DNA from: Promethearchaeota archaeon
Lineage (GTDB): Archaea; Asgardarchaeota; Heimdallarchaeia; Hodarchaeales; Hodarchaeaceae
Reading direction: 5' to 3'
Length of the DNA stretch: 64,000 nt
Assembly (NCBI GenBank): GCA_048938105.1
Contig: JBHLMN010000004.1
Span: 128,001-192,000, forward strand
Of the stretch, positions 1 to 64,000 are shown one piece after another; position 1 is the stretch's first letter, and each line of letters starts with the position of its first letter. The translations under genes and the position numbers were made by a program. The notes under the pieces were generated by a model. That model worked only from the letters and a program-made list of their open reading frames with translations, did not search any database and was not told where the DNA came from.

Positions 1-1
1 A

Positions 2-3000
2 ACGTATTTCTTACCTAATAGTTCAGTACCCGTAGGTATTCTTTCAATAATTACCGAGTTAATCGACCCAAGTACCAAAACTCAATATACAAACACAACT
101 ACGGCTGTATCAATCATAGATTATGCTCGAATTGACCATTCAGAGAATGCGACTCAATATCGGCACAATGAAAGTATTCGCATCGAAGCTTACATCACTG
201 AACAGGATGTCTGGACTCACCCAGTTGTCACTACTGTGGAATTACAGGATGTCACCGATGGTAATCGTTCATTAATCAATAAAACGACTAATCAGGATGG
301 ATTCGTGGTGATCGATTACCCCATTCCTGATAATGCAACGGTTGGAAATCATAAATTTAGTCTAACAACTCATAATACCAACAAGTTCATTTTAGATATT
401 ACAGAGACCTTCCTCATTCCCATTAAGGGTATAACTGAAATCGACGTAACTTATGAGAGTGGTGGAGTGGACAGGAATGAAATTACTCTTATAGAAGCGA
501 CTGTTCTTTCAGGAGGAGTGGCAATCAGCGAGGGTTTGATAGTGTTAGAGTTTGCCATCAATGACTCTGTTATTGAAACACGGGATTGTGAACCTGGTCT
601 GGAATTTGAGTATTTCATTGAACCTTCGCATCCGAGGGGTATTATGGAATATCAGATTCATTTTCTCGGATCTTACAATTACGATGAGCATGTCGAACCT
701 ATTGACCTGCCAGTCTTCTCAAACCCTACATTTAGTACATCAGGCCAAAACGCGTCGGAAGTCATTAAAGGACACACTGTGCGTATTTGGGGCCGATTAG
801 TGGATGAAATTGGCCAACCTGTGTGTTATGAAGAAATCGAGTTGACTGATACTACTATTGGCACGTTTCTTGGTACTAGTGTAACTGACGATCAAGGCCT
901 GTTCTTTTACGACTATTTCATCTCCCAGTCCACTCAGATCGGAGTTCATTTCGTTGAGATAACCTATTCAGGCAACATTTTAGAATTCTATCGTGCGTCA
1001 ACAAACAACCCTCTCAAAAGTATCACTGTGAGACCTCCGTTGTCTGTCATGATTGAAGCTGAGGTGGTTGCAAATCACTGGACGATTATTTCTCTAGAAG
1101 GAGGATTAAATGATGATATCCTCTTAGAATGGCAAAAATATGGTGAAATAGACTGGAGTTATTTGGGTGTCGTTGTACTCAATTCTTCAGGTCGGGGGCT
1201 GTATAACTGGTCTACTCCCTATTATAAAGGTGAATTTGCCATTCGGGCAACAGGCCCCAATAGTACAAAATATGACTTCTCTACCATGTATGCTATCCCT
1301 TACATTACAGTGGCGGGGGATGAAATTGGTAATGTTAACGATCCTTACCTTTTTACAGTCAATTCAGCGGAAAAATATCAAATATGGATAAGCGAGCAAC
1401 TTTGGCAGGACTGGCGTGAAGCAGGAATTCATCAGTACGACTATATTTTTACAGGTCGAGGATTACGAGGCATCACTATCGTTAGTAACGATACCTATAC
1501 CTACTATCAAGAATATCATCATAACATTGCTATATATGAAGATGTATTTGTTACTCTTTCAGCACCTTTAGAAGCATTCGTGAATCTCTCGATAAATTTA
1601 GATGGTACTGTGATCGGGGAGGTATCGGGTCCAATAGAGGGTATGGATGCTACTTTAGTGGTCAATGGTACTGACCTACAAGTTGACTCCACCAGTGGTG
1701 CTGGACATTATTATTTCTCAGTAGTATTCGAAGATCCAGGTAACTACAAACTTATGGTAAAGACTCCTTCTAGTGATACTACATTTTATTGCGCTTCTTT
1801 TAGTGAGGAATCAAATATCTTCATCAATTCTATTCCTGCTGACTTCGACATTTTAAGTCCCTTAAATCAGACATATGGAGCTATTGTGGAGGTATCCATT
1901 GTTGGAGATGCTGAAAATTATTGGTATTGCATTGAACCAATTGATATAACTAATATCTCTTGGTTTACTCCGATTTATCGAACTCTGCCTGAAGGTAATT
2001 ATACTTGCCATGTCTATGGGCAAAACAATTATGGGATTGTTTCGCATATTTACTCCCCATTTATTGTTGACACAACCGCTCCATCATTAATATTGACTAG
2101 TCCAAGAAACACAACTTATACCATTAATGATATTTCAATTTCATATCTAACAGATGAAAATGAAGTATTAGTTGTGCTAGATGATGTGGAATTAGAGGGT
2201 GTTAGCTCGGGTACACTACTTTCTGGTTTGGCTGAGGGTGTCCATAACTTAACAATCTTAGCTTACGATCAAGTTGGTAACATGGTCGATCGAATAGCCT
2301 TGTTTAGAGTGGATACAGTTCCCCCCAGTCTAGAAATTAGTTCACCTTACAATCAAAGCTATACTACCGAAATTGAAATCATATTGAGATCAAATGGGAG
2401 TACTGTTCTCTATTATATTCCTACAGTCCATAAATATAATCAAACCTATACAGACCCAATATCTCTTAATCTTTCGATTGGTAAGTATATACTCCAAGTT
2501 TATGCATTTGATGATGCAGGGAACACTTGTACAGGGTCTGTTGCTTTTTCTATTGTCCAAACCATCGAATTACTAATTAATCCTAAATGCAAAGATGTCG
2601 ATGGGGCTGGAAATTACGAAATCTCCACCCAAATAATGAGTCATCCAAATTTTGATTTAGTAGGGATCTACCTCAATGGCACTTATTTAGGAAGTTTAAA
2701 CTGGAGTTACTTATACCAAGATTATCGTTTATCTTTTCAACTTGAGCGTCCTGGTCTTTGGCAGCTTACTCTCTTTGCCAAAACTACCCTAGAAGAGTAT
2801 GATTTTCATTATTTCGAGATTGAGTGGAATCCCCCTGTTCCTCTGTTTAAATCAGTATCAGTAGCATTTGATTCATCACAGTATGAGGTTCGTGCGCAAA
2901 TTGATACAGGAGTCCTCTCTCTAGACAGAGTTTTACTTTTTGTGAATGATACATCCTATCCCTTGACATATTCACCTTTTGGGGATCGCTGGGTAGTTAA

Positions 3001-3871
3001 TATCCCTGTTCATCCAAAGAACGACACTTTGATCTTTTATACTTGGTACAAATGGGATGAGTTACCTTCAGCTCACTACGAGCATTATATCTCTTGGTTT
3101 GCTCCTAGTATCATCCTTGAAGAGTCCATTATTCGAAGAGAGAATTTCTCGCTTAGTATTAGAATTGAGAAACAAAATGCCTCAATTGTTACTCAATCTG
3201 TAAAATTACTAATCATTAATGGTTCTTCTGAAATTGATGTGGTAGGAAACCTTGTGTACGAGTCTGTAACGGGAAGTTACCAACAGTGGGAATTTAACTC
3301 TCCTAATCTCCCTCCTAGGATTTGGAATTATAGAATCAAGGTCAGAGATATTTATGGTTCTCAACGGGTTCTTAATCTGATATTTAATGCCACGGATCTT
3401 CCACCCCAATTCGGAAATAGCGCTGCTTTTCTCGTTTCTCGTTACACAGCAGGAGAGTTATGGCAGATTGAGGTCGCTGCAAGTGATGATTACCAAATTG
3501 AGAGAGTTATTTTATATGTTGATGGAATTGATAAAACCTCAACCACTAACAATGATACACACTTTGTCTTCCAAGTTTGGTTGACTGAAGGAGTACACAG
3601 TCTTCAAGTGGCTGCTTATGATGATATTGGTCAAAAAAATACTTTAGATCTCCCTTCGATTGAAGTGATTCTTATTCCTTCCACAACATCATCAACCACT
3701 CCTATTGAGACTCGTACTTCTGACTCTTCTTTCCCTAGAAATACCAATTCGTCGACAACTAGTAATAGTGACGAAGAAGCTGATGGTCTTATTACTCTTG
3801 GTTTTGCAGGGAGTATTGTTGGAGGAATAGTTATGGTTGGAAATATCGTGGCACGAAAGAGGCGGGATTGA
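2..3871 (+). CDS. Large membrane-anchored surface protein with tandem Ig-like/beta-sandwich repeats (5'-truncated by the window edge)
   Basis: The frame is open from base 2 (TYFLPNSSVPVG...) into the 236 ORF. It has repeated DTxPPSLxIxSPxNxTY and GxHxLxIxAYDxxGN Ig-like motifs, many NxS/T sequons, a Ser/Thr-rich linker, and a C-terminal TM followed by RKRRD. Confidence 0.8.
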   Translation, partial: TYFLPNSSVPVGILSIITELIDPSTKTQYTNTTTAVSIIDYARIDHSENATQYRHNESIRIEAYITEQDVWTHPVVTTVELQDVTDGNRSLINKTTNQDGFVVIDYPIPDNATVGNHKFSLTTHNTNKFILDITETFLIPIKGITEIDVTYESGGVDRNEITLIEATVLSGGVAISEGLIVLEFAINDSVIETRDCEPGLEFEYFIEPSHPRGIMEYQIHFLGSYNYDEHVEPIDLPVFSNPTFSTSGQNASEVIKGHTVRIWGRLVDEIGQPVCYEEIELTDTTIGTFLGTSVTDDQGLFFYDYFISQSTQIGVHFVEITYSGNILEFYRASTNNPLKSITVRPPLSVMIEAEVVANHWTIISLEGGLNDDILLEWQKYGEIDWSYLGVVVLNSSGRGLYNWSTPYYKGEFAIRATGPNSTKYDFSTMYAIPYITVAGDEIGNVNDPYLFTVNSAEKYQIWISEQLWQDWREAGIHQYDYIFTGRGLRGITIVSNDTYTYYQEYHHNIAIYEDVFVTLSAPLEAFVNLSINLDGTVIGEVSGPIEGMDATLVVNGTDLQVDSTSGAGHYYFSVVFEDPGNYKLMVKTPSSDTTFYCASFSEESNIFINSIPADFDILSPLNQTYGAIVEVSIVGDAENYWYCIEPIDITNISWFTPIYRTLPEGNYTCHVYGQNNYGIVSHIYSPFIVDTTAPSLILTSPRNTTYTINDISISYLTDENEVLVVLDDVELEGVSSGTLLSGLAEGVHNLTILAYDQVGNMVDRIALFRVDTVPPSLEISSPYNQSYTTEIEIILRSNGSTVLYYIPTVHKYNQTYTDPISLNLSIGKYILQVYAFDDAGNTCTGSVAFSIVQTIELLINPKCKDVDGAGNYEISTQIMSHPNFDLVGIYLNGTYLGSLNWSYLYQDYRLSFQLERPGLWQLTLFAKTTLEEYDFHYFEIEWNPPVPLFKSVSVAFDSSQYEVRAQIDTGVLSLDRVLLFVNDTSYPLTYSPFGDRWVVNIPVHPKNDTLIFYTWYKWDELPSAHYEHYISWFAPSIILEESIIRRENFSLSIRIEKQNASIVTQSVKLLIINGSSEIDVVGNLVYESVTGSYQQWEFNSPNLPPRIWNYRIKVRDIYGSQRVLNLIFNATDLPPQFGNSAAFLVSRYTAGELWQIEVAASDDYQIERVILYVDGIDKTSTTNNDTHFVFQVWLTEGVHSLQVAAYDDIGQKNTLDLPSIEVILIPSTTSSTTPIETRTSDSSFPRNTNSSTTSNSDEEADGLITLGFAGSIVGGIVMVGNIVARKRRD

Positions 3872-3874
3872 AAA

Positions 3875-4468
3875 ATGAAAAACAGTACCCATTATTTGTT
3901 TTCTGTGGGACTACTTAATCTTTATGCATTGTACTTGATCTCAGACCCACTTCTTGCTTGGTTTTGTTTGGGATTATCCTTTCCCTTAAGTGGGATCAGT
4001 TTTATCCCTAATTTCTTAGATAGCTATACCGCTGCGAGTTTCCAGTACGAAGGAGTACAGTTCAAGCATCGGGCTGCTATTCAATATCGGCATCCTCTGA
4101 CCCACTCTCCTTGGACTTTAGGTTATTTTGTACCAGGCTTTTATATTGCAGAGAAAACCTCTGAACCAGTTTTTATAATCATTGTTTCCGCTTTATTCTT
4201 AGGTTGGTGTTCACACCTTTTCTTAGACGCATTAAATCCTGAAGGGATCCCCTTAGGGAAGACTCCTGTTTATACTCCTCATCCTGTAAAACATTATTCA
4301 TGGCGTCAACCTACCAAAGCTCGTACCTTCAGATTAGCAAGAATCCCTTTTAATCATTTTAAAGCCAATCTGGTGTTATCACGTATTGGATTACTTTTTT
4401 TAGCCTTAAATGTTGCTGATTTAGTTCTCAATCATCTTAACATTATCTCTGAGGTGATGTCATTTTGA
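3875..4468 (+). CDS. Membrane-bound metal-dependent hydrolase (YdjM/DUF457-like)
   Basis: Family motifs MxxxTH, IPNFLD (PDxD-like), RHPLTHS and SHLFLDALNPEGIP lie between hydrophobic segments. Confidence 0.8.
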   Translation: MKNSTHYLFSVGLLNLYALYLISDPLLAWFCLGLSFPLSGISFIPNFLDSYTAASFQYEGVQFKHRAAIQYRHPLTHSPWTLGYFVPGFYIAEKTSEPVFIIIVSALFLGWCSHLFLDALNPEGIPLGKTPVYTPHPVKHYSWRQPTKARTFRLARIPFNHFKANLVLSRIGLLFLALNVADLVLNHLNIISEVMSF

Positions 4469-5550
4469 GTGATTTCAAGGACATAAGCATATTCCTGATC
4501 CTAGTTATTACATCTCTTTTAAGCCTTCAAACCAATTCTTTGGCATCATTTTCAGACGCAGCCCCACACAGTCCTGCTATACACACAGTTACTTCGGAGT
4601 CTTACGACCTGAGTATTTCAGAAGTCGTCACAGAAGTTGAAAGGACATTTCAACGGAACATTGTGTTATCACGTGTTTGGGATCGATTATTACTTAACAT
4701 GAGTGTCCAAAATTTTGGTGATCCCCTTGATAACGTCTTCCTTCACGTTATCACAAATGGTGCTCCTATTCACGCTACATTCCACGCTGTGGAAACTGTA
4801 GGATTAGTTCAGGCTTTTTCCTATCAGTTTGAGATTCCTCAGACACTAGTAATGACTCTGAATCATACACAAGAGACTGAATTACAATTGAAGATTCTCA
4901 TTCTGTTAGATCATAGTGTAACTTGGCGGACTCCCTCCGTAAACTTTGCGATTCAAAAAGCCCATTTGATAGCTCTTGACTTGATCCAACCTCTAGAAAG
5001 AAGTATCCTCCCCTTATCATATGCCAATCCTCAGTATCAAATCCAACCAGTGAAATATTCTTTCCAAAGGAGAAATCTCTTAGCATCTCCCATTCTTTAC
5101 GTGCATATTCCTGCAAATATGCAACTTCTTTGCACTCTATTGGTCACACTTCAAGGAACAGGAGTAGATTATCTAGTGGTAGATGAGCAGACGGTTTATG
5201 CTAATGAGGGAGGCCATTCAATTAGTATGAATTTCACAATCACTAAAACATCTGAAGATCAAGACATATCTTTATCGATGTCGATAGCGCCTGATTATGA
5301 AGGATTGGGTGGAGAGACACGAGTCTTCCTATCCATCACTGTGGTTGGAATGCTTGAACCTTATTCCTCCCCTCTTGTAGCTGCTCCAGTTACAGCTGTG
5401 TTAGGGGCCCACCCTATTCCTTGGCTATTGATGATACCTATTCTTGCTATTACTTTGTTTGGTATTCCTTATTATTTGGTCTACCAAGACCATGTAACAG
5501 ATAAGGATAACACCCTCCTTGATCCGAAGAACCAGACCAAAATAAAGTAG
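4465..5550 (+). CDS. Hypothetical secreted, C-terminally anchored beta-rich protein
   Basis: N-terminal signal-like hydrophobic stretch and a C-terminal TM (PIPWLLMIPILAITLFGIPYYLVY). Overlaps the previous stop by 4 bp. Confidence 0.6.
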   Translation: MSDFKDISIFLILVITSLLSLQTNSLASFSDAAPHSPAIHTVTSESYDLSISEVVTEVERTFQRNIVLSRVWDRLLLNMSVQNFGDPLDNVFLHVITNGAPIHATFHAVETVGLVQAFSYQFEIPQTLVMTLNHTQETELQLKILILLDHSVTWRTPSVNFAIQKAHLIALDLIQPLERSILPLSYANPQYQIQPVKYSFQRRNLLASPILYVHIPANMQLLCTLLVTLQGTGVDYLVVDEQTVYANEGGHSISMNFTITKTSEDQDISLSMSIAPDYEGLGGETRVFLSITVVGMLEPYSSPLVAAPVTAVLGAHPIPWLLMIPILAITLFGIPYYLVYQDHVTDKDNTLLDPKNQTKIK

Positions 5551-6017
5551 GGCTCCTGAAATTTTCGACATTTTCCAGTATAGTTCCATTCAATACTTCT
5601 ATCTCAATTATACAAGTTTGGGGAGAAATACAGTGGACTCTCTGCGTAAAAAAGCTAAGAGAAGATTCCCCATAGGATTACTACATGAATAATCATAAGG
5701 AGGATGAAAGACGCGTGACCTCAACTCACAAGACCATTTTATACTATTGACGGTTTTCGATTGAATACTTGTGGCGAATATTTGTGATAATCCAACCACG
5801 AGCCTCATTATCAATGACAGAATATTCTTTATCTTTCGTGATACACAAACGGGAGAATCTTTTCCGCTGGTAAGATGTTCGGAGTTAAATAACTCATGTG
5901 GAACAACCCCCAAGATTCTTAAACTGCAGGAATGGGAATAATGGGTGAATAATTATCAAAAATTCTTGATGGGAGAGTTTTGTTCAGATTTTCGGTATTT
6001 TCCAAATTTTCCAAATT

Positions 6018-6072
6018 AGGAAACTTTATATAAGGTGCACAAGTTACGCAATTCTCGAAAACTATTTCGAGA
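6018..6072 (+). promoter_or_regulatory. Putative archaeal BRE/TATA promoter followed by an 8-bp inverted repeat (possible operator)
   Basis: AGGAAAC-TTTATATAA at 6018-6033, then TCTCGAAA-acta-TTTCGAGA at 6053-6072, upstream of the ATG at 6095. Confidence 0.5.
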
Positions 6073-6094
6073 TTAAACAGCTGGGGTTACAGAA

Positions 6095-6997
6095 ATGGTA
6101 AAAACTAAAATTAAAATAGAAAACCTGACTAAATATTATGGAAAACAACGAGGTATTGAAAATTTAAGCCTCGAAATTTACAGTGGAGAAATTTTTGGCT
6201 TTCTTGGTCCAAATGGAGCTGGTAAGACCACTACTATACGATGTATGATGAATATCCTCTTACCAACAACAGGCGAAATCTGGATCAATGGGGGTAAGGT
6301 GGCACGTTCCAATCCAAAACTTCGTGAAAACATCGGTTATATTGCGGAAGCAGGAGTTCTTCCTTCAGGTTACACAACAAACGACTTCTTAACATATATT
6401 GAGAGTATGCGAGGTACACCAAGCATCCGTCGAGATGAGCTTATCAAACGCTTTAATTTGCCTGTAAAAAAGAAAATTGGGGAATTATCTAAAGGGAACA
6501 AGCAAAAAGTCAGTATTATAGCTGCCTTCATGCATGACCCTGATGTGTTGATTCTCGATGAACCCACTTCTGGACTTGATCCTCTCCTTCAACAGGAGAC
6601 CTACGATCTCATTCTGGACGCTAAGAGTCGTGGAAAAACAATCTTTTTTAGCAGTCATAATTTAGCAGAAGTTCAACGTATTTGCGACCGTGTTGGTATT
6701 GTGAGAGATGGTCATCTGATCAGTGTGGTAGATGTTGATAGTCTTAACAAGGAAGTTTCCAGGGTTTTAGAAGTGACTCTTCGTGATCCGAATAAGGAAC
6801 AGCTTCAGACTTTTGGAGACAACTTACTCGAAATGGAGGAGAATCGAGCACGAATTCTCGTCCCCCAATCAGATTCTATCGAAAGATATCTTGAGGTTCT
6901 CATCCCTATGAAACCAGAGGAGATCGTTTTTCCTCCCGCGAGTCTTGAAGATTACTTCTTGCAATTTTATCGAGGACAAGAAGAGGGTGCGAAATGA
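6095..6997 (+). CDS. ABC-2 type exporter ATP-binding protein
   Basis: Walker A GPNGAGKTT, signature LSKGNKQK, Walker B LILDEPTSGLDP, SSH switch. Confidence 0.95.
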   Translation: MVKTKIKIENLTKYYGKQRGIENLSLEIYSGEIFGFLGPNGAGKTTTIRCMMNILLPTTGEIWINGGKVARSNPKLRENIGYIAEAGVLPSGYTTNDFLTYIESMRGTPSIRRDELIKRFNLPVKKKIGELSKGNKQKVSIIAAFMHDPDVLILDEPTSGLDPLLQQETYDLILDAKSRGKTIFFSSHNLAEVQRICDRVGIVRDGHLISVVDVDSLNKEVSRVLEVTLRDPNKEQLQTFGDNLLEMEENRARILVPQSDSIERYLEVLIPMKPEEIVFPPASLEDYFLQFYRGQEEGAK

Positions 6998-8769
6998 GTA
7001 TTTCCAAAACAATTCAGAGGTTTTATCTCCATAGTTACCGTCATAGAACTGTTGTTGGCCTAGCCATCTTCCTTTATGTATCATTAATAATTGCAATGGC
7101 TATGTTTTATCCTGGGGAAGATGCATTAATAGAGTTCATCAGACTTATGGAATTCCTTGGTGATTTTCCTACTGACAATCCTGGCTTCTCTCTTTGGTTG
7201 ATCTTTTTTTGCGGATTCAGTCTTTCTTTGTATTTACCAGTTGGAGGTGTATTTCTTGGAAGTAATCTGCTACCTATTAACGAGAAGGATGGTAAAGAAA
7301 TCCTCTTCTCTACTCCGAAATCGCTAACAATATCATTCTTGGAGAATTCAATCGTTGTTATCATTTTGATTGTTTTGCTTTCTCTTCCCAGTTACCTAGT
7401 TTCTCTGGGTCTTCTTTACATCAATAATGCTTGGGATGCTGCTTTGAATATGACCATTTGTTTTTTTCTTGCAGTTATGCTGGTAATAGCCATAACATTT
7501 CTTGCTGCATTCGGATGTACGATTAACTTCTCCAAAGTCACTGGGTATACAATTGGGGGATTATACATTCTTTTCTCAATTGTTGCAGAGTTAACAGCCA
7601 ACCAAATAAGTGAGCTTGATTCTCTTCGCCAATTAAGTCTATTTTCTCAAGCAGAAGTGGTCAATAATAGCTTGTCTGGAACTTGGAATGAAGAGTTCAT
7701 TTTATTAGTCATTGGTCTTGTCTCAATCCTAATTATTGCATCAATTATACTCTTATATCGAAAGGATTTTTTAAAAAAAGAAGTCAAGCTGCAAACAATT
7801 ACGGGAGAATCAGAAGAAGTAACACAACATAAGGTAAGGATCTTACGGGCTTTCAGAATGGGTTTTGTGTTATACGCTCTTAGATGGCTAAGATTAAAAC
7901 GAAAAAGTATTGGCAATCCTTTAGATAAATTACTCGGGAGACTAGGATGGAAATACCCAGCTATTAGAGATCAGCTTCATGCGAATGCGTTTCTATTCAT
8001 AATCTATCTCGCATTTATGATATTTTATGCCTTTTATGTCATTGTAATGTACTTGGAGGAAGAAGTTGCAGAGCTTCTACAGAGTTTTAATATGCCCTTC
8101 ATGGAAGCATTGTTATTCGGGAATAAAATATCAGACACTATTATTGAACGTCCATTGGAGACATTTCTTGCCTTTGAGATCTATAGTTTTACTTGGATGA
8201 TTATAGCTCCCCTCTTTCTCATTATCATTTATGATATATTAACACGAGATTATAGAAATGGGTATGCTGAAATTACATGGGTTCTACCAAAGACTGGAAC
8301 ACGTATTTTTATCAGTAGAACTATAGCAGCTCTTATCTATTTCATAATTATAAGTCTTACTCAAATCTCTACCCTTTTCCTTATGGAAGGCCTTCTTGGT
8401 CGTGTTTCTAAGCATGGGATTATGCCCACAGCAATAAGCTATTTCATCTCTGTTTGGGGTTATTGTGTAATCTTTGTGTTCTTTCTCTCACTTGCGCTTC
8501 TAGTACCTTCCAAACACGCTCTCAAAACTCTAATCATTGGATGGGTTTTTTTCGTTCTAGTAATCTTCATTGCTTTTCTACCAGGAACTGATCTCTCATG
8601 GATGAGGTTTTTAACCCCCTTTGGTTATTTCGACTCAATTAGTATCATCTTGGATAAACGAACGGTGATTGATGTTCTCCCAGAGGCGGTAGTGGGTACT
8701 CTCTTGACCATTCTTTTCTACATTATCGTTCTGAAGAAAAGAGTTCCAGCTGTTGATTACTTGGTTTAG
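6994..8769 (+). CDS. ABC-2 type permease with two fused permease halves (about 12 TM)
   Basis: Two repeats of the permease pattern (EKDGKEILFSTP...; DYRNGYAEITWVLP...; LTPFGYF). ATGA overlap with the ATPase gene. Confidence 0.8.
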   Translation: MSISKTIQRFYLHSYRHRTVVGLAIFLYVSLIIAMAMFYPGEDALIEFIRLMEFLGDFPTDNPGFSLWLIFFCGFSLSLYLPVGGVFLGSNLLPINEKDGKEILFSTPKSLTISFLENSIVVIILIVLLSLPSYLVSLGLLYINNAWDAALNMTICFFLAVMLVIAITFLAAFGCTINFSKVTGYTIGGLYILFSIVAELTANQISELDSLRQLSLFSQAEVVNNSLSGTWNEEFILLVIGLVSILIIASIILLYRKDFLKKEVKLQTITGESEEVTQHKVRILRAFRMGFVLYALRWLRLKRKSIGNPLDKLLGRLGWKYPAIRDQLHANAFLFIIYLAFMIFYAFYVIVMYLEEEVAELLQSFNMPFMEALLFGNKISDTIIERPLETFLAFEIYSFTWMIIAPLFLIIIYDILTRDYRNGYAEITWVLPKTGTRIFISRTIAALIYFIIISLTQISTLFLMEGLLGRVSKHGIMPTAISYFISVWGYCVIFVFFLSLALLVPSKHALKTLIIGWVFFVLVIFIAFLPGTDLSWMRFLTPFGYFDSISIILDKRTVIDVLPEAVVGTLLTILFYIIVLKKRVPAVDYLV

Positions 8770-8803
8770 CTCCTTTTCAATAGGAGCTAATTCCTCTTTT
8801 TTT
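8766..8803 (+). terminator. Hairpin plus oligo-T terminator
   Basis: TTAGCTCCT-7nt-AGGAGCTAA (8766-8790), followed by a T-run, directly at the permease stop. Confidence 0.6.
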
Positions 8804-8968
8804 AGTAAGATTTTGAGCTGGGTATGAATTTTTCATTCTTTACTATAATGGGTTTTTTTGGGCCCACTTTAATTTTTACGTGAAGTAGGAGATGTATACT
8901 CATCTAAAAATCGTTCTTTGCCTAGAAAATTTATACTACGGTTAGTTTGAATAAATAAGGTATAAAGC

Positions 8969-9074
8969 TGTTTACCTATATATTGTTCAAAATTCCAAAA
9001 AACTATATCCCAGTATTATTTTATTGATTAATTGAAAATAGATGTTTACCTATAAAAAAGAGATTTTTTATAGG
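8969..9074. promoter_or_regulatory. Repeated/palindromic putative operator upstream of the MacB/FtsX-type ABC operon
   Basis: Direct repeat TGTTTACCTATA at 8969-8980 and 9043-9054. Perfect 11-bp inverted repeat CCTATAAAAAA-gaga-TTTTTTATAGG at 9049-9074. Confidence 0.5.
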
Positions 9075-9142
9075 GTAGAAAACTCTTATTTTCCTATTTA
9101 CTATAAATATCTTTTTGAGAATTCCCTAAACGGTGTTAATCC

Positions 9143-9883
9143 ATGTCACTTAAAATAGAAAATTTATCAAAAAATTATTTTATGGGCGAATTAACTGTCC
9201 CTGCTCTTCAAGAAGTCACCATTTCTATTGAAGAGGGAAAATTCATCGCAGTTTTAGGCCCTTCAGGTTCTGGAAAAACAACATTATTGAACCTTATAGG
9301 AGGCATCGATCGTCCGACCGATGGCGAAATACACTTCAATGATGTAGAATTGTCATCTCTCCCCGAAAAGAAATTAACTCAATATCGTCGAAAGAATGTA
9401 GGATTTATTTTTCAGTTTTATAATCTTGTTGCTTCTCTTACTGCCTTTGAGAATGTAGAACTTGCAGCTAAGCTCACTAATACATCAGATGAAGCGAAAA
9501 AAATTGCAAAAGAGCTACTAGAAGAAGTTGGCTTAAAAGATAAAATAAATAAATTCCCTGCACAGCTTAGTGGCGGTGAGCAACAGCGAGTAGCCATTGC
9601 AAGGGCATTGGCTAAAAATCCTAGGATATTATTAGCTGATGAACCAACAGGAAACATAGATAGCGAAACCACGGGAAAAATCTTGAAATTACTCAAAAGG
9701 ATTAACGAAAAGCATCATGTTACAATGGTGCTGATAACCCACAACGTCGGTATTTCATATCTAGCAGACACAGTCATTTATTTACGTGATGGTAAAATTT
9801 TCGGCACTTCTGCATATGATCCAGCCAAAGAAGAAGAATTTTGGGAAACCCTCACTGCAGCTCCAGCTATTGAAAAAGTATAA
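9143..9883 (+). CDS. ABC transporter ATP-binding protein (LolD/MacB-type)
   Basis: [43 protein letters not shown]. Confidence 0.95.
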
Positions 9884-9892
9884 CTTATTGAG

Positions 9893-12283
9893 GTGTTTAA
9901 AATGAAGTTATTTTTTCTAAAGGCTTGGAGAGATTTGAAACGTAAGAAAATTCGATCTATTCCGATATTCATTGTCATCATTATTGGTGGTATAGCCTCA
10001 ATCATGTATAGTAATATTTATGTCACATGGTTTGAAGCTACAAACGCTTCTTGGGGAAACCAAAGATACCATCATCTTCTTGTAACTGTCACTCCTATGG
10101 ATGCGAAAAATCTAACTCGAATAGTAAATCAAGTCAAAATAAATACAAATTTGGATCCTGATTTTGAAATTCGATCCTTTCTTGAAGTAAAAGTTAGTAA
10201 AGATACAGGAGGATCAGGAATTACAACACAGCTTTACGGAATAAACGGTACACGACCCTTACATGTAGATATGTTATATTATTATTCAGATGAAACATTG
10301 GATAAATCTAGTTCTCCTAATGTGTCGGTAGTAGACAAATATACAGCTGAACTCAATGATTGGCAAATCGGTAGTAATCTCATAATATCTGGTATTGAAG
10401 GTGTTGAACCTTTTACAGTGAGTACAATAGCACATGTGGATTCACCAGAATATCTAGTGGCACCAGGAGCGGCGGCAGCAGAATTTTTTGATTTCTGGTC
10501 TGGTCCTGTTATTTGGATGCGGTACACTGATTTATTAAGTATTACAAATAATGAGATACAAGCTAATCAAATGGTATTTCATTTTAAAGATCCATCAAAG
10601 AGAAACCTGTTTTTAGGGGAGCTAATTACAGTATTAGGGGAAGAGAATGTAATAAATACTGAAGGAAGAAATTGGTACATCGAAGTAGTAGGTTTAGAGC
10701 TTTTAGGTATGGGGGTTATTATGGCTATAGCATTTACTGGGATAGCTGCGATCTTACTATTCATAGTTTTGAAACGAATTATAGAAGAAGAACTTCCAAC
10801 TTTGGGTCTTTTCAAATCCTTAGGGTTCACAAATCGTGAACTAATAATAAGTACTATTATTTACTCACTGATCATCAGCTTAATTGGTGGGATTATTGGA
10901 TCTATATGTGGTGCTATTGTTGGAATTAGCTTAAGTGATTACATGATTTTTGAGTTAGCAGGCATTAAGAAATTACCAACTGTTGGAGGAATATCTCCGA
11001 TTTCATTACTACCTGCAGTTTGTTATTTTCTTCTTACTTGTATCCTAACTACTATGGGTTCCCTTTTCGCTGTTAGAAAGATCTTCAAAATGCGGCCTTT
11101 AGACGCCATGAAACCGAAAGCTAAATTTGATCCTGGTAAATTGACTTATGTTGAACGTATAGTAACGAAGTTTCGTTCACTTTCTCCCTTAACGAAATTT
11201 TCAATTCGTTCACTTTTTCAAGATAAACGAAAATCCATCTTTATTCTGGCTGGTATCTTTTTGGCAACATTTATTTCGTTCTTTGGAACAAATGTTACCT
11301 TTAATTATTATTCAGGGTTCGATAAGCAGATTAACTATTATCAAAATTGGGATATTCAAGTTATTTTTCGAAATTATCAAAATGAGAGTCAAATCTCAAC
11401 CATACTTCAAGAGAATGCTGGATTGATTAATGAAAATGAACCAGCTGTGCTAGTACCTTTTCGCTTTTCAGAAGATTTGTCACGTATTTATAGTTTAACA
11501 GGCCTAGTTACTAATTCTAATATGAGGCGGTTTGATAATAATATATTTCCAGCAGAAGGAGAACTTGCTATAACTAAAGATCTTGCTCTTAAGTTTAAAG
11601 TTGGAACAGGAGACGATATTAATATTAAAGTTTTCAATGCAACTCATACCCTAACAATTGGAAATGTTTTAAATGATCTATCAGGATCAGGGATTTACTG
11701 TACGATAGACACAGCACGTATGTTAGCTGGATTAGATAACAGTGATTCGAACATCCTTTTTATCAAAGCTACCGATCCAGATCAGCTTTCATCAAAATTG
11801 GAATTAGAATCTGATGTTCACAAAGTTATTAATAAGAATGATCTCAAGGAAACTATTGAGTTAATCAACAATTTGACTATGTTGTTAATTTCGCTCGCAT
11901 TGTTTGCTGGATTATTAGTTGGTGTTTCTATTGCTGTAACGATAGTATCTATTTCTATTTCTGAACGTAAACACGATTTCATCAGTTTTAGAGCACTAGG
12001 AGTGTCAAATAAGGAATTATTTAATACAATTCTGCTAGAACTTATAATAGCTGGGATAGGCGGTTTAGTTTTTGGTTTTATTGGCAGCCTTTTTCTGACA
12101 AACGCCCTATATGATTTTGCAGCAACAGTTGGTGTGATTCTTATTTTTGAGTTATCACCTGTTAGTATTGGCATAACAATTGCGAATGTGGGTCTTGGAA
12201 TTGTCTTAGCAACTTATTTTTCGCTCCGATCACTCTTCCGAACTTCGATTTCTGAAGAAACGGTGAGTAGAATTATAGGTTGA
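9893..12283 (+). CDS. FtsX/MacB-like ABC permease (duplicated architecture)
   Basis: AWRDLKRKKIRS N-terminus and two extracytoplasmic domains, each followed by an FtsX motif (LGLFKSLGFT; ERKHDFISFRALG). Confidence 0.9.
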   Translation: MFKMKLFFLKAWRDLKRKKIRSIPIFIVIIIGGIASIMYSNIYVTWFEATNASWGNQRYHHLLVTVTPMDAKNLTRIVNQVKINTNLDPDFEIRSFLEVKVSKDTGGSGITTQLYGINGTRPLHVDMLYYYSDETLDKSSSPNVSVVDKYTAELNDWQIGSNLIISGIEGVEPFTVSTIAHVDSPEYLVAPGAAAAEFFDFWSGPVIWMRYTDLLSITNNEIQANQMVFHFKDPSKRNLFLGELITVLGEENVINTEGRNWYIEVVGLELLGMGVIMAIAFTGIAAILLFIVLKRIIEEELPTLGLFKSLGFTNRELIISTIIYSLIISLIGGIIGSICGAIVGISLSDYMIFELAGIKKLPTVGGISPISLLPAVCYFLLTCILTTMGSLFAVRKIFKMRPLDAMKPKAKFDPGKLTYVERIVTKFRSLSPLTKFSIRSLFQDKRKSIFILAGIFLATFISFFGTNVTFNYYSGFDKQINYYQNWDIQVIFRNYQNESQISTILQENAGLINENEPAVLVPFRFSEDLSRIYSLTGLVTNSNMRRFDNNIFPAEGELAITKDLALKFKVGTGDDINIKVFNATHTLTIGNVLNDLSGSGIYCTIDTARMLAGLDNSDSNILFIKATDPDQLSSKLELESDVHKVINKNDLKETIELINNLTMLLISLALFAGLLVGVSIAVTIVSISISERKHDFISFRALGVSNKELFNTILLELIIAGIGGLVFGFIGSLFLTNALYDFAATVGVILIFELSPVSIGITIANVGLGIVLATYFSLRSLFRTSISEETVSRIIG

Positions 12284-12445
12284 AGAAGCTGCGCCAATTT
12301 TTCCCCCCTTTTTTTCTTAAAACTCTTTTCCTTTTATTTTTTTGAATGTACAGATATACAGATATTAATTAATCATATATGTAAAGAATATAAAAAAAAA
12401 TACTAAAATAGTTGTATTCAGATAACATACACGAAGGATGACCAA

Positions 12446-13897
12446 ATGAAAGAAATCATCGTCGGAGTATATCTAACTGCCGTCATCTTGCTCAATATTT
12501 GGGCTTTAAACTTTCTTCAAATTTTTCTTCGTTTTATTTTCATCCGATTACGTAAAGGACGATTCCAGTTTGATTTTCCCCAAGATTATTTTCCCATGGT
12601 TACGTTTCAAATACCTATTTATAATGAACGTCCAGAAATGATTCAAATAATCCTTGAAAGCATCTATCTACAAAAGTACCCAAAAGATCGAATTGAAATT
12701 TTAATTCTGGATCAAAGTGATGATCATGTAATCATTGATGCTCTAAAATCAGTTGTAAAGGAATTTAAAAGGAAGACCTTAATGAACGTATCAATTGTAT
12801 TTGTTGATCGTTTTGGTGATCCTACTGATACTTCAACCCAATTTAAGGCTGGTTCATTAAATTTTGTTACAAAAAAAAGTTTAGGTGATATTTTTATTGT
12901 TGTTGATGGGGATACCTATCTTGACCCAGATTATCTAAGTTATATCATTCCACATTTTTCACGAAAAGAGATTGGATTGGTTTTACCCCGTCCAACCGTG
13001 CACACTCGTCATAAAGATATTTTTGCGTGTTGGGTACGACTTACAAATCACTTTTACTTCATAAAGAATTACATCGAATCGGTTGTAGGTATCCCAGTGA
13101 GCTTCTTAGGAAATGGGGTTGCTCTTCGACGAGAGGTAGTAGAGCGATTCCGTTGGGATACAACACAGGAGGATGCTTGCATGGGGTATTATGCCACGAC
13201 TATTGGAAAATGGAGAGCATGGTTCGAAAGTAAGGCGGTTGTATATGATGAGGGAGTCATATATAGTCTTAAAGATGGTAAAAAGAAGTGGGCACGCTTA
13301 GCTCATGGACAAAGTCAATTCATCAAGAAAATTACACATGATTCCGAGAATCGACGAACATTCCTCCTCAATTACCAAATATTAATCAAGGCAATATTAG
13401 GACCCGCTTTACCCTTGTTGCTTATTCTTCTTCCATTCATTCTGTTTTGGGTGTATTATTATGATATCTCATTCGAGTCATGGATTGGTATTACTCTCGG
13501 GATCTTTTCATTATTAGGGAGTATAAGTACGTTCTTTTTATTATATATGGTTTATAGATATGGACCTATTAGCGACCTTTTCTATTATCTAATTTTGCCT
13601 TTAAACGGGATTGTGTGTCTTGTTCCAGGCGTATTAGCTTTTGTAAGTGGTCTTTTTGGAGGAGAAAGAGACTTCTACCGTGTCCAGAGACACTCAAAGG
13701 CTATTCCAAAAACTGAAACGGGAGTTAAATTAATAGAAGGAGGATTAGCAATTTTCTTCTTAATTACTCTCTTTATATTTCTTCATAAATCATCCGCATT
13801 CGTTTTTTATTTCACTTATTTTGGAGTAATGATCGCTAGTTTTACTAATTTCCGGATTCCTCAACGAGACATCTTAACGGAGTTACCTACAAAGTAA
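12446..13897 (+). CDS. Glycosyltransferase family 2, cellulose-synthase-like membrane architecture
   Basis: QIPIYNE, ILDQSDD, FKAGSLN, DGD and TQEDA (TED-like) motifs. One N-terminal and several C-terminal TMs. Confidence 0.9.
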   Translation: MKEIIVGVYLTAVILLNIWALNFLQIFLRFIFIRLRKGRFQFDFPQDYFPMVTFQIPIYNERPEMIQIILESIYLQKYPKDRIEILILDQSDDHVIIDALKSVVKEFKRKTLMNVSIVFVDRFGDPTDTSTQFKAGSLNFVTKKSLGDIFIVVDGDTYLDPDYLSYIIPHFSRKEIGLVLPRPTVHTRHKDIFACWVRLTNHFYFIKNYIESVVGIPVSFLGNGVALRREVVERFRWDTTQEDACMGYYATTIGKWRAWFESKAVVYDEGVIYSLKDGKKKWARLAHGQSQFIKKITHDSENRRTFLLNYQILIKAILGPALPLLLILLPFILFWVYYYDISFESWIGITLGIFSLLGSISTFFLLYMVYRYGPISDLFYYLILPLNGIVCLVPGVLAFVSGLFGGERDFYRVQRHSKAIPKTETGVKLIEGGLAIFFLITLFIFLHKSSAFVFYFTYFGVMIASFTNFRIPQRDILTELPTK

Positions 13898-14191
13898 GAA
13901 GCTGTCTCCCTCCCCTCAGAGGTAGATAAGTCTTCTGAAACATCCTCTAAGATTCTCACATCCTAAGTATCAACATTAAAGAAATTTACATAAATTTCTG
14001 ATAGGAGAGTTTTAATCAATAGCATAATTGAAGGATGATTTAAGCCTCTTTTTCTAGTCGTATTAGCAAAAATTCCTAACTACAGAGAGATTATTTTAGA
14101 ATACCATTATTCGAGTTTTTAATTCTTGAATAGAAGGGGGAATGAGGAAGAGGAGGGAGTTAGTGATGCACTAATCGAAATGTTTTTATAG

Positions 14192-15169
14192 GTGCAAATT
14201 GCACAATCTATACAAGTAATGAAAAGAGGTTTCAAAACGAGCCTTCGTTCAATGGTCAGAATCATTTCACAAAATAAAAAAATTTTATTCATATTTTTGC
14301 CTTTTTTTGTAATTAATGTTTGGTTTTTTGTTTTACTTTATACTTTATCTAAAGTTCCCTTTTATTCTCTCACTCTTGGTTTAAATACTGATTTAATTGC
14401 ATCTCATGTCTATTTTGTTCATGGTTTCAATGGTGATGATTCCCAATTTCATGATTTGATACGCTACCTGAACAGTACAAGCCTTTTTAGATGTAACTCA
14501 GTTCGAAATGTCACCCCTCTTTATTTTAATTATTATACGAAATATTACAATCTATGCATGACAAAAGAGGAGATCCACAACATTAAAGGCGGTATTTCCA
14601 CGTATGCTAAAGATTTTTATGAGCAACTTCGTGTTACTCATAAGACACCCACCCAAATTGATATTGTAGCCCATAGTCTTGGTGGTTTAATTACCCGAGA
14701 GATGCTTAGGATTTATCGGACTGAGTTGGAAAAACAAGGGATTCAAGTTTTGCGTGTTATTACGTTAGGAACCCCGCATCTTGGCACAGAAATATCAAAT
14801 CATCCTCTAGCGGAGCAAATCTTGTATTTTTTTGGATATCATGGAACAACAATAGAACGTTCAGTCACACCAGGTAGTGCTTTTCTTTCTCGTCTCAATC
14901 AAAATTCTAGCAGCTATATGGAAGATATTGCATGGTACTTCGTAGCAGGAGTTTCGTTACATCCTTTAGTAGTTCTTGTTCAAGAGACTATCTTTGATGG
15001 AGTTCCCTGTGATGGTCTTGTTGATTGTGAGAGTGCTTTAGCCCTAGGATTACCTTTCGAGCCTATCAATCGGATAATAATTCAGAAGGATCATGACCAA
15101 CTACTCTGGGACCCCCAAAATCAAGAATCTTATAAATATATTAACAAGTGGTTATCAGCAACTCCTTAG
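14192..15169 (+). CDS. Membrane-anchored alpha/beta hydrolase (lipase/PGAP1-like)
   Basis: FVHGF oxyanion motif, AHSLGG nucleophile elbow, TLGTPHLG, DGLV, C-terminal His, N-terminal TM. The true start is probably a downstream ATG. Confidence 0.85.
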   Translation: MQIAQSIQVMKRGFKTSLRSMVRIISQNKKILFIFLPFFVINVWFFVLLYTLSKVPFYSLTLGLNTDLIASHVYFVHGFNGDDSQFHDLIRYLNSTSLFRCNSVRNVTPLYFNYYTKYYNLCMTKEEIHNIKGGISTYAKDFYEQLRVTHKTPTQIDIVAHSLGGLITREMLRIYRTELEKQGIQVLRVITLGTPHLGTEISNHPLAEQILYFFGYHGTTIERSVTPGSAFLSRLNQNSSSYMEDIAWYFVAGVSLHPLVVLVQETIFDGVPCDGLVDCESALALGLPFEPINRIIIQKDHDQLLWDPQNQESYKYINKWLSATP

Positions 15170-15242
15170 GGTAGTTTATAAGAACATATAAAATTTCGAG
15201 ATCTATCACTACTCAATAATCTCGATTCTCAATTACCTTTTA

Positions 15243-18200
15243 TTGTCGATTTTTAGAGCTAATCTTATTGGGAAGATGAGCCCATTGGTTAGAATAATGT
15301 TTAGTAAGATTAGTAACACAATTTTTCTAACCTATGAACTTATAATTGAAAATAGGAGGTTAGCTCTTCCTACTATGATTGGTTTAATCATCGCTTTGAC
15401 AGTGATTTCTCATACTGGAGCCTTAATCGACTCCTATCGCCAGGAAATATTTGAGGAGACTGTTTTTAATCCTTTTTATGGTTACTCTGCATATCAGGGA
15501 GATGTTGAGATTGAATTATACTTAAGGGATATCTTAGGGACCTATTTAACTGCTGTCCAAGGGTCTACTCATAATCCTGAGTTGTTGATAAACTATGATG
15601 TTTATGATAAATACATTGAGAAATCTATTGATCTATCTCACTATTCGGACTATATTTCCCAATTCTTTTGGTATAGTACAATAAATTTCAATGTGTGGAT
15701 AAATAAATCGGGTCATCCTGAAATCCCTGAACAACCTAAAAGTTTTCTTGGTTCTTGGAGCACAGAAATATTTACTTCTTCTTCTTTGGAATTTTTCGAT
15801 CAGTTGGAGAAAAATCTTAAGAATACGGGGTCAGGGCGTCTTCCACAAACTTCTTCAGAGATTATATTTATTCGACCAAGTTCCTCTTCTTTGGAAGAAT
15901 TAGATAAATCAATTGATTCAATGTTTGAAAATTTCACGCTTAATGCTAAGATTAATTTAACGACCCACTCGTACCATACTACTCTTAGCCTTGAAAGGCC
16001 AAACAAAACCGTTACAATCGTCGGGATTGTAGAATATGAACGAAACTTTGATTCTAAACAAGTTATTGAGGGTAGTAATTCTGATTTACTTCGAACCTAC
16101 TTGAATGAACATATATATCAATACTATTTCTTAACAAAGCCAGCATTTCTCAACCAAACACTATTTGATTTCTCAGAGATGGGAATTGAAGAACTCTGGA
16201 GAATTGGAGAAATTAAGGGTAAGATCTTTCTTGACCACTCCCACTTTAATGCTTATAATGTTAATTCTGAGATTTCACAGTTAGAAAAATTCCTAATATC
16301 CTTAGAAAATAAAGTATATCCTGTTACAAATAACCCTTTCGTATATTCTAAAATTTTAGAGGATATGCGGAATTTTGCTAATTATATCTTTGGTTTACTA
16401 GTAATATTACTTCTGATTAGTACACCAGTTCTCTGTATCGCTCTTTTTCTAGTTGTTTATTCCTTTGGACTTATTCGAAGACAAAAACAAGAGCAAATTG
16501 GAGTTATCAAAATGAGAGGAGGATCCTGGGTTCAAATATTTTCAGTTCTTCTTGGAGAATTGGTAATATTTACACTCTTAGCTGTCATCATTGGATTTTT
16601 CGCTTCTATTTTTCTAGCAGATATTGTTATGCGTTCCACAAACTACCTCGAATTCTTAGGAGTTCAAATGCCCGTTCGTATTACAATCAATTTTATTCAA
16701 TCGCTGCTTTTTTGGGGAATTGTCTTAACATTTCTTCTTAATTTTAAACGTATCTTACAAATGAGCCGTCAACCCATTAAAGAGACCATAATTCCAGTTG
16801 AAACTCAAGATCCTCTCTGGAAAAGATATTATCTAGATTTATTATCATTTTTGATCGGAACTTGTGTTTGGATGATGTATACCTCCCTGATTAAATCCAA
16901 ATACTTGGGAGAGTATGAATCCTTTGTATCCTCCTTACTTCTTCTTATATCATTATTTGCTCTTCTTGCTCCTTTTCTCATTTTTTTTAGTACTATAATG
17001 TTAATCACTAGGATTTCTCCCTTTTTGATTCAACAGCTTTCTAAAATTCTCTGGAGAGTTATAGGAGGAGTTCCAGCGATTTCTATTCGAAATATTATAC
17101 GTCATAAGCAAGCTACAAATCGGGCAATTATCCTGATCACCCTAGCACTTTCGTTTACTATTCTTTCCTCCTCATTGATCTTTTCGCTTGATGAGACTGA
17201 GCGGGTCAAAATATATTACCAAGGAGGAGCGGATATATCACTTAATCTAAAGTCCAAGAATACTAGAATACGTATTCTCTTAGAAGAGAATATTTCTAAC
17301 ATTCAAAGTATTTCTAGTGTTATCTTAGCAGAGAACATTCTGAGGAGTTCCGAGGGACAAAAGTATCAATTTCTTTTTCTTGAACCCGATTCGTACACTC
17401 GTACTGCCTTTAATGACCCTAATCGATTTGAATTAAGTAGTTCCTTATCGAAACTTATGGAGGAAATTTCCGATAACCAAACTGTGATTCTATATGAAGA
17501 AAATTTGAAAGCTACTCCTCAGGAACTTAAGATTTATGAAAATCTCTCTCTCTTAGTCTCTAACACTACAAGTACAGAGGGATTGTCTCTTCGCATTGGA
17601 GGTACATTCAAATATTGGCCTTTATTATACCCTCATCCATGGTATGATTTTTCTTCAACGTATTGGCTTGTAGGAAGCATCGGTCTGTTTGAAAGATTGA
17701 ACAAAGATAACTATATAGATATACAAGATGTTTATTACTTTGCGAGTGTAGATTCATCAGGTAATATTGATGAAACAATACATGAAATCTATAATGAGAC
17801 AGGTATCACCCCAAAATCACCAGGGTTAGAATATCAAAGATATCAAGCTTCATTCACCCGTCGATTCACCCTGTCGGTATTAAATTCTAATTTAATAATC
17901 TGTATTTGCATTTCTGTCATTGGAATAATTATGTTTGCTTTTTTCATTTATGTTGAACGAGGGAAAGAGATAGGGGTTGAAAGAGCCCTTGGAATGACAC
18001 GATTACAAACAGCTCAATCCTATTTAATTGAAGCCATAACTATTCTAGTTTTTGGTTCTGTTATAGGAATTATAACAGGGATGTTCTATGTTACAATGTT
18101 TTTACAAATCACTCAATTCGGCCAAACTGTTCCTCCTCCTGTTGTCACTTTACCAATAACCTTGTTTGCTCAAATAATTATTGTAATAATTATTGCTGCA

Positions 18201-18272
18201 GCCATTGGTACCATCATACCAGCATATTTGGCAACCCGTAAAGATATTAGCCACGTACTTAAGGTTGAATAA
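15243..18272 (+). CDS. Large FtsX/MacB-like ABC permease with no adjacent ATPase
   Basis: FtsX motifs EQIGVIKMRGGS and ERGKEIGVERALGMT, with two large extracytoplasmic domains. Start may be ATG 15297. Confidence 0.85.
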   Translation: MSIFRANLIGKMSPLVRIMFSKISNTIFLTYELIIENRRLALPTMIGLIIALTVISHTGALIDSYRQEIFEETVFNPFYGYSAYQGDVEIELYLRDILGTYLTAVQGSTHNPELLINYDVYDKYIEKSIDLSHYSDYISQFFWYSTINFNVWINKSGHPEIPEQPKSFLGSWSTEIFTSSSLEFFDQLEKNLKNTGSGRLPQTSSEIIFIRPSSSSLEELDKSIDSMFENFTLNAKINLTTHSYHTTLSLERPNKTVTIVGIVEYERNFDSKQVIEGSNSDLLRTYLNEHIYQYYFLTKPAFLNQTLFDFSEMGIEELWRIGEIKGKIFLDHSHFNAYNVNSEISQLEKFLISLENKVYPVTNNPFVYSKILEDMRNFANYIFGLLVILLLISTPVLCIALFLVVYSFGLIRRQKQEQIGVIKMRGGSWVQIFSVLLGELVIFTLLAVIIGFFASIFLADIVMRSTNYLEFLGVQMPVRITINFIQSLLFWGIVLTFLLNFKRILQMSRQPIKETIIPVETQDPLWKRYYLDLLSFLIGTCVWMMYTSLIKSKYLGEYESFVSSLLLLISLFALLAPFLIFFSTIMLITRISPFLIQQLSKILWRVIGGVPAISIRNIIRHKQATNRAIILITLALSFTILSSSLIFSLDETERVKIYYQGGADISLNLKSKNTRIRILLEENISNIQSISSVILAENILRSSEGQKYQFLFLEPDSYTRTAFNDPNRFELSSSLSKLMEEISDNQTVILYEENLKATPQELKIYENLSLLVSNTTSTEGLSLRIGGTFKYWPLLYPHPWYDFSSTYWLVGSIGLFERLNKDNYIDIQDVYYFASVDSSGNIDETIHEIYNETGITPKSPGLEYQRYQASFTRRFTLSVLNSNLIICICISVIGIIMFAFFIYVERGKEIGVERALGMTRLQTAQSYLIEAITILVFGSVIGIITGMFYVTMFLQITQFGQTVPPPVVTLPITLFAQIIIVIIIAAAIGTIIPAYLATRKDISHVLKVE

Positions 18273-18293
18273 TCGAATTCTTCTTTCTTAGGC

Positions 18294-19118
18294 TTAGAGT
18301 ACTCTTTTAGGCGTTAATACTCGAAAACGTGGAAAAGAATAATAGTTATTAGTTTCATCTTCTATTAATGAGACTGAATTTGATTTAATTTTCTCGAATC
18401 CTTTTATCACTTCTTCTAAAAATGATCTATCTAGGGGTGTCTGATTATGAGCAGGGAATAGAATTTCAACGGAGTCTAGAAGACTTTTTAGTCTTTTAAT
18501 CGAAATGATATAATCTTGGAGGTTACTTCCCTGTAAGTGAGCATATAAAGGCCCTTGATAGATGACATCACCTGTAAATAAATGCCCAAAATCATGATTC
18601 CAAAGACAAATAGATCCAGGTGAATGACCAGGCAAATGAAAAACAGTCAATTCATACTCCCCTATATCAATAATGTCACCATCTTGTAATAATCGAGTTG
18701 GATTTGATGGAAAAATCCGATATTCCTTAAGATGAAAATCAGGGGGTAAAGCTCTCCAAATTTTTTCCTTTGTCATTTGCGTTTTTAAAAAATCATGTCC
18801 TACGCCAAGTTCTATTTCCTTTGCTTCTATCTTATGGATAGCGATTTCCTCAAAGAGATGATTTCCTCCAATATGATCCCAATGTGAGTGTGTATTTATT
18901 ACTTGAATAGGTAGTTTTGTATATTGCCGTGTGACTGATTTAATATTTGCAATTCCCATTCCAGTATCAATCATTGCAGCCTTTTCTGATCCAATTATTA
19001 AGTAACTGATAACTTCTTCTGAGTGGCCTGGTTCTTGGATTGCATAGATATCTGGACAGTTTTTTCGTTGATCCTGTGGTTCAGAGACCTCAAACCAATT
19101 TTGAGACATTTTCATCAT
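18294..19118 (-). CDS. MBL-fold metallo-hydrolase
   Basis: IDTG, THSHWDHIGG, PGHSPGS, FTGD, PAH. Start moved to ATG 19118, just after the upstream stop. Confidence 0.9.
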   Translation of the reverse strand: MMKMSQNWFEVSEPQDQRKNCPDIYAIQEPGHSEEVISYLIIGSEKAAMIDTGMGIANIKSVTRQYTKLPIQVINTHSHWDHIGGNHLFEEIAIHKIEAKEIELGVGHDFLKTQMTKEKIWRALPPDFHLKEYRIFPSNPTRLLQDGDIIDIGEYELTVFHLPGHSPGSICLWNHDFGHLFTGDVIYQGPLYAHLQGSNLQDYIISIKRLKSLLDSVEILFPAHNQTPLDRSFLEEVIKGFEKIKSNSVSLIEDETNNYYSFPRFRVLTPKRVL

Positions 19119-19120
19119 AT

Positions 19121-19720
19121 TTATCCAAAAAACTTTTCTACACAATTTGGGCATAATATAGTCGTTTCTTCACCTTCACGTTTGATTTCATGTTCATGGG
19201 TCTTACAAATTAGATTTTTACATATTTGACAGGAATTCTGCGCTTCTTCTGTCCTACAGATATAACAATATTCAATAGTAGAAGGTGTTTTTCTTACTAA
19301 AGATGGGAATAACCGTGTTTTAATAACATCGACTATTACTAGAGGAATGTTTTGTTTATCGAGATTATCCTTGAGAATTCGCCAAGTATCGATAGTTAAA
19401 TTTCTTTTACTCCATTCATCCAGTTGATAAGCTAAATTCTGATAGTCTTTCTTCTGTTCAACAAGTCGTTCGGGATGTAGGATTACAGCAGGTATAATAA
19501 AGAATTGTTTTCTTCCATCCAGAATAAGTCCCCGTTCGTGTACCAAACCTGCTTTTATCATTATGTTTAGGTGATGATTCAAGCTTGCACGACTGAGATC
19601 ATATTTTTTTGCTAATTCACTTTTAGAAATGAATAGTCTCTGTAGAATATATTCAAATAACTCTAATCGTCTTTCATTGTCTAAAGCTTCAAAAATCTGC
19701 TTATATTTCCCAAGAGTCAA
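19121..19720 (-). CDS. ArsR-family winged-HTH regulator with C-terminal Cys/His zinc finger
   Basis: FEALDNERRLEL...SRASLNHHLNIMIKAGLV, then CxxC-x8-CxxC-x4-CxxH...CPNC at the C-terminus. Confidence 0.85.
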   Translation of the reverse strand: MTLGKYKQIFEALDNERRLELFEYILQRLFISKSELAKKYDLSRASLNHHLNIMIKAGLVHERGLILDGRKQFFIIPAVILHPERLVEQKKDYQNLAYQLDEWSKRNLTIDTWRILKDNLDKQNIPLVIVDVIKTRLFPSLVRKTPSTIEYCYICRTEEAQNSCQICKNLICKTHEHEIKREGEETTILCPNCVEKFFG

Positions 19721-20030
19721 CTTGAATTATTCCCAAAAGAGTGTACTTGAGTTAATACGGAATTTCACAAAAATAATTAAAAAGTGTTCTAACTTCTATT
19801 TTTTTTTGATTGAGTTTTAATGCACCTTTTCAGGTGAAATTCTTTAGCTTTGGTTGAAGAAATCATACTAGCAATAATGTGAAGATTAATATTACAAACT
19901 CACCTGCTTTCTGAGTAATTTCATTCCTTTTTTACTCATGAAAAAGATCTACGGAAATCTTTAGAGAACTTCATTAAATTAAGTCATTTTTTAGGCTAAT
20001 TGAATAATAATCACAAGACTAACCCTTTAT

Positions 20031-20153
20031 GTGATTCCATCAGCCATATTATTCGATTTAGATGATACACTTTCTGATAGCGAAGTGATCATCATCCAAT
20101 CAGGGAAAAAACCATATAACCTAATGTTGAATGGAATGAAAACAACCTCTTGA
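20031..20153 (+). pseudogene. Truncated HAD-superfamily hydrolase fragment (40 aa)
   Basis: GTG-started frame MIPSAILFDLDDTLSDSEVII... carries HAD motif I (DxD-x-T) and stops after 40 codons. Confidence 0.5.
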
Positions 20154-20239
20154 GAAGATAGATTAAGTAATTCCTAGACTAATACGCCTCTTAAATTTAA
20201 TTGAATAATTCAAAGATACCCGCTTAGGAAGGAAAAATA

Positions 20240-20818
20240 ATACCTCATCGAATTTTTGACTTTTTAAGTCCAATTTATGATTTATTAATTCGTGGTGAAC
20301 CTCCTGAGGATTTAATTCCATTATTAAATCTCACAGGTGATGAGGTGATACTAGAGATAGGCGCAGGAACTGGAAGGATGATCCAATCATTATCTCATTT
20401 ATGTTCAGATCTCTTTTTACTTGATCCTTCCCCAGCGATGCTTGCAAAAGCACGTATCAAAATTCCCTGTGCTAATCATTGTTTGGGTTATGCTGAGTCA
20501 TTACCTTGGCAAAAAGCGTTTTTTGATCGAGTTTTTGCGATTGATTCTCTTCATCATTGGAATAATCAAACAAAGGGATTAGCTGAAGTTTACCGTGTTC
20601 TGAAGAATCAAGGTAGTTTTATATTAATTGAATTTGATCCTAATACACGTTTTGGTCATTATATTAGGTCAATGGAGCGTTTATTACAAATGGGATCCAA
20701 TTTTTATTCTCCGCGAGAGATTAAGAAAATTTTATCAGCTACTGGCTTTACTGTTTCCAAACAATACTATATTGACGGTGTTACGTATGTAACTGTTGCT
20801 GGAAAGGCTTTAGGGTAG
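20240..20818 (+). CDS. Class I SAM-dependent methyltransferase (UbiE/Methyltransf_11-like)
   Basis: LEIGAGTG, DPSPAML, AESLPW, FDRVF, HHW. The upstream in-frame segment IFDFLSPIYDLL is typical of the family N-terminus and implies an ATA start at 20237 or 20240 rather than GTG 20345. Confidence 0.85.
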   Translation: MPHRIFDFLSPIYDLLIRGEPPEDLIPLLNLTGDEVILEIGAGTGRMIQSLSHLCSDLFLLDPSPAMLAKARIKIPCANHCLGYAESLPWQKAFFDRVFAIDSLHHWNNQTKGLAEVYRVLKNQGSFILIEFDPNTRFGHYIRSMERLLQMGSNFYSPREIKKILSATGFTVSKQYYIDGVTYVTVAGKALG

Positions 20819-20854
20819 TTTTAGGATCTTCTAGATTTTCAATAGGAAAAAATA

Positions 20855-21313
20855 TCATATGATTTGAGGTTCAGCACTAGATAATCTTGATAATTCAATT
20901 GTAATTCTATCTTTCCATATTTTTAATTTCATTCCTAGGTTTCTGACCTCATCTAACTTAAGATCTCTGTTTTTTCTACTCATTTTCCGTTTTAATCTCG
21001 TTACAATCATTTCTTTTTCAGAATCTTGATCCTGACTTTCCTCAATCTTCCTTTTTATCTCACTATAGTTTTTTGCCAATTGGTTTATATATAAAGAAAT
21101 ATCTTTTTGGATCTCTTCGGAAACCTCCAATAAGGTCAATTCATCAAGAATATACCTTAAAGAATCATAAACACGTATAACCTTTATTTGATGTCTTTCT
21201 CTTTTTTCTGTACGTTGTGCTGTCTCTGTCACTAACTCAATCTCTCGGGCTAGCTCACCTAGTTTGTGTCCTAAAATAAATAAGAGCTCGTTGTTAATTA
21301 TCCTCATTTTCAA
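20855..21313 (-). CDS. Hypothetical helical/coiled-coil protein
   Basis: 152 aa, highly charged with heptad-like patterning. Lies 41 bp downstream of the longin-like gene. Confidence 0.6.
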   Translation of the reverse strand: MKMRIINNELLFILGHKLGELAREIELVTETAQRTEKRERHQIKVIRVYDSLRYILDELTLLEVSEEIQKDISLYINQLAKNYSEIKRKIEESQDQDSEKEMIVTRLKRKMSRKNRDLKLDEVRNLGMKLKIWKDRITIELSRLSSAEPQII

Positions 21314-21354
21314 TTGACCCTATTTATTTAGAGGTTATCATTTAGTCCGAATTT

Positions 21355-22122
21355 TCAGCCCTCAACAAATGATGTTATTATTTCCTTGATTCTCCACTGT
21401 GTGATGTCCAGATTATCTTCATCAACGAAGATAACAATGGTATAAGGAAAAATATTGAACATCAAACAATGAAAATTCTTTGATAAGGCTATTTGAAAAT
21501 TCTCAATAGGAAACGTTGTACGATTTGACAAGTCCAAGAGAGTTTTAATTGCAGTTGAAACTTCGCTACTAAAGACACTGAATTTTTCACTCGCAAGATG
21601 AGTATAAATCTGACTCATCTCAGGTCGTAAAAAAATAATCATGTTCTCAAATATTCTATCGTGATAACTATGAATTATATCCAATAATTTACTTAGTTTA
21701 GTTTCGTCAATGTGAATTAGTGAATTATAAGCTTCATTGCATTCTTTAGAAAAATCAGCATACTCTGATACGTCGATAATTGTTTTTGGGCTCATAAGTT
21801 TCTCCAATTTTGAATAATACTGATTTTCAAAATTCTCAACCAATCCTCTACAAAATTTTTCGAAAATTGGCCCTGTTTGATAGGTAAAAAGGACCCCATA
21901 AACATAATCCCCTTCAGTTAAAATTGCACTATAATGGCCGTAATTGACGATTTTCGTCTCCTGTTGGCCAAATGTCTCACCCATTACTTGCATGATGGCA
22001 CCAATTAATCCCCCTCTAATATCATGATCCGTGAATAACACATCAGGCCTAAATTCGTGCGTGAAGAGAGGAATTCCGCTCTCTTTAGTTGTTATTTCGA
22101 AGCCTATCATGGGAATACACAC
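21355..22122 (-). CDS. Longin-like domain fused to a second longin/roadblock-like domain (candidate eukaryotic signature protein)
   Basis: The N-terminal pattern ESGIPLFTHEF...GGLIGAIMQVMGETFG...three strands...LVENFENQY matches the longin beta-beta-alpha-beta-beta-beta-alpha layout. The C-terminal half has a roadblock-like alpha-beta-beta-alpha-beta-beta-beta-alpha pattern. Confidence 0.65.
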   Translation of the reverse strand: MCIPMIGFEITTKESGIPLFTHEFRPDVLFTDHDIRGGLIGAIMQVMGETFGQQETKIVNYGHYSAILTEGDYVYGVLFTYQTGPIFEKFCRGLVENFENQYYSKLEKLMSPKTIIDVSEYADFSKECNEAYNSLIHIDETKLSKLLDIIHSYHDRIFENMIIFLRPEMSQIYTHLASEKFSVFSSEVSTAIKTLLDLSNRTTFPIENFQIALSKNFHCLMFNIFPYTIVIFVDEDNLDITQWRIKEIITSFVEG

Positions 22123-22557
22123 AGTGGAGGAAAAATAAGACTGGAATCGATCATGATTGAGTTAGTGGAACAGGTACACTTTCAGACTTATTTAGATTTC
22201 CATAAAGAAAATCATATTACCCTCTCTAGCTCTTGATGAAATGGATTACACCGAAAAATAACACTGGGTGAGGAAGGAAAAATGAAATTAGTAAATTAAC
22301 GAGTAAAAGAGTACACAACACTTCCCCGGGTATCTGGTGATCTGTTGAACCAAAAACGTTACTTAACCAATTTGAAAGTAATAGATACCGATCAAAAATT
22401 ATTTATAATTGAAAATAGTAATTAGTAGTAGTCTAAAAGAAGTTCAGGTACTCAAGTGCACAAATGACCCAACTGCTTACAACTTTAGGTTTTTATGCTT
22501 CTGAGTCAGGAAGGAAGACTTTGATCATCAACATTAGGCTATTTTGGTCTGAGAACC

Positions 22558-23673
22558 ATGCAGGAAAGCACTGAGCCAAGAGATAAGACACCAGTGGAAG
22601 GAAGAACGGAAATTACTCCAATTATTGCTCATCCACTCGCTCTAGCGATTTTTTTGTCGCTCATCTTTTCGCTGGCGGGATTGTTTCTGATGGTGATAGT
22701 CCCTCAAGAATTAAATAGCTTTTTAGAAAAAAATTACATCTCTGATCCGTTATCTGTTGATGAAGAATACATCGAAGTACAGGCGCAATATGAGTCAGTG
22801 TTAGCTTTTCTTAGCCCCCTAGCGTACCTTTCGTTCTGGTTACTGATTGTAATAATAATCCTTGGTGTAATCATTAAAAGGTATAAGCTGAGCTTTTTAG
22901 GATCCTTGACCTTCTACCTTCCGATTTTTGGTCAATTTGCTGGGATTATGGGCTCATTTTTTGCAGGCATTGGAGTGATTCGAACACTTTGGCTACCTTT
23001 TCTGGATTACACCCCTGAACTCTTGAATCTAGGCGTGATATTTTACATCCCAGTATTGGTAATGTTTTTTCTGATTGTTGTTCCTCTATTTTACATAATG
23101 CTTATTCTAAATGAATCACTCTTGATACCACTATTAGGAGAAGTAATATCAGTATCAATAATGAATATATTGATATATATGATCATTTTCTTTATTGCTG
23201 GAGTAGGTTTTTTTATTCTCACATTTGCAACGGCGACGTGGTTATATGGACGATTTCAAGGCAAAAAAATCATAGATTTTTGGATTTATCGTTATTCAAG
23301 ACATCCACAATATTTAGGCCTTATTATCTGGAACTATGGCCTTTTAATGCTATCAATACCTCCATTTGCCCTCTTCCCCCCCACGTTCCCTTTCCTCATA
23401 TTAACTTTGGTAATAGTTGGGATGGCTCTGAATGAGGAGAATACGATGATTCGACAACATACTGAAGAATATATTACTTGGCGAGAGCGAACACCTTTCT
23501 TAGTTCCTTTACTCCAAAGAATCAGCTCATTAATTACGTATCCTATGAGAAAGGTGATAAAAAAGGAGTGGCCTGAGAATAATAAGGATATTATCGTGGT
23601 TCTGCTGATTTATGGTGGTATTGTGGTCTTGTTGTCGCTTCCTCTTTTGAATATTCCTCTATTCGGCCGCTAG
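22558..23673 (+). CDS. Polytopic membrane protein with ICMT/PEMT/DUF1295-type methyltransferase domain
   Basis: YRYSRHPQYLG and EE...EY..W..RTPF.VP motifs, with many TMs. Confidence 0.75.
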   Translation: MQESTEPRDKTPVEGRTEITPIIAHPLALAIFLSLIFSLAGLFLMVIVPQELNSFLEKNYISDPLSVDEEYIEVQAQYESVLAFLSPLAYLSFWLLIVIIILGVIIKRYKLSFLGSLTFYLPIFGQFAGIMGSFFAGIGVIRTLWLPFLDYTPELLNLGVIFYIPVLVMFFLIVVPLFYIMLILNESLLIPLLGEVISVSIMNILIYMIIFFIAGVGFFILTFATATWLYGRFQGKKIIDFWIYRYSRHPQYLGLIIWNYGLLMLSIPPFALFPPTFPFLILTLVIVGMALNEENTMIRQHTEEYITWRERTPFLVPLLQRISSLITYPMRKVIKKEWPENNKDIIVVLLIYGGIVVLLSLPLLNIPLFGR

Positions 23674-23803
23674 ATCTCGTTTCAATAGGAAAAAGTTTAA
23701 TATAATTTGAAACCAGAAAATTAATGTTAAGGAAACTACTCATCTATTCATTTGTTTGTAAACTTAAAAACAAAAAGTATTGATTCTGTTGAATCGAAAG
23801 CTT

Positions 23804-25525
23804 TTATGTAAACATTCGTTTTGTGATCCATTCTAATATAGAAATGAATATCAAACCAATAATGATGCTGAAACCTGTTTCCCAATTGTGAAGAATAGAT
23901 CCCGAAATAATCTCTGTTAGTTTGAAATAAGCAAAAATTATGCTGTATAAACCCACAAAGATTACTATCCATTTACGAATCTGATTTTCAATGTTTTCTG
24001 TTGTGAAGGTATAACGATTATTTATCTTACCAAAGAAGAAGGCATACAAAATAAGGAATACATATACGGCTATAATATTTACAAAGAAGATTTTAATGAA
24101 TGTATAAAGCATACCAATTGTTATAAACTCTTGAAAGAGGAGGAAAATGAATAGATTAGGGAGGAAGACAGCTATTGTTATGATGAATTGTTTAGATCGA
24201 AAAAGATCCCTCTCTTTAAAAGGTAAAGTAGCAAGTAATCCTCCAAGATTCCTTTCAGATAATCTTAAACTATGATAAAGAATGAATATTAGGATTCCTA
24301 CCAGAAAAACGAGTATTGTTATTATAAACCACAATGGGCCCCCATCACTACCAATATATCTCTCTGGCATTGTAAATGACAGCATAATTATGATTAAAGG
24401 CATTGATAATCCACCAAAAAATAGTGTAAGAGCGCCATAATCACGAAAAACCATTGTTAAGGTCTTTTTCATGAATGTTACAACTGGAGTGGATGTTTTA
24501 ACTTGTATGACAATATCTTTTTCTGAAATAGCTTTATGTCTTTCTATAGCTGGTTCAAAAGCTAGTTTTTGTATGAGTGAACTTCCTTTCCTGAAAGCAA
24601 CTACTATAAAACTTAAAAGAATGCAAACTCCAAAAATCGATGATAATGTGAGAGGAAAAGATATCGAACTAGAAGGGTGCAATAAGATTAAAGTAGTTAA
24701 ATAATTGCTAGAAAAGGGGAATGGGATTAATGAGAGAAGAAAATTAATTTCCAGATTTATTTCTCCCGTGATAAGGTTTGAATTGAATAACTGATTAATA
24801 ATATGATAGAATGATGACATAAGAAAGAATATAGGGATTACTGTTAGTAAATACACTACCATTGTGAGGACCGTTATAAGTGGTCCTATTGGAGATTTAT
24901 CTGTTTTATTAAAAACTTTTTGAGCTAATATCCAGGCGATTATTACAAGTACTGGAACAATGAATCCCAGATTAATGAAATTATTAATTAAAAGAATAAA
25001 AAAGATCAGTGGTGAAAGTGTGATAATTAATCCTGCTACTGGAAGAATAAAAAGAATAAAAATTAATTGGATTGCATTCATTCGAAAGAAAACATAAAAG
25101 GTTAACTGGGTCATATCATGCGAGCTTAGCGGAAGAGGACGTAATAATTTGAAATAATCTCCTCTCATAAAAGTGACATAATTCATTAAACCAGCCATAA
25201 ATAGAATAAATAAAATATACATATTATAAATCGATAATATTATACTATTTGTAAATACAATTGCATTAAAGTTACCAGAAACAATGTTTACCGAGAATAA
25301 ATGTAAAATACCTATTACTGGTAAAATTGTCATTACTCCTAAAATATAACAAATAAATAATCCACTAAGGAGGGCCAATCTCCTTTGAGATTTCATATTT
25401 TTTTCATATTTTTCAATAGTTTCGACTTTAGTGGATATTCCTGTGGCTAATTGTGTTTGAAAATAGATTTCTTCGTGGATTTTTTTAGAGAATTGCCAGA
25501 GTTCACTACGAGATAAGTTTGACAA
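23804..25525 (-). CDS. ABC exporter permease (multi-TM)
   Basis: About 13 hydrophobic segments with LLRPLPL/LATLPF loops. Directly downstream of an ABC ATPase. Confidence 0.75.
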   Translation of the reverse strand: MSNLSRSELWQFSKKIHEEIYFQTQLATGISTKVETIEKYEKNMKSQRRLALLSGLFICYILGVMTILPVIGILHLFSVNIVSGNFNAIVFTNSIILSIYNMYILFILFMAGLMNYVTFMRGDYFKLLRPLPLSSHDMTQLTFYVFFRMNAIQLIFILFILPVAGLIITLSPLIFFILLINNFINLGFIVPVLVIIAWILAQKVFNKTDKSPIGPLITVLTMVVYLLTVIPIFFLMSSFYHIINQLFNSNLITGEINLEINFLLSLIPFPFSSNYLTTLILLHPSSSISFPLTLSSIFGVCILLSFIVVAFRKGSSLIQKLAFEPAIERHKAISEKDIVIQVKTSTPVVTFMKKTLTMVFRDYGALTLFFGGLSMPLIIIMLSFTMPERYIGSDGGPLWFIITILVFLVGILIFILYHSLRLSERNLGGLLATLPFKERDLFRSKQFIITIAVFLPNLFIFLLFQEFITIGMLYTFIKIFFVNIIAVYVFLILYAFFFGKINNRYTFTTENIENQIRKWIVIFVGLYSIIFAYFKLTEIISGSILHNWETGFSIIIGLIFISILEWITKRMFT

Positions 25526-25538
25526 GTGCTATTCCTTC

Positions 25539-26324
25539 CTATGTTTTCCCCGCAAGTCGTTTCAAATTCGCAATGATCCCATTGGTTACCTCTTCCTGAT
25601 CAGTTAACTTTAAGAAGACTTCTTCTAGCGTAGCTCCTGCAGATTGGGCAAGTTCTTGGAGTTCTTCAAACTTCCCTTCAGCAACCATTTTCCCTTGGTT
25701 TATTATCCCAATTCTTGTACATAGAATCTGTGCTTGTTCCATAATATGCGTTGAAAATAGGATAGACCCACCATTCTTAATATGAATTTGAAATAACTCT
25801 TTTAATATGGCTGAAGATCGTGCGTCCAATCCAGAGAATGGTTCATCAAGAATTAATAATTTCGGTTTGTGGAGTAAGGCACAGATGATTTGGATCTTTT
25901 GTTTATTGCCATGGCTAAGGCTAGCTATTAGTGAATCATAATACCTTTTTACATTAAGAGATTTAAGGAGTTCATCAGCATCTAAAGAAGTTATCTGAGG
26001 GTCTAGTGCTCGTAATGAGGCAACAAAATTAAGTAGTTCAGCGACAGTCATGGATTCATATAATGAAAACTCCTCTGGAACATAACCAATGTTTTTCTTA
26101 ACTTTCGATGGAGTACTGATAGGGTCATCTCCAAAAACAGATATATTTCCTGAATTGATTTCAAGTAAGCCGAGGATTGATTTAATTGTCGTGGATTTGC
26201 CAGCTCCATTTGGTCCCAATAATCCATAAACCTCCCCAGGTCTGACGGAAAAAGATAGCCCTTCAACCGCTTTAACAGAGCCAAAACTCTTTTTTAGATT
26301 GTTTACAACTAGAACTAGTTCCAT
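25539..26324 (-). CDS. ABC-2 type ATP-binding protein
   Basis: GPNGAGKST, LSHGNKQK, LILDEPFSGLD, STH. Confidence 0.95.
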   Translation of the reverse strand: MELVLVVNNLKKSFGSVKAVEGLSFSVRPGEVYGLLGPNGAGKSTTIKSILGLLEINSGNISVFGDDPISTPSKVKKNIGYVPEEFSLYESMTVAELLNFVASLRALDPQITSLDADELLKSLNVKRYYDSLIASLSHGNKQKIQIICALLHKPKLLILDEPFSGLDARSSAILKELFQIHIKNGGSILFSTHIMEQAQILCTRIGIINQGKMVAEGKFEELQELAQSAGATLEEVFLKLTDQEEVTNGIIANLKRLAGKT

Positions 26325-26331
26325 GATAGGT

Positions 26332-26661
26332 TTACACCTGAAAGACGTTCATCATGATGTCTTTATACTTATCAAAGGCTTTACGCCCTTGTTCGGTAAT
26401 CTTTAAGACAGTAACAGGTTTTTTTCCTCGAAAAACCTTCTCAATTTCGATATAACCCGCATTCTCTAGTTTGGAAGCATGTGAGGAAAGATTACCCCAG
26501 GAAAGATTAGTTTTTCTTTTAAAAAAGATAAGATCAGCATTCTCCATAATATAAAGATGAGAAATAATAATGAGGCGGGAGGGTTCATGAATAAGCTTAT
26601 CAATGATAGAAGGTTCAGGGACATCAATATTATTATTAATGTTGGTTTTTTGATTAGTCAG
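26332..26661 (-). CDS. Winged-helix transcriptional regulator (HTH_34/MarR-like)
   Basis: LSWGNLSSHASKLENAGYI...ITEQGRKAF. The in-frame upstream IDKLIHEPSRLIII is the conserved family N-terminus. Likely CTG start at 26661, overlapping the upstream TGA. Confidence 0.85.
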   Translation of the reverse strand: MTNQKTNINNNIDVPEPSIIDKLIHEPSRLIIISHLYIMENADLIFFKRKTNLSWGNLSSHASKLENAGYIEIEKVFRGKKPVTVLKITEQGRKAFDKYKDIMMNVFQV

Positions 26662-27305
26662 GACTTCTCTTCCTCCATATGAATCACTGGATAGTTTCGG
26701 ACAAACCTAATGTACCTTATAACTCCCAGAATAATAGCTGAAACGCCTAAAGTGAAGAAATAGAGATATAACCCAATCATTTCATCAGGAAAGTCAAGCA
26801 TAGCGAAGAAGAAACCAAGTATTGTTGAGAAAGCTCCGAGAAAGTAATAACGCTGCTGATTAGTTTTCCCTACAAGGAAAATGCTGGGACCGAACATTAT
26901 TAGCCCAAAAAGAAATGGTATCCACTTATATATCAGAGATAAGTCGAACTCTCCCTCAACGATGATCATCATTGAAAGAGTAATAACAAAACTTGCTAGA
27001 AAGAGAAGCAAGAGTATAAGAAGAGATTTTTTCATGGAATATCCTTCTTTATCCTCTTCTCGTTTGAATTCCACTCTCCCTAGACGGGGATAAGTCGTAC
27101 GTTCACGTATGAACTCGACAATAGGTTGAGCGAATAGGATGAAGCAGACATAAAATGTGATGAAACTTACGTGGATAAATAGTATAGGTAAAAATATTAG
27201 TACAATTCCTAAAAGTATCTCAGTAATTCCATCAATCATGAATTCATGGAAAGTCTGCTGTTCAATTTTCTTCAGATCAATTTTATCATTCTGTCTTTCT
27301 ACCAT
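26658..27305 (-). CDS. Hypothetical membrane protein (6 TM), first gene of the regulator/ABC operon
   Basis: DGITEILLG and ERTTYPRLGRV motifs, which I recognise from membrane proteins that accompany HTH_34 regulators. Confidence 0.75.
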   Translation of the reverse strand: MVERQNDKIDLKKIEQQTFHEFMIDGITEILLGIVLIFLPILFIHVSFITFYVCFILFAQPIVEFIRERTTYPRLGRVEFKREEDKEGYSMKKSLLILLLLFLASFVITLSMMIIVEGEFDLSLIYKWIPFLFGLIMFGPSIFLVGKTNQQRYYFLGAFSTILGFFFAMLDFPDEMIGLYLYFFTLGVSAIILGVIRYIRFVRNYPVIHMEEEKS

Positions 27306-27361
27306 TTGAAGTCAATTAATATCTTGACTTCACATCTATAAATAGCTTTGTATGAAGGAAG

Positions 27362-27470
27362 TACTTTTTGCAAAGTATTTATTAAAATAAATTCAGATTG
27401 ACTTTCTTCTTGTAAAAAAATATTGAGTGATTGTAAAGTTCTCTTTACTAACTGTAAAAAGGTTTTTACA
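27362..27470. promoter_or_regulatory. Cluster of palindromic operators between two divergent ABC operons
   Basis: TACTTT-ttgc-AAAGTA at 27362-27377. GTAAA-N6-TTTAC at 27433-27448 and 27454-27469, with a degenerate third copy starting at 27412 (21-bp period). Confidence 0.6.
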
Positions 27471-27579
27471 AACAATAGAGAACAGAAATCGGGTGTCAAT
27501 ATGCATAAACTTATAAAATCCGGCCCTGTAAAAATTATATAGATTAATTCCTGATAAAATGGAAAAAATGGTGTACAGC

Positions 27580-27837
27580 ATGGTGAATATACTTCAAGAT
27601 CTTGGTGAACTAGTTTGGATTCTATTACCTCTTATGGCTACTCAGATAGGATTGATCATTGTTGGCCTTTGGGAGTGGAACAGAAAAAAAGAGATTTTGG
27701 GCCAAAATAAGATAATCTGGTTATTAATAATAATCTTCATTAATTTCTTCGGGCCAATTATCTTTCTTATTTATAGTCAAAAAATCAGCGCTTCTGTAAC
27801 TACAGTAGGATCTGAAATTGATGATTGGGAGGTATAA
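27580..27837 (+). CDS. Small PLDc N-terminal domain membrane protein (YxlE-like)
   Basis: KIIWLLIIIFINFFGPIIFLIY signature. ATG 27580 is preceded by GGTG. Confidence 0.8.
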   Translation: MVNILQDLGELVWILLPLMATQIGLIIVGLWEWNRKKEILGQNKIIWLLIIIFINFFGPIIFLIYSQKISASVTTVGSEIDDWEV

Positions 27838-27840
27838 TAT

Positions 27841-28776
27841 GTGGAAAATATAATTGAGATAAGGAATTTGAGTAAAAACTATGGTACTGTGAAAGCTTTA
27901 GATAATGTGACTTTATCTATTCCCAAAGGATCAATTTTCGGATATTTAGGGCCTAATGGCGCTGGGAAAACAACCACATTAAAGATTCTTGTCGGTTTAC
28001 TTCGATACTCTCAAGGATCTGTAAAAATCTTCGGGAATGAGGTGAAAAAAAATTCAGTAGAAGTCAATAGAAACATAGGATTTCTTCCTGATGCGGAAAT
28101 GCCACGCCATGATTCCATCTACCGATTTTTAAATTTAACAGGTAAGTTACATAAGATTACGAACAGAAAAGAACGAATCTCAGAAGTCCTAGTGCAAGTT
28201 GGTATGAAAAAGTTATGTAAACGAAAAATAGGATCTCTTTCAAAAGGACAAAAGCAGCGGGTGGGTATTGCTAATGCTTTGATGGTCAACCCTCAACTTC
28301 TGATTTTAGACGAACCAAATAATGGCCTTGATCCAATTGCCCGAGTAAGAGTTCTCACTTTGTTAAAAGATTTAGTCAAGAATGGAAAGACTGTTTTTCT
28401 ATCTTCTCACATTATTGGGGAGGTGGATAAAATCGCGACAAATATAGCAATTATCCATCAAGGAAGAATAATTGAGAAGGGGGAAAGGAAGAATTTAGTT
28501 AAACGTTATCTAAACCATAGTAAATATATCGTTGCTGGAAAAATAGACAAAGAAATCGCCATGAGATCGTTAGAGTATATCACTTCATGTCAACAAGATC
28601 ACCTAGAGCGATATATGATAACAACTTCTGGAAATGTTACTGAAGAACAACTTCTTGTTGATTTGATCCAAAAGGCAAATTCAAAAATTAAATACTTCTC
28701 TTCAGAGGAGCTTTCCCTAGAAGATCTATTTCTTGAAACTATCAATGGGCAATTAAAGAAAGGTGACTATGCGTGA
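27841..28776 (+). CDS. ABC-2 type ATP-binding protein
   Basis: GPNGAGKTT, LSKGQKQR, LILDEPNNGLDP, SSH. Confidence 0.95.
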   Translation: MENIIEIRNLSKNYGTVKALDNVTLSIPKGSIFGYLGPNGAGKTTTLKILVGLLRYSQGSVKIFGNEVKKNSVEVNRNIGFLPDAEMPRHDSIYRFLNLTGKLHKITNRKERISEVLVQVGMKKLCKRKIGSLSKGQKQRVGIANALMVNPQLLILDEPNNGLDPIARVRVLTLLKDLVKNGKTVFLSSHIIGEVDKIATNIAIIHQGRIIEKGERKNLVKRYLNHSKYIVAGKIDKEIAMRSLEYITSCQQDHLERYMITTSGNVTEEQLLVDLIQKANSKIKYFSSEELSLEDLFLETINGQLKKGDYA

Positions 28777-29531
28777 ACTTTCAAATCTTTTTATCCCAAT
28801 TTAAAAATGATTTATGGAATGAAAGGTTAAAATTTTTGATATTATCTTTATTGTTTACCTTCCAGGTTCTGTCAAGTATTATTTCAATATTTTACCTTGA
28901 AGAACTACTTACGTTATTTGGGATGGATTTTGTTAATCCTACTCCCCCATCAGGAGCAGCAGCTTTTCTCGATTACTTTGCTGATCAATTCTTTTTTGGT
29001 ATTCTGATAGTTTCTCTTGGAACAATGAATGTATTCGCAAGTGAAATTGAAGCTGGATCGATTAGTTTTTCACTCACTCGTCCAATCAGTCGAGCTGAAT
29101 ATACTTGTTCCAGACTTACTGCTCGATTGATAGGACTTATATTACCATTTCTTATTGCAACACTCATAGGTTGGATTTATATGGGTCTATTTTTCGAATC
29201 ATTTCCGTTATACACTTTATTATTCACTTTAATTCCTTTTATTTTGTTATTCATATATATTGGTGTTTTAACAAGTGTTCTGAGTTCTCGGACATCATCA
29301 TTAACAGCAGGATTAGGTACAATTGCAATAATTATTGTACAATTTACAATATCAGCATTTAAGCCGATTGAATTACTCTCTCCATTCACTCTTGCCTCTT
29401 TTTGGACTGAAATACTATCATCATCAGTATCTTTTGACTTGGATCATTTTTTGAAACTAGTTTGCTTGATTATCTGGTCTTCTATTCTCCTTATTCTCAC
29501 GATATATTCAATGAAAACTAGAGATCTTTAA
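28773..29531 (+). CDS. ABC-2 type permease
   Basis: ASEIEAGSISFSLTRPISRAE motif, 6 TM, GTGA overlap with the ATPase. Confidence 0.9.
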   Translation: MNFQIFLSQFKNDLWNERLKFLILSLLFTFQVLSSIISIFYLEELLTLFGMDFVNPTPPSGAAAFLDYFADQFFFGILIVSLGTMNVFASEIEAGSISFSLTRPISRAEYTCSRLTARLIGLILPFLIATLIGWIYMGLFFESFPLYTLLFTLIPFILLFIYIGVLTSVLSSRTSSLTAGLGTIAIIIVQFTISAFKPIELLSPFTLASFWTEILSSSVSFDLDHFLKLVCLIIWSSILLILTIYSMKTRDL

Positions 29532-29578
29532 AAAATCACTTAATGATGTAGATTCCATAAAAAACTTAACTAGAATCT

Positions 29579-30334
29579 CTAACGAAAGTTGGAACTTCCC
29601 CCTTTTTTCCTACCCAGTGTGATTGGAATCTCTCTTCCTGTTGACATATAGAGGTATATGATAGACAACATAAGACTGATCAAAAGAAGTATCCATCCTA
29701 ATAAAAGGTTTAAGGGAGAAATATCAATGAAGAGTGCACCAGGAGTCAATAAAATCAAACTAAAAATATTGCTTGCGATAATTGAAGCAAGTATTTCACG
29801 GTTTTTCGGCACAAAAAAGATCCAGATGAAATTATTAATTAGAAGAATGGTCCAAGGAGTCCTTGTTCGAAAAATTATCAAAATTATAGAACAAATGGCT
29901 ATTAAGATGCATATTATTCCTAAAGGGAATAGAAGTGATTGCAGAAAAAAAAAGCCTAAAACAAAAAAAAAGGTCCACCAAGCACCAAGGAGGATTTCAG
30001 TAGGATTCAATCTCGAAAAGCCTAGGTAGATTTCTGAAAAGATTGAGGATTTTGATTCTGTTGCTAGATCAAGTAAGAGAGCTGATCTCCTTCCTAGTGG
30101 TGTAAGCAGATATTTCCCTTCAAGATCTTTCTTAATTAAATGTGCTTTAGATAATAATGAGAGATGATAAGCGACATTAGATGAGGCTGGGAGGTTTAAT
30201 CTTTCAAGAAAGTCAGAATAAGGAGTAGTTTGTTTTTTATGCAATATTCGGATAATTTCTCGACGAATTTCATGGTTCAATGCTTTGAGAACTTCAGTAA
30301 TGTCGCTCTCAGATTCAGAATCCATTGTTGTCAT
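29579..30334 (-). CDS. ArsR-like HTH regulator fused to a C-terminal multi-TM domain
   Basis: LKALNHEIRREII...SSNVAYHLSLL...YLLTPLG, followed by about 5 TMs. Confidence 0.85.
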   Translation of the reverse strand: MTTMDSESESDITEVLKALNHEIRREIIRILHKKQTTPYSDFLERLNLPASSNVAYHLSLLSKAHLIKKDLEGKYLLTPLGRRSALLLDLATESKSSIFSEIYLGFSRLNPTEILLGAWWTFFFVLGFFFLQSLLFPLGIICILIAICSIILIIFRTRTPWTILLINNFIWIFFVPKNREILASIIASNIFSLILLTPGALFIDISPLNLLLGWILLLISLMLSIIYLYMSTGREIPITLGRKKGGSSNFR

Positions 30335-30422
30335 CCCAATATAATTCTGGCTTTTAATCGTTTATGTTTGTTAGTATTCCTCTACCAAGCTCATAAGATT
30401 GTCCAATTAATGATTTGACTTC

Positions 30423-30887
30423 TTAATTTAATCCTAGACCTTCTTCTGGTAACCACTCTGGCCAACCAACTATCCATTCAGGTATAAAGGCTTCTTTTAC
30501 GCGATCACAAACAGGGAAATAGGCCTTTAAGTCTAAAACTGGAGTTTCATCTAATGCATCGATGTTTTGAATTTTAACATTGCCTTCCTCATGGTTTACC
30601 TCTAAAATTTTCGCTGTTGTTAATGCGATCGGATTAGGTCGATATTCCGCACGGGTAGCAAAGACACCAGTTTTTGGGGGATTTTCTCCATAAGGGGGTA
30701 CACAATCTAACCTATTGCGGTGTTCTTCGTTATCGACTTTATTTGCCCACCAAAGTACCTGGACATGGCTGAAATGTTGCAGTTGTTTAAGAGCAGGTAT
30801 AAATTTCTTTATAATTTCGATATGAATATCTTCGTTTATCCTTTTAATATAACCAATGGGAAAAATAGTGAATGTTGGATTGTCCAT
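30423..30887 (-). CDS. tsaA: TrmO/TsaA-family SAM-binding protein (tRNA m6t6A37 methyltransferase-like)
   Basis: PIGYI, LQHFSH, GVFATRAEYRPNPIALT, IDALDETPVLDLKAY. Confidence 0.85.
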   Translation of the reverse strand: MDNPTFTIFPIGYIKRINEDIHIEIIKKFIPALKQLQHFSHVQVLWWANKVDNEEHRNRLDCVPPYGENPPKTGVFATRAEYRPNPIALTTAKILEVNHEEGNVKIQNIDALDETPVLDLKAYFPVCDRVKEAFIPEWIVGWPEWLPEEGLGLN

Positions 30888-31152
30888 AATGTTATTCTCC
30901 TTATTTTATTATTGAAGTTAGTATTTTCCTATTAAAAATTGCTGGAAAGTGACAAATAAATACACATAAATAGGTAATTACAGGTGTAATTCATCTATAA
31001 TTAAAAGTAATGAATCTGGCATGAATGGTGAAATTTGACGATTAAGATACAATGATTTTCAATAACTGTATAAGAAGTTGAAACGTGTAATCAGGAGTTC
31101 TATTTCTTGCCAAAAAGTTTACTCGTCCACTAGAAATTTGGAGATATTATAA

Positions 31153-33759
31153 ATGGAAAGTAAAAAACTAATATATTCAGGCATCATGGTAATAGGTTTA
31201 TTTCTTACATCCTTTTCTCTTCTAAACACAGTTCATCATGAAACTCTGATAAATGAAAATTCACATCTAAAGGTATCCCAGTCCAGTGTTAATTTCATAC
31301 AAAATGGTGATTTTGAATCAGGAACTAACGATAGCTGGACTGCAAATCTAACTCGCCCTACCATAGCTTATTCTTACGGAGTTAAAGATACTTATCCACA
31401 TGCTGGAACTTATTCTTATCATATCTATGGATTTAGTGATTCAAGGACTGGGGAATTACGAGGATTTATACTGGAAGTCAGCCAAAATATAACTTTAACT
31501 AATCCTCCTGACTTTAATATTAGTGGATATATGTATGTAAATCAATGCTATAGTGCCGAATACGGTGCATGGGCATGCATCTTTATTAAATATTATAATA
31601 ACGAGAACAATATACTTGGAAGGATAAATTACCGATTTGCTAGTGTATATGAGGATAGAATCCTTCCATGGGTCTCAGGTTCTGTTATTCCTTTGTATAA
31701 TAAGTTGAAAACCTGGTTGGAGTTTAACCGGAATATTTCATACGATTTTATTAATATTATTGGTGGTGACCCACAAGAAGTCACACAAATAGAACTGGGT
31801 TTTTTTGTCTACGCAGCTGATGGTTCACAATCAGGAGCAGGCGATATTGGTTATTGTGAGGTCTATTTCGATGATTGGGTTATTGAATATGTTCCCGCTC
31901 CTAGTGAGGAATGGATAAATCCATTTTCAATCTCTAGTTCAGCTGATGGTAATACAAGGTTTGTAATTACACCAGATATAGATGGAGATGGTATGGAAGA
32001 TATCCTTGTCAATATAAATGATGCTGGTGAGATTTATCTCAATGCCTATAGTTGGAATGGCACATTGCTCTGGAATAAATCTGATTGTCATTACTCACGA
32101 ATAACAGGAGCTGGGGGAAATTTAGTCATTGGACGTTTCGCGGGATGGAATGCTTGGTGGAATCCTGTCTCTTTTGATGACAATGGTGACGGTTTGGAAG
32201 ATATTCTGATCCATTTTGAAAATGGTACAGCAGGCGCGCTTTCAGGGAAGGATGGTACTTTCCTCTGGAAAGTTGATTTGTTTACACCGAGTGGAACCTA
32301 TCTCCAAGAATTAATCCCAGATATTACTGGTGATGGGAAACCTGAAGTGGTAGTAACTTCGAGTCGTGGAACTGGTTCAATGGATGGATATATCGGGGTC
32401 ATGAATTCTGCTACGAAAGAACTACTTTGGTCTATTGGACAGATTGGAATATCTAGTGATTATAACGTGAGAATAGAAGTTATACCCGATGTAAACGGTA
32501 ATGGAACCTGGGATATTATGTACTTCGGCTATTATGTTTATGACGTTAGGTGTGTTGATGGGTTGACGGGGAATCAGCTTTGGGTTCATAATATAGGTGG
32601 TGGGGACTGTTTAGGAGGAGTACGACGGGTTCCAGACTTAAACGGTGATGGAATTTTTGAAGCTGTTATTGCACCTCAAGCTGCTAATTTTCAGGTTATA
32701 TTTGGTAATAATGGGTCTGAGTATTGGGCTTCGGGTTACACACAATGGGCCCGCTACCCTACCCCGTTCATTACAGAAGAAGGTTATCCATTTGTAGCTT
32801 TTGATGATGAGAGAACAGCTGGTGCGATATGTGATATTAGAGTATTGGATCTTTCTTTGAAAAAAGAAATTGGAGTAAAAGTCATGCCAAAAGGAAGCTT
32901 TTTCACATTTATGGATAATCCTATCCCTTATCAGCCTGATTACCACATTTGTAAAGAAGTCTCTTTACGTAAAGTCGATATTTTCTATATTGCTAATTAC
33001 ACAAAACCGATAACGACCTTACCTTACACTTGGGATTGGGTAACACCTTACTATGGAGATTTCTCAGGTTCAAAACGCTGTTTAGTAACAGTAAATAAGT
33101 CACATATCGGATTTTTCACTCTCTCTCTTCCTGAAGCACCTTCATTACCTACTACCACCACTATTGCTACGACATCATATACTACTACCACTGCCACTAC
33201 TACGGCACCATATACTACTACCACTACGACTACTACGGCACCATATACTACTACCACTACGACGCCATATACCACTACTACTACTACTACTACGGAACCA
33301 TATACTACCACAACGCAGCTACTCCCATCAGCACCAAGTAGACCATTAAATCTACAAGCATCAATAGATGATAATCAAGTGAAGCTGGTGTGGCAAAAAC
33401 CCCTGAATGATGGTGCAGGGATTACGGACTTATTTATTGTTCTAGATTATAATGTTTATCGAGGATCGCAGAGTGGTGGCCCATACGCTTTAATTGGCAG
33501 TACGACTACTTTAAATTATGTAGACAAGAATGTGGTTAGTGATACAACCTATTATTATGTCGTGACTGCAGAAAATGATTTTGGTGAAAGTGAAAATTCC
33601 AATGAAGTCACTATAGCTATTCCAGGTGTAACCACAAGTTCTTCTGGTAAAACTTCAACTCCAGCAATTTCTCCATCTTTTCCAATATATATTGTGTTTT
33701 TGTCTATTTTCCTACTTACAGTTCTACTTAGAAGGAAAAAAAAGAAAGAATTCTATTAA
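31153..33759 (+). CDS. Cell-surface adhesin-like protein: CBM-like N domain, FG-GAP/PQQ-like beta-propeller, Thr-rich stalk, FN3 domain, C-terminal anchor
   Basis: Signal peptide; NGDFESG (CBM4/9-like start); five DxxGDGxxD/E loops; PYTTTT repeats; APSRPLNL...YYYVVTAEN (FN3); SPSF-TM-RRKKKK. Confidence 0.85.
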   Translation: MESKKLIYSGIMVIGLFLTSFSLLNTVHHETLINENSHLKVSQSSVNFIQNGDFESGTNDSWTANLTRPTIAYSYGVKDTYPHAGTYSYHIYGFSDSRTGELRGFILEVSQNITLTNPPDFNISGYMYVNQCYSAEYGAWACIFIKYYNNENNILGRINYRFASVYEDRILPWVSGSVIPLYNKLKTWLEFNRNISYDFINIIGGDPQEVTQIELGFFVYAADGSQSGAGDIGYCEVYFDDWVIEYVPAPSEEWINPFSISSSADGNTRFVITPDIDGDGMEDILVNINDAGEIYLNAYSWNGTLLWNKSDCHYSRITGAGGNLVIGRFAGWNAWWNPVSFDDNGDGLEDILIHFENGTAGALSGKDGTFLWKVDLFTPSGTYLQELIPDITGDGKPEVVVTSSRGTGSMDGYIGVMNSATKELLWSIGQIGISSDYNVRIEVIPDVNGNGTWDIMYFGYYVYDVRCVDGLTGNQLWVHNIGGGDCLGGVRRVPDLNGDGIFEAVIAPQAANFQVIFGNNGSEYWASGYTQWARYPTPFITEEGYPFVAFDDERTAGAICDIRVLDLSLKKEIGVKVMPKGSFFTFMDNPIPYQPDYHICKEVSLRKVDIFYIANYTKPITTLPYTWDWVTPYYGDFSGSKRCLVTVNKSHIGFFTLSLPEAPSLPTTTTIATTSYTTTTATTTAPYTTTTTTTTAPYTTTTTTPYTTTTTTTTEPYTTTTQLLPSAPSRPLNLQASIDDNQVKLVWQKPLNDGAGITDLFIVLDYNVYRGSQSGGPYALIGSTTTLNYVDKNVVSDTTYYYVVTAENDFGESENSNEVTIAIPGVTTSSSGKTSTPAISPSFPIYIVFLSIFLLTVLLRRKKKKEFY
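33151..33315 (+). repeat. Low-complexity tandem repeat encoding a (P/S)YTTTT... stalk
   Basis: Five imperfect units beginning CATATAC(T/C)AC, mostly 33 bp with one shorter unit, built from ACT/ACC/ACG codons. Confidence 0.9.
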
Positions 33760-33827
33760 AATCCATCGAACTTTGCACTGAAGATCGATAAAATGGTAGT
33801 ATTTCACATTCTACAATGTGATACGTT

Positions 33828-34175
33828 ATGCAAATAATCAAGAATTATACGTTTGGGACTATTCAGATTAACAACAAATCTTTCTCCAATGATGTAATAA
33901 TCTTTCCTGAAGAAGTTTTACCTAATTGGTGGCGAATAAAAGGCCATCTCTTGCATCTGGAGGATTTACAAGAGATTATTAAACGGAAGCCAAAAGTCCT
34001 TATTATCGGGACTGGATATAATGGAGTAATGAAAGTTCCAATGAATCTTACATCACATCTAGAAAAACTGGGCATTAAAACAATCGTAAAGAATAGTAGG
34101 GAGGCAGTAAATGAGTATAATACATTGGTGAAAAGGAATGAAAATGTAGCTGCCGCTTTACACCTGACCTGTTAA
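33828..34175 (+). CDS. Mth938-like (DUF498/AAMDC) protein
   Basis: YTFGTIQIN, DVIIFP, WWRIKGH, LIIGTG, AAALHLTC. Confidence 0.9.
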   Translation: MQIIKNYTFGTIQINNKSFSNDVIIFPEEVLPNWWRIKGHLLHLEDLQEIIKRKPKVLIIGTGYNGVMKVPMNLTSHLEKLGIKTIVKNSREAVNEYNTLVKRNENVAAALHLTC

Positions 34176-34291
34176 TAACAAACTATCCTTGGTATAGCTC
34201 CCAGTCCAATGAAAACCATGTCTGGACAAAATCCCTGCAAGTCTAGTAATTTATTTCTACTACCAAAGATGCTTTTTACTTAGGGAAAGTT

Positions 34292-35563
34292 TTGACCAAT
34301 AACTCAATAAGAGTTCCTTTAGAATACCTATCCAACGAGCAAACCATTTCAAAGAACAAGAGATCCATTATTTACAGTATAGCAATCGGTAAAGATATCG
34401 GAAATTCTATTGGAGCCTTGTATGCTCAAATATATGCAGTATTCATTAATGCTACCCCATTTTTATTATCGATCATAACAAGTATGCGAAATCTAATTCA
34501 ATTAGCTGTTCAATCTCCTTTTGGACGCTTGATTGATAAATTCGGAAGAAAACCTTTTCTTGTTTTAGGATTATTTATTTCTGCCCTTATGAGTTTTATT
34601 TATCCACTCATAACAGATCCCTTGGTGTTTCTTGGTGCAATGATAATTTATTCTCTTGCATTTAGTATATTCACTCCTTCATGGATCGCGATTCTGGGTG
34701 ACTCCTCTAGGGAAGGCATGAGGGGATCATATATCGGAAAAATTACTACTGTTAGTGTAATTTTTACAATGTGTGCATTACTAATAACTGGATGGGTGGT
34801 TCCTTTAATTAATGTCGATTATGCCCAACAATACGGCATTATTTTTCGTATAGGAGCCTTAGGGTTCTTTTTTGCAGGATTTGTTGCTCTTTTCATGACT
34901 GAAACTGCACCTAAATCAAACCAACTTGTTTCTCATTCGAAAAGAGAATCCAGCTTACAAAATTTTTTGAAACCATTAAATGAAAATCCAACATTTCAAC
35001 GCTTTGTTCTTGTAAGTGCAATTATGGATTTTAGCATGTCTCTGGGATGGCCACTCTTTGGGTTCATAAGAGAGAGGTATTCATCTCCTACAGAATATTC
35101 ACTCATGTGGGCAGCATTCATGGGTTGTCAGGTATGTTCTCTGATAATCGGAGGATATTTTATTGACAGGTACGGTAAGCGTAGGGGCTTTTGGGGCAGA
35201 CGAGTGATGTTTTTAATTCCCCTAGTCCTTTTCTTTGCTAGAAATTGGGTTGAATTAACTTTAGCTAATATCATAGGTGGTATTGGATATGGTTTATACT
35301 TTATAACAACAAATGCATATATAATAGATTCTGCTCCTGAAGAATCTAAAGGTAACTATATAGGTGCATATCAATTAATCATGGGATTGGTCACCTTTAT
35401 TGGCTCCATCTCCATGGGGATAACTACTGAATTATTAATGGGGTTTATTGGTAAGTGGGAGGCCATTTATGCAATGGTCTTAGTGGTTATATTAATGCGT
35501 TTTATTGGTGGGGTGGCTTTCTTTTTTATAGATGAACCCAAGAAACCTGAGTTATTCAATTAA
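34292..35563 (+). CDS. MFS transporter
   Basis: Motif A GRLIDKFGRK and second-half GYFIDRYGKR, 12 TM. Confidence 0.9.
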   Translation: MTNNSIRVPLEYLSNEQTISKNKRSIIYSIAIGKDIGNSIGALYAQIYAVFINATPFLLSIITSMRNLIQLAVQSPFGRLIDKFGRKPFLVLGLFISALMSFIYPLITDPLVFLGAMIIYSLAFSIFTPSWIAILGDSSREGMRGSYIGKITTVSVIFTMCALLITGWVVPLINVDYAQQYGIIFRIGALGFFFAGFVALFMTETAPKSNQLVSHSKRESSLQNFLKPLNENPTFQRFVLVSAIMDFSMSLGWPLFGFIRERYSSPTEYSLMWAAFMGCQVCSLIIGGYFIDRYGKRRGFWGRRVMFLIPLVLFFARNWVELTLANIIGGIGYGLYFITTNAYIIDSAPEESKGNYIGAYQLIMGLVTFIGSISMGITTELLMGFIGKWEAIYAMVLVVILMRFIGGVAFFFIDEPKKPELFN

Positions 35564-35571
35564 GTAAATCC

Positions 35572-36594
35572 TTATCTATTTGCCTGAATGATTACTATAC
35601 CATCATCATGGATTTGTACCAAGACATTTTGAAATCCGATTTGAATGAGGAGGGTTGTAACTTCGTCAATGGTAGAAATCTTAAAGCCAGGGACTTCTAA
35701 TGATGATGAAAAGGCATTTAGAAACCAAAAGATAGAAGGATTACTCTCTGCATGCATTATCCAAGCACCTTGTTCATTAGTATTGGAAACAATAACGAAA
35801 CGTCCTCCTTCATTCAATGAATTCCACAGTTTTTGAAAAAGTTCCTTTCGATATATCCCTATATCGCATTCAAGGATTAAATCAAAACCAGTTGGGAGAT
35901 CATCTTGCATAAAATTTGCCGCATGAAATGTGATACGTTCTGTAATTGCAGTTTCATCTGCGATCTCCTTACCAACACGACAAACGTTTTCAATATCTAC
36001 GACTACAGCATTGAGTTTTGTATAACGTTTCAAAAGCGCTAATGATATTATCCCTGAACCACCGCCAAGATCCATCAATCTATTTACGTTCGTCATATCC
36101 AAGATTTTTACTAGTTTATCTGCTAAGGGCTTGTGAAGCTCGTAAAGCATCCGTGTGAAGCGTTTAGCACGCTTTGGATCCTCTGTCATCTTAGAAATAT
36201 AATCTGGAGGATTCAAACCTTGAGCTTCCCACACTGAATTGGGATGTGAGATAGTTAATGGCAAATCGTTGATAGTTGGATAACCTTCACGTGTTTCCTG
36301 AGCCATAAATGACCAAGCTTCTGAAGAATAAGCCTCCAGGATGGCATTGTGTGCGTTGATGGAGGGAGCGAATTTTCCACCTTTTTGTTCAAGTAATCCT
36401 AATTTAGTTAGTAGCAATAACCAGTAATGGCATCTGTTGTAAGGAATATTGAAAATTTGAGATATATCTTTAACTTCTAACGGATCTTTTGCAAGGTGCC
36501 AGAATAAATCCAGTTCTAGAGCTGTAGCGACTGCAGCTGACGCATAATACATCCTCAGGAGATATTCTACATCCTGAGTGGTTTTAGGTTGCAT
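35572..36594 (-). CDS. SAM-dependent O-methyltransferase (dimerisation + Methyltransf_2)
   Basis: ALELDLF N-terminal dimerisation domain, MDLGGGSG, RITFHAANFM, LNEGGR. Confidence 0.9.
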   Translation of the reverse strand: MQPKTTQDVEYLLRMYYASAAVATALELDLFWHLAKDPLEVKDISQIFNIPYNRCHYWLLLLTKLGLLEQKGGKFAPSINAHNAILEAYSSEAWSFMAQETREGYPTINDLPLTISHPNSVWEAQGLNPPDYISKMTEDPKRAKRFTRMLYELHKPLADKLVKILDMTNVNRLMDLGGGSGIISLALLKRYTKLNAVVVDIENVCRVGKEIADETAITERITFHAANFMQDDLPTGFDLILECDIGIYRKELFQKLWNSLNEGGRFVIVSNTNEQGAWIMHAESNPSIFWFLNAFSSSLEVPGFKISTIDEVTTLLIQIGFQNVLVQIHDDGIVIIQANR

Positions 36595-36717
36595 TTATGA
36601 GATCAAATCCTTTAGAGTCAAAACTCTTTTCATTATTTAAGATATTCAGACAAAAATCCTATTGGACCAATTTAGGCAAATTTCCACTGCTTTAAAAAGG
36701 ATTACCTTTCAAGAGGA

Positions 36718-37245
36718 CTAGTCATTATTGAATAATCTATCCTGTGGAATAAAGACGGAGTAACCTCCTTGAGTATGGACCTTTCTTAATTTAAAAACAC
36801 TGTAGCCTAAACCATAACACAAGACTTTTGGTTTTGGTTTAATTCTGATGAATGTCATTGATTCTTGATCCCCTTGTTGTAGTTCACTAATTATCAGCTT
36901 AAGAATACGTTTTTTCGTGAAGATTTCATGAATCTCTGGAACATCTACAGCAATGAAATCAGCTTTACCAGTTAAGGTGACTGTTGATGATGGAGCAAAA
37001 CGGATAAAATAGTGTGGAAATGGAATAAGGAATGAAACATTTGGATTTCTTTTTAGATTTCGAGCTTTTTGATATTTTTTAGATGTTAAAAGATATAATA
37101 CAAATTTACGGGAAGGTTGTGAAACTCCATATAGAATACCTGTAGTATGGGGTGTTCCATCCTTATTGATTGTTGTTAAGATTCCAAATGTCTTCTTTCT
37201 AATCATCTCTTCAACGAAAGAAAATGAAAAATGTTGTTTCTTCAT
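36718..37245 (-). CDS. Pyridoxamine 5'-phosphate oxidase-like FMN/F420-binding protein
   Basis: GILTTINKDGTPH and KARNLKRNPNVS split-barrel motifs. Confidence 0.85.
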   Translation of the reverse strand: MKKQHFSFSFVEEMIRKKTFGILTTINKDGTPHTTGILYGVSQPSRKFVLYLLTSKKYQKARNLKRNPNVSFLIPFPHYFIRFAPSSTVTLTGKADFIAVDVPEIHEIFTKKRILKLIISELQQGDQESMTFIRIKPKPKVLCYGLGYSVFKLRKVHTQGGYSVFIPQDRLFNND

Positions 37246-37308
37246 AACTTGTCTTTATTATAAAACGAAATTTAAACTTCACTTTTTACATTATGTTGGG
37301 AATCAACT

Positions 37309-38469
37309 ATGGCAAAAGAACTTCTAACGATGCTTGAAAATTCCTACGCTCAAAGACTTCTAGAGGAAATGATTCGTATTAATTCAATAGTAGGCCAAGA
37401 GAGTGAAATGGCTGATTATCTAAAGAATGAACTTAACGCTCTTGGTTTGCAGTGTGAAATGGATGAGATTGAACCAAGTAGACCTAATGTCTATGCGAGA
37501 TTAGAAGGTGATAAGCCTGGTAAAAGACTCAACTTTAATGGCCATACTGATACAATTCCAATTGTAGATGGATGGGAGACAGATCCCTTTAATCCTCTAG
37601 TAAAAGAGGGAAAATTATATGGTCTAGGGGCCTGTGATATGAAAGCGGGTATAGCGTGCATTCTGAATATGATAAGAGCGTTTGTAGAATCTGGTCACCC
37701 CTTCAACGGAGAGTTATCATTTTCAGGAGTAATTGATGAAGAAGCGTATGGAAAAGGAGCTAAAGCAATGTTAAAAACAGATTTTTCAAAGGTAGATGCT
37801 ATTGTTCTTGCAGAGCCTTATCCTGGAGATGAAGTAAAACCCATTCCCCTTGGGATTACCGGGAAAATTCTGTACGATATTTCTGTGAAGGGAAAAGCAG
37901 CTCATGGTTTTCGCCCTCACCTAGGTATTAATGCCATTGAAGAGTTGGGGAAGATCCTAGCGAACCTGGACAATCTCAACTTCAAAGAACACCCAAATTT
38001 CGGAAGAGGGAACTATTGTACCTTGAAAATTGAAGGTGGATATGAAATTTATTCTGTAGTAGTGCCTGCTCTCGCTCGAATGGAAATTAATAGACTACTT
38101 GTTCCAGGAGAGACTGTTCAAACCGCAATAGAAGATATGGAGAGATTAATCAAGGGTCTCGACCTTGCAGCTAAAGTAGAGGTCAAAACAAAACCTCCTC
38201 AATATGAAGCATATATTATAGACAAAAATGAACCGATAATTCAGATTTTTGATGCGATCTATAGAGAAATTATGGGGAAAGCACCTCATTATGATTATAC
38301 TTCAGGTATAACTGACGCAAATATTTTCGCAGGAGAAGCAGGTATTCCCTGTCTCCATTTAGGTCCAAATCAAGAATGTGCTCACCAAAAAAATGAATAT
38401 GTAAATTTAAATTGGTTGGAACCTTTATCACAGATGTATACTCTCATTGCAGCCAGATTTCTTAAATGA
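37309..38469 (+). CDS. M20 family metallopeptidase/deacylase (ArgE/DapE-like)
   Basis: NGHTDT, YGLGACDMKAG, DEE, GKAAHG, TDA, AHQKNE. Confidence 0.92.
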   Translation: MAKELLTMLENSYAQRLLEEMIRINSIVGQESEMADYLKNELNALGLQCEMDEIEPSRPNVYARLEGDKPGKRLNFNGHTDTIPIVDGWETDPFNPLVKEGKLYGLGACDMKAGIACILNMIRAFVESGHPFNGELSFSGVIDEEAYGKGAKAMLKTDFSKVDAIVLAEPYPGDEVKPIPLGITGKILYDISVKGKAAHGFRPHLGINAIEELGKILANLDNLNFKEHPNFGRGNYCTLKIEGGYEIYSVVVPALARMEINRLLVPGETVQTAIEDMERLIKGLDLAAKVEVKTKPPQYEAYIIDKNEPIIQIFDAIYREIMGKAPHYDYTSGITDANIFAGEAGIPCLHLGPNQECAHQKNEYVNLNWLEPLSQMYTLIAARFLK

Positions 38470-38514
38470 GAAGATCACTTTTCATGAGAGCTCTTCATTC
38501 CCCTTTTAGGATGA

Positions 38515-38991
38515 TCATAAATATTCTCTGTTACTGGTACCTGATTGTAAATAGTACCAATGATCCATTTCATCAAGCCAGACATAGACATTACTGGGTT
38601 GTTCTCCCCATCCAAATTGCGAATAATGAGAAAAATCTTTTCTTAGGAGGTTTGCCCGATGAGATGCATGATATTGAGGAAATCCAAGCCAATGTGGGAA
38701 GGTTATTTGTTTCTCTTCGAGGTTGAATAACTGCATATTGTTGTTATATCCTCGTTCTATCCATTCAAGAATGCTCATGTTATGATATAATTTCAAGGCT
38801 GGAACATAATTCCTCCACATATGCACACAGGGATGATTCTTCCATCCCTTATACGGTTTACCATCTTTGCGAGATTGTCCTTCTATCGCTTTTATGATTG
38901 TTAAAGCTTCAATTCGTTGTTTTCCAAGTCGTTTCCAATCTAGTACTTGAAACGATTTCTTGAAATCAGAGAAGGGTAGAAAAGTTTGCAT
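38515..38991 (-). CDS. MSMEG_6728-family / pyrimidine-dimer DNA glycosylase-like protein
   Basis: MQTFLP, LDWKRLGKQRIEA, GWKNHP..MW, HASHRANLLRKD, YVW. Confidence 0.85.
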   Translation of the reverse strand: MQTFLPFSDFKKSFQVLDWKRLGKQRIEALTIIKAIEGQSRKDGKPYKGWKNHPCVHMWRNYVPALKLYHNMSILEWIERGYNNNMQLFNLEEKQITFPHWLGFPQYHASHRANLLRKDFSHYSQFGWGEQPSNVYVWLDEMDHWYYLQSGTSNREYL

Positions 38992-39163
38992 ATATCATTC
39001 AAAATGAATATTTGTGAACATACAGAAAAAGATTTAGGTTATTTTTTCGTAATTACTTCTATAAATGCCTATATGGAGACTTTCATATAATTTAGAGTAT
39101 CCTGCGATTATTAAAGGCATTATTATTTACATTACTCCCCCTATAACTTCTTTCTGTAAAGAT

Positions 39164-39778
39164 CTATTTAAGATAATACTTTAATGAAAAAGCTGCTAAG
39201 TCTGAAAGATATTCAACAAATTTATCGTCTGTATCAAATAATTCCATTATAGACAGATGATGATATAAAATAGCATTAACAAGATTATACATGAAAATAA
39301 ATACATCGACCAGTTTTTTCTCAGAAAATTGTTCAAAATTCTCATTTGCCTTCCTTAATTTCTGTACTGTATTTTTAAAAAAATTCGCAATCTTCTCTTT
39401 ATGTGCATTATACAATGTTTTATCAGATTGTATGGCAGATCTAAAGGCGAGATTGTATCCTTTATTTTCTTTATGAGTCTTGAATAAATCTAAAATAAAA
39501 TGATGGAGATAGTCTCTAATATTTTCATCATTCATCATCTCTAAATTATGGCTTTCCAAGAAAGTTTCCATTGATTCTTCAAAATATTTTCGTATAATAT
39601 CTTCTTTCCCTCTCGGAAAATATTTATAAATCGTCCCAATGCTAATTTCAGCTGATTTTGCGACGTGATTTGTGCTTGTTTTGTGATATCCCTGTTCTAA
39701 GACTAGTTTAAAGAATGTATCATAAATCAAGTTAATTTTTTCTTGCTTATTTCGGGTAAATTTTCTGTTTGAGATCAT
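39164..39778 (-). CDS. TetR/AcrR family transcriptional regulator
   Basis: GYHKTSTNHVAKSAEISIGTIYKYFPRGKEDI. Confidence 0.92.
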   Translation of the reverse strand: MISNRKFTRNKQEKINLIYDTFFKLVLEQGYHKTSTNHVAKSAEISIGTIYKYFPRGKEDIIRKYFEESMETFLESHNLEMMNDENIRDYLHHFILDLFKTHKENKGYNLAFRSAIQSDKTLYNAHKEKIANFFKNTVQKLRKANENFEQFSEKKLVDVFIFMYNLVNAILYHHLSIMELFDTDDKFVEYLSDLAAFSLKYYLK

Positions 39779-39823
39779 AATATCCTCATTTATGGGCCTT
39801 ATTCATAAAGCTTATAAAGTAAT

Positions 39824-39863
39824 TGAGCAAATGCTCACTTAGAAATTATTGAGTAAATGCTCA
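39824..39863. promoter_or_regulatory. Two tandem palindromic operators (likely TetR sites)
   Basis: TGAGCA-aa-TGCTCA (39824-39837) and TGAGTA-aa-TGCTCA (39850-39863), between the divergent tetR and methyltransferase genes. Confidence 0.75.
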
Positions 39864-39892
39864 TTTATAAAAATAGGATTAGTGTCAAAAAT

Positions 39893-40774
39893 ATGACTCA
39901 AGTAGAAACAGTAAAATTTCACAAACCTCTTCATCAAAATGATATATCTGTTGTAGAACATCTCATATATCCAATATTTTCTAAGAAAAACAAAAAAGAT
40001 CAGCACTACTGGAATGAAATTCGATCATTATTTTTATCTGCCATGAAAAATGCTAAGTTGACGTTTCTCCAAAGATATTTATTCTGGTTCTATGTAAATA
40101 GAACAATAACGAAAGGTATGAAGAAGGGAATACCTCTTATTGAAGTGGAGGCAACACTACGGGAATTCCTCAGAAAAAGGATTGATTCTCATGACCAGGA
40201 TAAAGATCGAAAGATTATTGCAATCGAACGGGCAAAGAGAAGTTTTAATTTAGTAGAGGATTACATCATAGGAGATAAAATACTTGATCTTGGTGCTGGA
40301 AATGGATTTTTAGCTTTAGAAATTAAAAAACAACTTAAGAAAGAAGTCAAACTGGTTGATATTGTAGATTACAATTATACAGACCTACCATTAGTCTTAT
40401 ACAATCCAGAAAACAAATTACCCTTGGGAGATAAAGAAATAGATACTACCATTTTATATACCGTGTTACATCATGCAAGTGATCCTGAACATCTATTGGA
40501 AGAGGCTGCGAGAATAACCAAAAAACGTTTAGTTATTATAGAGGGATATATTGAGGAAGAAGACATACGAATGACTAATTGCTTCTTTGATTGGTTTTAT
40601 AATCGAGTAATTGGAGACGAAGATATCGTTGTACCTCTTAATTTTCTTAAGGTAAATGGATGGAAAAAACTATTGCAATCACATGGATTTGAGACGACTG
40701 AAACAGTCTATCTTGGAATCAACGAACCTATTGTACCTGAACATCAAATCTTAATTATCGCTGACCACATCTAA
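39893..40774 (+). CDS. Class I SAM-dependent methyltransferase with N-terminal extension
   Basis: ILDLGAGNG, VDIVD, VLHH, IIEG. Start moved to ATG 39893 because ATG 39857 lies inside the second operator. Confidence 0.85.
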   Translation: MTQVETVKFHKPLHQNDISVVEHLIYPIFSKKNKKDQHYWNEIRSLFLSAMKNAKLTFLQRYLFWFYVNRTITKGMKKGIPLIEVEATLREFLRKRIDSHDQDKDRKIIAIERAKRSFNLVEDYIIGDKILDLGAGNGFLALEIKKQLKKEVKLVDIVDYNYTDLPLVLYNPENKLPLGDKEIDTTILYTVLHHASDPEHLLEEAARITKKRLVIIEGYIEEEDIRMTNCFFDWFYNRVIGDEDIVVPLNFLKVNGWKKLLQSHGFETTETVYLGINEPIVPEHQILIIADHI

Positions 40775-40833
40775 TAACTCAAATTGTGATGTTGAAAATA
40801 TCAAATTTAGGAGATGATCTAGTGAGTTCTTTT

Positions 40834-41370
40834 CTAAGAAATGTCGAAAAGAGCAATAACTGCTTCAGTGTAAGCCCACCAATAATCACTTCCCTCTCGT
40901 GGTGGTTTATCTAAAGAATATCTAATATGATTAATATGGGATATGTGACCTAAAGTATGAAGAGCTAACCTTAGAACAGTCCAAGCAAGAGTACCTTTTT
41001 GTTTGATAGACTTAATTTGATCATTTTCTTCTTCATAGATTGTTCTACGAATTTGAAAGTCTTCGAGAGTAGCCTCATCAATTAAACTTAAATAATGCTT
41101 TTCTACCTTTTTGAATAAAGATATAATATCATTAAGCGAATTATCCTTATCAACATAATTATAGGTAGTTGTATCAAGAGCTTTAAGCCAATATATCTCT
41201 GTGTTCATAAGATGATTTACATAACTGATAATTGTCTTGGCTTTTGTGCCTTCTGGTCTCCAAGTGAGTTCTTTAGGAGATAGGTCTTCAAGTACGCGGA
41301 AAATATATAGCTTTGTATATTTAAAAATCTGTTTAAGCTTTTTTCGATACATTTCAATATCAGAACTCAA
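40834..41370 (-). CDS. DinB/YfiT family protein
   Basis: LTWRP, HLMNTEIYW and HTLGHISHI His-triad pattern. Confidence 0.8.
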   Translation of the reverse strand: MSSDIEMYRKKLKQIFKYTKLYIFRVLEDLSPKELTWRPEGTKAKTIISYVNHLMNTEIYWLKALDTTTYNYVDKDNSLNDIISLFKKVEKHYLSLIDEATLEDFQIRRTIYEEENDQIKSIKQKGTLAWTVLRLALHTLGHISHINHIRYSLDKPPREGSDYWWAYTEAVIALFDIS

Positions 41371-41417
41371 TTAAAAACTTCCTATGTATATAACTCAGAA
41401 TCTAATGTTTGGCTTTT

Positions 41418-41954
41418 TTATTTTTCGCTAAATAGCTCCCTTAAAGTAGTTGAGAATCTTCCCCCAGGACATGTGCCCCGGATAGCACATACAGGACACA
41501 CATTCCATAAGAATAATATTGCATAGATTAAAATTAAGATAATATAGCCTAGTGGATAGATAATTCCTAGTTCTAGCAAAAAAAATAATGGAAATAATAT
41601 CAATCCCAGTAAACATAAACTTCCAAAGGTTGCAAATAAATCAAAACGGGTTTTCGTCTTTTTCATGTTCTTTATTATTGGAAGATTAGCAATTCGACTT
41701 GCTGGTATAATCCCAGCTACTGCTGGGCAAAATCCGTCAGTGTACGGGCAATCTTGATATTCACAACAGTAGGATTGGAAAACATTTGCTCCCAACCAAA
41801 ATAATATGAAAATAATTCCAAAAAAAGGATTAATGAAGAACAAAAATCCAAAAATGATCAGTATCATAATCATTAAAGGTATTGTTATAACCAGATAGAC
41901 CTTCTTTTTACTATAGGGAATACAATTTCTATCAGGGGTTGCTAAGGTACTCAT
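41418..41954 (-). CDS. Hypothetical 4-TM membrane protein with two Cys clusters
   Basis: TM-TM-CCEYQDCPYTDGFCP, then TM-TM-CPVCAIRGTCP. Confidence 0.7.
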   Translation of the reverse strand: MSTLATPDRNCIPYSKKKVYLVITIPLMIMILIIFGFLFFINPFFGIIFILFWLGANVFQSYCCEYQDCPYTDGFCPAVAGIIPASRIANLPIIKNMKKTKTRFDLFATFGSLCLLGLILFPLFFLLELGIIYPLGYIILILIYAILFLWNVCPVCAIRGTCPGGRFSTTLRELFSEK

Positions 41955-42092
41955 ATGGACAACAACTTCCTATCTAATGTATCTATTATAATTGAGGTTG
42001 AATTATTAAAGGATTCGTGCATTAAGGGTAACTGTTTCAACTTTAAATCACATTTTTATCAAAATATAGGTAGTAACATTTATTCTGAAAAA

Positions 42093-43181
42093 CTAATCAC
42101 GAATCAAGAAATTAATAACGTTTTCTGAAATATCAAGAGAATACTCCACTATCCTTCTTATACTCTCGACAATATTATCTAGAGGAATTGCTATTTTTGA
42201 TTCTTGTTGAAATGCGTAATCCATGATCACTTTACTCATGTCTTCGGGTTTAGTAATAGATTCAATATTTTGATTAGCTTTTTTAGTGTCTCTTTCGAAA
42301 AGTGAATCAATACTTATCTGGAAAACTCGAAGAGCAGAATTAATTGACGATTCAATTTGATCCATGACATCCTTATCTAATGGCTGATCAAGAAGGGGAA
42401 CAGTATTATCAGCAATCCTCACTGCGTGATCAGCAATTCTTTCAATGATCCTACTTATTAAGAACATATTTGCAGCTGCTCCTGCTGTGATTCCCATTTT
42501 TTCTGCAAGAGTAGGATCGCTTAATAACATATTAGTTAATCTTATAACCAACCAATGAAGTCTGTCTACATCATCGTCAATCAATCGAACATTTTGTGCT
42601 GAATTTTTATCAGAGTTTTTCAATGCAGATATGGCTGTTGAGTGCATGTTTTTAGTTGTTCTATACATTCGTTTTATTATGTTTTCAAATGGCATTTCTT
42701 CTGGTTTTAACAAATCTTTGATTAGAACATAGTTGTCTCTTTCATCTACAATTTCACACCCAATAATTTGTTGGACGAAATCTCTAATTATTAACCTATA
42801 AGGGGGTAAAATAGCGTCCTCCGAGTTTATCTCAATTTTAGTATATCCTGCTATATAGGCTGAAATCAAGTACCGATAAAAAAAAGTGGTGTCTGGGATA
42901 GTTTGAATATCTATGGTTTTTTTACGTTCAATTGATTTTCCTGATAAATTGGGTGTAATAAGTAGAGTATTATCAGGTTGGGTAACTAAACCTAATCTCA
43001 TTCCTTTAATTCTATCAATATCATCATCTTCATTGATTTCGTTCTCTTCTTCTTGAAGCTGTTTTGTTTTAACTAAATTCATTAACCAATCTTTGGGTAA
43101 AGTAATCACATAAGATGACCCACCAGTCTTTTGAATTTTGCGAGTTTCCATCTTTTGTGAGAAAGCATTATTCTCTATCAT
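42093..43181 (-). CDS. Archaeal phosphate uptake regulator (AbrB N-terminal + two PhoU domains)
   Basis: ETRKIQKTGGSSYVITLPKDW, LISAYIAGY, DDDVDRL, IERIADHA. Divergent from the pst operon. Confidence 0.92.
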   Translation of the reverse strand: MIENNAFSQKMETRKIQKTGGSSYVITLPKDWLMNLVKTKQLQEEENEINEDDDIDRIKGMRLGLVTQPDNTLLITPNLSGKSIERKKTIDIQTIPDTTFFYRYLISAYIAGYTKIEINSEDAILPPYRLIIRDFVQQIIGCEIVDERDNYVLIKDLLKPEEMPFENIIKRMYRTTKNMHSTAISALKNSDKNSAQNVRLIDDDVDRLHWLVIRLTNMLLSDPTLAEKMGITAGAAANMFLISRIIERIADHAVRIADNTVPLLDQPLDKDVMDQIESSINSALRVFQISIDSLFERDTKKANQNIESITKPEDMSKVIMDYAFQQESKIAIPLDNIVESIRRIVEYSLDISENVINFLIRD

Positions 43182-43725
43182 TGTTTAAAATTCCACATTT
43201 CACTAAAGGTTGAAACTTTCATTATCAAATGATATTTCATACTTTTTCTCAGTAATTACACTAATGAGACATTTCTATAATACATTAATAAAGCAATTAA
43301 GGCATAATCTTATTCCTAAGACATTGATTAGGCTATTAGTCTTCCAGTGAATATCCTTACATGCGAATATACTAACTTACATAAATATATAATGAATGAG
43401 AAATCTATAGTGGAATATATATCTACATACTTAAATTGGTATTGACATACAAATATATGGCGTAAATGGTCAAAGTATATATCTAAGCTAGTGTAAATGG
43501 GAAGTGGTGATTGACTAAACAAAATGTCGTAAAAAACGATTCTTTAACGCTCAATAACTAATTGTATCCATTTTTATCCTTTCAATTGATAAAATTTTAG
43601 TATTTAACTAAAGAAATAGCGAAATAATCAGAATGTATTTTTAACTTCAAAGTGGATTATAATTAACTTAAAGAAGCATTTGAGTTATCACCTAGGGAAT
43701 ACAAATCAAATTCGGTGTAATAAAC

Positions 43726-44616
43726 ATGAAACTACTATCAAAGAACTATATGAAGTATACCATCATTCCAGTACTAGCCTTAGTGATCTTCATGTCAGGT
43801 TGTACACAGGCAGGAGATAAGATAGTCGTGATAGGAAGACCAAGCACATCTGGTACACGAGGTACTTTTGATGAATTGGTTCTAGATGAAGAAAACCCCA
43901 CTGCTAAGATGGAGGAACAAGAAAGCAATACATTAGTACATGACAGAGTTTCGGACACAAAGTACGCTATAGGGTACGTTGGGCTCGGATATGTAGATAA
44001 AGATGTTAAAGCACTTGAAATAGATGGAGAACTTCCTAGCGAAGCCACAATCTTGGACGGTTCTTATCCAATATCCCGTGGATTAAACCTATTCACTAAT
44101 GGTGAACCTACTGGTACAATTAAGGATTTCATTGATTTTATAATGAGCAAAGAAGGACAAGATATTGTAGAGGATGAAGGATTCATCCAGATCAATAAGA
44201 GCGCAGCAAAATATAATGCTAGCGGAGATGTATCACTGTTGCCTTCAACTAAACTTTCTCTTAAAGGTTCAACAACAGTTCTTCCTATAGCAAATGCCAG
44301 TGCAATCGAGTATATGAAAATCCAGACGAATATACAAATCTCAGTATCTGGTGGAGGTTCTGGTCAAGGAATAGAAGCCATTGGTAAAGAAGAAGTAAGT
44401 ATCGGTATGGCTAGTCGTGAACTAAAGCAAGAAGAAATAGATAATTATCCAGATTTAGTAAAGACAGTAATCGCCAACGATGGGATTGCAGTTATAGTTC
44501 ACCCTGACAATGATGTTATTGGTATAAGCTTGGAGACCTTAAAAGGTATTTATCTAGGTGATTTTACAACCTGGTCTGAAGTGAAAGACGAAATGGGAAC
44601 TACTGTCAAGGAATGA
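43726..44616 (+). CDS. pstS: Phosphate ABC transporter substrate-binding lipoprotein PstS (circularly permuted form)
   Basis: Lipobox MSGC. RPSTSGTRGTF and YPISR precede GSTTV, GGGSGQG, GMASR and DGIAVIV. Confidence 0.92.
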   Translation: MKLLSKNYMKYTIIPVLALVIFMSGCTQAGDKIVVIGRPSTSGTRGTFDELVLDEENPTAKMEEQESNTLVHDRVSDTKYAIGYVGLGYVDKDVKALEIDGELPSEATILDGSYPISRGLNLFTNGEPTGTIKDFIDFIMSKEGQDIVEDEGFIQINKSAAKYNASGDVSLLPSTKLSLKGSTTVLPIANASAIEYMKIQTNIQISVSGGGSGQGIEAIGKEEVSIGMASRELKQEEIDNYPDLVKTVIANDGIAVIVHPDNDVIGISLETLKGIYLGDFTTWSEVKDEMGTTVKE

Positions 44617-44768
44617 ATAGGAAAGAGCATTTTACTTCTCTCTTTGCCAGATGTCCTCCAAATATCACTTGGCAGGTAAAAAATTCCCCAACCACCTTTT
44701 ATTTTTTTACCTTTAACTGACATACTCTCTCGATAACTGATTAGCGTTCAATATAGGGGTAATTAAAA

Positions 44769-47099
44769 ATGCAGCAAGAGACCAAATCAGATTTATTAGT
44801 CATCAATATGGATTCTTTACGGAAATTGGTAAAATTGTTATTCATCCTCCCAATAACCATACCTAGCTTTCTTATAATAAGTTTCCTAATATCAAAAGGT
44901 CTGGATGGTCTCACGAATGGAGACATATTAACATCGATAATTATGTTTGGTTTATTAGGTTTAATTTTTCTTTATTTAATTATTTTTATTCAGGTAATTC
45001 GATTTCTAACAAGAATAATCCTTACAATAGTATTAACAAGTATTCTTTTTATCTTACTATCACTTTTTCATTACTCGATCGGTCAGATTGAATATGAAAC
45101 TCAGCTATTAAATATTGAAACAGTAATTTATCTTCTCGTAATTGGTTTTATACTGCTTTTTATTTACATATTTGTTGTAGAAAGCGTGAAGTATGAACGT
45201 ATAATAAGAACTGTACTATACTTATCTGCTGTTTTTGCAATTGTTGCAATTTCTGTTATTCTTATCTTCTTAGCATATGAAGGACTTCCAATATTTGATG
45301 TAATAGGTATTGGAGAGTTTCTATTAGGTATTGATTGGTTTCCAGCAGCATTACTTGAAGAGAACAAATCATTTGGAGCATTTCCGTTAATATGGGGAAC
45401 AGTGATTGTCGCAATAGGCGCAATAGTAATATCTGTTCCATTAAGTATTTGTGCTGCAATATTCATATCAGAAATAGCACCTCCCGCAGTAAGGGAAGTT
45501 GTTAAACCTGCTATAGAACTCCTTGCTGGAATCCCCTCAATAATTTATGGCTTCTTTGGTGTAGTAATTGTTGTATCTTTTTTGCAAGAACCAATTCCAG
45601 GGTATTTTATGTTATCTTCTGGTGCCTCTGCTTTTACCGGCTCACTTATTCTTGCGATAATGGCATTACCAACTATTACAAGTGTAGCAGAAGATGCAAT
45701 TAATTCAGTACCAGAAGATTACAAAGAAGCTTCCCTCGCAGTTGGTGCGACAAATTGGCAGACTATCAGTAGAGTAACAGTGCCTGCAGCAATATCAGGG
45801 ATAACTGCAGCGATCATTCTAGGAATGGGGAGGGCAATAGGTGAGACTATGGCAGTAATGATGGTCATGGGAAATTCTGCTATTGTTTCATTTAATCTAC
45901 TAGAAAGCATGAGAGCGATTACATCAACCCTTGCCATCGAAATGGGGGAAGTCGCAGTAGGAAGCGAACATTACCATGCTCTCTTCGGTCTTGCTCTTGT
46001 TCTATTGATCATAACATTATTCATAAACTCAATGAGTGTTATAATAATAGACAGATTCAAAATCTCAAATAAAACTACTAAGAAAAGAGAAGAGAAATCA
46101 GTATTATCTCTAGCAATTGAAAATAACAAACGTAAACTTATTATAAGTGGATTTGTAATTATAGGGGTAGTGTCAGGTATATTTCTTGCTGCTACAATAG
46201 GATTGGTTCTTACAATTTTATTGTACATTATTATAATTATCTCGTATTATGGTAAAAAAAAGGTGTATGATAAGCTTCCAGCTTCTAATAAGCAAATTGT
46301 GGCTTATAGTATAGTTTTTGTAATGGTTGGTATAGTTGTATTAATATTATTCATTATAATTGGGTATATTGTAATTAATGGAATACCATATATATCTCTT
46401 GATTTTATTTTGAAATCAGGCACAGAGGGGATTTTTCCAGCTATTTATGGAACATTTTTATTAGTAATTGGCGCAATTACATTTGCCCTACCAATTGGAA
46501 TTTGTGCAGCAATATTTCTGGTCGAATATCAGACTGAAGGGAGAGCTACCAAAATCATCCGAGCTGGATTTGACCTATTGAACGGCACTCCTAGTATTGT
46601 GTATGGATTATTTGGTTTTACTTTCTTCGTTCTTGCATTGGGTTGGGGATTATCATTAATAGCTTGTCAGGTTACACTTGGTTTAATGATTCTTCCCACT
46701 GTATTAAGAACAACAGAAGAGTCTCTAAAAGCTGTGCCCGAATCAGTAAGGGAAGGTTCTTTAGCTCTAGGAGCGACTAAATGGCAAACAATAAGAAAAG
46801 TTGTGCTACCACCAGCTTTACCAGGTATTGTAACAGGATCTATACTTGGCATTGGTAGATCTGCAGGAGAAACAGCCCCAATCCTGTTTACTGGTGCTGT
46901 TTTTTTACAGCCAAATCTCCCTGAATCCCTATTTGATACTGTAATGGCATTACCTTATCTTCTATACGGTCTTTTAGAATTTCCAACATCTGAGAAAATG
47001 CGGTACGGTACAGCTCTAGTTCTATTGATTATAGTCTGTGGTTTATACTTAATTGCTATTATTATCCGTAATGTTTCTCGGAGAAGAATTCGGTGGTGA
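44769..47099 (+). CDS. pstC/pstA: Fused PstC-PstA phosphate permease
   Basis: PstC motifs ([34 protein letters not shown]) are followed in the same frame by PstA motifs ([31 protein letters not shown]). Confidence 0.92.
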
Positions 47100-47866
47100 A
47101 TGGAATGGAAAATGGATATATAATCAAAACGCGAGATCTCAACCTATGGTATGATGATTTTCAAGCATTAATTGATATTAATATAAATATAGAAAGACAT
47201 AAGGTAACTGCTCTGATAGGTCCATCTGGATGCGGTAAATCAACATTACTTAGATGTTTTAACCGATTGAATGATCTAATTCCTGGTTGTCGAATAACAG
47301 GGGAAGTACTATTTAATGGCGAAGATATTTATGGTTCAAATTTAGATATTGTTAATATTAGGAAAAATAATGGCATGGTATTTCAGAAACCAAACCCATT
47401 CCCCAAAACGGTCTGGGAAAATATTGCATATGGACCTCAAACCCATATGATTAGAAATAAAGCGAAATTAAATAAGATTGTTGAAAAGACCTTAAAACAA
47501 GCTGCATTATGGAATGAGGTATCTGATCGCTTAGACGATTCAGCTTTAGAATTATCTGGAGGTCAACAACAAAGATTGTGTATTGCTCGAGCACTTTCAG
47601 TAGAACCTGAAGTTATTCTAATGGATGAACCTTGTTCTGCTTTAGATCCAATTGCTACTGGGAAAATTGAAAATCTAATTAACGAACTAAAGAAAACATA
47701 TACTGTTATCATTGTTACTCATAATATGCAACAGGCTGCTCGAGTTTCTGATTATACGGGATTTATGTATTTAGGGAAACTCATTGAATTTGATCGCACA
47801 ACAAAAATATTTGAGAATCCAAAAGAAGAATTAACTGAAAATTATATTACTGGACGTTTTGGTTAG
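47093..47866 (+). CDS. pstB: Phosphate ABC transporter ATP-binding protein
   Basis: [50 protein letters not shown]. Confidence 0.97.
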
Positions 47867-47874
47867 GTTTTAAA

Positions 47875-48531
47875 ATGACAGAAAAATTCCATGAAGATTT
47901 AGTTCAATTGAAGAGCGATATAGTTAAAATGGGCCAATTAGCAAATGACATGTTATGCGGAGCCGTTGCAGCATTAAAAAATCAAGATAAGGAGCAAGCA
48001 AACTTTATACTTGCCAATAAAGATAAAATTCTTGACATGGATGATGAAATAGAACGAAAAGCACTAGAATTACTTACATTATATCAACCAATGGGTGGGG
48101 ATATCCGAACAATTGGTGCTTCACTTAAAATAATAACATACTTAACACGAGTGGGGAGATATGGGAAGGATATCGCAAAGATTGCAATTGAGCTTTCTAT
48201 TGAACCTCCTTTAGCTAAATTAGTCAGTATTCCATTTATGCAAAAAAAAGTATGTGAAATGCTCAGCGATGTCTTAGATGCGTATAGTACTGCAAAATTA
48301 ACCAAAATAAATCCCGAAAGCATTACAGAAAGAGATAATGATATTGATGCGCTTAGATATTCAATTTTTAGGGAGTGCATTAGCTATATGATGGAAGATC
48401 CTAGGAATATTTCTAGATGTGCTAATTATGTAATGGTTGCCAGATATCTAGAACGATGTGGGGATCATGCATGCAAAATCGCAGAGAAGGTTCACTATAT
48501 GGTCAATGGGAAGCGAGTAGAAATTAGTTAA
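47875..48531 (+). CDS. phoU: Phosphate signalling protein PhoU
   Basis: QPMGGDIR, RDNDID, RYLERCGDHACKIAE. Confidence 0.95.
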   Translation: MTEKFHEDLVQLKSDIVKMGQLANDMLCGAVAALKNQDKEQANFILANKDKILDMDDEIERKALELLTLYQPMGGDIRTIGASLKIITYLTRVGRYGKDIAKIAIELSIEPPLAKLVSIPFMQKKVCEMLSDVLDAYSTAKLTKINPESITERDNDIDALRYSIFRECISYMMEDPRNISRCANYVMVARYLERCGDHACKIAEKVHYMVNGKRVEIS

Positions 48532-48541
48532 TAATTTTAAG

Positions 48542-49213
48542 GTGTTATCTTTGGCAGAAAAATTTCACGAAAAACTTGCAGAATTAAAATATGATGTCAT
48601 GAGAATGGGTCTTTTCGCTGGTGATATGCTTAGTAAGGCAATTGAAGCCTTAAAAAAACGTGACACGAAACTTGCAGAGTTTGTACTTTCTCAAAAAATC
48701 CTACTTAGCGAGATGGATGATGAAATTGAAGCCAAAGCTTTGCAATTACTCACATTGTATCAACCTATGGCAAAGGATGTCCGTGTAGTCGCGTGTTCAT
48801 TAAAGCTAATCACTTACTTAACACGAATCGGAAGATATGGGAAAGACATTGCTAATATCACCGTTATTTTAGCCAAAGAACCACTGAATGAGGTCATAAA
48901 GCCGGTTAAAATACCTCAAATGGGTGAATTAACTGAAGAAATGATTGATGATTCTCTCAATGCATTCTATACTGAAGATCTTTCGTTGATAGGTCCAGAG
49001 GATCTTTCTGAAAGAGATGATGATTTAGATTCTCTTCGTTATTCCATATTTCGTGAATGCGTAAGCTATATGATTGAAGATCCACATAAAATCAATGTAT
49101 GTACACATTACATAATGGTGGGTCGGTATTTAGAACGATGTGGGGATCATGCGTGTAAAATGGCAGAGAAAATTCATTACATGGTAACTGGAAAACGGGT
49201 AGACATTAGTTGA
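48542..49213 (+). CDS. phoU: Phosphate signalling protein PhoU (tandem paralog)
   Basis: QPMAKDVR, RDDDLD, RYLERCGDHACKMAE. Confidence 0.95.
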   Translation: MLSLAEKFHEKLAELKYDVMRMGLFAGDMLSKAIEALKKRDTKLAEFVLSQKILLSEMDDEIEAKALQLLTLYQPMAKDVRVVACSLKLITYLTRIGRYGKDIANITVILAKEPLNEVIKPVKIPQMGELTEEMIDDSLNAFYTEDLSLIGPEDLSERDDDLDSLRYSIFRECVSYMIEDPHKINVCTHYIMVGRYLERCGDHACKMAEKIHYMVTGKRVDIS

Positions 49214-49230
49214 AATGGAAAGGTGTCAAT

Positions 49231-49683
49231 ATGCAGAAAGTTTTATTTATTTGTACACATAATTCTGCTCGGTCTCAAATGGCTGAAGCAATTCTTCGAG
49301 TTAAATATGGAGATTCATTTCAAGCACTTAGTGCAGGAATTAATCCAACGAAATTAAACCCAATTGTGAAGAAGGTCATGGCTGAGATAGGTATTGATAT
49401 GTCTAACCACAAATCCAAGCACATTAACTTGTTTATGGATCAAAAAATTGATGTTGTTGTCACTGTGTGCGATTTTGCAAAAGAAAATTGCCCGTTTTTT
49501 CCTGGAGCTAAACAATACATGCATAAAAATTTTCCAGATCCCTCTCAATTCTCAGGTTCAGAAGAAGAGATATTAAATAATGTAAGAATGGTTAGGGATG
49601 AGATTATAAAATGGATTGATACGGAATTTAGATTATCTCAAAGGATCAGGAAAAAATCAATTAATTTCAAAGTTAAAATGTAA
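49231..49683 (+). CDS. arsC: Thioredoxin-type arsenate reductase (LMW-PTP fold)
   Basis: P-loop CTHNSARS, plus VVTVCD...CPFFPG resolving cysteines and FPDP. Start placed at ATG 49231. Confidence 0.88.
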   Translation: MQKVLFICTHNSARSQMAEAILRVKYGDSFQALSAGINPTKLNPIVKKVMAEIGIDMSNHKSKHINLFMDQKIDVVVTVCDFAKENCPFFPGAKQYMHKNFPDPSQFSGSEEEILNNVRMVRDEIIKWIDTEFRLSQRIRKKSINFKVKM

Positions 49684-49908
49684 AAGAGAAATTATTAGTG
49701 TATTTTAAGATTAAAAAATCTGATTAAGAGTTTCTGAAAGTAAGATACTTCTTGAATGGAATAAAGAGGCTGAAAACCGTAATATTTGAGAAGTCTTAAA
49801 GAAGAAAAACATAAATTGCTTTTATATATTTCTGTACGTGCAGAAGGTTATTGCCACATCACAAATCTATAAAAAAAGGAACTATATAAATGAAAAAACG
49901 ACCCTCTA

Positions 49909-51273
49909 ATGTTCATAAACAAAGTCTTAGGGACTCAAGAATTATCCTCTCGAGCTCAATACTATATGAGGACTTTCCTCTATCTAAGTATGATTATCTC
50001 ATTTCTTGGAAGTTTATCCAGTACATTCTATGTTCTATTTTCTATTGATCATATCGGGTTTGGATTAACTGCTGTTTGCACTAGCATCATGTTGGCGACT
50101 CAATTAATATTTGATTATCCTTCTGGGTCGTTAGGGGATTGGATCGGGCAACGATGGGTCTTAGCGATCGCCTTCAGCTTTTATGGAGTGTCTTTTCTCT
50201 TCTTGACGTCTGCATCCACATTTCTTGATTTTGCATTAATTGCTATAATAAATGGGTTTGGCAATGCTCAATCATCAGGAGCATTTAACACTTGGGTAGA
50301 TAATAATTACCGTGTGGCAGTAGGTGAGGCCGATCCTGATAGGAAAATTTATGGTTTTTCTACATCACGAGTTAATTCCCTTAACAATTTTGCATTAGCA
50401 GCTTCATTCATGGTAGGGGGAACCATAGCGACTCTTGTTTCCCGTCGAATTGTATTTGCGATACAATTCGGATTAAGTATTATCATTATCTTCCTCTTCC
50501 TTGCTTACCTAAGAGATATCAAAATTGATGATACACCCTCTATTGAGCCTTCAAAGACAAATTCGAACGCTGTTTCGAATTATTTTACATACCTTAAGGG
50601 TGGAATAAAATTCTTATTTTCAAGCAAAGCTGCTTTCTTCTTTCTCGTCGGAAATGCCATTTTTAATGTTACATGGATGATTTGGGGTGGTTTGGTGTTA
50701 TTTCCCTTGTACTTCGGTTATACAGGAACAGATGCACTTGCCGGATTGCTTCGAACTTCCCTCTTTCTGGCTGGAATTCCACTTTCGTTTTATATGGCAC
50801 ATATAAATAAACGAATCTCGAATGAGAAACTTCCTATTTTTCTCTTTCTAAGTACACTGTTATTTTTCCCTTCTTTCATACTCTTGACCCTATTTATGCC
50901 TCCGTCAAACAAAATTAATTTACTTGGAATCGCTCTAACCTTTATCCTACTCTGGACCATTGTTGGCACAACATTTAATATAGCCCAGACCCTCATACAG
51001 CGAATTATGCTTGATTTGGTTCCTTCAGAAAATCGCAATTCTGTTTATTCTTTGATGCCAACAGTTTTTTCTCTTATTGGTATTCCTGTTATTCCTTTTG
51101 CAGGAATAATTATTGAATCATACGGATTAGCAGGAGGTATTTTTACCGCTGGTATCGTTTGTATAATCGGATCTTTATTATTATCTCTCAGTCTGCATTT
51201 TAAATATAAGACTAAAACAAGACAAATCAGAGCAGCCATTCCTGATATTCATCCAATAGCTTATGAACCCTAA
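49909..51273 (+). CDS. MFS transporter
   Basis: DYPSGSLGDWIGQR motif A, about 12 TM, VPSENRNSVYSL. Confidence 0.9.
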   Translation: MFINKVLGTQELSSRAQYYMRTFLYLSMIISFLGSLSSTFYVLFSIDHIGFGLTAVCTSIMLATQLIFDYPSGSLGDWIGQRWVLAIAFSFYGVSFLFLTSASTFLDFALIAIINGFGNAQSSGAFNTWVDNNYRVAVGEADPDRKIYGFSTSRVNSLNNFALAASFMVGGTIATLVSRRIVFAIQFGLSIIIIFLFLAYLRDIKIDDTPSIEPSKTNSNAVSNYFTYLKGGIKFLFSSKAAFFFLVGNAIFNVTWMIWGGLVLFPLYFGYTGTDALAGLLRTSLFLAGIPLSFYMAHINKRISNEKLPIFLFLSTLLFFPSFILLTLFMPPSNKINLLGIALTFILLWTIVGTTFNIAQTLIQRIMLDLVPSENRNSVYSLMPTVFSLIGIPVIPFAGIIIESYGLAGGIFTAGIVCIIGSLLLSLSLHFKYKTKTRQIRAAIPDIHPIAYEP

Positions 51274-51380
51274 ATCTTACGAGTCAGAAATACTGTTCTT
51301 AAGCCACTTTATTCAGAAATAGGATTTTCAAGACAGATAAGAAAGATGAATAACTGATCCACTAATTGAAGGAACTTCCC

Positions 51381-52463
51381 CTATGGTTTCATTTTTTTCT
51401 TTCGCGCCATCATTAAGACAAATCTTGCCGAAATTAAACCTCCTATAACGAAAGCGAATTCAAAACATGGAATAGCTGCAAAATGTGAAGCTATCGAAAT
51501 TTCTCCTCTATACACTAATGTGAGATCAGCTTCAAAAATGAAAAGCTCACGATCCTGATCAGCAAGATAGACGTATTCTCCGTCATAAAATATATCATGA
51601 GGGGTGGCATCCCTGTAATGGGCAATTTCAAAAGGTTGGTTAATATCTGTTATATTCAGGAGATACACTCCCTTTTGTAGGTCGGCAACATAGAGATGAG
51701 TTGTGTTTCCAGTAACACCAAAAACTTCACATTCAGATTTTTGATATTGCCCTAAGATTGTTGGTGATTGAGGGGTTGAAATATCAATAATACGGACTCC
51801 ATTTCCATGACAACCTAAGAACATTAGATGTTCATAAATGTAGATATCAATGACACCATGAGTTCCAGAAACTGTTCTGATTCTACTTGGAGAGGAAGGA
51901 TCTGAAACATTAATAACTTTTAGACCGTTATTAGGATCAGCAAGGTATGCAAGGCCATCCTTGAGCGCAATATCTCTGAATTCACCTCCATCATCGAATG
52001 TACTAACCTTAGTAATTGCTTTAGGATTAGAAATATCGAATATTTCGAGACCACGGGGATATTCTGTTACATACGCATAAGAACCTTCAACACATACACT
52101 GTTTGCACTTCCCCCATCCGAATACTCTCCAATAATAACTGGTCTATCTGGGTTACTGATATTTACTATAAGGAATCCATTACTGTCGCTAGCAATATAT
52201 AAAAAGTCTTCAATTACTTCTACTCCAAATGCGCCGTCACTAGTAGTGATTTCTCCGATTTGTATTGGATTGCTTGGATTACTAACATCGTGGATTTCTG
52301 TACCATCATTATTTGTGATAAAAACATAATTATCTTGGACAAAGACCTCATATCCAACATTGATCCCGTTTTGTGTAATGATCATTATACCAAAAACAAT
52401 CACACATATACCAATGAAAATTGCACCAATTATTGGAACAATGATCTTTCTGTTTAATCTCAT
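51381..52463 (-). CDS. LVIVD-repeat beta-propeller surface protein
   Basis: Repeats YxAxxxxGLxIxDISxPxxP, N-terminal signal/TM, C-terminal IPCFE-TM-RKKK. Confidence 0.88.
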   Translation of the reverse strand: MRLNRKIIVPIIGAIFIGICVIVFGIMIITQNGINVGYEVFVQDNYVFITNNDGTEIHDVSNPSNPIQIGEITTSDGAFGVEVIEDFLYIASDSNGFLIVNISNPDRPVIIGEYSDGGSANSVCVEGSYAYVTEYPRGLEIFDISNPKAITKVSTFDDGGEFRDIALKDGLAYLADPNNGLKVINVSDPSSPSRIRTVSGTHGVIDIYIYEHLMFLGCHGNGVRIIDISTPQSPTILGQYQKSECEVFGVTGNTTHLYVADLQKGVYLLNITDINQPFEIAHYRDATPHDIFYDGEYVYLADQDRELFIFEADLTLVYRGEISIASHFAAIPCFEFAFVIGGLISARFVLMMARKKKMKP

Positions 52464-52532
52464 TTTTTTTCCACTTTGAGCTTTTATTTAATGAATCTAA
52501 GAATTTTGCACTTAGTTTAATCATCCAACATC

Positions 52533-53627
52533 TTACATATTCTTTGTTCGAAAAACCTTTTGCTTAAATACTAGGAATGAGGATAATCCGATAATAGCAA
52601 AAACTAGTTCAAAACTTGTGGCAGTTACAGAATCAGTTTTAGAAGTATTATTACTTTCTTCAATTTGAATAATCTCAAGGCCATCAGACCCATCAGCTAC
52701 GTAAACAAGATTGTTAACCCCAAATACATCTTGTCCTTGCCCACCATCGTTGTACTCTCCTAGTTTTATGGGATGAATGGGGTCATTTATTTCTATTATC
52801 TCCAATCCGTCTTCCCAGTCTATAGTGTAAGCAATATCGCCAATTATATGAACGGCTACAACATCTCCCCCATCATGAAATTGACCTAATTCAATAGGAT
52901 TTTGGGGATCATTAACGTCTAGAATCTCAAGTCCATCTTCTTTATCTGCAATATATGCAATATTATCAATAACAGATAATTCAACAGAGTGTCCACCGTC
53001 AAAATATTGACTTAATTTAGTAAGAATAGTGCGTTGGCTAACGTTAAGAATCTCTATACCATTTGTGTATTCAGCAGCATAGAGAATATCATCTATCATC
53101 TGAAGGGAAAATACTGATCCACCATCGTCAAATTCCCCAATTTTTATCAGATTGGAAGGATTAGTAAGATTTAAAATCTCTATACCATTATACCAATTAG
53201 CTAGATAGCCAATATTACCCTTAGGAATAAGTTGATGAGCATCTGAAGCATAATACTCTCCCAGTTTAGTGGGATGTGAGGGATCACTTATGTTAAGGAT
53301 AAATAGACCATTTGTATTGCAAGATAAATAAAGAATATCATCAACAACTTGAACTCCTCGTGCTTGCCTAATATTATATTCACCTAGTTCTACAGGATCA
53401 GATGGATCACTAATATCTAAGACCTCTAATCCATCTTCAAAATCAGCTACGTATGCAATATCGTTAATGATTTGGAAGTTTACAGTTTCTCCTCCATCAT
53501 TAAACTGTCCGATTTTCGTTATTTTTATTTGTGTAGTTGTTTGAGAAAAAACTGGAACTATTATCAAAATATTTTGTAGACAAATCGCGAATACATAGCA
53601 AACAATTATTAATTTGCCTTTTCTCAG
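52533..53627 (-). CDS. LVIVD-repeat beta-propeller surface protein
   Basis: Repeats AYVADxEDGLEILDxSDPxxP. The signal peptide is complete only with a CTG start at 53627 (GGAGTGA upstream). C-terminal ATSFE-TM-basic. Confidence 0.88.
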   Translation of the reverse strand: MRKGKLIIVCYVFAICLQNILIIVPVFSQTTTQIKITKIGQFNDGGETVNFQIINDIAYVADFEDGLEVLDISDPSDPVELGEYNIRQARGVQVVDDILYLSCNTNGLFILNISDPSHPTKLGEYYASDAHQLIPKGNIGYLANWYNGIEILNLTNPSNLIKIGEFDDGGSVFSLQMIDDILYAAEYTNGIEILNVSQRTILTKLSQYFDGGHSVELSVIDNIAYIADKEDGLEILDVNDPQNPIELGQFHDGGDVVAVHIIGDIAYTIDWEDGLEIIEINDPIHPIKLGEYNDGGQGQDVFGVNNLVYVADGSDGLEIIQIEESNNTSKTDSVTATSFELVFAIIGLSSFLVFKQKVFRTKNM

Positions 53628-53728
53628 GTTGTGTCACTCCTGGTCAGTATTTATTCATGATTTCTTCTTTTTCAAAATAAATAATGTGAAATCTCTCTAT
53701 TGACTAGCTGTTCATCACTAATTATATT

Positions 53729-54877
53729 TCATTTAAACCTAGGTCTTAATTTTGAACGGATTTTAATATCCAAAATGAAACCAGTTAATACAAAGATAAC
53801 AAAGTACATCTCAAATCCTGGACTTGAATTTGAAGTTTTTATATCATCTTCAAACGATATCTCGATAATTTCAAGGACATCGTCCCTATCAGTCATAAAG
53901 GCAATGTTATCACTTACAAAAACGTCGGTAGCATGTCCACTGCCATCATGGTACTGGCCAATTTTAGCAGGATTAGAAGGATCGCTAATATCAAGAACTT
54001 CCAATCCTTCATGAAAATTTGTAACATATGCTAAATCCCCTTCAACAAATGTTTCCATTGTAAAACCCCCATCATGGAACTCAGAAACTTGTGTTATATT
54101 AGTAGGGTCATGCACATCGAGAATTCTTAACTCCCCAGATTCATCATGATGATCAGCAGCAAAGAGATAATTATTGTAGACAAAAGGATAAATAAAATCT
54201 ATTTCATAACGTATATAGTTCCCTAATTCGAATATATTACATGGATTACTAATATTCAGAACTCTTATTCCAGTATATTGAGTACAGTGATCAGTTATAT
54301 ACATTAAATTGTCCTTGATAAAGAAATCATGAAAATATCTTCCAATAGGTTTATACTGGCACAATTCATTAGGATGTGCGGGATCACTTACATTAAGAAC
54401 CTCTAATCCATCTGCATTATCCGCAAGAAATGCTATATCCCCTAAAACTTGAACGTGAGTTGCATATCCTCCATCATTATGACTTCCGATTTTTTTAGGA
54501 TTGGTAGGATCACTAACATTAATAATCTGTAATCCTTCCTCTTTAGCTGTAAGATAAGCGGTTTCTGTTGTAACAAATAAGGAATTTGGGAGTCCATCTA
54601 TGAAATAAGAACTCAGCTTTTTAGGATTTGAAAGATCAGAGATGTCAATTATTACAAGACCACCAGGATTGTCATCGGTTGTATCTACAACATAAGCGAG
54701 ATCACCTATCACTTGAACATCGTAGGCTTCACCATTCGTGTCAATTTGCCCCACTTCTTTCAGTATAATTTTTTGGTGAAATGCTACTGGAAAAATGATT
54801 TTTCCACAAGTAATTGTAAATAGACAGATAATCCCAATTGTAGGAATAACTTGTTTTCTGTTAAGTCTTATCCTCAC
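53729..54877 (-). CDS. LVIVD-repeat beta-propeller surface protein
   Basis: GLVIIDISDLSNP and related repeats, signal peptide, C-terminal SPGFE-TM-basic. Confidence 0.88.
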   Translation of the reverse strand: MRIRLNRKQVIPTIGIICLFTITCGKIIFPVAFHQKIILKEVGQIDTNGEAYDVQVIGDLAYVVDTTDDNPGGLVIIDISDLSNPKKLSSYFIDGLPNSLFVTTETAYLTAKEEGLQIINVSDPTNPKKIGSHNDGGYATHVQVLGDIAFLADNADGLEVLNVSDPAHPNELCQYKPIGRYFHDFFIKDNLMYITDHCTQYTGIRVLNISNPCNIFELGNYIRYEIDFIYPFVYNNYLFAADHHDESGELRILDVHDPTNITQVSEFHDGGFTMETFVEGDLAYVTNFHEGLEVLDISDPSNPAKIGQYHDGSGHATDVFVSDNIAFMTDRDDVLEIIEISFEDDIKTSNSSPGFEMYFVIFVLTGFILDIKIRSKLRPRFK

Positions 54878-54901
54878 TTTCTTAAATCCTTCTTCACGTT
54901 C

Positions 54902-55129
54902 TTAACTACTAATAGCGTAATAACAACGACGTGTATCTGTTATGTCAGGGATTTGAATAATCAACTGAGCATTCATTAGTCGTCGCAACGCATAACGGAT
55001 AGTCCGTATAGAATAAGTTGTTTCAGATACAAGCTCTTTAGTTGAGAGAGGTTCGTGGGTTTGTATGATAGAATATACTATCTGAGCAGACGGAGGCATA
55101 ATATTCAATAAATCCATATTACTTATCAT
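54902..55129 (-). CDS. Small winged-HTH DNA-binding protein
   Basis: MPPSAQIVY...LSTKELVSET.YSIRTIRYALRRL...DTRRCYY, typical of small archaeal wHTH proteins. Confidence 0.85.
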   Translation of the reverse strand: MISNMDLLNIMPPSAQIVYSIIQTHEPLSTKELVSETTYSIRTIRYALRRLMNAQLIIQIPDITDTRRCYYAISS

Positions 55130-55498
55130 TCTTGAACCACATTACAGTTTTTATCTATACTACTCCTATTTTTTAGGTGATTTTCACCGAAATTTCGTTT
55201 AAAACGATTTTCAATCATTTATAGGAATGATTCACATCATCTGCATTAAGTCTGAACTATAACTTTTAAGGCTTTGCTATAGTGCAATATCTAAAACTTA
55301 TTAGAATGATATTATGGATTAAAAATTACACAATTCAAAAGTTTTAAATATAGGTCAAAAGAATATGTAGTGCAATCGTATAAAACTCTTTGTTGATAAT
55401 AACAATCTATCCAGATTCGTAAGAGAAAATATCTCTAGGGCCATATTGTCAAGGTAAAAAATAAGTAGGTATAAAAAAATTATAAAAAGGAAGTTGTC

Positions 55499-56119
55499 AT
55501 GAGCTCTATCTCCGGTTCCATTCCTCCTAGGACTTTTCAAATTCTTCAAGATGAAACTCGATTAGCAATCATTATCTGTTTGCAAATTTACCATCAATTA
55601 ACAGTCAAACAGCTAAGTGATTTCCTTCATAAAGGAAAGACAACAATCACTCATCACTTACGAAAATTGGATGAAGCTGGAATCGTCGGCTGGAGAGAAA
55701 GAGAAGAAGATAGGAAAAAATACAAAACGAGATATTATTTTATTAGTGATGACAATCTAAAAAGAGGGGTTGGAATCACAAAGAAAATAAGCGAATTTCA
55801 TGATAAAGATTCAATTTTTCGAATAATGAAAACAGAAGCCGCAATAACCTATAATCTTATGGAATGGATGATTGATTTTACTGAAAAGCAGGAAGCTGAC
55901 CTAAAATCGTTGAAAGAACGCGGTAACTCTTTCATTCGAACTTTTATCCTCACACCCGAAACACTTCCTATCTATCAAGAAGGTATGCAAAAAATTGCGG
56001 AAATGATAGAGTTAGAAAATAAAAAATCTCAAGATTCCCCTGTTACCCATATTAGTTCCCATGTTTTTGTACAGATTAAAGATATCTTAGAATGGAAACA
56101 AAAACTCAAAAAAGAATGA
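55499..56119 (+). CDS. ArsR-like winged-HTH regulator
   Basis: LQDETRLAII...LTVKQLS...KTTITHHLRKLDEAGIV. Confidence 0.85.
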   Translation: MSSISGSIPPRTFQILQDETRLAIIICLQIYHQLTVKQLSDFLHKGKTTITHHLRKLDEAGIVGWREREEDRKKYKTRYYFISDDNLKRGVGITKKISEFHDKDSIFRIMKTEAAITYNLMEWMIDFTEKQEADLKSLKERGNSFIRTFILTPETLPIYQEGMQKIAEMIELENKKSQDSPVTHISSHVFVQIKDILEWKQKLKKE

Positions 56120-57240
56120 CCCGGAAAATATTGAATATGAGAAAATTCAACATTGTTGAGATTGAAAACAGCTATTTAAATTTCTTTACACCAGCTATGA
56201 TTATTGCGGCTGGAATATTCTTACTCTACTTATTTAATTGGCCCTTGTCCTTTCTCCAATGGATGATATACGAATCTAATGCAAATATCAATCTAGATAT
56301 AATGAGCGCAATAATTGCCAATATTACAGGGATTGCAATCTGTTTTATTACTTATTTTATCTTCATTCCCCGTTTAAAAGTTCAAGATGCTAAATATAAC
56401 AAAATTAATTCAATAAGCATTATTACAGTTTTTATTGTCTTCCTAATTATCATCTTTTTTAGGTTGATAATGACAAATCTATTCGAATCCTTAGACATCA
56501 CCATTTATTTGGTTCCTCCATGGTTTATGGATTCCTACAATCTCTTATTTAATCCAATGATTTGGATTTTATTTTTATCTTATCAGTTTTTTATTCTCCC
56601 CATATATACAGAGCTACTTTATCGCAGAACAATTATTCCTCTTTTAGAAGATCGCGGTTTGTCCCCTTTTCTTGCAGTAATCCTCTCAAGTTTAGGATTC
56701 TGTTTATTATTTTTACCTCAGTATTTTCAACCAACTAATTATCTTGGGACATTATATTGGTTCATTTCAACTTTCTTATTTGGGTTAGGTACAGGTTTGA
56801 TCTATATACTTACACGGAATATCCTACTCTCAATCCTTTATACGATAATCTATTATGTCTTTCGTTTAAGTGGGGAGATAGGTACTTTTTTCCAAGATAA
56901 TTTCTTATTAATGATTCATTCTCTTCTTAGTATAATAATCTTGATAAGTGGTTTCATCCTAGTTATCTATGTTGTTTGGAATTTATATCAGACGAAATCT
57001 ACTGTAACATGGGTACACATCATTAGGACACCTTCAGCCCCAAAAATTACTCGTGGATTGATCGGTTACTTTGCTATTTCGTTGGTATTGGTGAGTATTC
57101 ATTTTATAATATCGAATTTTATTTTAAAATTCCTCTCCTCTGATATGTTATTGATGTTTGCAGCAAACTCGTTTTTTTACCTGATAGCGTTTTCTATTCC
57201 ATTTTGGTTAACCATAACCTCAGAATATGCTCAGTATTAG
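56116..57240 (+). CDS. CPBP (Abi/Rce1-like) family membrane protein, catalytic motifs degenerate
   Basis: PIYTELLYRR (EExxxR-like), AVILSSLGF, GLIYILTRNILLSIL. ATGA overlap with the upstream regulator. Confidence 0.7.
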   Translation: MTRKILNMRKFNIVEIENSYLNFFTPAMIIAAGIFLLYLFNWPLSFLQWMIYESNANINLDIMSAIIANITGIAICFITYFIFIPRLKVQDAKYNKINSISIITVFIVFLIIIFFRLIMTNLFESLDITIYLVPPWFMDSYNLLFNPMIWILFLSYQFFILPIYTELLYRRTIIPLLEDRGLSPFLAVILSSLGFCLLFLPQYFQPTNYLGTLYWFISTFLFGLGTGLIYILTRNILLSILYTIIYYVFRLSGEIGTFFQDNFLLMIHSLLSIIILISGFILVIYVVWNLYQTKSTVTWVHIIRTPSAPKITRGLIGYFAISLVLVSIHFIISNFILKFLSSDMLLMFAANSFFYLIAFSIPFWLTITSEYAQY

Positions 57241-57290
57241 AAGAAGTTGAGTTAATGTTCGATTGAAGAAAAAAAGGGAAGAGGGGGAAT

Positions 57291-58223
57291 TTAATCTTTC
57301 ATACCGAAAGCAATTCCTGTCAACACTTTATTAGGCTTGTATTTTCCCAAAATAGCAGCAAATTCTGAGTCTCTAGGACCAATGAAGGTACTGAGTGGTT
57401 TGTCAGTACCATAATTATTAGAGACACATTCTTTGGCTATATTAATGATCAATGGTTTGTAAGCCTGTTCATTTCCAGGTCGAAACGCATGAAAGCGGAG
57501 AATAAGTCGTTCCTCTTCTTCTCCTGGGGCTTTGAAGACTAGTGGAGCTGAAGCCATTACTAAAGTATCATTTTTGAAAACCATTACGGCATTATTACCC
57601 TTTTCTTGTCCATCTTTAAGCACTCGGTCTTTAAAATAAGTGACGATGTCTTCATCAGAGCCAAATTGTCCAAAATATCGGCCATCTGTCTTAATCAGGT
57701 CAACAAGAAGATCAATATCATCCATGGTGGCAAGACGAGTTGTGAAATCCTTTTCTACATAATCAGATTTGTTAACTTCATTCATATCGATTTCATATCT
57801 GTATCCTTTAGATTTTTCAACCAACCCTTTCCCTTTAAAGAAATCCATAACCTTCTTATCATCTATAGAGGCATTCATTCGGATATCGTATTTTTTTGCG
57901 ATCTCCCGTTGTTTGACATACTCCAGCATTTCATCAAATAATTTATCCTGAACACCTTCTGGACAGTTTGGAAGAGCCCATGGATAACCAAGGTGAGTTT
58001 CTTCAATGGGATCATAATCTCGCGCTTGAATATAGGCTAAAGGGTTTCCTTCTTCATCAATAGCATATCTAATTGTCTTAGGATCAATTTTCTCACGCTC
58101 AAATCGTTCGATGATCTGTTGACCCGTCACAGGTTGAGTACTAGGATTATTTTCATTATATATTTTAGCTTGAAGTTCTTCAAGACCCTGGTTTGGTTCC
58201 CAATAACGGTAATTTACTTTCAT
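57291..58223 (-). CDS. Hypothetical protein, probable tandem GNAT-like fold
   Basis: Two repeats beginning YRYW and TTRLATMDDIDLL, plus the MDFFKGKG motif B-like segment. ATG 58223 has AGGAGTG upstream. Confidence 0.55.
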   Translation of the reverse strand: MKVNYRYWEPNQGLEELQAKIYNENNPSTQPVTGQQIIERFEREKIDPKTIRYAIDEEGNPLAYIQARDYDPIEETHLGYPWALPNCPEGVQDKLFDEMLEYVKQREIAKKYDIRMNASIDDKKVMDFFKGKGLVEKSKGYRYEIDMNEVNKSDYVEKDFTTRLATMDDIDLLVDLIKTDGRYFGQFGSDEDIVTYFKDRVLKDGQEKGNNAVMVFKNDTLVMASAPLVFKAPGEEEERLILRFHAFRPGNEQAYKPLIINIAKECVSNNYGTDKPLSTFIGPRDSEFAAILGKYKPNKVLTGIAFGMKD

Positions 58224-58275
58224 TCTTGATACACTCCTTTTTATTTGTACAGTCAACGAAAAAAGGCTTTTTGAT

Positions 58276-58299
58276 ACATTCTCATTCTAATGAGAATGT
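58276..58299. promoter_or_regulatory. Perfect 11-bp inverted repeat (putative operator)
   Basis: ACATTCTCATT-ct-AATGAGAATGT, between the divergent GNAT-like and HTH genes. Confidence 0.65.
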
Positions 58300-58418
58300 G
58301 ATCTTAGGGATAAGAGAACTTTTAATATTTACCTATCGAGGCAATGATATGACATTAACTAATTTGTAGCGAAAAGATTAACTTTCAGAAAAGAATAATA
58401 ACAATTCAGTGTGAAAGA

Positions 58419-59087
58419 ATGTCAAACAAACAATTCAAAGATGCAATAACTTTTTCCCAGCCTTTAATGAAAGAAATAACTGATAATGATTCGATTAAGC
58501 TCTTTAAGGATAAAAATCTTTCATCTGTCATAGAATTCTTACGAACTCATAAAGGTCCAATGACTGTAACAGAACTAGAAAACGCTTTCAAGAATACTGG
58601 GAAAAAAAAATCAGATAAAACAATTTATCGGTATCTCAAAACACTTGAAGAAGCTAATTTGGTGATACAGGCTGGAAAAAGGGTTTTCAAAACTGATAAG
58701 AAAAAATTAAAGACTCAAACTCTCTATATGAGAACTGCAAAAATCTTTTTCCCAATCATGGACCTTGAAGAGAAAGAAGAACTTTCAGAGGAAGAACAAC
58801 AACAAGAAGAGAAAATGATTGAAGCTATTGGTATTTCAATTGGTAAATATATGAATGTTAAACTTATATCAACAGATTGCTTGAAAGAATTTTTGAAAAA
58901 ATTCTACAGGGAGGGAGCTTCATTACCAAGGACAATTATACAAAATGCAAGTGATGAGATAACAGATTTATTAACGGATCTAGATTGGAAGTTTATTGAA
59001 AGCGCTGTAAAAACTATCAATTTTCTGGTAATTTTGAGCGATAAAACTAATTGGCAGATAGAACTAGCTAATTGTTTCCATGATTAG
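58419..59087 (+). CDS. Winged-HTH transcriptional regulator
   Basis: GPMTVTELE...KSDKTIYRYLKTLEEANLV...LYMRTAKIF. Confidence 0.8.
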   Translation: MSNKQFKDAITFSQPLMKEITDNDSIKLFKDKNLSSVIEFLRTHKGPMTVTELENAFKNTGKKKSDKTIYRYLKTLEEANLVIQAGKRVFKTDKKKLKTQTLYMRTAKIFFPIMDLEEKEELSEEEQQQEEKMIEAIGISIGKYMNVKLISTDCLKEFLKKFYREGASLPRTIIQNASDEITDLLTDLDWKFIESAVKTINFLVILSDKTNWQIELANCFHD

Positions 59088-59105
59088 TTTACATCATTGG
59101 ATACC

Positions 59106-60491
59106 CTAATAGATGAATGGTACACCTATATCTTCGAGTTCTTTGCGTACATTTTTATAAAGAGTTTTGTATTCTGTTGTAGGTTTGACCTTTTGAACAT
59201 CATAACATTCTCGGAAATTTTTCCCAAGGGGAGCATCTGGGATATTCTCTTCATAGGTCTTTAAGAGAGTGAGTGTAAGCTCATTTGCATCACCTCGAGA
59301 GATTTTTTTCATTGCTGCTCCAGTACCAACTTCAGCAGCCATACGGGCTTCCATTGGGGTTGCATAATTTTTGACTTTGTTCTTAGCAACGGCCATTTCC
59401 CATAAATTTGCACCAGAGATGACAGAGACAAGCCCATGAGTTGCTGCTTCTCGCAAGACCATTTCAGTACACGGACCTGCTGCAGCAAATCCATTAGACA
59501 TTGACACGAAATTACTATTGCGAGCCAAAGCTTGATAGGTTGTTGAAATAACCCAGAGAAGTTGACGCATAGTATTACTAGTATGCTTCAAATGGAATGG
59601 GAAGTAATTCATGAAGTGAGCTTGGTTCACTAATAATCCCATCAAATGATATGCCACTCCCACGACTGCAGTTCCTTCAGGTCCACCAGCATAACCACCC
59701 ATAATAGGCCCAGCCAATGCTCCGACAAAACAACCATAAGTATGAAAGTGTACCATTTTATTTAGGAGAGAATTATCCACTTTGAGTTCTGTTATACTAG
59801 CTACAAAACGTCCATCTGTCAATCTTTCCCCCCACTCGGTATTACTAGCGGCAATTTGAGCAGCGTCCGATTCTGCTGTTCCAACACTTTTAAGAAAGAT
59901 ACCAGGACGACCGACTCGTCTGGCAGCTTCTCGGAACATCATCGCATGAGCGACCGATCCTTTCACTTCTGAAGGAAACCCAGAGCGTATGGGCATGCCC
60001 TCGATTTCAGGCAGGATTGGAGCACAGACTCCATCAGCTAGAGGCTCCTGTAAGTAAGCCATACTCATTGGGAGGAAGAGATCTTCATCACAAGTTATAT
60101 CGGGTGAAAATAGACAGAAAGGCCTTTGTGAATCTTCAATTTGTCGACTGGAGATTTCTTTAGAATCCCGTCCGAAACCTAGCGTGAATCTCCCAGGGAA
60201 GTTTCCAAAGGCTTCCTTTATTTCATCTTCAGTGAACAGAATCCTACGATGAGTATCAGTCACCAAAGTTCCAACTTCGAGATATAAATCCATAGCAGCT
60301 TTCCAAAGGCTATCAGCTAGAGTATTGTCTTGTGGAACGGGTATTGCAGGATCGAAACAGATATCATATTCCTTAACAACCCTTCGAAGTTCAGGAACAA
60401 GAAGTTTGAGATCAAAATCCCCTTCTAAGCAAATAGGACCATTTTGTGCTCTGTCCAACACTTCATTGATACGCCATGGCGGTGTTACCAT
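59106..60491 (-). CDS. mtmB: Monomethylamine:corrinoid methyltransferase (MtmB) family protein, non-pyrrolysine variant
   Basis: Family motifs DTHR..FTEDEI, LGFGRD, GRPG, ELKVD, PIMGGYAGG, AGPCTEM, PMEARM..EV, APLGKNFRECYDV. The 461-aa ORF is uninterrupted, with no in-frame TAG. Confidence 0.92.
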   Translation of the reverse strand: MVTPPWRINEVLDRAQNGPICLEGDFDLKLLVPELRRVVKEYDICFDPAIPVPQDNTLADSLWKAAMDLYLEVGTLVTDTHRRILFTEDEIKEAFGNFPGRFTLGFGRDSKEISSRQIEDSQRPFCLFSPDITCDEDLFLPMSMAYLQEPLADGVCAPILPEIEGMPIRSGFPSEVKGSVAHAMMFREAARRVGRPGIFLKSVGTAESDAAQIAASNTEWGERLTDGRFVASITELKVDNSLLNKMVHFHTYGCFVGALAGPIMGGYAGGPEGTAVVGVAYHLMGLLVNQAHFMNYFPFHLKHTSNTMRQLLWVISTTYQALARNSNFVSMSNGFAAAGPCTEMVLREAATHGLVSVISGANLWEMAVAKNKVKNYATPMEARMAAEVGTGAAMKKISRGDANELTLTLLKTYEENIPDAPLGKNFRECYDVQKVKPTTEYKTLYKNVRKELEDIGVPFIY

Positions 60492-61157
60492 TTACTTCGA
60501 CCTTTTTTCGAGTAATTTAGTAGCAAGTTTTGCTGCTCCAACTGCGGTTTCTGCCCATCCATCGGCGCCTATTTCTTCTTGCCAAGTTACAGTCGTTGGG
60601 GCTCCCCCAATGATGACCAAATAATTATCCCGTTTACCCAAAGCTTCAAGTAGTTCAAGAACTTCTTTTTGTGACATCATAGTGGTGGTCATTAATGCAG
60701 AGAGGGCGATTATATCTGCCTTCACTTCATCAGCTTTCTCAATGAACTGCATTGAAGGGACATCTTTTCCTAAGTCAAAGACTTCAAATCCCGAGACTTC
60801 TAGCATAATTTTTACAATATTTTTCCCAATTTCGTGAATATCCCCATGAACGGTACCGAGTACAACTTTACCTTTCGTTTCCAACCGTTCTGTAGTGGAT
60901 TTCTTGATGTGTTCTGTCAAGACTGAAGTGGCTGCCTGCATTGCTTCTGCAGCTCCCATTAGTTCGGGGAGAAAGATATCCATTCGATCAAATTTATCCC
61001 CTATTTCTTCCATTGTAGGGCTTAAGACATCATCAATTACTGTAAGTGGATCAACTTGATGCACTGTTATGAGCTCATTAGCGATTTCTTTGGCTTTGTC
61101 AGGCTCGTATTCCTCTAAAGATCTCTTTAACGCTACAAAAAGGCTTTCCATGGTCAT
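60492..61157 (-). CDS. Cobalamin-binding corrinoid protein (MtmC/MttC family)
   Basis: Cap domain (IGDKFD..IFLPEL..AAEAM), B12 motif GDIHEIGKNIV, DLGKDVP, SALMTTT, GGAP, IGADG. Its stop abuts the mtmB ATG. Confidence 0.95.
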   Translation of the reverse strand: MTMESLFVALKRSLEEYEPDKAKEIANELITVHQVDPLTVIDDVLSPTMEEIGDKFDRMDIFLPELMGAAEAMQAATSVLTEHIKKSTTERLETKGKVVLGTVHGDIHEIGKNIVKIMLEVSGFEVFDLGKDVPSMQFIEKADEVKADIIALSALMTTTMMSQKEVLELLEALGKRDNYLVIIGGAPTTVTWQEEIGADGWAETAVGAAKLATKLLEKRSK

Positions 61158-61336
61158 TTTTTGGTAACATCCTTCTCCTTACGGCTTACTATAAGACCTT
61201 AAAAATTACTGTTTTTAAACCCAAAAAGGGATGTTGGACAAAAAAGAAATAATATTGAAATAAATTTGAAATTTCAAAAGCTTTTTCAAATCTCAGAATT
61301 CATGAGAGATTTAATCAGAAAAATCATTCCACGCCT

Positions 61337-62170
61337 ATGCAATATTGGGATTACCATACGCATAATTCTCTTTGTAATCATGCCATTGGAACAATTAATG
61401 ACTATATTGCGTCAGCTATTAAGAAGGACTTAGCGGAGATTGGAATTAGTGACCATTTTCCAATGGATCTGCTCCCAAAGCATTTTCATATTTATGCTAT
61501 GCCATTAAACGAGTTTCCAAACTATATCAATGAAATCAAAAGACTTCAAGTGAAGTACATCTCACAAATTAAAGTTAAAATTGCTTCAGAAGTTGATTTC
61601 TTCCCAATGGCATTTAATAGTTATAAACGAATTATTAAACCCTATTTAGATGATTTCGATTATATTATAGGATCTGTTCATGCGGTTCCATGGCAGGGTA
61701 TTGACGCGATACCAATTGACGAAGTACAAGCTATTCCTATGATTAAGGAACTAGGTGTTGATAGAGTATATCTAAAATATTATGATACTCTCATGAAAAT
61801 GATTAAAACTAATTTTTACCAAATTGTAGGGCATTTTGATCTCCCAAAAAAGTATGGATTATTTCCTCAAGATTCTGACAAAATATGGCAGAAAGTATTA
61901 CAAGTTGTAGATCAGATTGAAAAAAGTGGGATGGTTGTAGAAATTAATACCTCTGGGTTGTATAAAAAAGCGAAACAAACTTATCCCAGTCCAAACATCA
62001 TTAAGGAGTTAATTCAGCGCAGGATTCCAATCACTCTTGGATCAGATGCTCATTCTCCTCAGTATGTTGGATTTAAATTTAAAGAGATTCTTGTGAAAGT
62101 CAAGAAGTGGGGATTGTCAAGTTTATGTCAGTTCTCAAATTACGAGAATAACCTTATTCCTCTAGATTGA
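61337..62170 (+). CDS. PHP-family histidinol-phosphatase (HisJ/HisK-like)
   Basis: DYHTH, GISDH, IGSVH, GHFDLPKK, EINTSG, GSDAH. Confidence 0.88.
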   Translation: MQYWDYHTHNSLCNHAIGTINDYIASAIKKDLAEIGISDHFPMDLLPKHFHIYAMPLNEFPNYINEIKRLQVKYISQIKVKIASEVDFFPMAFNSYKRIIKPYLDDFDYIIGSVHAVPWQGIDAIPIDEVQAIPMIKELGVDRVYLKYYDTLMKMIKTNFYQIVGHFDLPKKYGLFPQDSDKIWQKVLQVVDQIEKSGMVVEINTSGLYKKAKQTYPSPNIIKELIQRRIPITLGSDAHSPQYVGFKFKEILVKVKKWGLSSLCQFSNYENNLIPLD

Positions 62171-62190
62171 CAAGATAATATCGCTTATGA

Positions 62191-62343
62191 CTAAATAGTA
62201 TCCGTTACTCCTACAAGAGATCCCCCTTTCTGAAGATCTGATTCCAGATCAGAGTTGATTCGAATGAATAATGGCCCTTCATATTTCAAAAATCTAATAG
62301 TCAGGTTTAGTTGATCATTAGTTGATTGTTTTTGGTTCATCAT
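62191..62343 (-). CDS. Possible 50-aa small protein
   Basis: ATG-started ORF MMNQKQSTNDQLNLTIRFLKYEGPLFIRINSDLESDLQKGGSLVGVTDTI in an otherwise empty gap. No motif recognised. Confidence 0.25.
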   Translation of the reverse strand: MMNQKQSTNDQLNLTIRFLKYEGPLFIRINSDLESDLQKGGSLVGVTDTI

Positions 62344-62738
62344 TCATTACCAATAATGATAGGTGTTTTTCCTTTATATATCCACAAAACGATAATCCTA
62401 TAATGGGACTAGTCTGGTCTATTTAAAAAATAATATCATGATTATTTAAAGCCTAGGGTGTTTTATCAAAGTTAGATTTGAATAATTTAACAATTCAGAG
62501 ATGAGAATAGGTGAAAATTACTAATAATACCGACAAAATCAATGATGTAGAATCAGAATTCTTTGTCATTAGTAAGATGACATAAATTAGAGAAATATTG
62601 TCATAAATGTGAAAATAAGTAGAAATCCTTAGTCATCACAATTTCCAGTACTATGATTCAAAAATAGACATCTCTCGAACTTGTTAATATGTTAGCTCGT
62701 AATAAATAATTTAAGAATGAAGGTTGTTGTTCTGAATC

Positions 62739-63743
62739 ATGACTGAATTCAATCTCGAATCCATTCCAAGAATTCCTCTTTGCATATTACCGACGCCTAT
62801 AATGCCTCTCAAACGATTAACTGCGTATCTGGGTGGAGCTAATATTTTTATCAAAAGAGATGATCTTACAGGTGTTGCTTTTGGGGGGAATAAGAATAGA
62901 AAGCTAGAATTCTTATTAGCCGAAGCAAAGGAACGTAAAGCAGATGTTATTGTTACAGAAGGAGCTTTGCAATCAAATCACTGTCTTCAAACAGCAGCGT
63001 GCGCAGCAAAACTCGGTTTTGAATGTGAATTAGTATTATCAGGCGAAGATCTAAATTATATCACAGGAAATCTTCTTTTAGATCAGATTCTTGATGTGAA
63101 AATACATCGAGTTAAAGATAGTGTGAAGAGAAAAGCTCTCATGAAAGAGATAGAAGAGAAGTTAATAAATCAAGATAAGAGACCATATATCATACCAACA
63201 GGTGGTTCTACTATAATTGGTGCATTAGGATATTTAAACTGTATATTGGAAATTATGAAACAAGTTCGAAATTTAAGTATTGTAATGGATTACTTTATCC
63301 ATGCAACTGGTAGTGGAGGTACGCATTCGGGTGTTCTTTTAGGAAAAGAGCTCTATTGTCCTGAATTGGAAATTTTTGGGATTAATGTTGGAGAACCAGA
63401 AGGGGAACTAAATAAAATTGTACAAAGGATTATTCGGAAGTTTATTGAAGAATGGGGTTTGAAATTAACGATTAAAAAGGATTCGATTAAGGTTCTTGAT
63501 GATTATTATGGGGAGGGGTATGGAATCCCAAGTCAAGAAATGATTGATACTGTAAAACTGATTGCAAAGCTGGAGGGAATTTTTCTTGACCCTGTTTATA
63601 CTGGAAAAGCCATGGTAGGATTGGTTGACCTTGTGAAGACTAGAGTAATCCCAAAAGACAGTAATGTAATTTTTCTTCATTCAGGAGGAGGCCCCTCAAT
63701 ATTTAATTATGCTGATGTTTTCAAAAAGAATCAAGAGAGATAA
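62739..63743 (+). CDS. D-cysteine desulfhydrase / ACC deaminase family PLP enzyme
   Basis: PTPI, KRDDLTG, GGNKNRKLEF (PLP lysine), QSNH, GSGGT, DPVYTGKA. Confidence 0.92.
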   Translation: MTEFNLESIPRIPLCILPTPIMPLKRLTAYLGGANIFIKRDDLTGVAFGGNKNRKLEFLLAEAKERKADVIVTEGALQSNHCLQTAACAAKLGFECELVLSGEDLNYITGNLLLDQILDVKIHRVKDSVKRKALMKEIEEKLINQDKRPYIIPTGGSTIIGALGYLNCILEIMKQVRNLSIVMDYFIHATGSGGTHSGVLLGKELYCPELEIFGINVGEPEGELNKIVQRIIRKFIEEWGLKLTIKKDSIKVLDDYYGEGYGIPSQEMIDTVKLIAKLEGIFLDPVYTGKAMVGLVDLVKTRVIPKDSNVIFLHSGGGPSIFNYADVFKKNQER

Positions 63744-63746
63744 AAG

Positions 63747-64000
63747 ATGTTTAAGAACTTTTCATCAGCCCATAAAATAGGTTCATTAGTTATCAAAAAT
63801 AGATTAGTTAGATCAGCTACTTATGAGTGTATGGCAACCGTTGAAGATGGTAGTGTTACACAAGAATTAATATATCTATATAAAACATTAGCCGAAGGAG
63901 GAGTTGGATTGATTATCACAGGGCTCACTTATGTTCACCCCTCTGGTCGTAGTTATCATAATCAGACAGCAATAGATAATGATAGTTTAATTCCAGGATT
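63747..64000 (+). CDS. NADH:flavin oxidoreductase (Old Yellow Enzyme family), 3'-truncated
   Basis: Own translation: MFKNFSSAHKIGSLVIKNRLVRSATYE...LAEGGVGLIITG...; the frame runs off the window end. Confidence 0.88.
   Translation, partial: MFKNFSSAHKIGSLVIKNRLVRSATYECMATVEDGSVTQELIYLYKTLAEGGVGLIITGLTYVHPSGRSYHNQTAIDNDSLIPG

Follow-up and report, generated by a model that had tools for sequence, protein, structure and literature searches.

Which methyl donor can be used by a corrinoid protein and a methyltransferase of the monomethylamine (MtmB) family that has lost pyrrolysine (Pyl), in an archaeon that apparently does not produce methane? This question is raised by two adjacent genes found in the 64,000-nucleotide stretch of DNA that was analysed here and is called the window below. 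Pyrrolysine-free relatives of methylamine methyltransferases have repeatedly opened anaerobic methyl-donor pathways, namely those of glycine betaine, proline betaine and carnitine and, in 2026, of tetramethylammonium and choline. Among the non-Pyl members of the MtmB family, one alone, MtqB, has a known substrate.

The gene pair

Both genes are read from the reverse strand. The following features of the window are considered.

60492..61157, minus strand: gene of the corrinoid (cobalamin-binding) protein, MtxC type, 221 aa, first gene of the pair (PF02607, PF02310)
60825..60842, minus strand: codons of DIHEIG (DxHxxG), residues 106-111, with the His108 codon at 60834-60836 (motif position)
59106..60491, minus strand: gene of the pyrrolysine-free MtmB-family methyltransferase (MT1), 461 aa (PF05369, match to PDB 1L2Q, AlphaFold2 model)
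59889..59891, minus strand: Lys201 codon AAA, the position equivalent to Pyl202 (alignment to 1L2Q)
59715..59882, minus strand: stretch with the codons that replace the acids, G204 (59880-59882), R228/F229 (59805-59810) and L259 (59715-59717) (alignment)
59364..59366, minus strand: Tyr376 codon TAT, apart from 201 the sole column in which the K-type and Q-type orthologues differ
61158..61336, no strand assigned: AT-rich intergenic region of 179 bp, the presumed promoter region of the pair, shared with a divergent gene of a HisJ-type histidinol-phosphatase

The TAA of the corrinoid gene directly abuts the ATG of the MtmB-like gene (a gap of 0 nt), and the in-frame codon scan of the latter revealed zero internal TAG, TGA or TAA, its own terminator being TAG. 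An earlier reading of this DNA, made from the sequence only, had described a corrinoid protein gene whose stop abuts an MtmB homologue free of amber codons; the coordinates of the open reading frames and the codon scan agree with this description, and the Pfam domains of both products bear out the proposed pair. Judged from this layout, the genes are translationally coupled and make up a putative two-gene B12-dependent methyl-transfer module.

Family, fold and active-site residues of the methyltransferase

The 461-aa protein matches the MtmB profile PF05369 from end to end (E 6e-97; 325.7 bits against a cut-off of 25; protein residues 8-456 on profile positions 3-449 of 450), and its HMMER comparison with the PDB entries 1L2Q, 1NTH and 1TV2 gives E values of about 1e-72. 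The AlphaFold2 model (pLDDT 96.4) was superposed by Foldseek on the same structures with a TM of 0.94-0.95 and an rmsd of 1.5 A over 454 columns, and has the MtmB TIM-barrel fold. By homology, this protein is a pyrrolysine-free relative of the monomethylamine methyltransferase of methanogens.

In the HMMER alignment to 1L2Q, the X column (Pyl202) corresponds to K201, while E205, E229 and E259 correspond to G204, F229 and L259, respectively. The same correspondence was obtained with MAFFT, using 13 Pyl-MtmB genes read through TAG, and it is reliable around the Pyl site because residues 194-218 are free of indels. K201 ends the barrel strand 199-201 in the model, and the superposition keeps it at the Pyl site, with the acids replaced. 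Thus, the assignment of Lys201 (AAA, 59889-59891) to the Pyl202 site and the loss of the three glutamates, both put forward in the sequence-only reading, were reproduced by HMMER and MAFFT.

A separate clade with conserved residues of its own

Proteins with 55-91% identity to the 461-aa protein form a clade found in Asgard archaea, Bathyarchaeia, Bacillota and Chloroflexota, including a named bacterium, [Eubacterium] cellulosolvens (WP_455363301.1); this species and Ca. Hodarchaeum mangrovi (WP_455142462.1) have orthologues of the pair. Phylogenetic trees constructed with FastTree and IQ-TREE (LG+C20) contain separate supported clades, with support of 100 for ours, 99 for MtqB and 99 for the Pyl enzymes. 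The MtmB family comprises 218 clusters at 50% identity below E 1e-30, nearly all of them full-length and amber-free, and this clade is, by comparison of its sequences, widespread and one of the best conserved in the family.

The residue at the Pyl site among 116 clade members is K in 56, Q in 44, V in 6 and A in 5. Other columns are much more uniform: G204 is present in 108 sequences, F229 in 103, H182 in 115, and both R228 and L259 in all 116. At the equivalents of 204, 228, 229 and 259, the 13 Pyl-MtmBs have E, H, E and E, the glutamates E205, E229 and E259 being kept in 12-13 of 13. Clade-wide, the acids are replaced by G204, F229, L259, F297 and W364, together with R228, H182 and K201 (or Q201 with R376). 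The clade has gained the aromatic residues F229, F297, W364, W63 and Y70, and keeps without variation D131, D135, R228, N362 and N371, which are polar or charged and stand at the ends of strands. The strand-end positions in the model and the analogy with the published MtqB study suggest that the clade-specific residues line the pocket.

These data support one earlier claim and correct another. The rebuilt, non-acidic pocket holds, as acids invariant or nearly so in Pyl-MtmBs are replaced across the whole clade. The emphasis on lysine at the Pyl site fails: orthologues of 60-72% identity have Q, V or A at position 201 and otherwise keep the same conserved residues. Since the site is K, Q, V or A within the clade, Lys201 is probably not a stand-in for pyrrolysine. 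The K-type and Q-type orthologues also differ at position 376, Y376 occurring with K201 and R376 with Q, V or A at 201. Counted as independent pairs on the tree, this pattern amounts to about one evolutionary event and has no statistical support, the covariation test for 201 and 376 being powerless because there is only one supported independent pair.

The corrinoid protein and its conserved position

The upstream 221-aa protein has a B12-binding_2 cap (PF02607, E 2e-17) and a B12-binding Rossmann domain (PF02310, E 9e-27) with the DxHxxG motif, and by the presence of both it is of the MtxC type. From general knowledge of PF02310, we take His108 of DIHEIG to be the lower axial ligand of a base-off/His-on cobalamin. 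The top NCBIfam matches are MtgC, pyl_corrinoid and MtbC, all under their own cut-offs; the score against TIGR02370 is 202.7 bits, slightly short of the cut-off of 215.3. In 57 of the 75 related loci that could be assessed (58-91% identity), the MtmB-like gene is immediately preceded by the gene of a corrinoid orthologue, with gaps of 0-4 nt or overlaps. Because this adjacency is conserved, the two proteins are likely to act as a pair.

Inventory of the host genome

In this 99%-complete genome, the models of the PylS C-terminal part and PylD scored far below their cut-offs. The only tRNA-Pyl call, 'tRNA-Pyl(cta)' obtained by ARAGORN -i at C11:135861-135970, was rejected as a canonical intron-containing tRNA: it is obtained only if an intron interrupts the anticodon itself, and with the intron placed as usual at 37/38 the anticodon reads CUG. 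Both the D loop and the T loop are of the canonical form, and the score against Rfam RF00005 is 48.8 bits. McrA, CdhC (acetyl-CoA synthase) and MtrH were not found in the genome, and the absence of McrA is in line with the non-methanogenic host supposed earlier. Genes of Roadblock and Ras-like proteins are present, as would be expected of an Asgard archaeon, and the names of the sources of the nearest homologues also point to an Asgard host.

The search for methyl acceptors revealed, besides the absence of MtrH, no second methyltransferase of the pterin type in the genome, the sole Pterin_bind protein being DHPS. It yielded one homocysteine S-methyltransferase (HcyMT), whose gene belongs to a corrinoid-HcyMT-MttB cassette of contig 49. 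Four proteins of the UroD family gave weak MtaA/CmuA-like matches and could be MT1 or MT2. A single activator candidate, a RamA/AcsV-like protein on contig 31, was found by PF14574 (240 bits); it is below the NCBIfam cut-offs and unlinked to the pair. None of the genes linked to the studied locus encodes a second methyltransferase, an activase or a transporter. In total, three MtmB-like and four MttB-like genes share the genome with only two MtxC-type corrinoid proteins. One MtmB-like paralogue, on contig 20, is 82% identical and belongs to a run of nitroreductase-family, MtmB-like, Ada-like and Ogt genes.

Neighbourhoods of the relatives in other genomes

Some relatives are situated in methyl-transfer islands, where they adjoin RamA, three UroD-family genes and MttB homologues (L144, L146 and L126); RamA homologues adjoin orthologues in these three loci and in L137. 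Recurrent neighbours are enolase-superfamily enzymes (8 loci), APC-type permeases (10 loci) and MFS transporters (8 loci), with no BCCT-type transporter among them. To our knowledge, enolase-superfamily enzymes act only on carboxylates, so these 8 loci give a hint of an anionic substrate. The carboxylate-hinting neighbourhoods belong to orthologues of other genomes, and their operon of GSDH, PLP, cupin, dehydratase and ThDP genes has no orthologue in the studied genome.

Among the PDB matches listed for the enolase-superfamily neighbour, acid-sugar dehydratases and 3,6-anhydrogalactonate cycloisomerase come nearest. None of the 60 matches listed, many of which are 'putative' or unnamed, bears the name of a betaine epimerase, and a proline-betaine reading therefore gains nothing from this neighbour. 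The ThDP-enzyme neighbour is acetolactate-synthase-like, under all cut-offs. In 16 loci, an upstream gene resembling AIR synthase was identified as ThiL, with a score above the cut-off; it was read as lineage synteny and set outside the system.

Proposed function and alternatives

Starting from the observed gene pair, family, fold, residue mapping, clade position, adjacency and genome inventory, we infer the direction of methyl transfer, the class of substrate, the acceptor and the activase as follows. The pair would provide the first half of a cobalamin-dependent system of methyl transfer with three components. The MT1, a TIM barrel of 461 aa, would hold a methylated substrate and offer the methyl group of the latter to Co(I) of the His-on corrinoid protein of 221 aa. 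The donor would be neither monomethylamine nor tetramethylammonium or choline; it may be a polar compound with an anionic group, probably a carboxylate, such as an N-methyl amino acid, a betaine-type compound or an O-methylated sugar acid. A donor of this kind fits because the acids are lost clade-wide and R228, H182 and K201 (or R376) are basic. The earlier reading had supposed a methylated substrate that is probably neutral or anionic. Lys201 would be a binding residue at most, and not a catalytic one. The methyl-Co(III) protein could then be unloaded by an unlinked second methyltransferase, for which the homocysteine S-methyltransferase of contig 49 and one of the four MtaA/CmuA-like UroD-family proteins are candidates, and Co(II) might be re-reduced by the RamA/AcsV-like activase of contig 31. 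In our opinion, the chances are somewhat better than even that this explanation, a half-system of MT1 and corrinoid protein acting on such a donor, is correct as a whole.

Several other explanations were weighed. The enzyme might be a methyltransferase of quaternary amines of the tetramethylammonium or choline type, binding the cationic head by cation-pi interactions, and the precedent of MtqB among non-Pyl MtmB homologues (PMC13044021), the five aromatic residues gained by the clade and the gene order shared with mtqCB are in favour of it. We consider it improbable, as the identity to MtqB is 31% with placement in a different supported clade, the conserved Met and Cys of the MtqB clade are missing, R228 and H182 with K201 or R376 would repel a purely cationic substrate, and the recurrent neighbours lack the BCCT-type transporter. 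An acidic pocket turned into a hydrophobic cavity for a small apolar donor (methyl halide, methanethiol or dimethyl sulfide) would be suited by the replacement of the acids with G, F and L and by the many other hydrophobic replacements, but the invariant polar and charged residues at strand ends (D131, D135, R228, N362 and N371) and the permeases and carboxylate-acting enzymes among the recurrent neighbours disagree with it. Ada and Ogt respond to methylating agents, and their genes stand beside the contig 20 paralogue; this link was seen for the paralogue of one genome only. Corrinoid-dependent use of chloromethane was proposed for some Asgard archaea (PMC13222342), which would be in keeping with an apolar donor, though the proposal concerns an enzyme of the UroD family: CdmB, the chloromethane enzyme with Asgard homologues, is not a member of the MtmB family. 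An apolar donor is, on the whole, unlikely.

Activity towards monomethylamine after all, achieved without pyrrolysine, is favoured by the 325 bits against PF05369, by the name 'monomethylamine:corrinoid methyltransferase' given to relatives in NCBI and by the low monomethylamine activity that MtqB shows without Pyl (PMC13044021). It is very unlikely in view of the replacement of Pyl202, E205, E229 and E259, all invariant or nearly so in the 13 Pyl-MtmBs, and of the position of the clade apart from the Pyl enzymes; the names of the relatives were assigned automatically at the level of the family, and the current annotation of the clade as monomethylamine methyltransferase is probably wrong. By analogy with MtqB, some residual turnover of monomethylamine may still occur. 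The direction of transfer could also be biosynthetic, with the MtmB-like enzyme binding a metabolite that receives its methyl group from a methyl-corrinoid protein loaded elsewhere. In principle, methyl transfer by corrinoids can run both ways, the genome is without methyl-oxidising, acetyl-CoA-branch or methanogenesis genes as methyl sinks, and three MtmB-like and four MttB-like genes fall to two MtxC-type corrinoid proteins. Nevertheless, the characterised enzymes of the MtmB, MttB and MtbB families are all MT1s of the methyl-donor side, the neighbours in other genomes look catabolic (permeases, dehydratase-like and ThDP enzymes), and homocysteine methylation is a sufficient sink, so that we give this direction little credence. 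Finally, pyrrolysine is itself an N-epsilon-acylated lysine, and a lysine exactly at the Pyl site might be modified post-translationally, or joined to a cofactor as a Schiff base, to rebuild a pyrrolysine-like electrophile. This is scarcely credible, given that the site is taken by Q, V or A in the orthologues of 60-72% identity, that the locus has no linked gene of the pylB/C/D type or for another modification, and that the glutamates found around Pyl in MtmB have been lost.

The favoured explanation, demethylation of a polar donor with an anionic group, can be extended to a bolder hypothesis. The clade might demethylate a carboxylate-bearing compound new to corrinoid enzymes, for example an O-methylated sugar or sugar acid from the polymers of algae or plants, or a secondary N-methyl amino acid, with the methyl passing to homocysteine in non-methanogenic Asgard archaea free of the Wood-Ljungdahl pathway. 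The alternation of K201/Y376 and Q201/R376 would then represent a moved positive charge holding the acid group of the substrate. We regard this as a rather doubtful possibility; if true, these archaea would be able to make methionine from methyl donors of their environment by a route independent of folate. The clade occurs in the Asgard lineages closest to eukaryotes and in Bathyarchaeia. Once its substrate is defined, many reconstructions of the metabolism of sediment archaea would be put right; the result could also reveal the role of methyl-corrinoid chemistry in a host having neither methanogenesis nor the acetyl-CoA pathway.

Comparison with known systems

The studied pair resembles MtmB1 and MtmC of M. 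barkeri in having a full-length PF05369 protein with a TIM barrel and an MtxC-type His-on corrinoid partner. Also shared are the motifs GRPG, which precedes the Pyl site, GGY(A/G)GG and AGPCT. At the same time, the identity to MtmB1 is 32-33%, the protein belongs to a different major clade and has no UAG or Pyl, and E183, E205, E229, E259 and E273 of MtmB1 are changed to H, G, F, L and G, respectively. The studied host, unlike that of MtmB1 and MtmC, is without PylS, PylD, Mcr or a pathway of the MtbA type.

In the MttB family, non-Pyl systems are known for glycine betaine (MtgB), proline betaine (MtpB) and carnitine (MtcB). Like these, the studied protein is a Pyl-free relative of a methylamine methyltransferase that has a corrinoid protein as its partner. 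Their substrates are different, larger methylated amines carrying a carboxylate, and the MttB family belongs to PF06253, not PF05369; Foldseek gives only a TM of about 0.5 to MttB and MtgB, at 12-14% identity. The MtgB, MtpB and MtcB systems use pterin-binding second methyltransferases, in contrast to the studied genome, which has none.

The closest functional precedent dates the earlier statement that no characterised substrate of a non-Pyl MtmB was known: MtqB is a characterised non-Pyl MtmB homologue using tetramethylammonium and choline (Kashyap et al., Front Microbiol 2026, PMC13044021), and non-Pyl MtmBs in Asgard archaea are already mentioned in the same paper. As in MtqB and MtqC, a Pyl-free PF05369 member that has lost the acidic residues follows a corrinoid gene, and the sizes are similar (216 + 459 aa for MtqC and MtqB against 221 + 461 aa here). 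The studied protein is nevertheless placed outside the characterised MtqB clade by trees, identity and residues. It is 31% identical to both Methanococcoides methylutens Q3c candidates, P0273 and P0276, one of which is MtqB. In the trees, MtqB, unlike the studied protein, falls on the side of the Pyl-MtmBs. The Pyl site is V or I in the MtqB clade and K or Q in ours. A Met/Cys signature near the ligand, together with aromatic residues, was reported for the MtqB clade (PMC13044021). In our alignment, all 4 sequences of that clade have M in the 205-equivalent column and C in the 259-equivalent one, columns that seem to be the 'positions 4 and 5' of that paper, where the studied clade has G and L. 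In addition, MtqB works in a methanogen with MtbA and CoM.

Within the studied genome, the nearest counterpart of the pair is the cassette of contig 49, which encodes the only other MtxC-type corrinoid protein, 45% identical to the studied one. This cassette has its own acceptor-side enzyme, whereas the studied pair has none, and its gene content suggests that methyl-corrinoid chemistry in this archaeon can end in methionine.

The gene pair and its fold

The two genes are located side by side on the minus strand, and the ATG of the second begins at the base immediately after the TAA of the first.

60492-61157, minus strand: corrinoid protein gene, 221 aa, stop TAA
59106-60491, minus strand: MtmB-family gene, 461 aa, ATG start, ordinary TAG stop

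The 221-aa protein consists of B12-binding cap and Rossmann domains (PF02607, PF02310) with a DIHEIG (DxHxxG) motif at residues 106-111, and its top NCBIfam models are MtgC, pyl_corrinoid and MtbC-type corrinoid proteins, each scoring slightly under cut-off. The 461-aa ORF (the window protein) contains no internal stop codons and is spanned in its whole length by the Pfam MtmB model PF05369 (E 6e-97). It matched the Methanosarcina barkeri MtmB1 chains 1L2Q, 1NTH and 1TV2 with E about 1e-72, and its AlphaFold2 model (pLDDT 96.4) superposed on 1L2Q/1NTH with TM 0.94 and rmsd 1.5 A over 454 columns.

Pyrrolysine-equivalent position and the rebuilt site

In the HMMER alignment with 1L2Q, K201 (codon AAA, 59889-59891) occupies the X202 column, that of pyrrolysine (Pyl), and G204, F229 and L259 align with E205, E229 and E259. 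In the AlphaFold2 model, the barrel strand 199-201 ends with K201. The ORFs, Lys201, the mapping of the three glutamates and the residue numbers given in the sequence-only reading were thus correct throughout according to ORF calls, the HMMER alignment and the superposition of the model.

Among 116 members of the window clade, 56 have K at the Pyl site, 44 Q, 6 V and 5 A; K is restricted to sequences more similar to the window protein, and Q, V and A span 55-72% identity. Because of this variation, the lysine is no conserved catalytic feature, and the idea that Lys201 is modified into a Pyl-like group is argued against on the same grounds. Judging from the alignment, Lys201 is a lineage-specific variant of a variable position. 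Unlike residue 201, the remainder of the rebuilt site is conserved in the clade.

Residues of the rebuilt site in the window clade (116 members) and in Pyl-MtmBs (13 sequences)
H182: 115 of 116; Pyl-MtmBs E, 13 of 13
G204: 108 of 116; Pyl-MtmBs E, 12 of 13
R228: 116 of 116; Pyl-MtmBs H, 13 of 13
F229: 103 of 116; Pyl-MtmBs E, 13 of 13
L259: 116 of 116; Pyl-MtmBs E, 13 of 13
G273: 116 of 116; Pyl-MtmBs E, 13 of 13
F297: 116 of 116; Pyl-MtmBs G, 13 of 13
W364: 112 of 116; Pyl-MtmBs S, 13 of 13

Most of the clade-specific positions are found at or just past the C-terminal ends of the barrel strands in the model, where these residues would line the pocket. At the 90% level, orthologues with Lys (K-type) and Gln (Q-type) at position 201 differ only in columns 201 (K/Q) and 376 (Y/R). 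The pairs of residues 201 and 376 are K,Y (52), Q,R (43), V or A with R (10) and K,R (3). It is as though the positive charge had shifted from R376 to K201, a pattern that corresponds to about one event on the tree and is therefore without statistical weight.

Position in the family and distribution

The family is large: 967 clusters (50% identity) match with E no higher than 1e-3 and 218 with E no higher than 1e-30, and almost all of the matches listed are full-length and hence amber-free. The window protein shows 32-33% identity to Pyl-MtmBs and 31% to P0273 and P0276, two Methanococcoides methylutens candidates for the characterised homologue MtqB; its identity to the paralogues of its own genome is 43% for one and 82% for the other. 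Trees were constructed with FastTree (151 family members) and IQ-TREE LG+C20 (59). In both, the window protein and its relatives form a fully supported clade inside a 21-row clade (support 99), and the MtqB and Pyl-MtmB clades (99 each) stand together on the opposite side. From this placement, the window protein belongs to no characterised clade; such membership, named beforehand as speaking against the proposal, was checked and not found.

The window clade numbers over 100 non-redundant proteins with 55-88% identity to the window protein. Archaeal source names include Hodarchaeales/Hodarchaeota, Heimdallarchaeota, Promethearchaeota, Thor- and Odin-labelled MAGs and Bathyarchaeia, and bacterial ones include Anaerolineae and [Eubacterium] cellulosolvens (70% identity). 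Of 120 evenly sampled genomes of the host's phylum, only 5 contain a close homologue, and these come from two genera that belong to separate classes. Identity is higher for the copy of the class other than the host's (84-87%) than for the same-genus copy (80%), which suggests patchy inheritance or transfer.

Several short gene calls were also noted. In P0195 and P0190 (about 260 aa), the first residue coincides with the Pyl-equivalent position or comes directly behind it. With 44-46% identity to the C-terminal half of the window protein, both are closer to it than the canonical Pyl-MtmBs, and they may correspond to the half downstream of the amber codon in family members near the window clade. 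P0253 (298 aa) has a corrinoid-protein-like start with a DxHxx-like motif followed by MtmB-like sequence, and is either a fusion of corrinoid protein and methyltransferase or a mis-assembly.

Gene neighbourhoods

Altogether, 86 loci were considered: 84 related ones (80 metagenome contigs and 4 genomes) and two of the host genome. The upstream region is present in 75 of them, and in 57 of these the gene immediately before the MtmB homologue is a corrinoid gene of the same strand, at a gap of 0-4 nt or with a short overlap. We conclude that this Asgard host encodes a real and conserved corrinoid methyltransferase module of the MtmB family.

In the window, the pair stands alone between the genes of a convergent HTH protein and a divergent HisJ-type histidinol phosphatase, with a gene of a D-cysteine desulfhydrase/CuyA-like PLP enzyme further along. 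Elsewhere, some relatives lie in gene islands that also encode a RamA-type activase, three UroD-family proteins and MttB homologues (L144, L146, L126), and recurrent neighbours are APC-type permeases (10 loci), MFS transporters (8) and an enolase-superfamily enzyme (8). In one Asgard genus, a K-type gene (84-87% identical) without an adjacent corrinoid gene is part of a conserved operon.

L078, L079, L081, L084, L085 (e.g. L081 44-7451), in order: GSDH-like dehydrogenase, class-V PLP enzyme, cupin, acid-sugar-dehydratase-like enolase-superfamily enzyme, MtmB-like gene, acetolactate-synthase-like ThDP enzyme, DtxR-type regulator

This operon, an orthologue of which is absent from the host genome, suggests that some methylated carboxylate is catabolised, perhaps a sugar acid carrying a methyl group.

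Situated 4-8 kb from the pair are three LVIVD-repeat beta-propeller genes in tandem (51381-54877, minus strand), followed by genes of an ArsR-type regulator and a CAAX-protease-like protein. Related LVIVD genes were found near MtmB homologues in a same-genus genome and a 91%-identical metagenome locus (L080 4259-6476, L082), with an ArsR-type regulator also in L080. This proximity is probably conserved synteny and not shared function.

Host genome

The host genome (5.85 Mb, 99% complete, from sediment or mangrove samples) encodes three MtmB homologues, none with an internal stop, four amber-free MttB homologues and only two MtxC-type corrinoid proteins, the 221-aa partner and one on contig 49. 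PylS and PylD were not found in this 99%-complete genome, nor were McrA, CdhC and MtrH; lacking the latter three, the host is neither a methanogen nor an acetogen, and its earlier description as a non-methanogenic Asgard archaeon holds. Since the sole Pterin_bind protein is dihydropteroate synthase and MtrH is missing, there is no pterin-type second methyltransferase. Also present are one AcsV/RamA-like activase, four weakly MtaA/CmuA-like UroD-family proteins and one homocysteine S-methyltransferase, whose gene is flanked by the corrinoid gene of contig 49 and that of an MttB homologue.

Host loci related to the pair
G000:C49:202189-205208 (L005 6190-9208), minus strand: closely packed operon encoding a corrinoid protein (218 aa), a protein with a homocysteine S-methyltransferase domain (295 aa) and an MttB homologue (480 aa)
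G000:C20:92963-96262 (L004 8964-12263), minus strand: 82%-identical K-type paralogue without adjacent corrinoid gene
G000:C20:89204-92158 (L004 5205-8159), plus strand: third MtmB paralogue, 43% identical, GRPLIGF-H-NLLGT

The contig-49 operon, with its amber-free MttB homologue and the host's only PF02574 and only other MtxC-type protein, resembles a methionine synthase supplied with methyl groups by a methylated amine. The K-type paralogue on contig 20 stands in a run of a nitroreductase-family protein (weakly BluB-like, 62 bits), the MtmB-like gene, an Ada Zn-binding/AraC regulator and an O6-methylguanine methyltransferase, and a link to alkylating methyl donors is possible. In the third paralogue, which groups with the family protein P0123 in a sister clade, the Pyl-equivalent residue is His; its gene comes immediately after that of an MFS transporter.

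With introns allowed, ARAGORN reported a 'tRNA-Pyl(cta)' at G000:C11:135861-135970 (L167 263-369), where its default run made no call. This assignment needs an intron inside the anticodon; the usual 37/38 position gives CUG, and the D and T loops are canonical. The assignment is rejected as an artefact, the tRNA being a canonical intron-containing one, probably CUG/Gln. Reports of 'tRNA-Pyl only' Asgard MAGs from ARAGORN-based pipelines may include such intron-placement artefacts.

Possible substrate and methyl acceptor

Carboxylates are substrates of enolase-superfamily enzymes. Together with the invariant R228, H182 and the cation supplied by K201 or R376, the enolase-superfamily neighbours give circumstantial indications that the methyl donor carries an acid group; in our opinion, a polar donor that bears an anionic group fits best. 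The most economical methyl sink would be homocysteine, or a thiol through an MtaA-like protein. By its sequence, the window protein is predicted to be neither a monomethylamine enzyme in the Pyl sense nor MtqB. The pair offers a target for substrate discovery and can help to correct annotation.

Comparison with known non-pyrrolysine homologues

The sequence-only reading knew of no characterised substrate for a non-Pyl MtmB, a statement now outdated. MtqB of M. methylutens Q3c, a non-Pyl MtmB homologue, is a tetramethylammonium and choline:corrinoid methyltransferase with weak monomethylamine activity, presented as the first demonstrated function for such a homologue (Kashyap et al., Front Microbiol 2026, PMC13044021). 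Methyltransferases of Sifarchaeia include MtmB, and their sole gene with an in-frame UAG is that of the dimethylamine methyltransferase MtbB (Sun et al. 2021, PMC9723677). The existence of non-Pyl MtmB genes was therefore already known from these reports, and after the MtqB paper the pair is not surprising to a specialist.

The search for MtqB went from a Pyl-motif DNA pattern through a Methanohalophilus genome to 151 Methanosarcinaceae genomes. The M. methylutens candidates P0273 (WP_445476043.1) and P0276 (WP_445476047.1) are both of 459 aa, the length of MtqB in the published proteome table (PMC13044021), and are sisters in the trees; MtqB is one of these two. Upstream of the P0273 orthologue in M. 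orientis is the gene of a 216-aa corrinoid protein with MtbC as the top model, and MtqC is likewise described as MtbC-like (PMC13044021).

Methanococcoides-size genomes of about 2.3-2.5 Mb contain one to five amber-free MtmB homologues beside Pyl-MtmBs. In five genomes (G081, G040, G012, G050, G074; loci L065-L076), these fall into at least three distinct groups. One of them, without a corrinoid gene next to it, reaches about 535 bits against the Pfam model; function is known only for the MtqB group.

In 4 of 4 MtqB-clade sequences, the 205-equivalent position is M and the 259-equivalent position is C, which fits the 'completely conserved Met and Cys' near the MtqB ligand (PMC13044021), whereas the window clade has G204 and L259.
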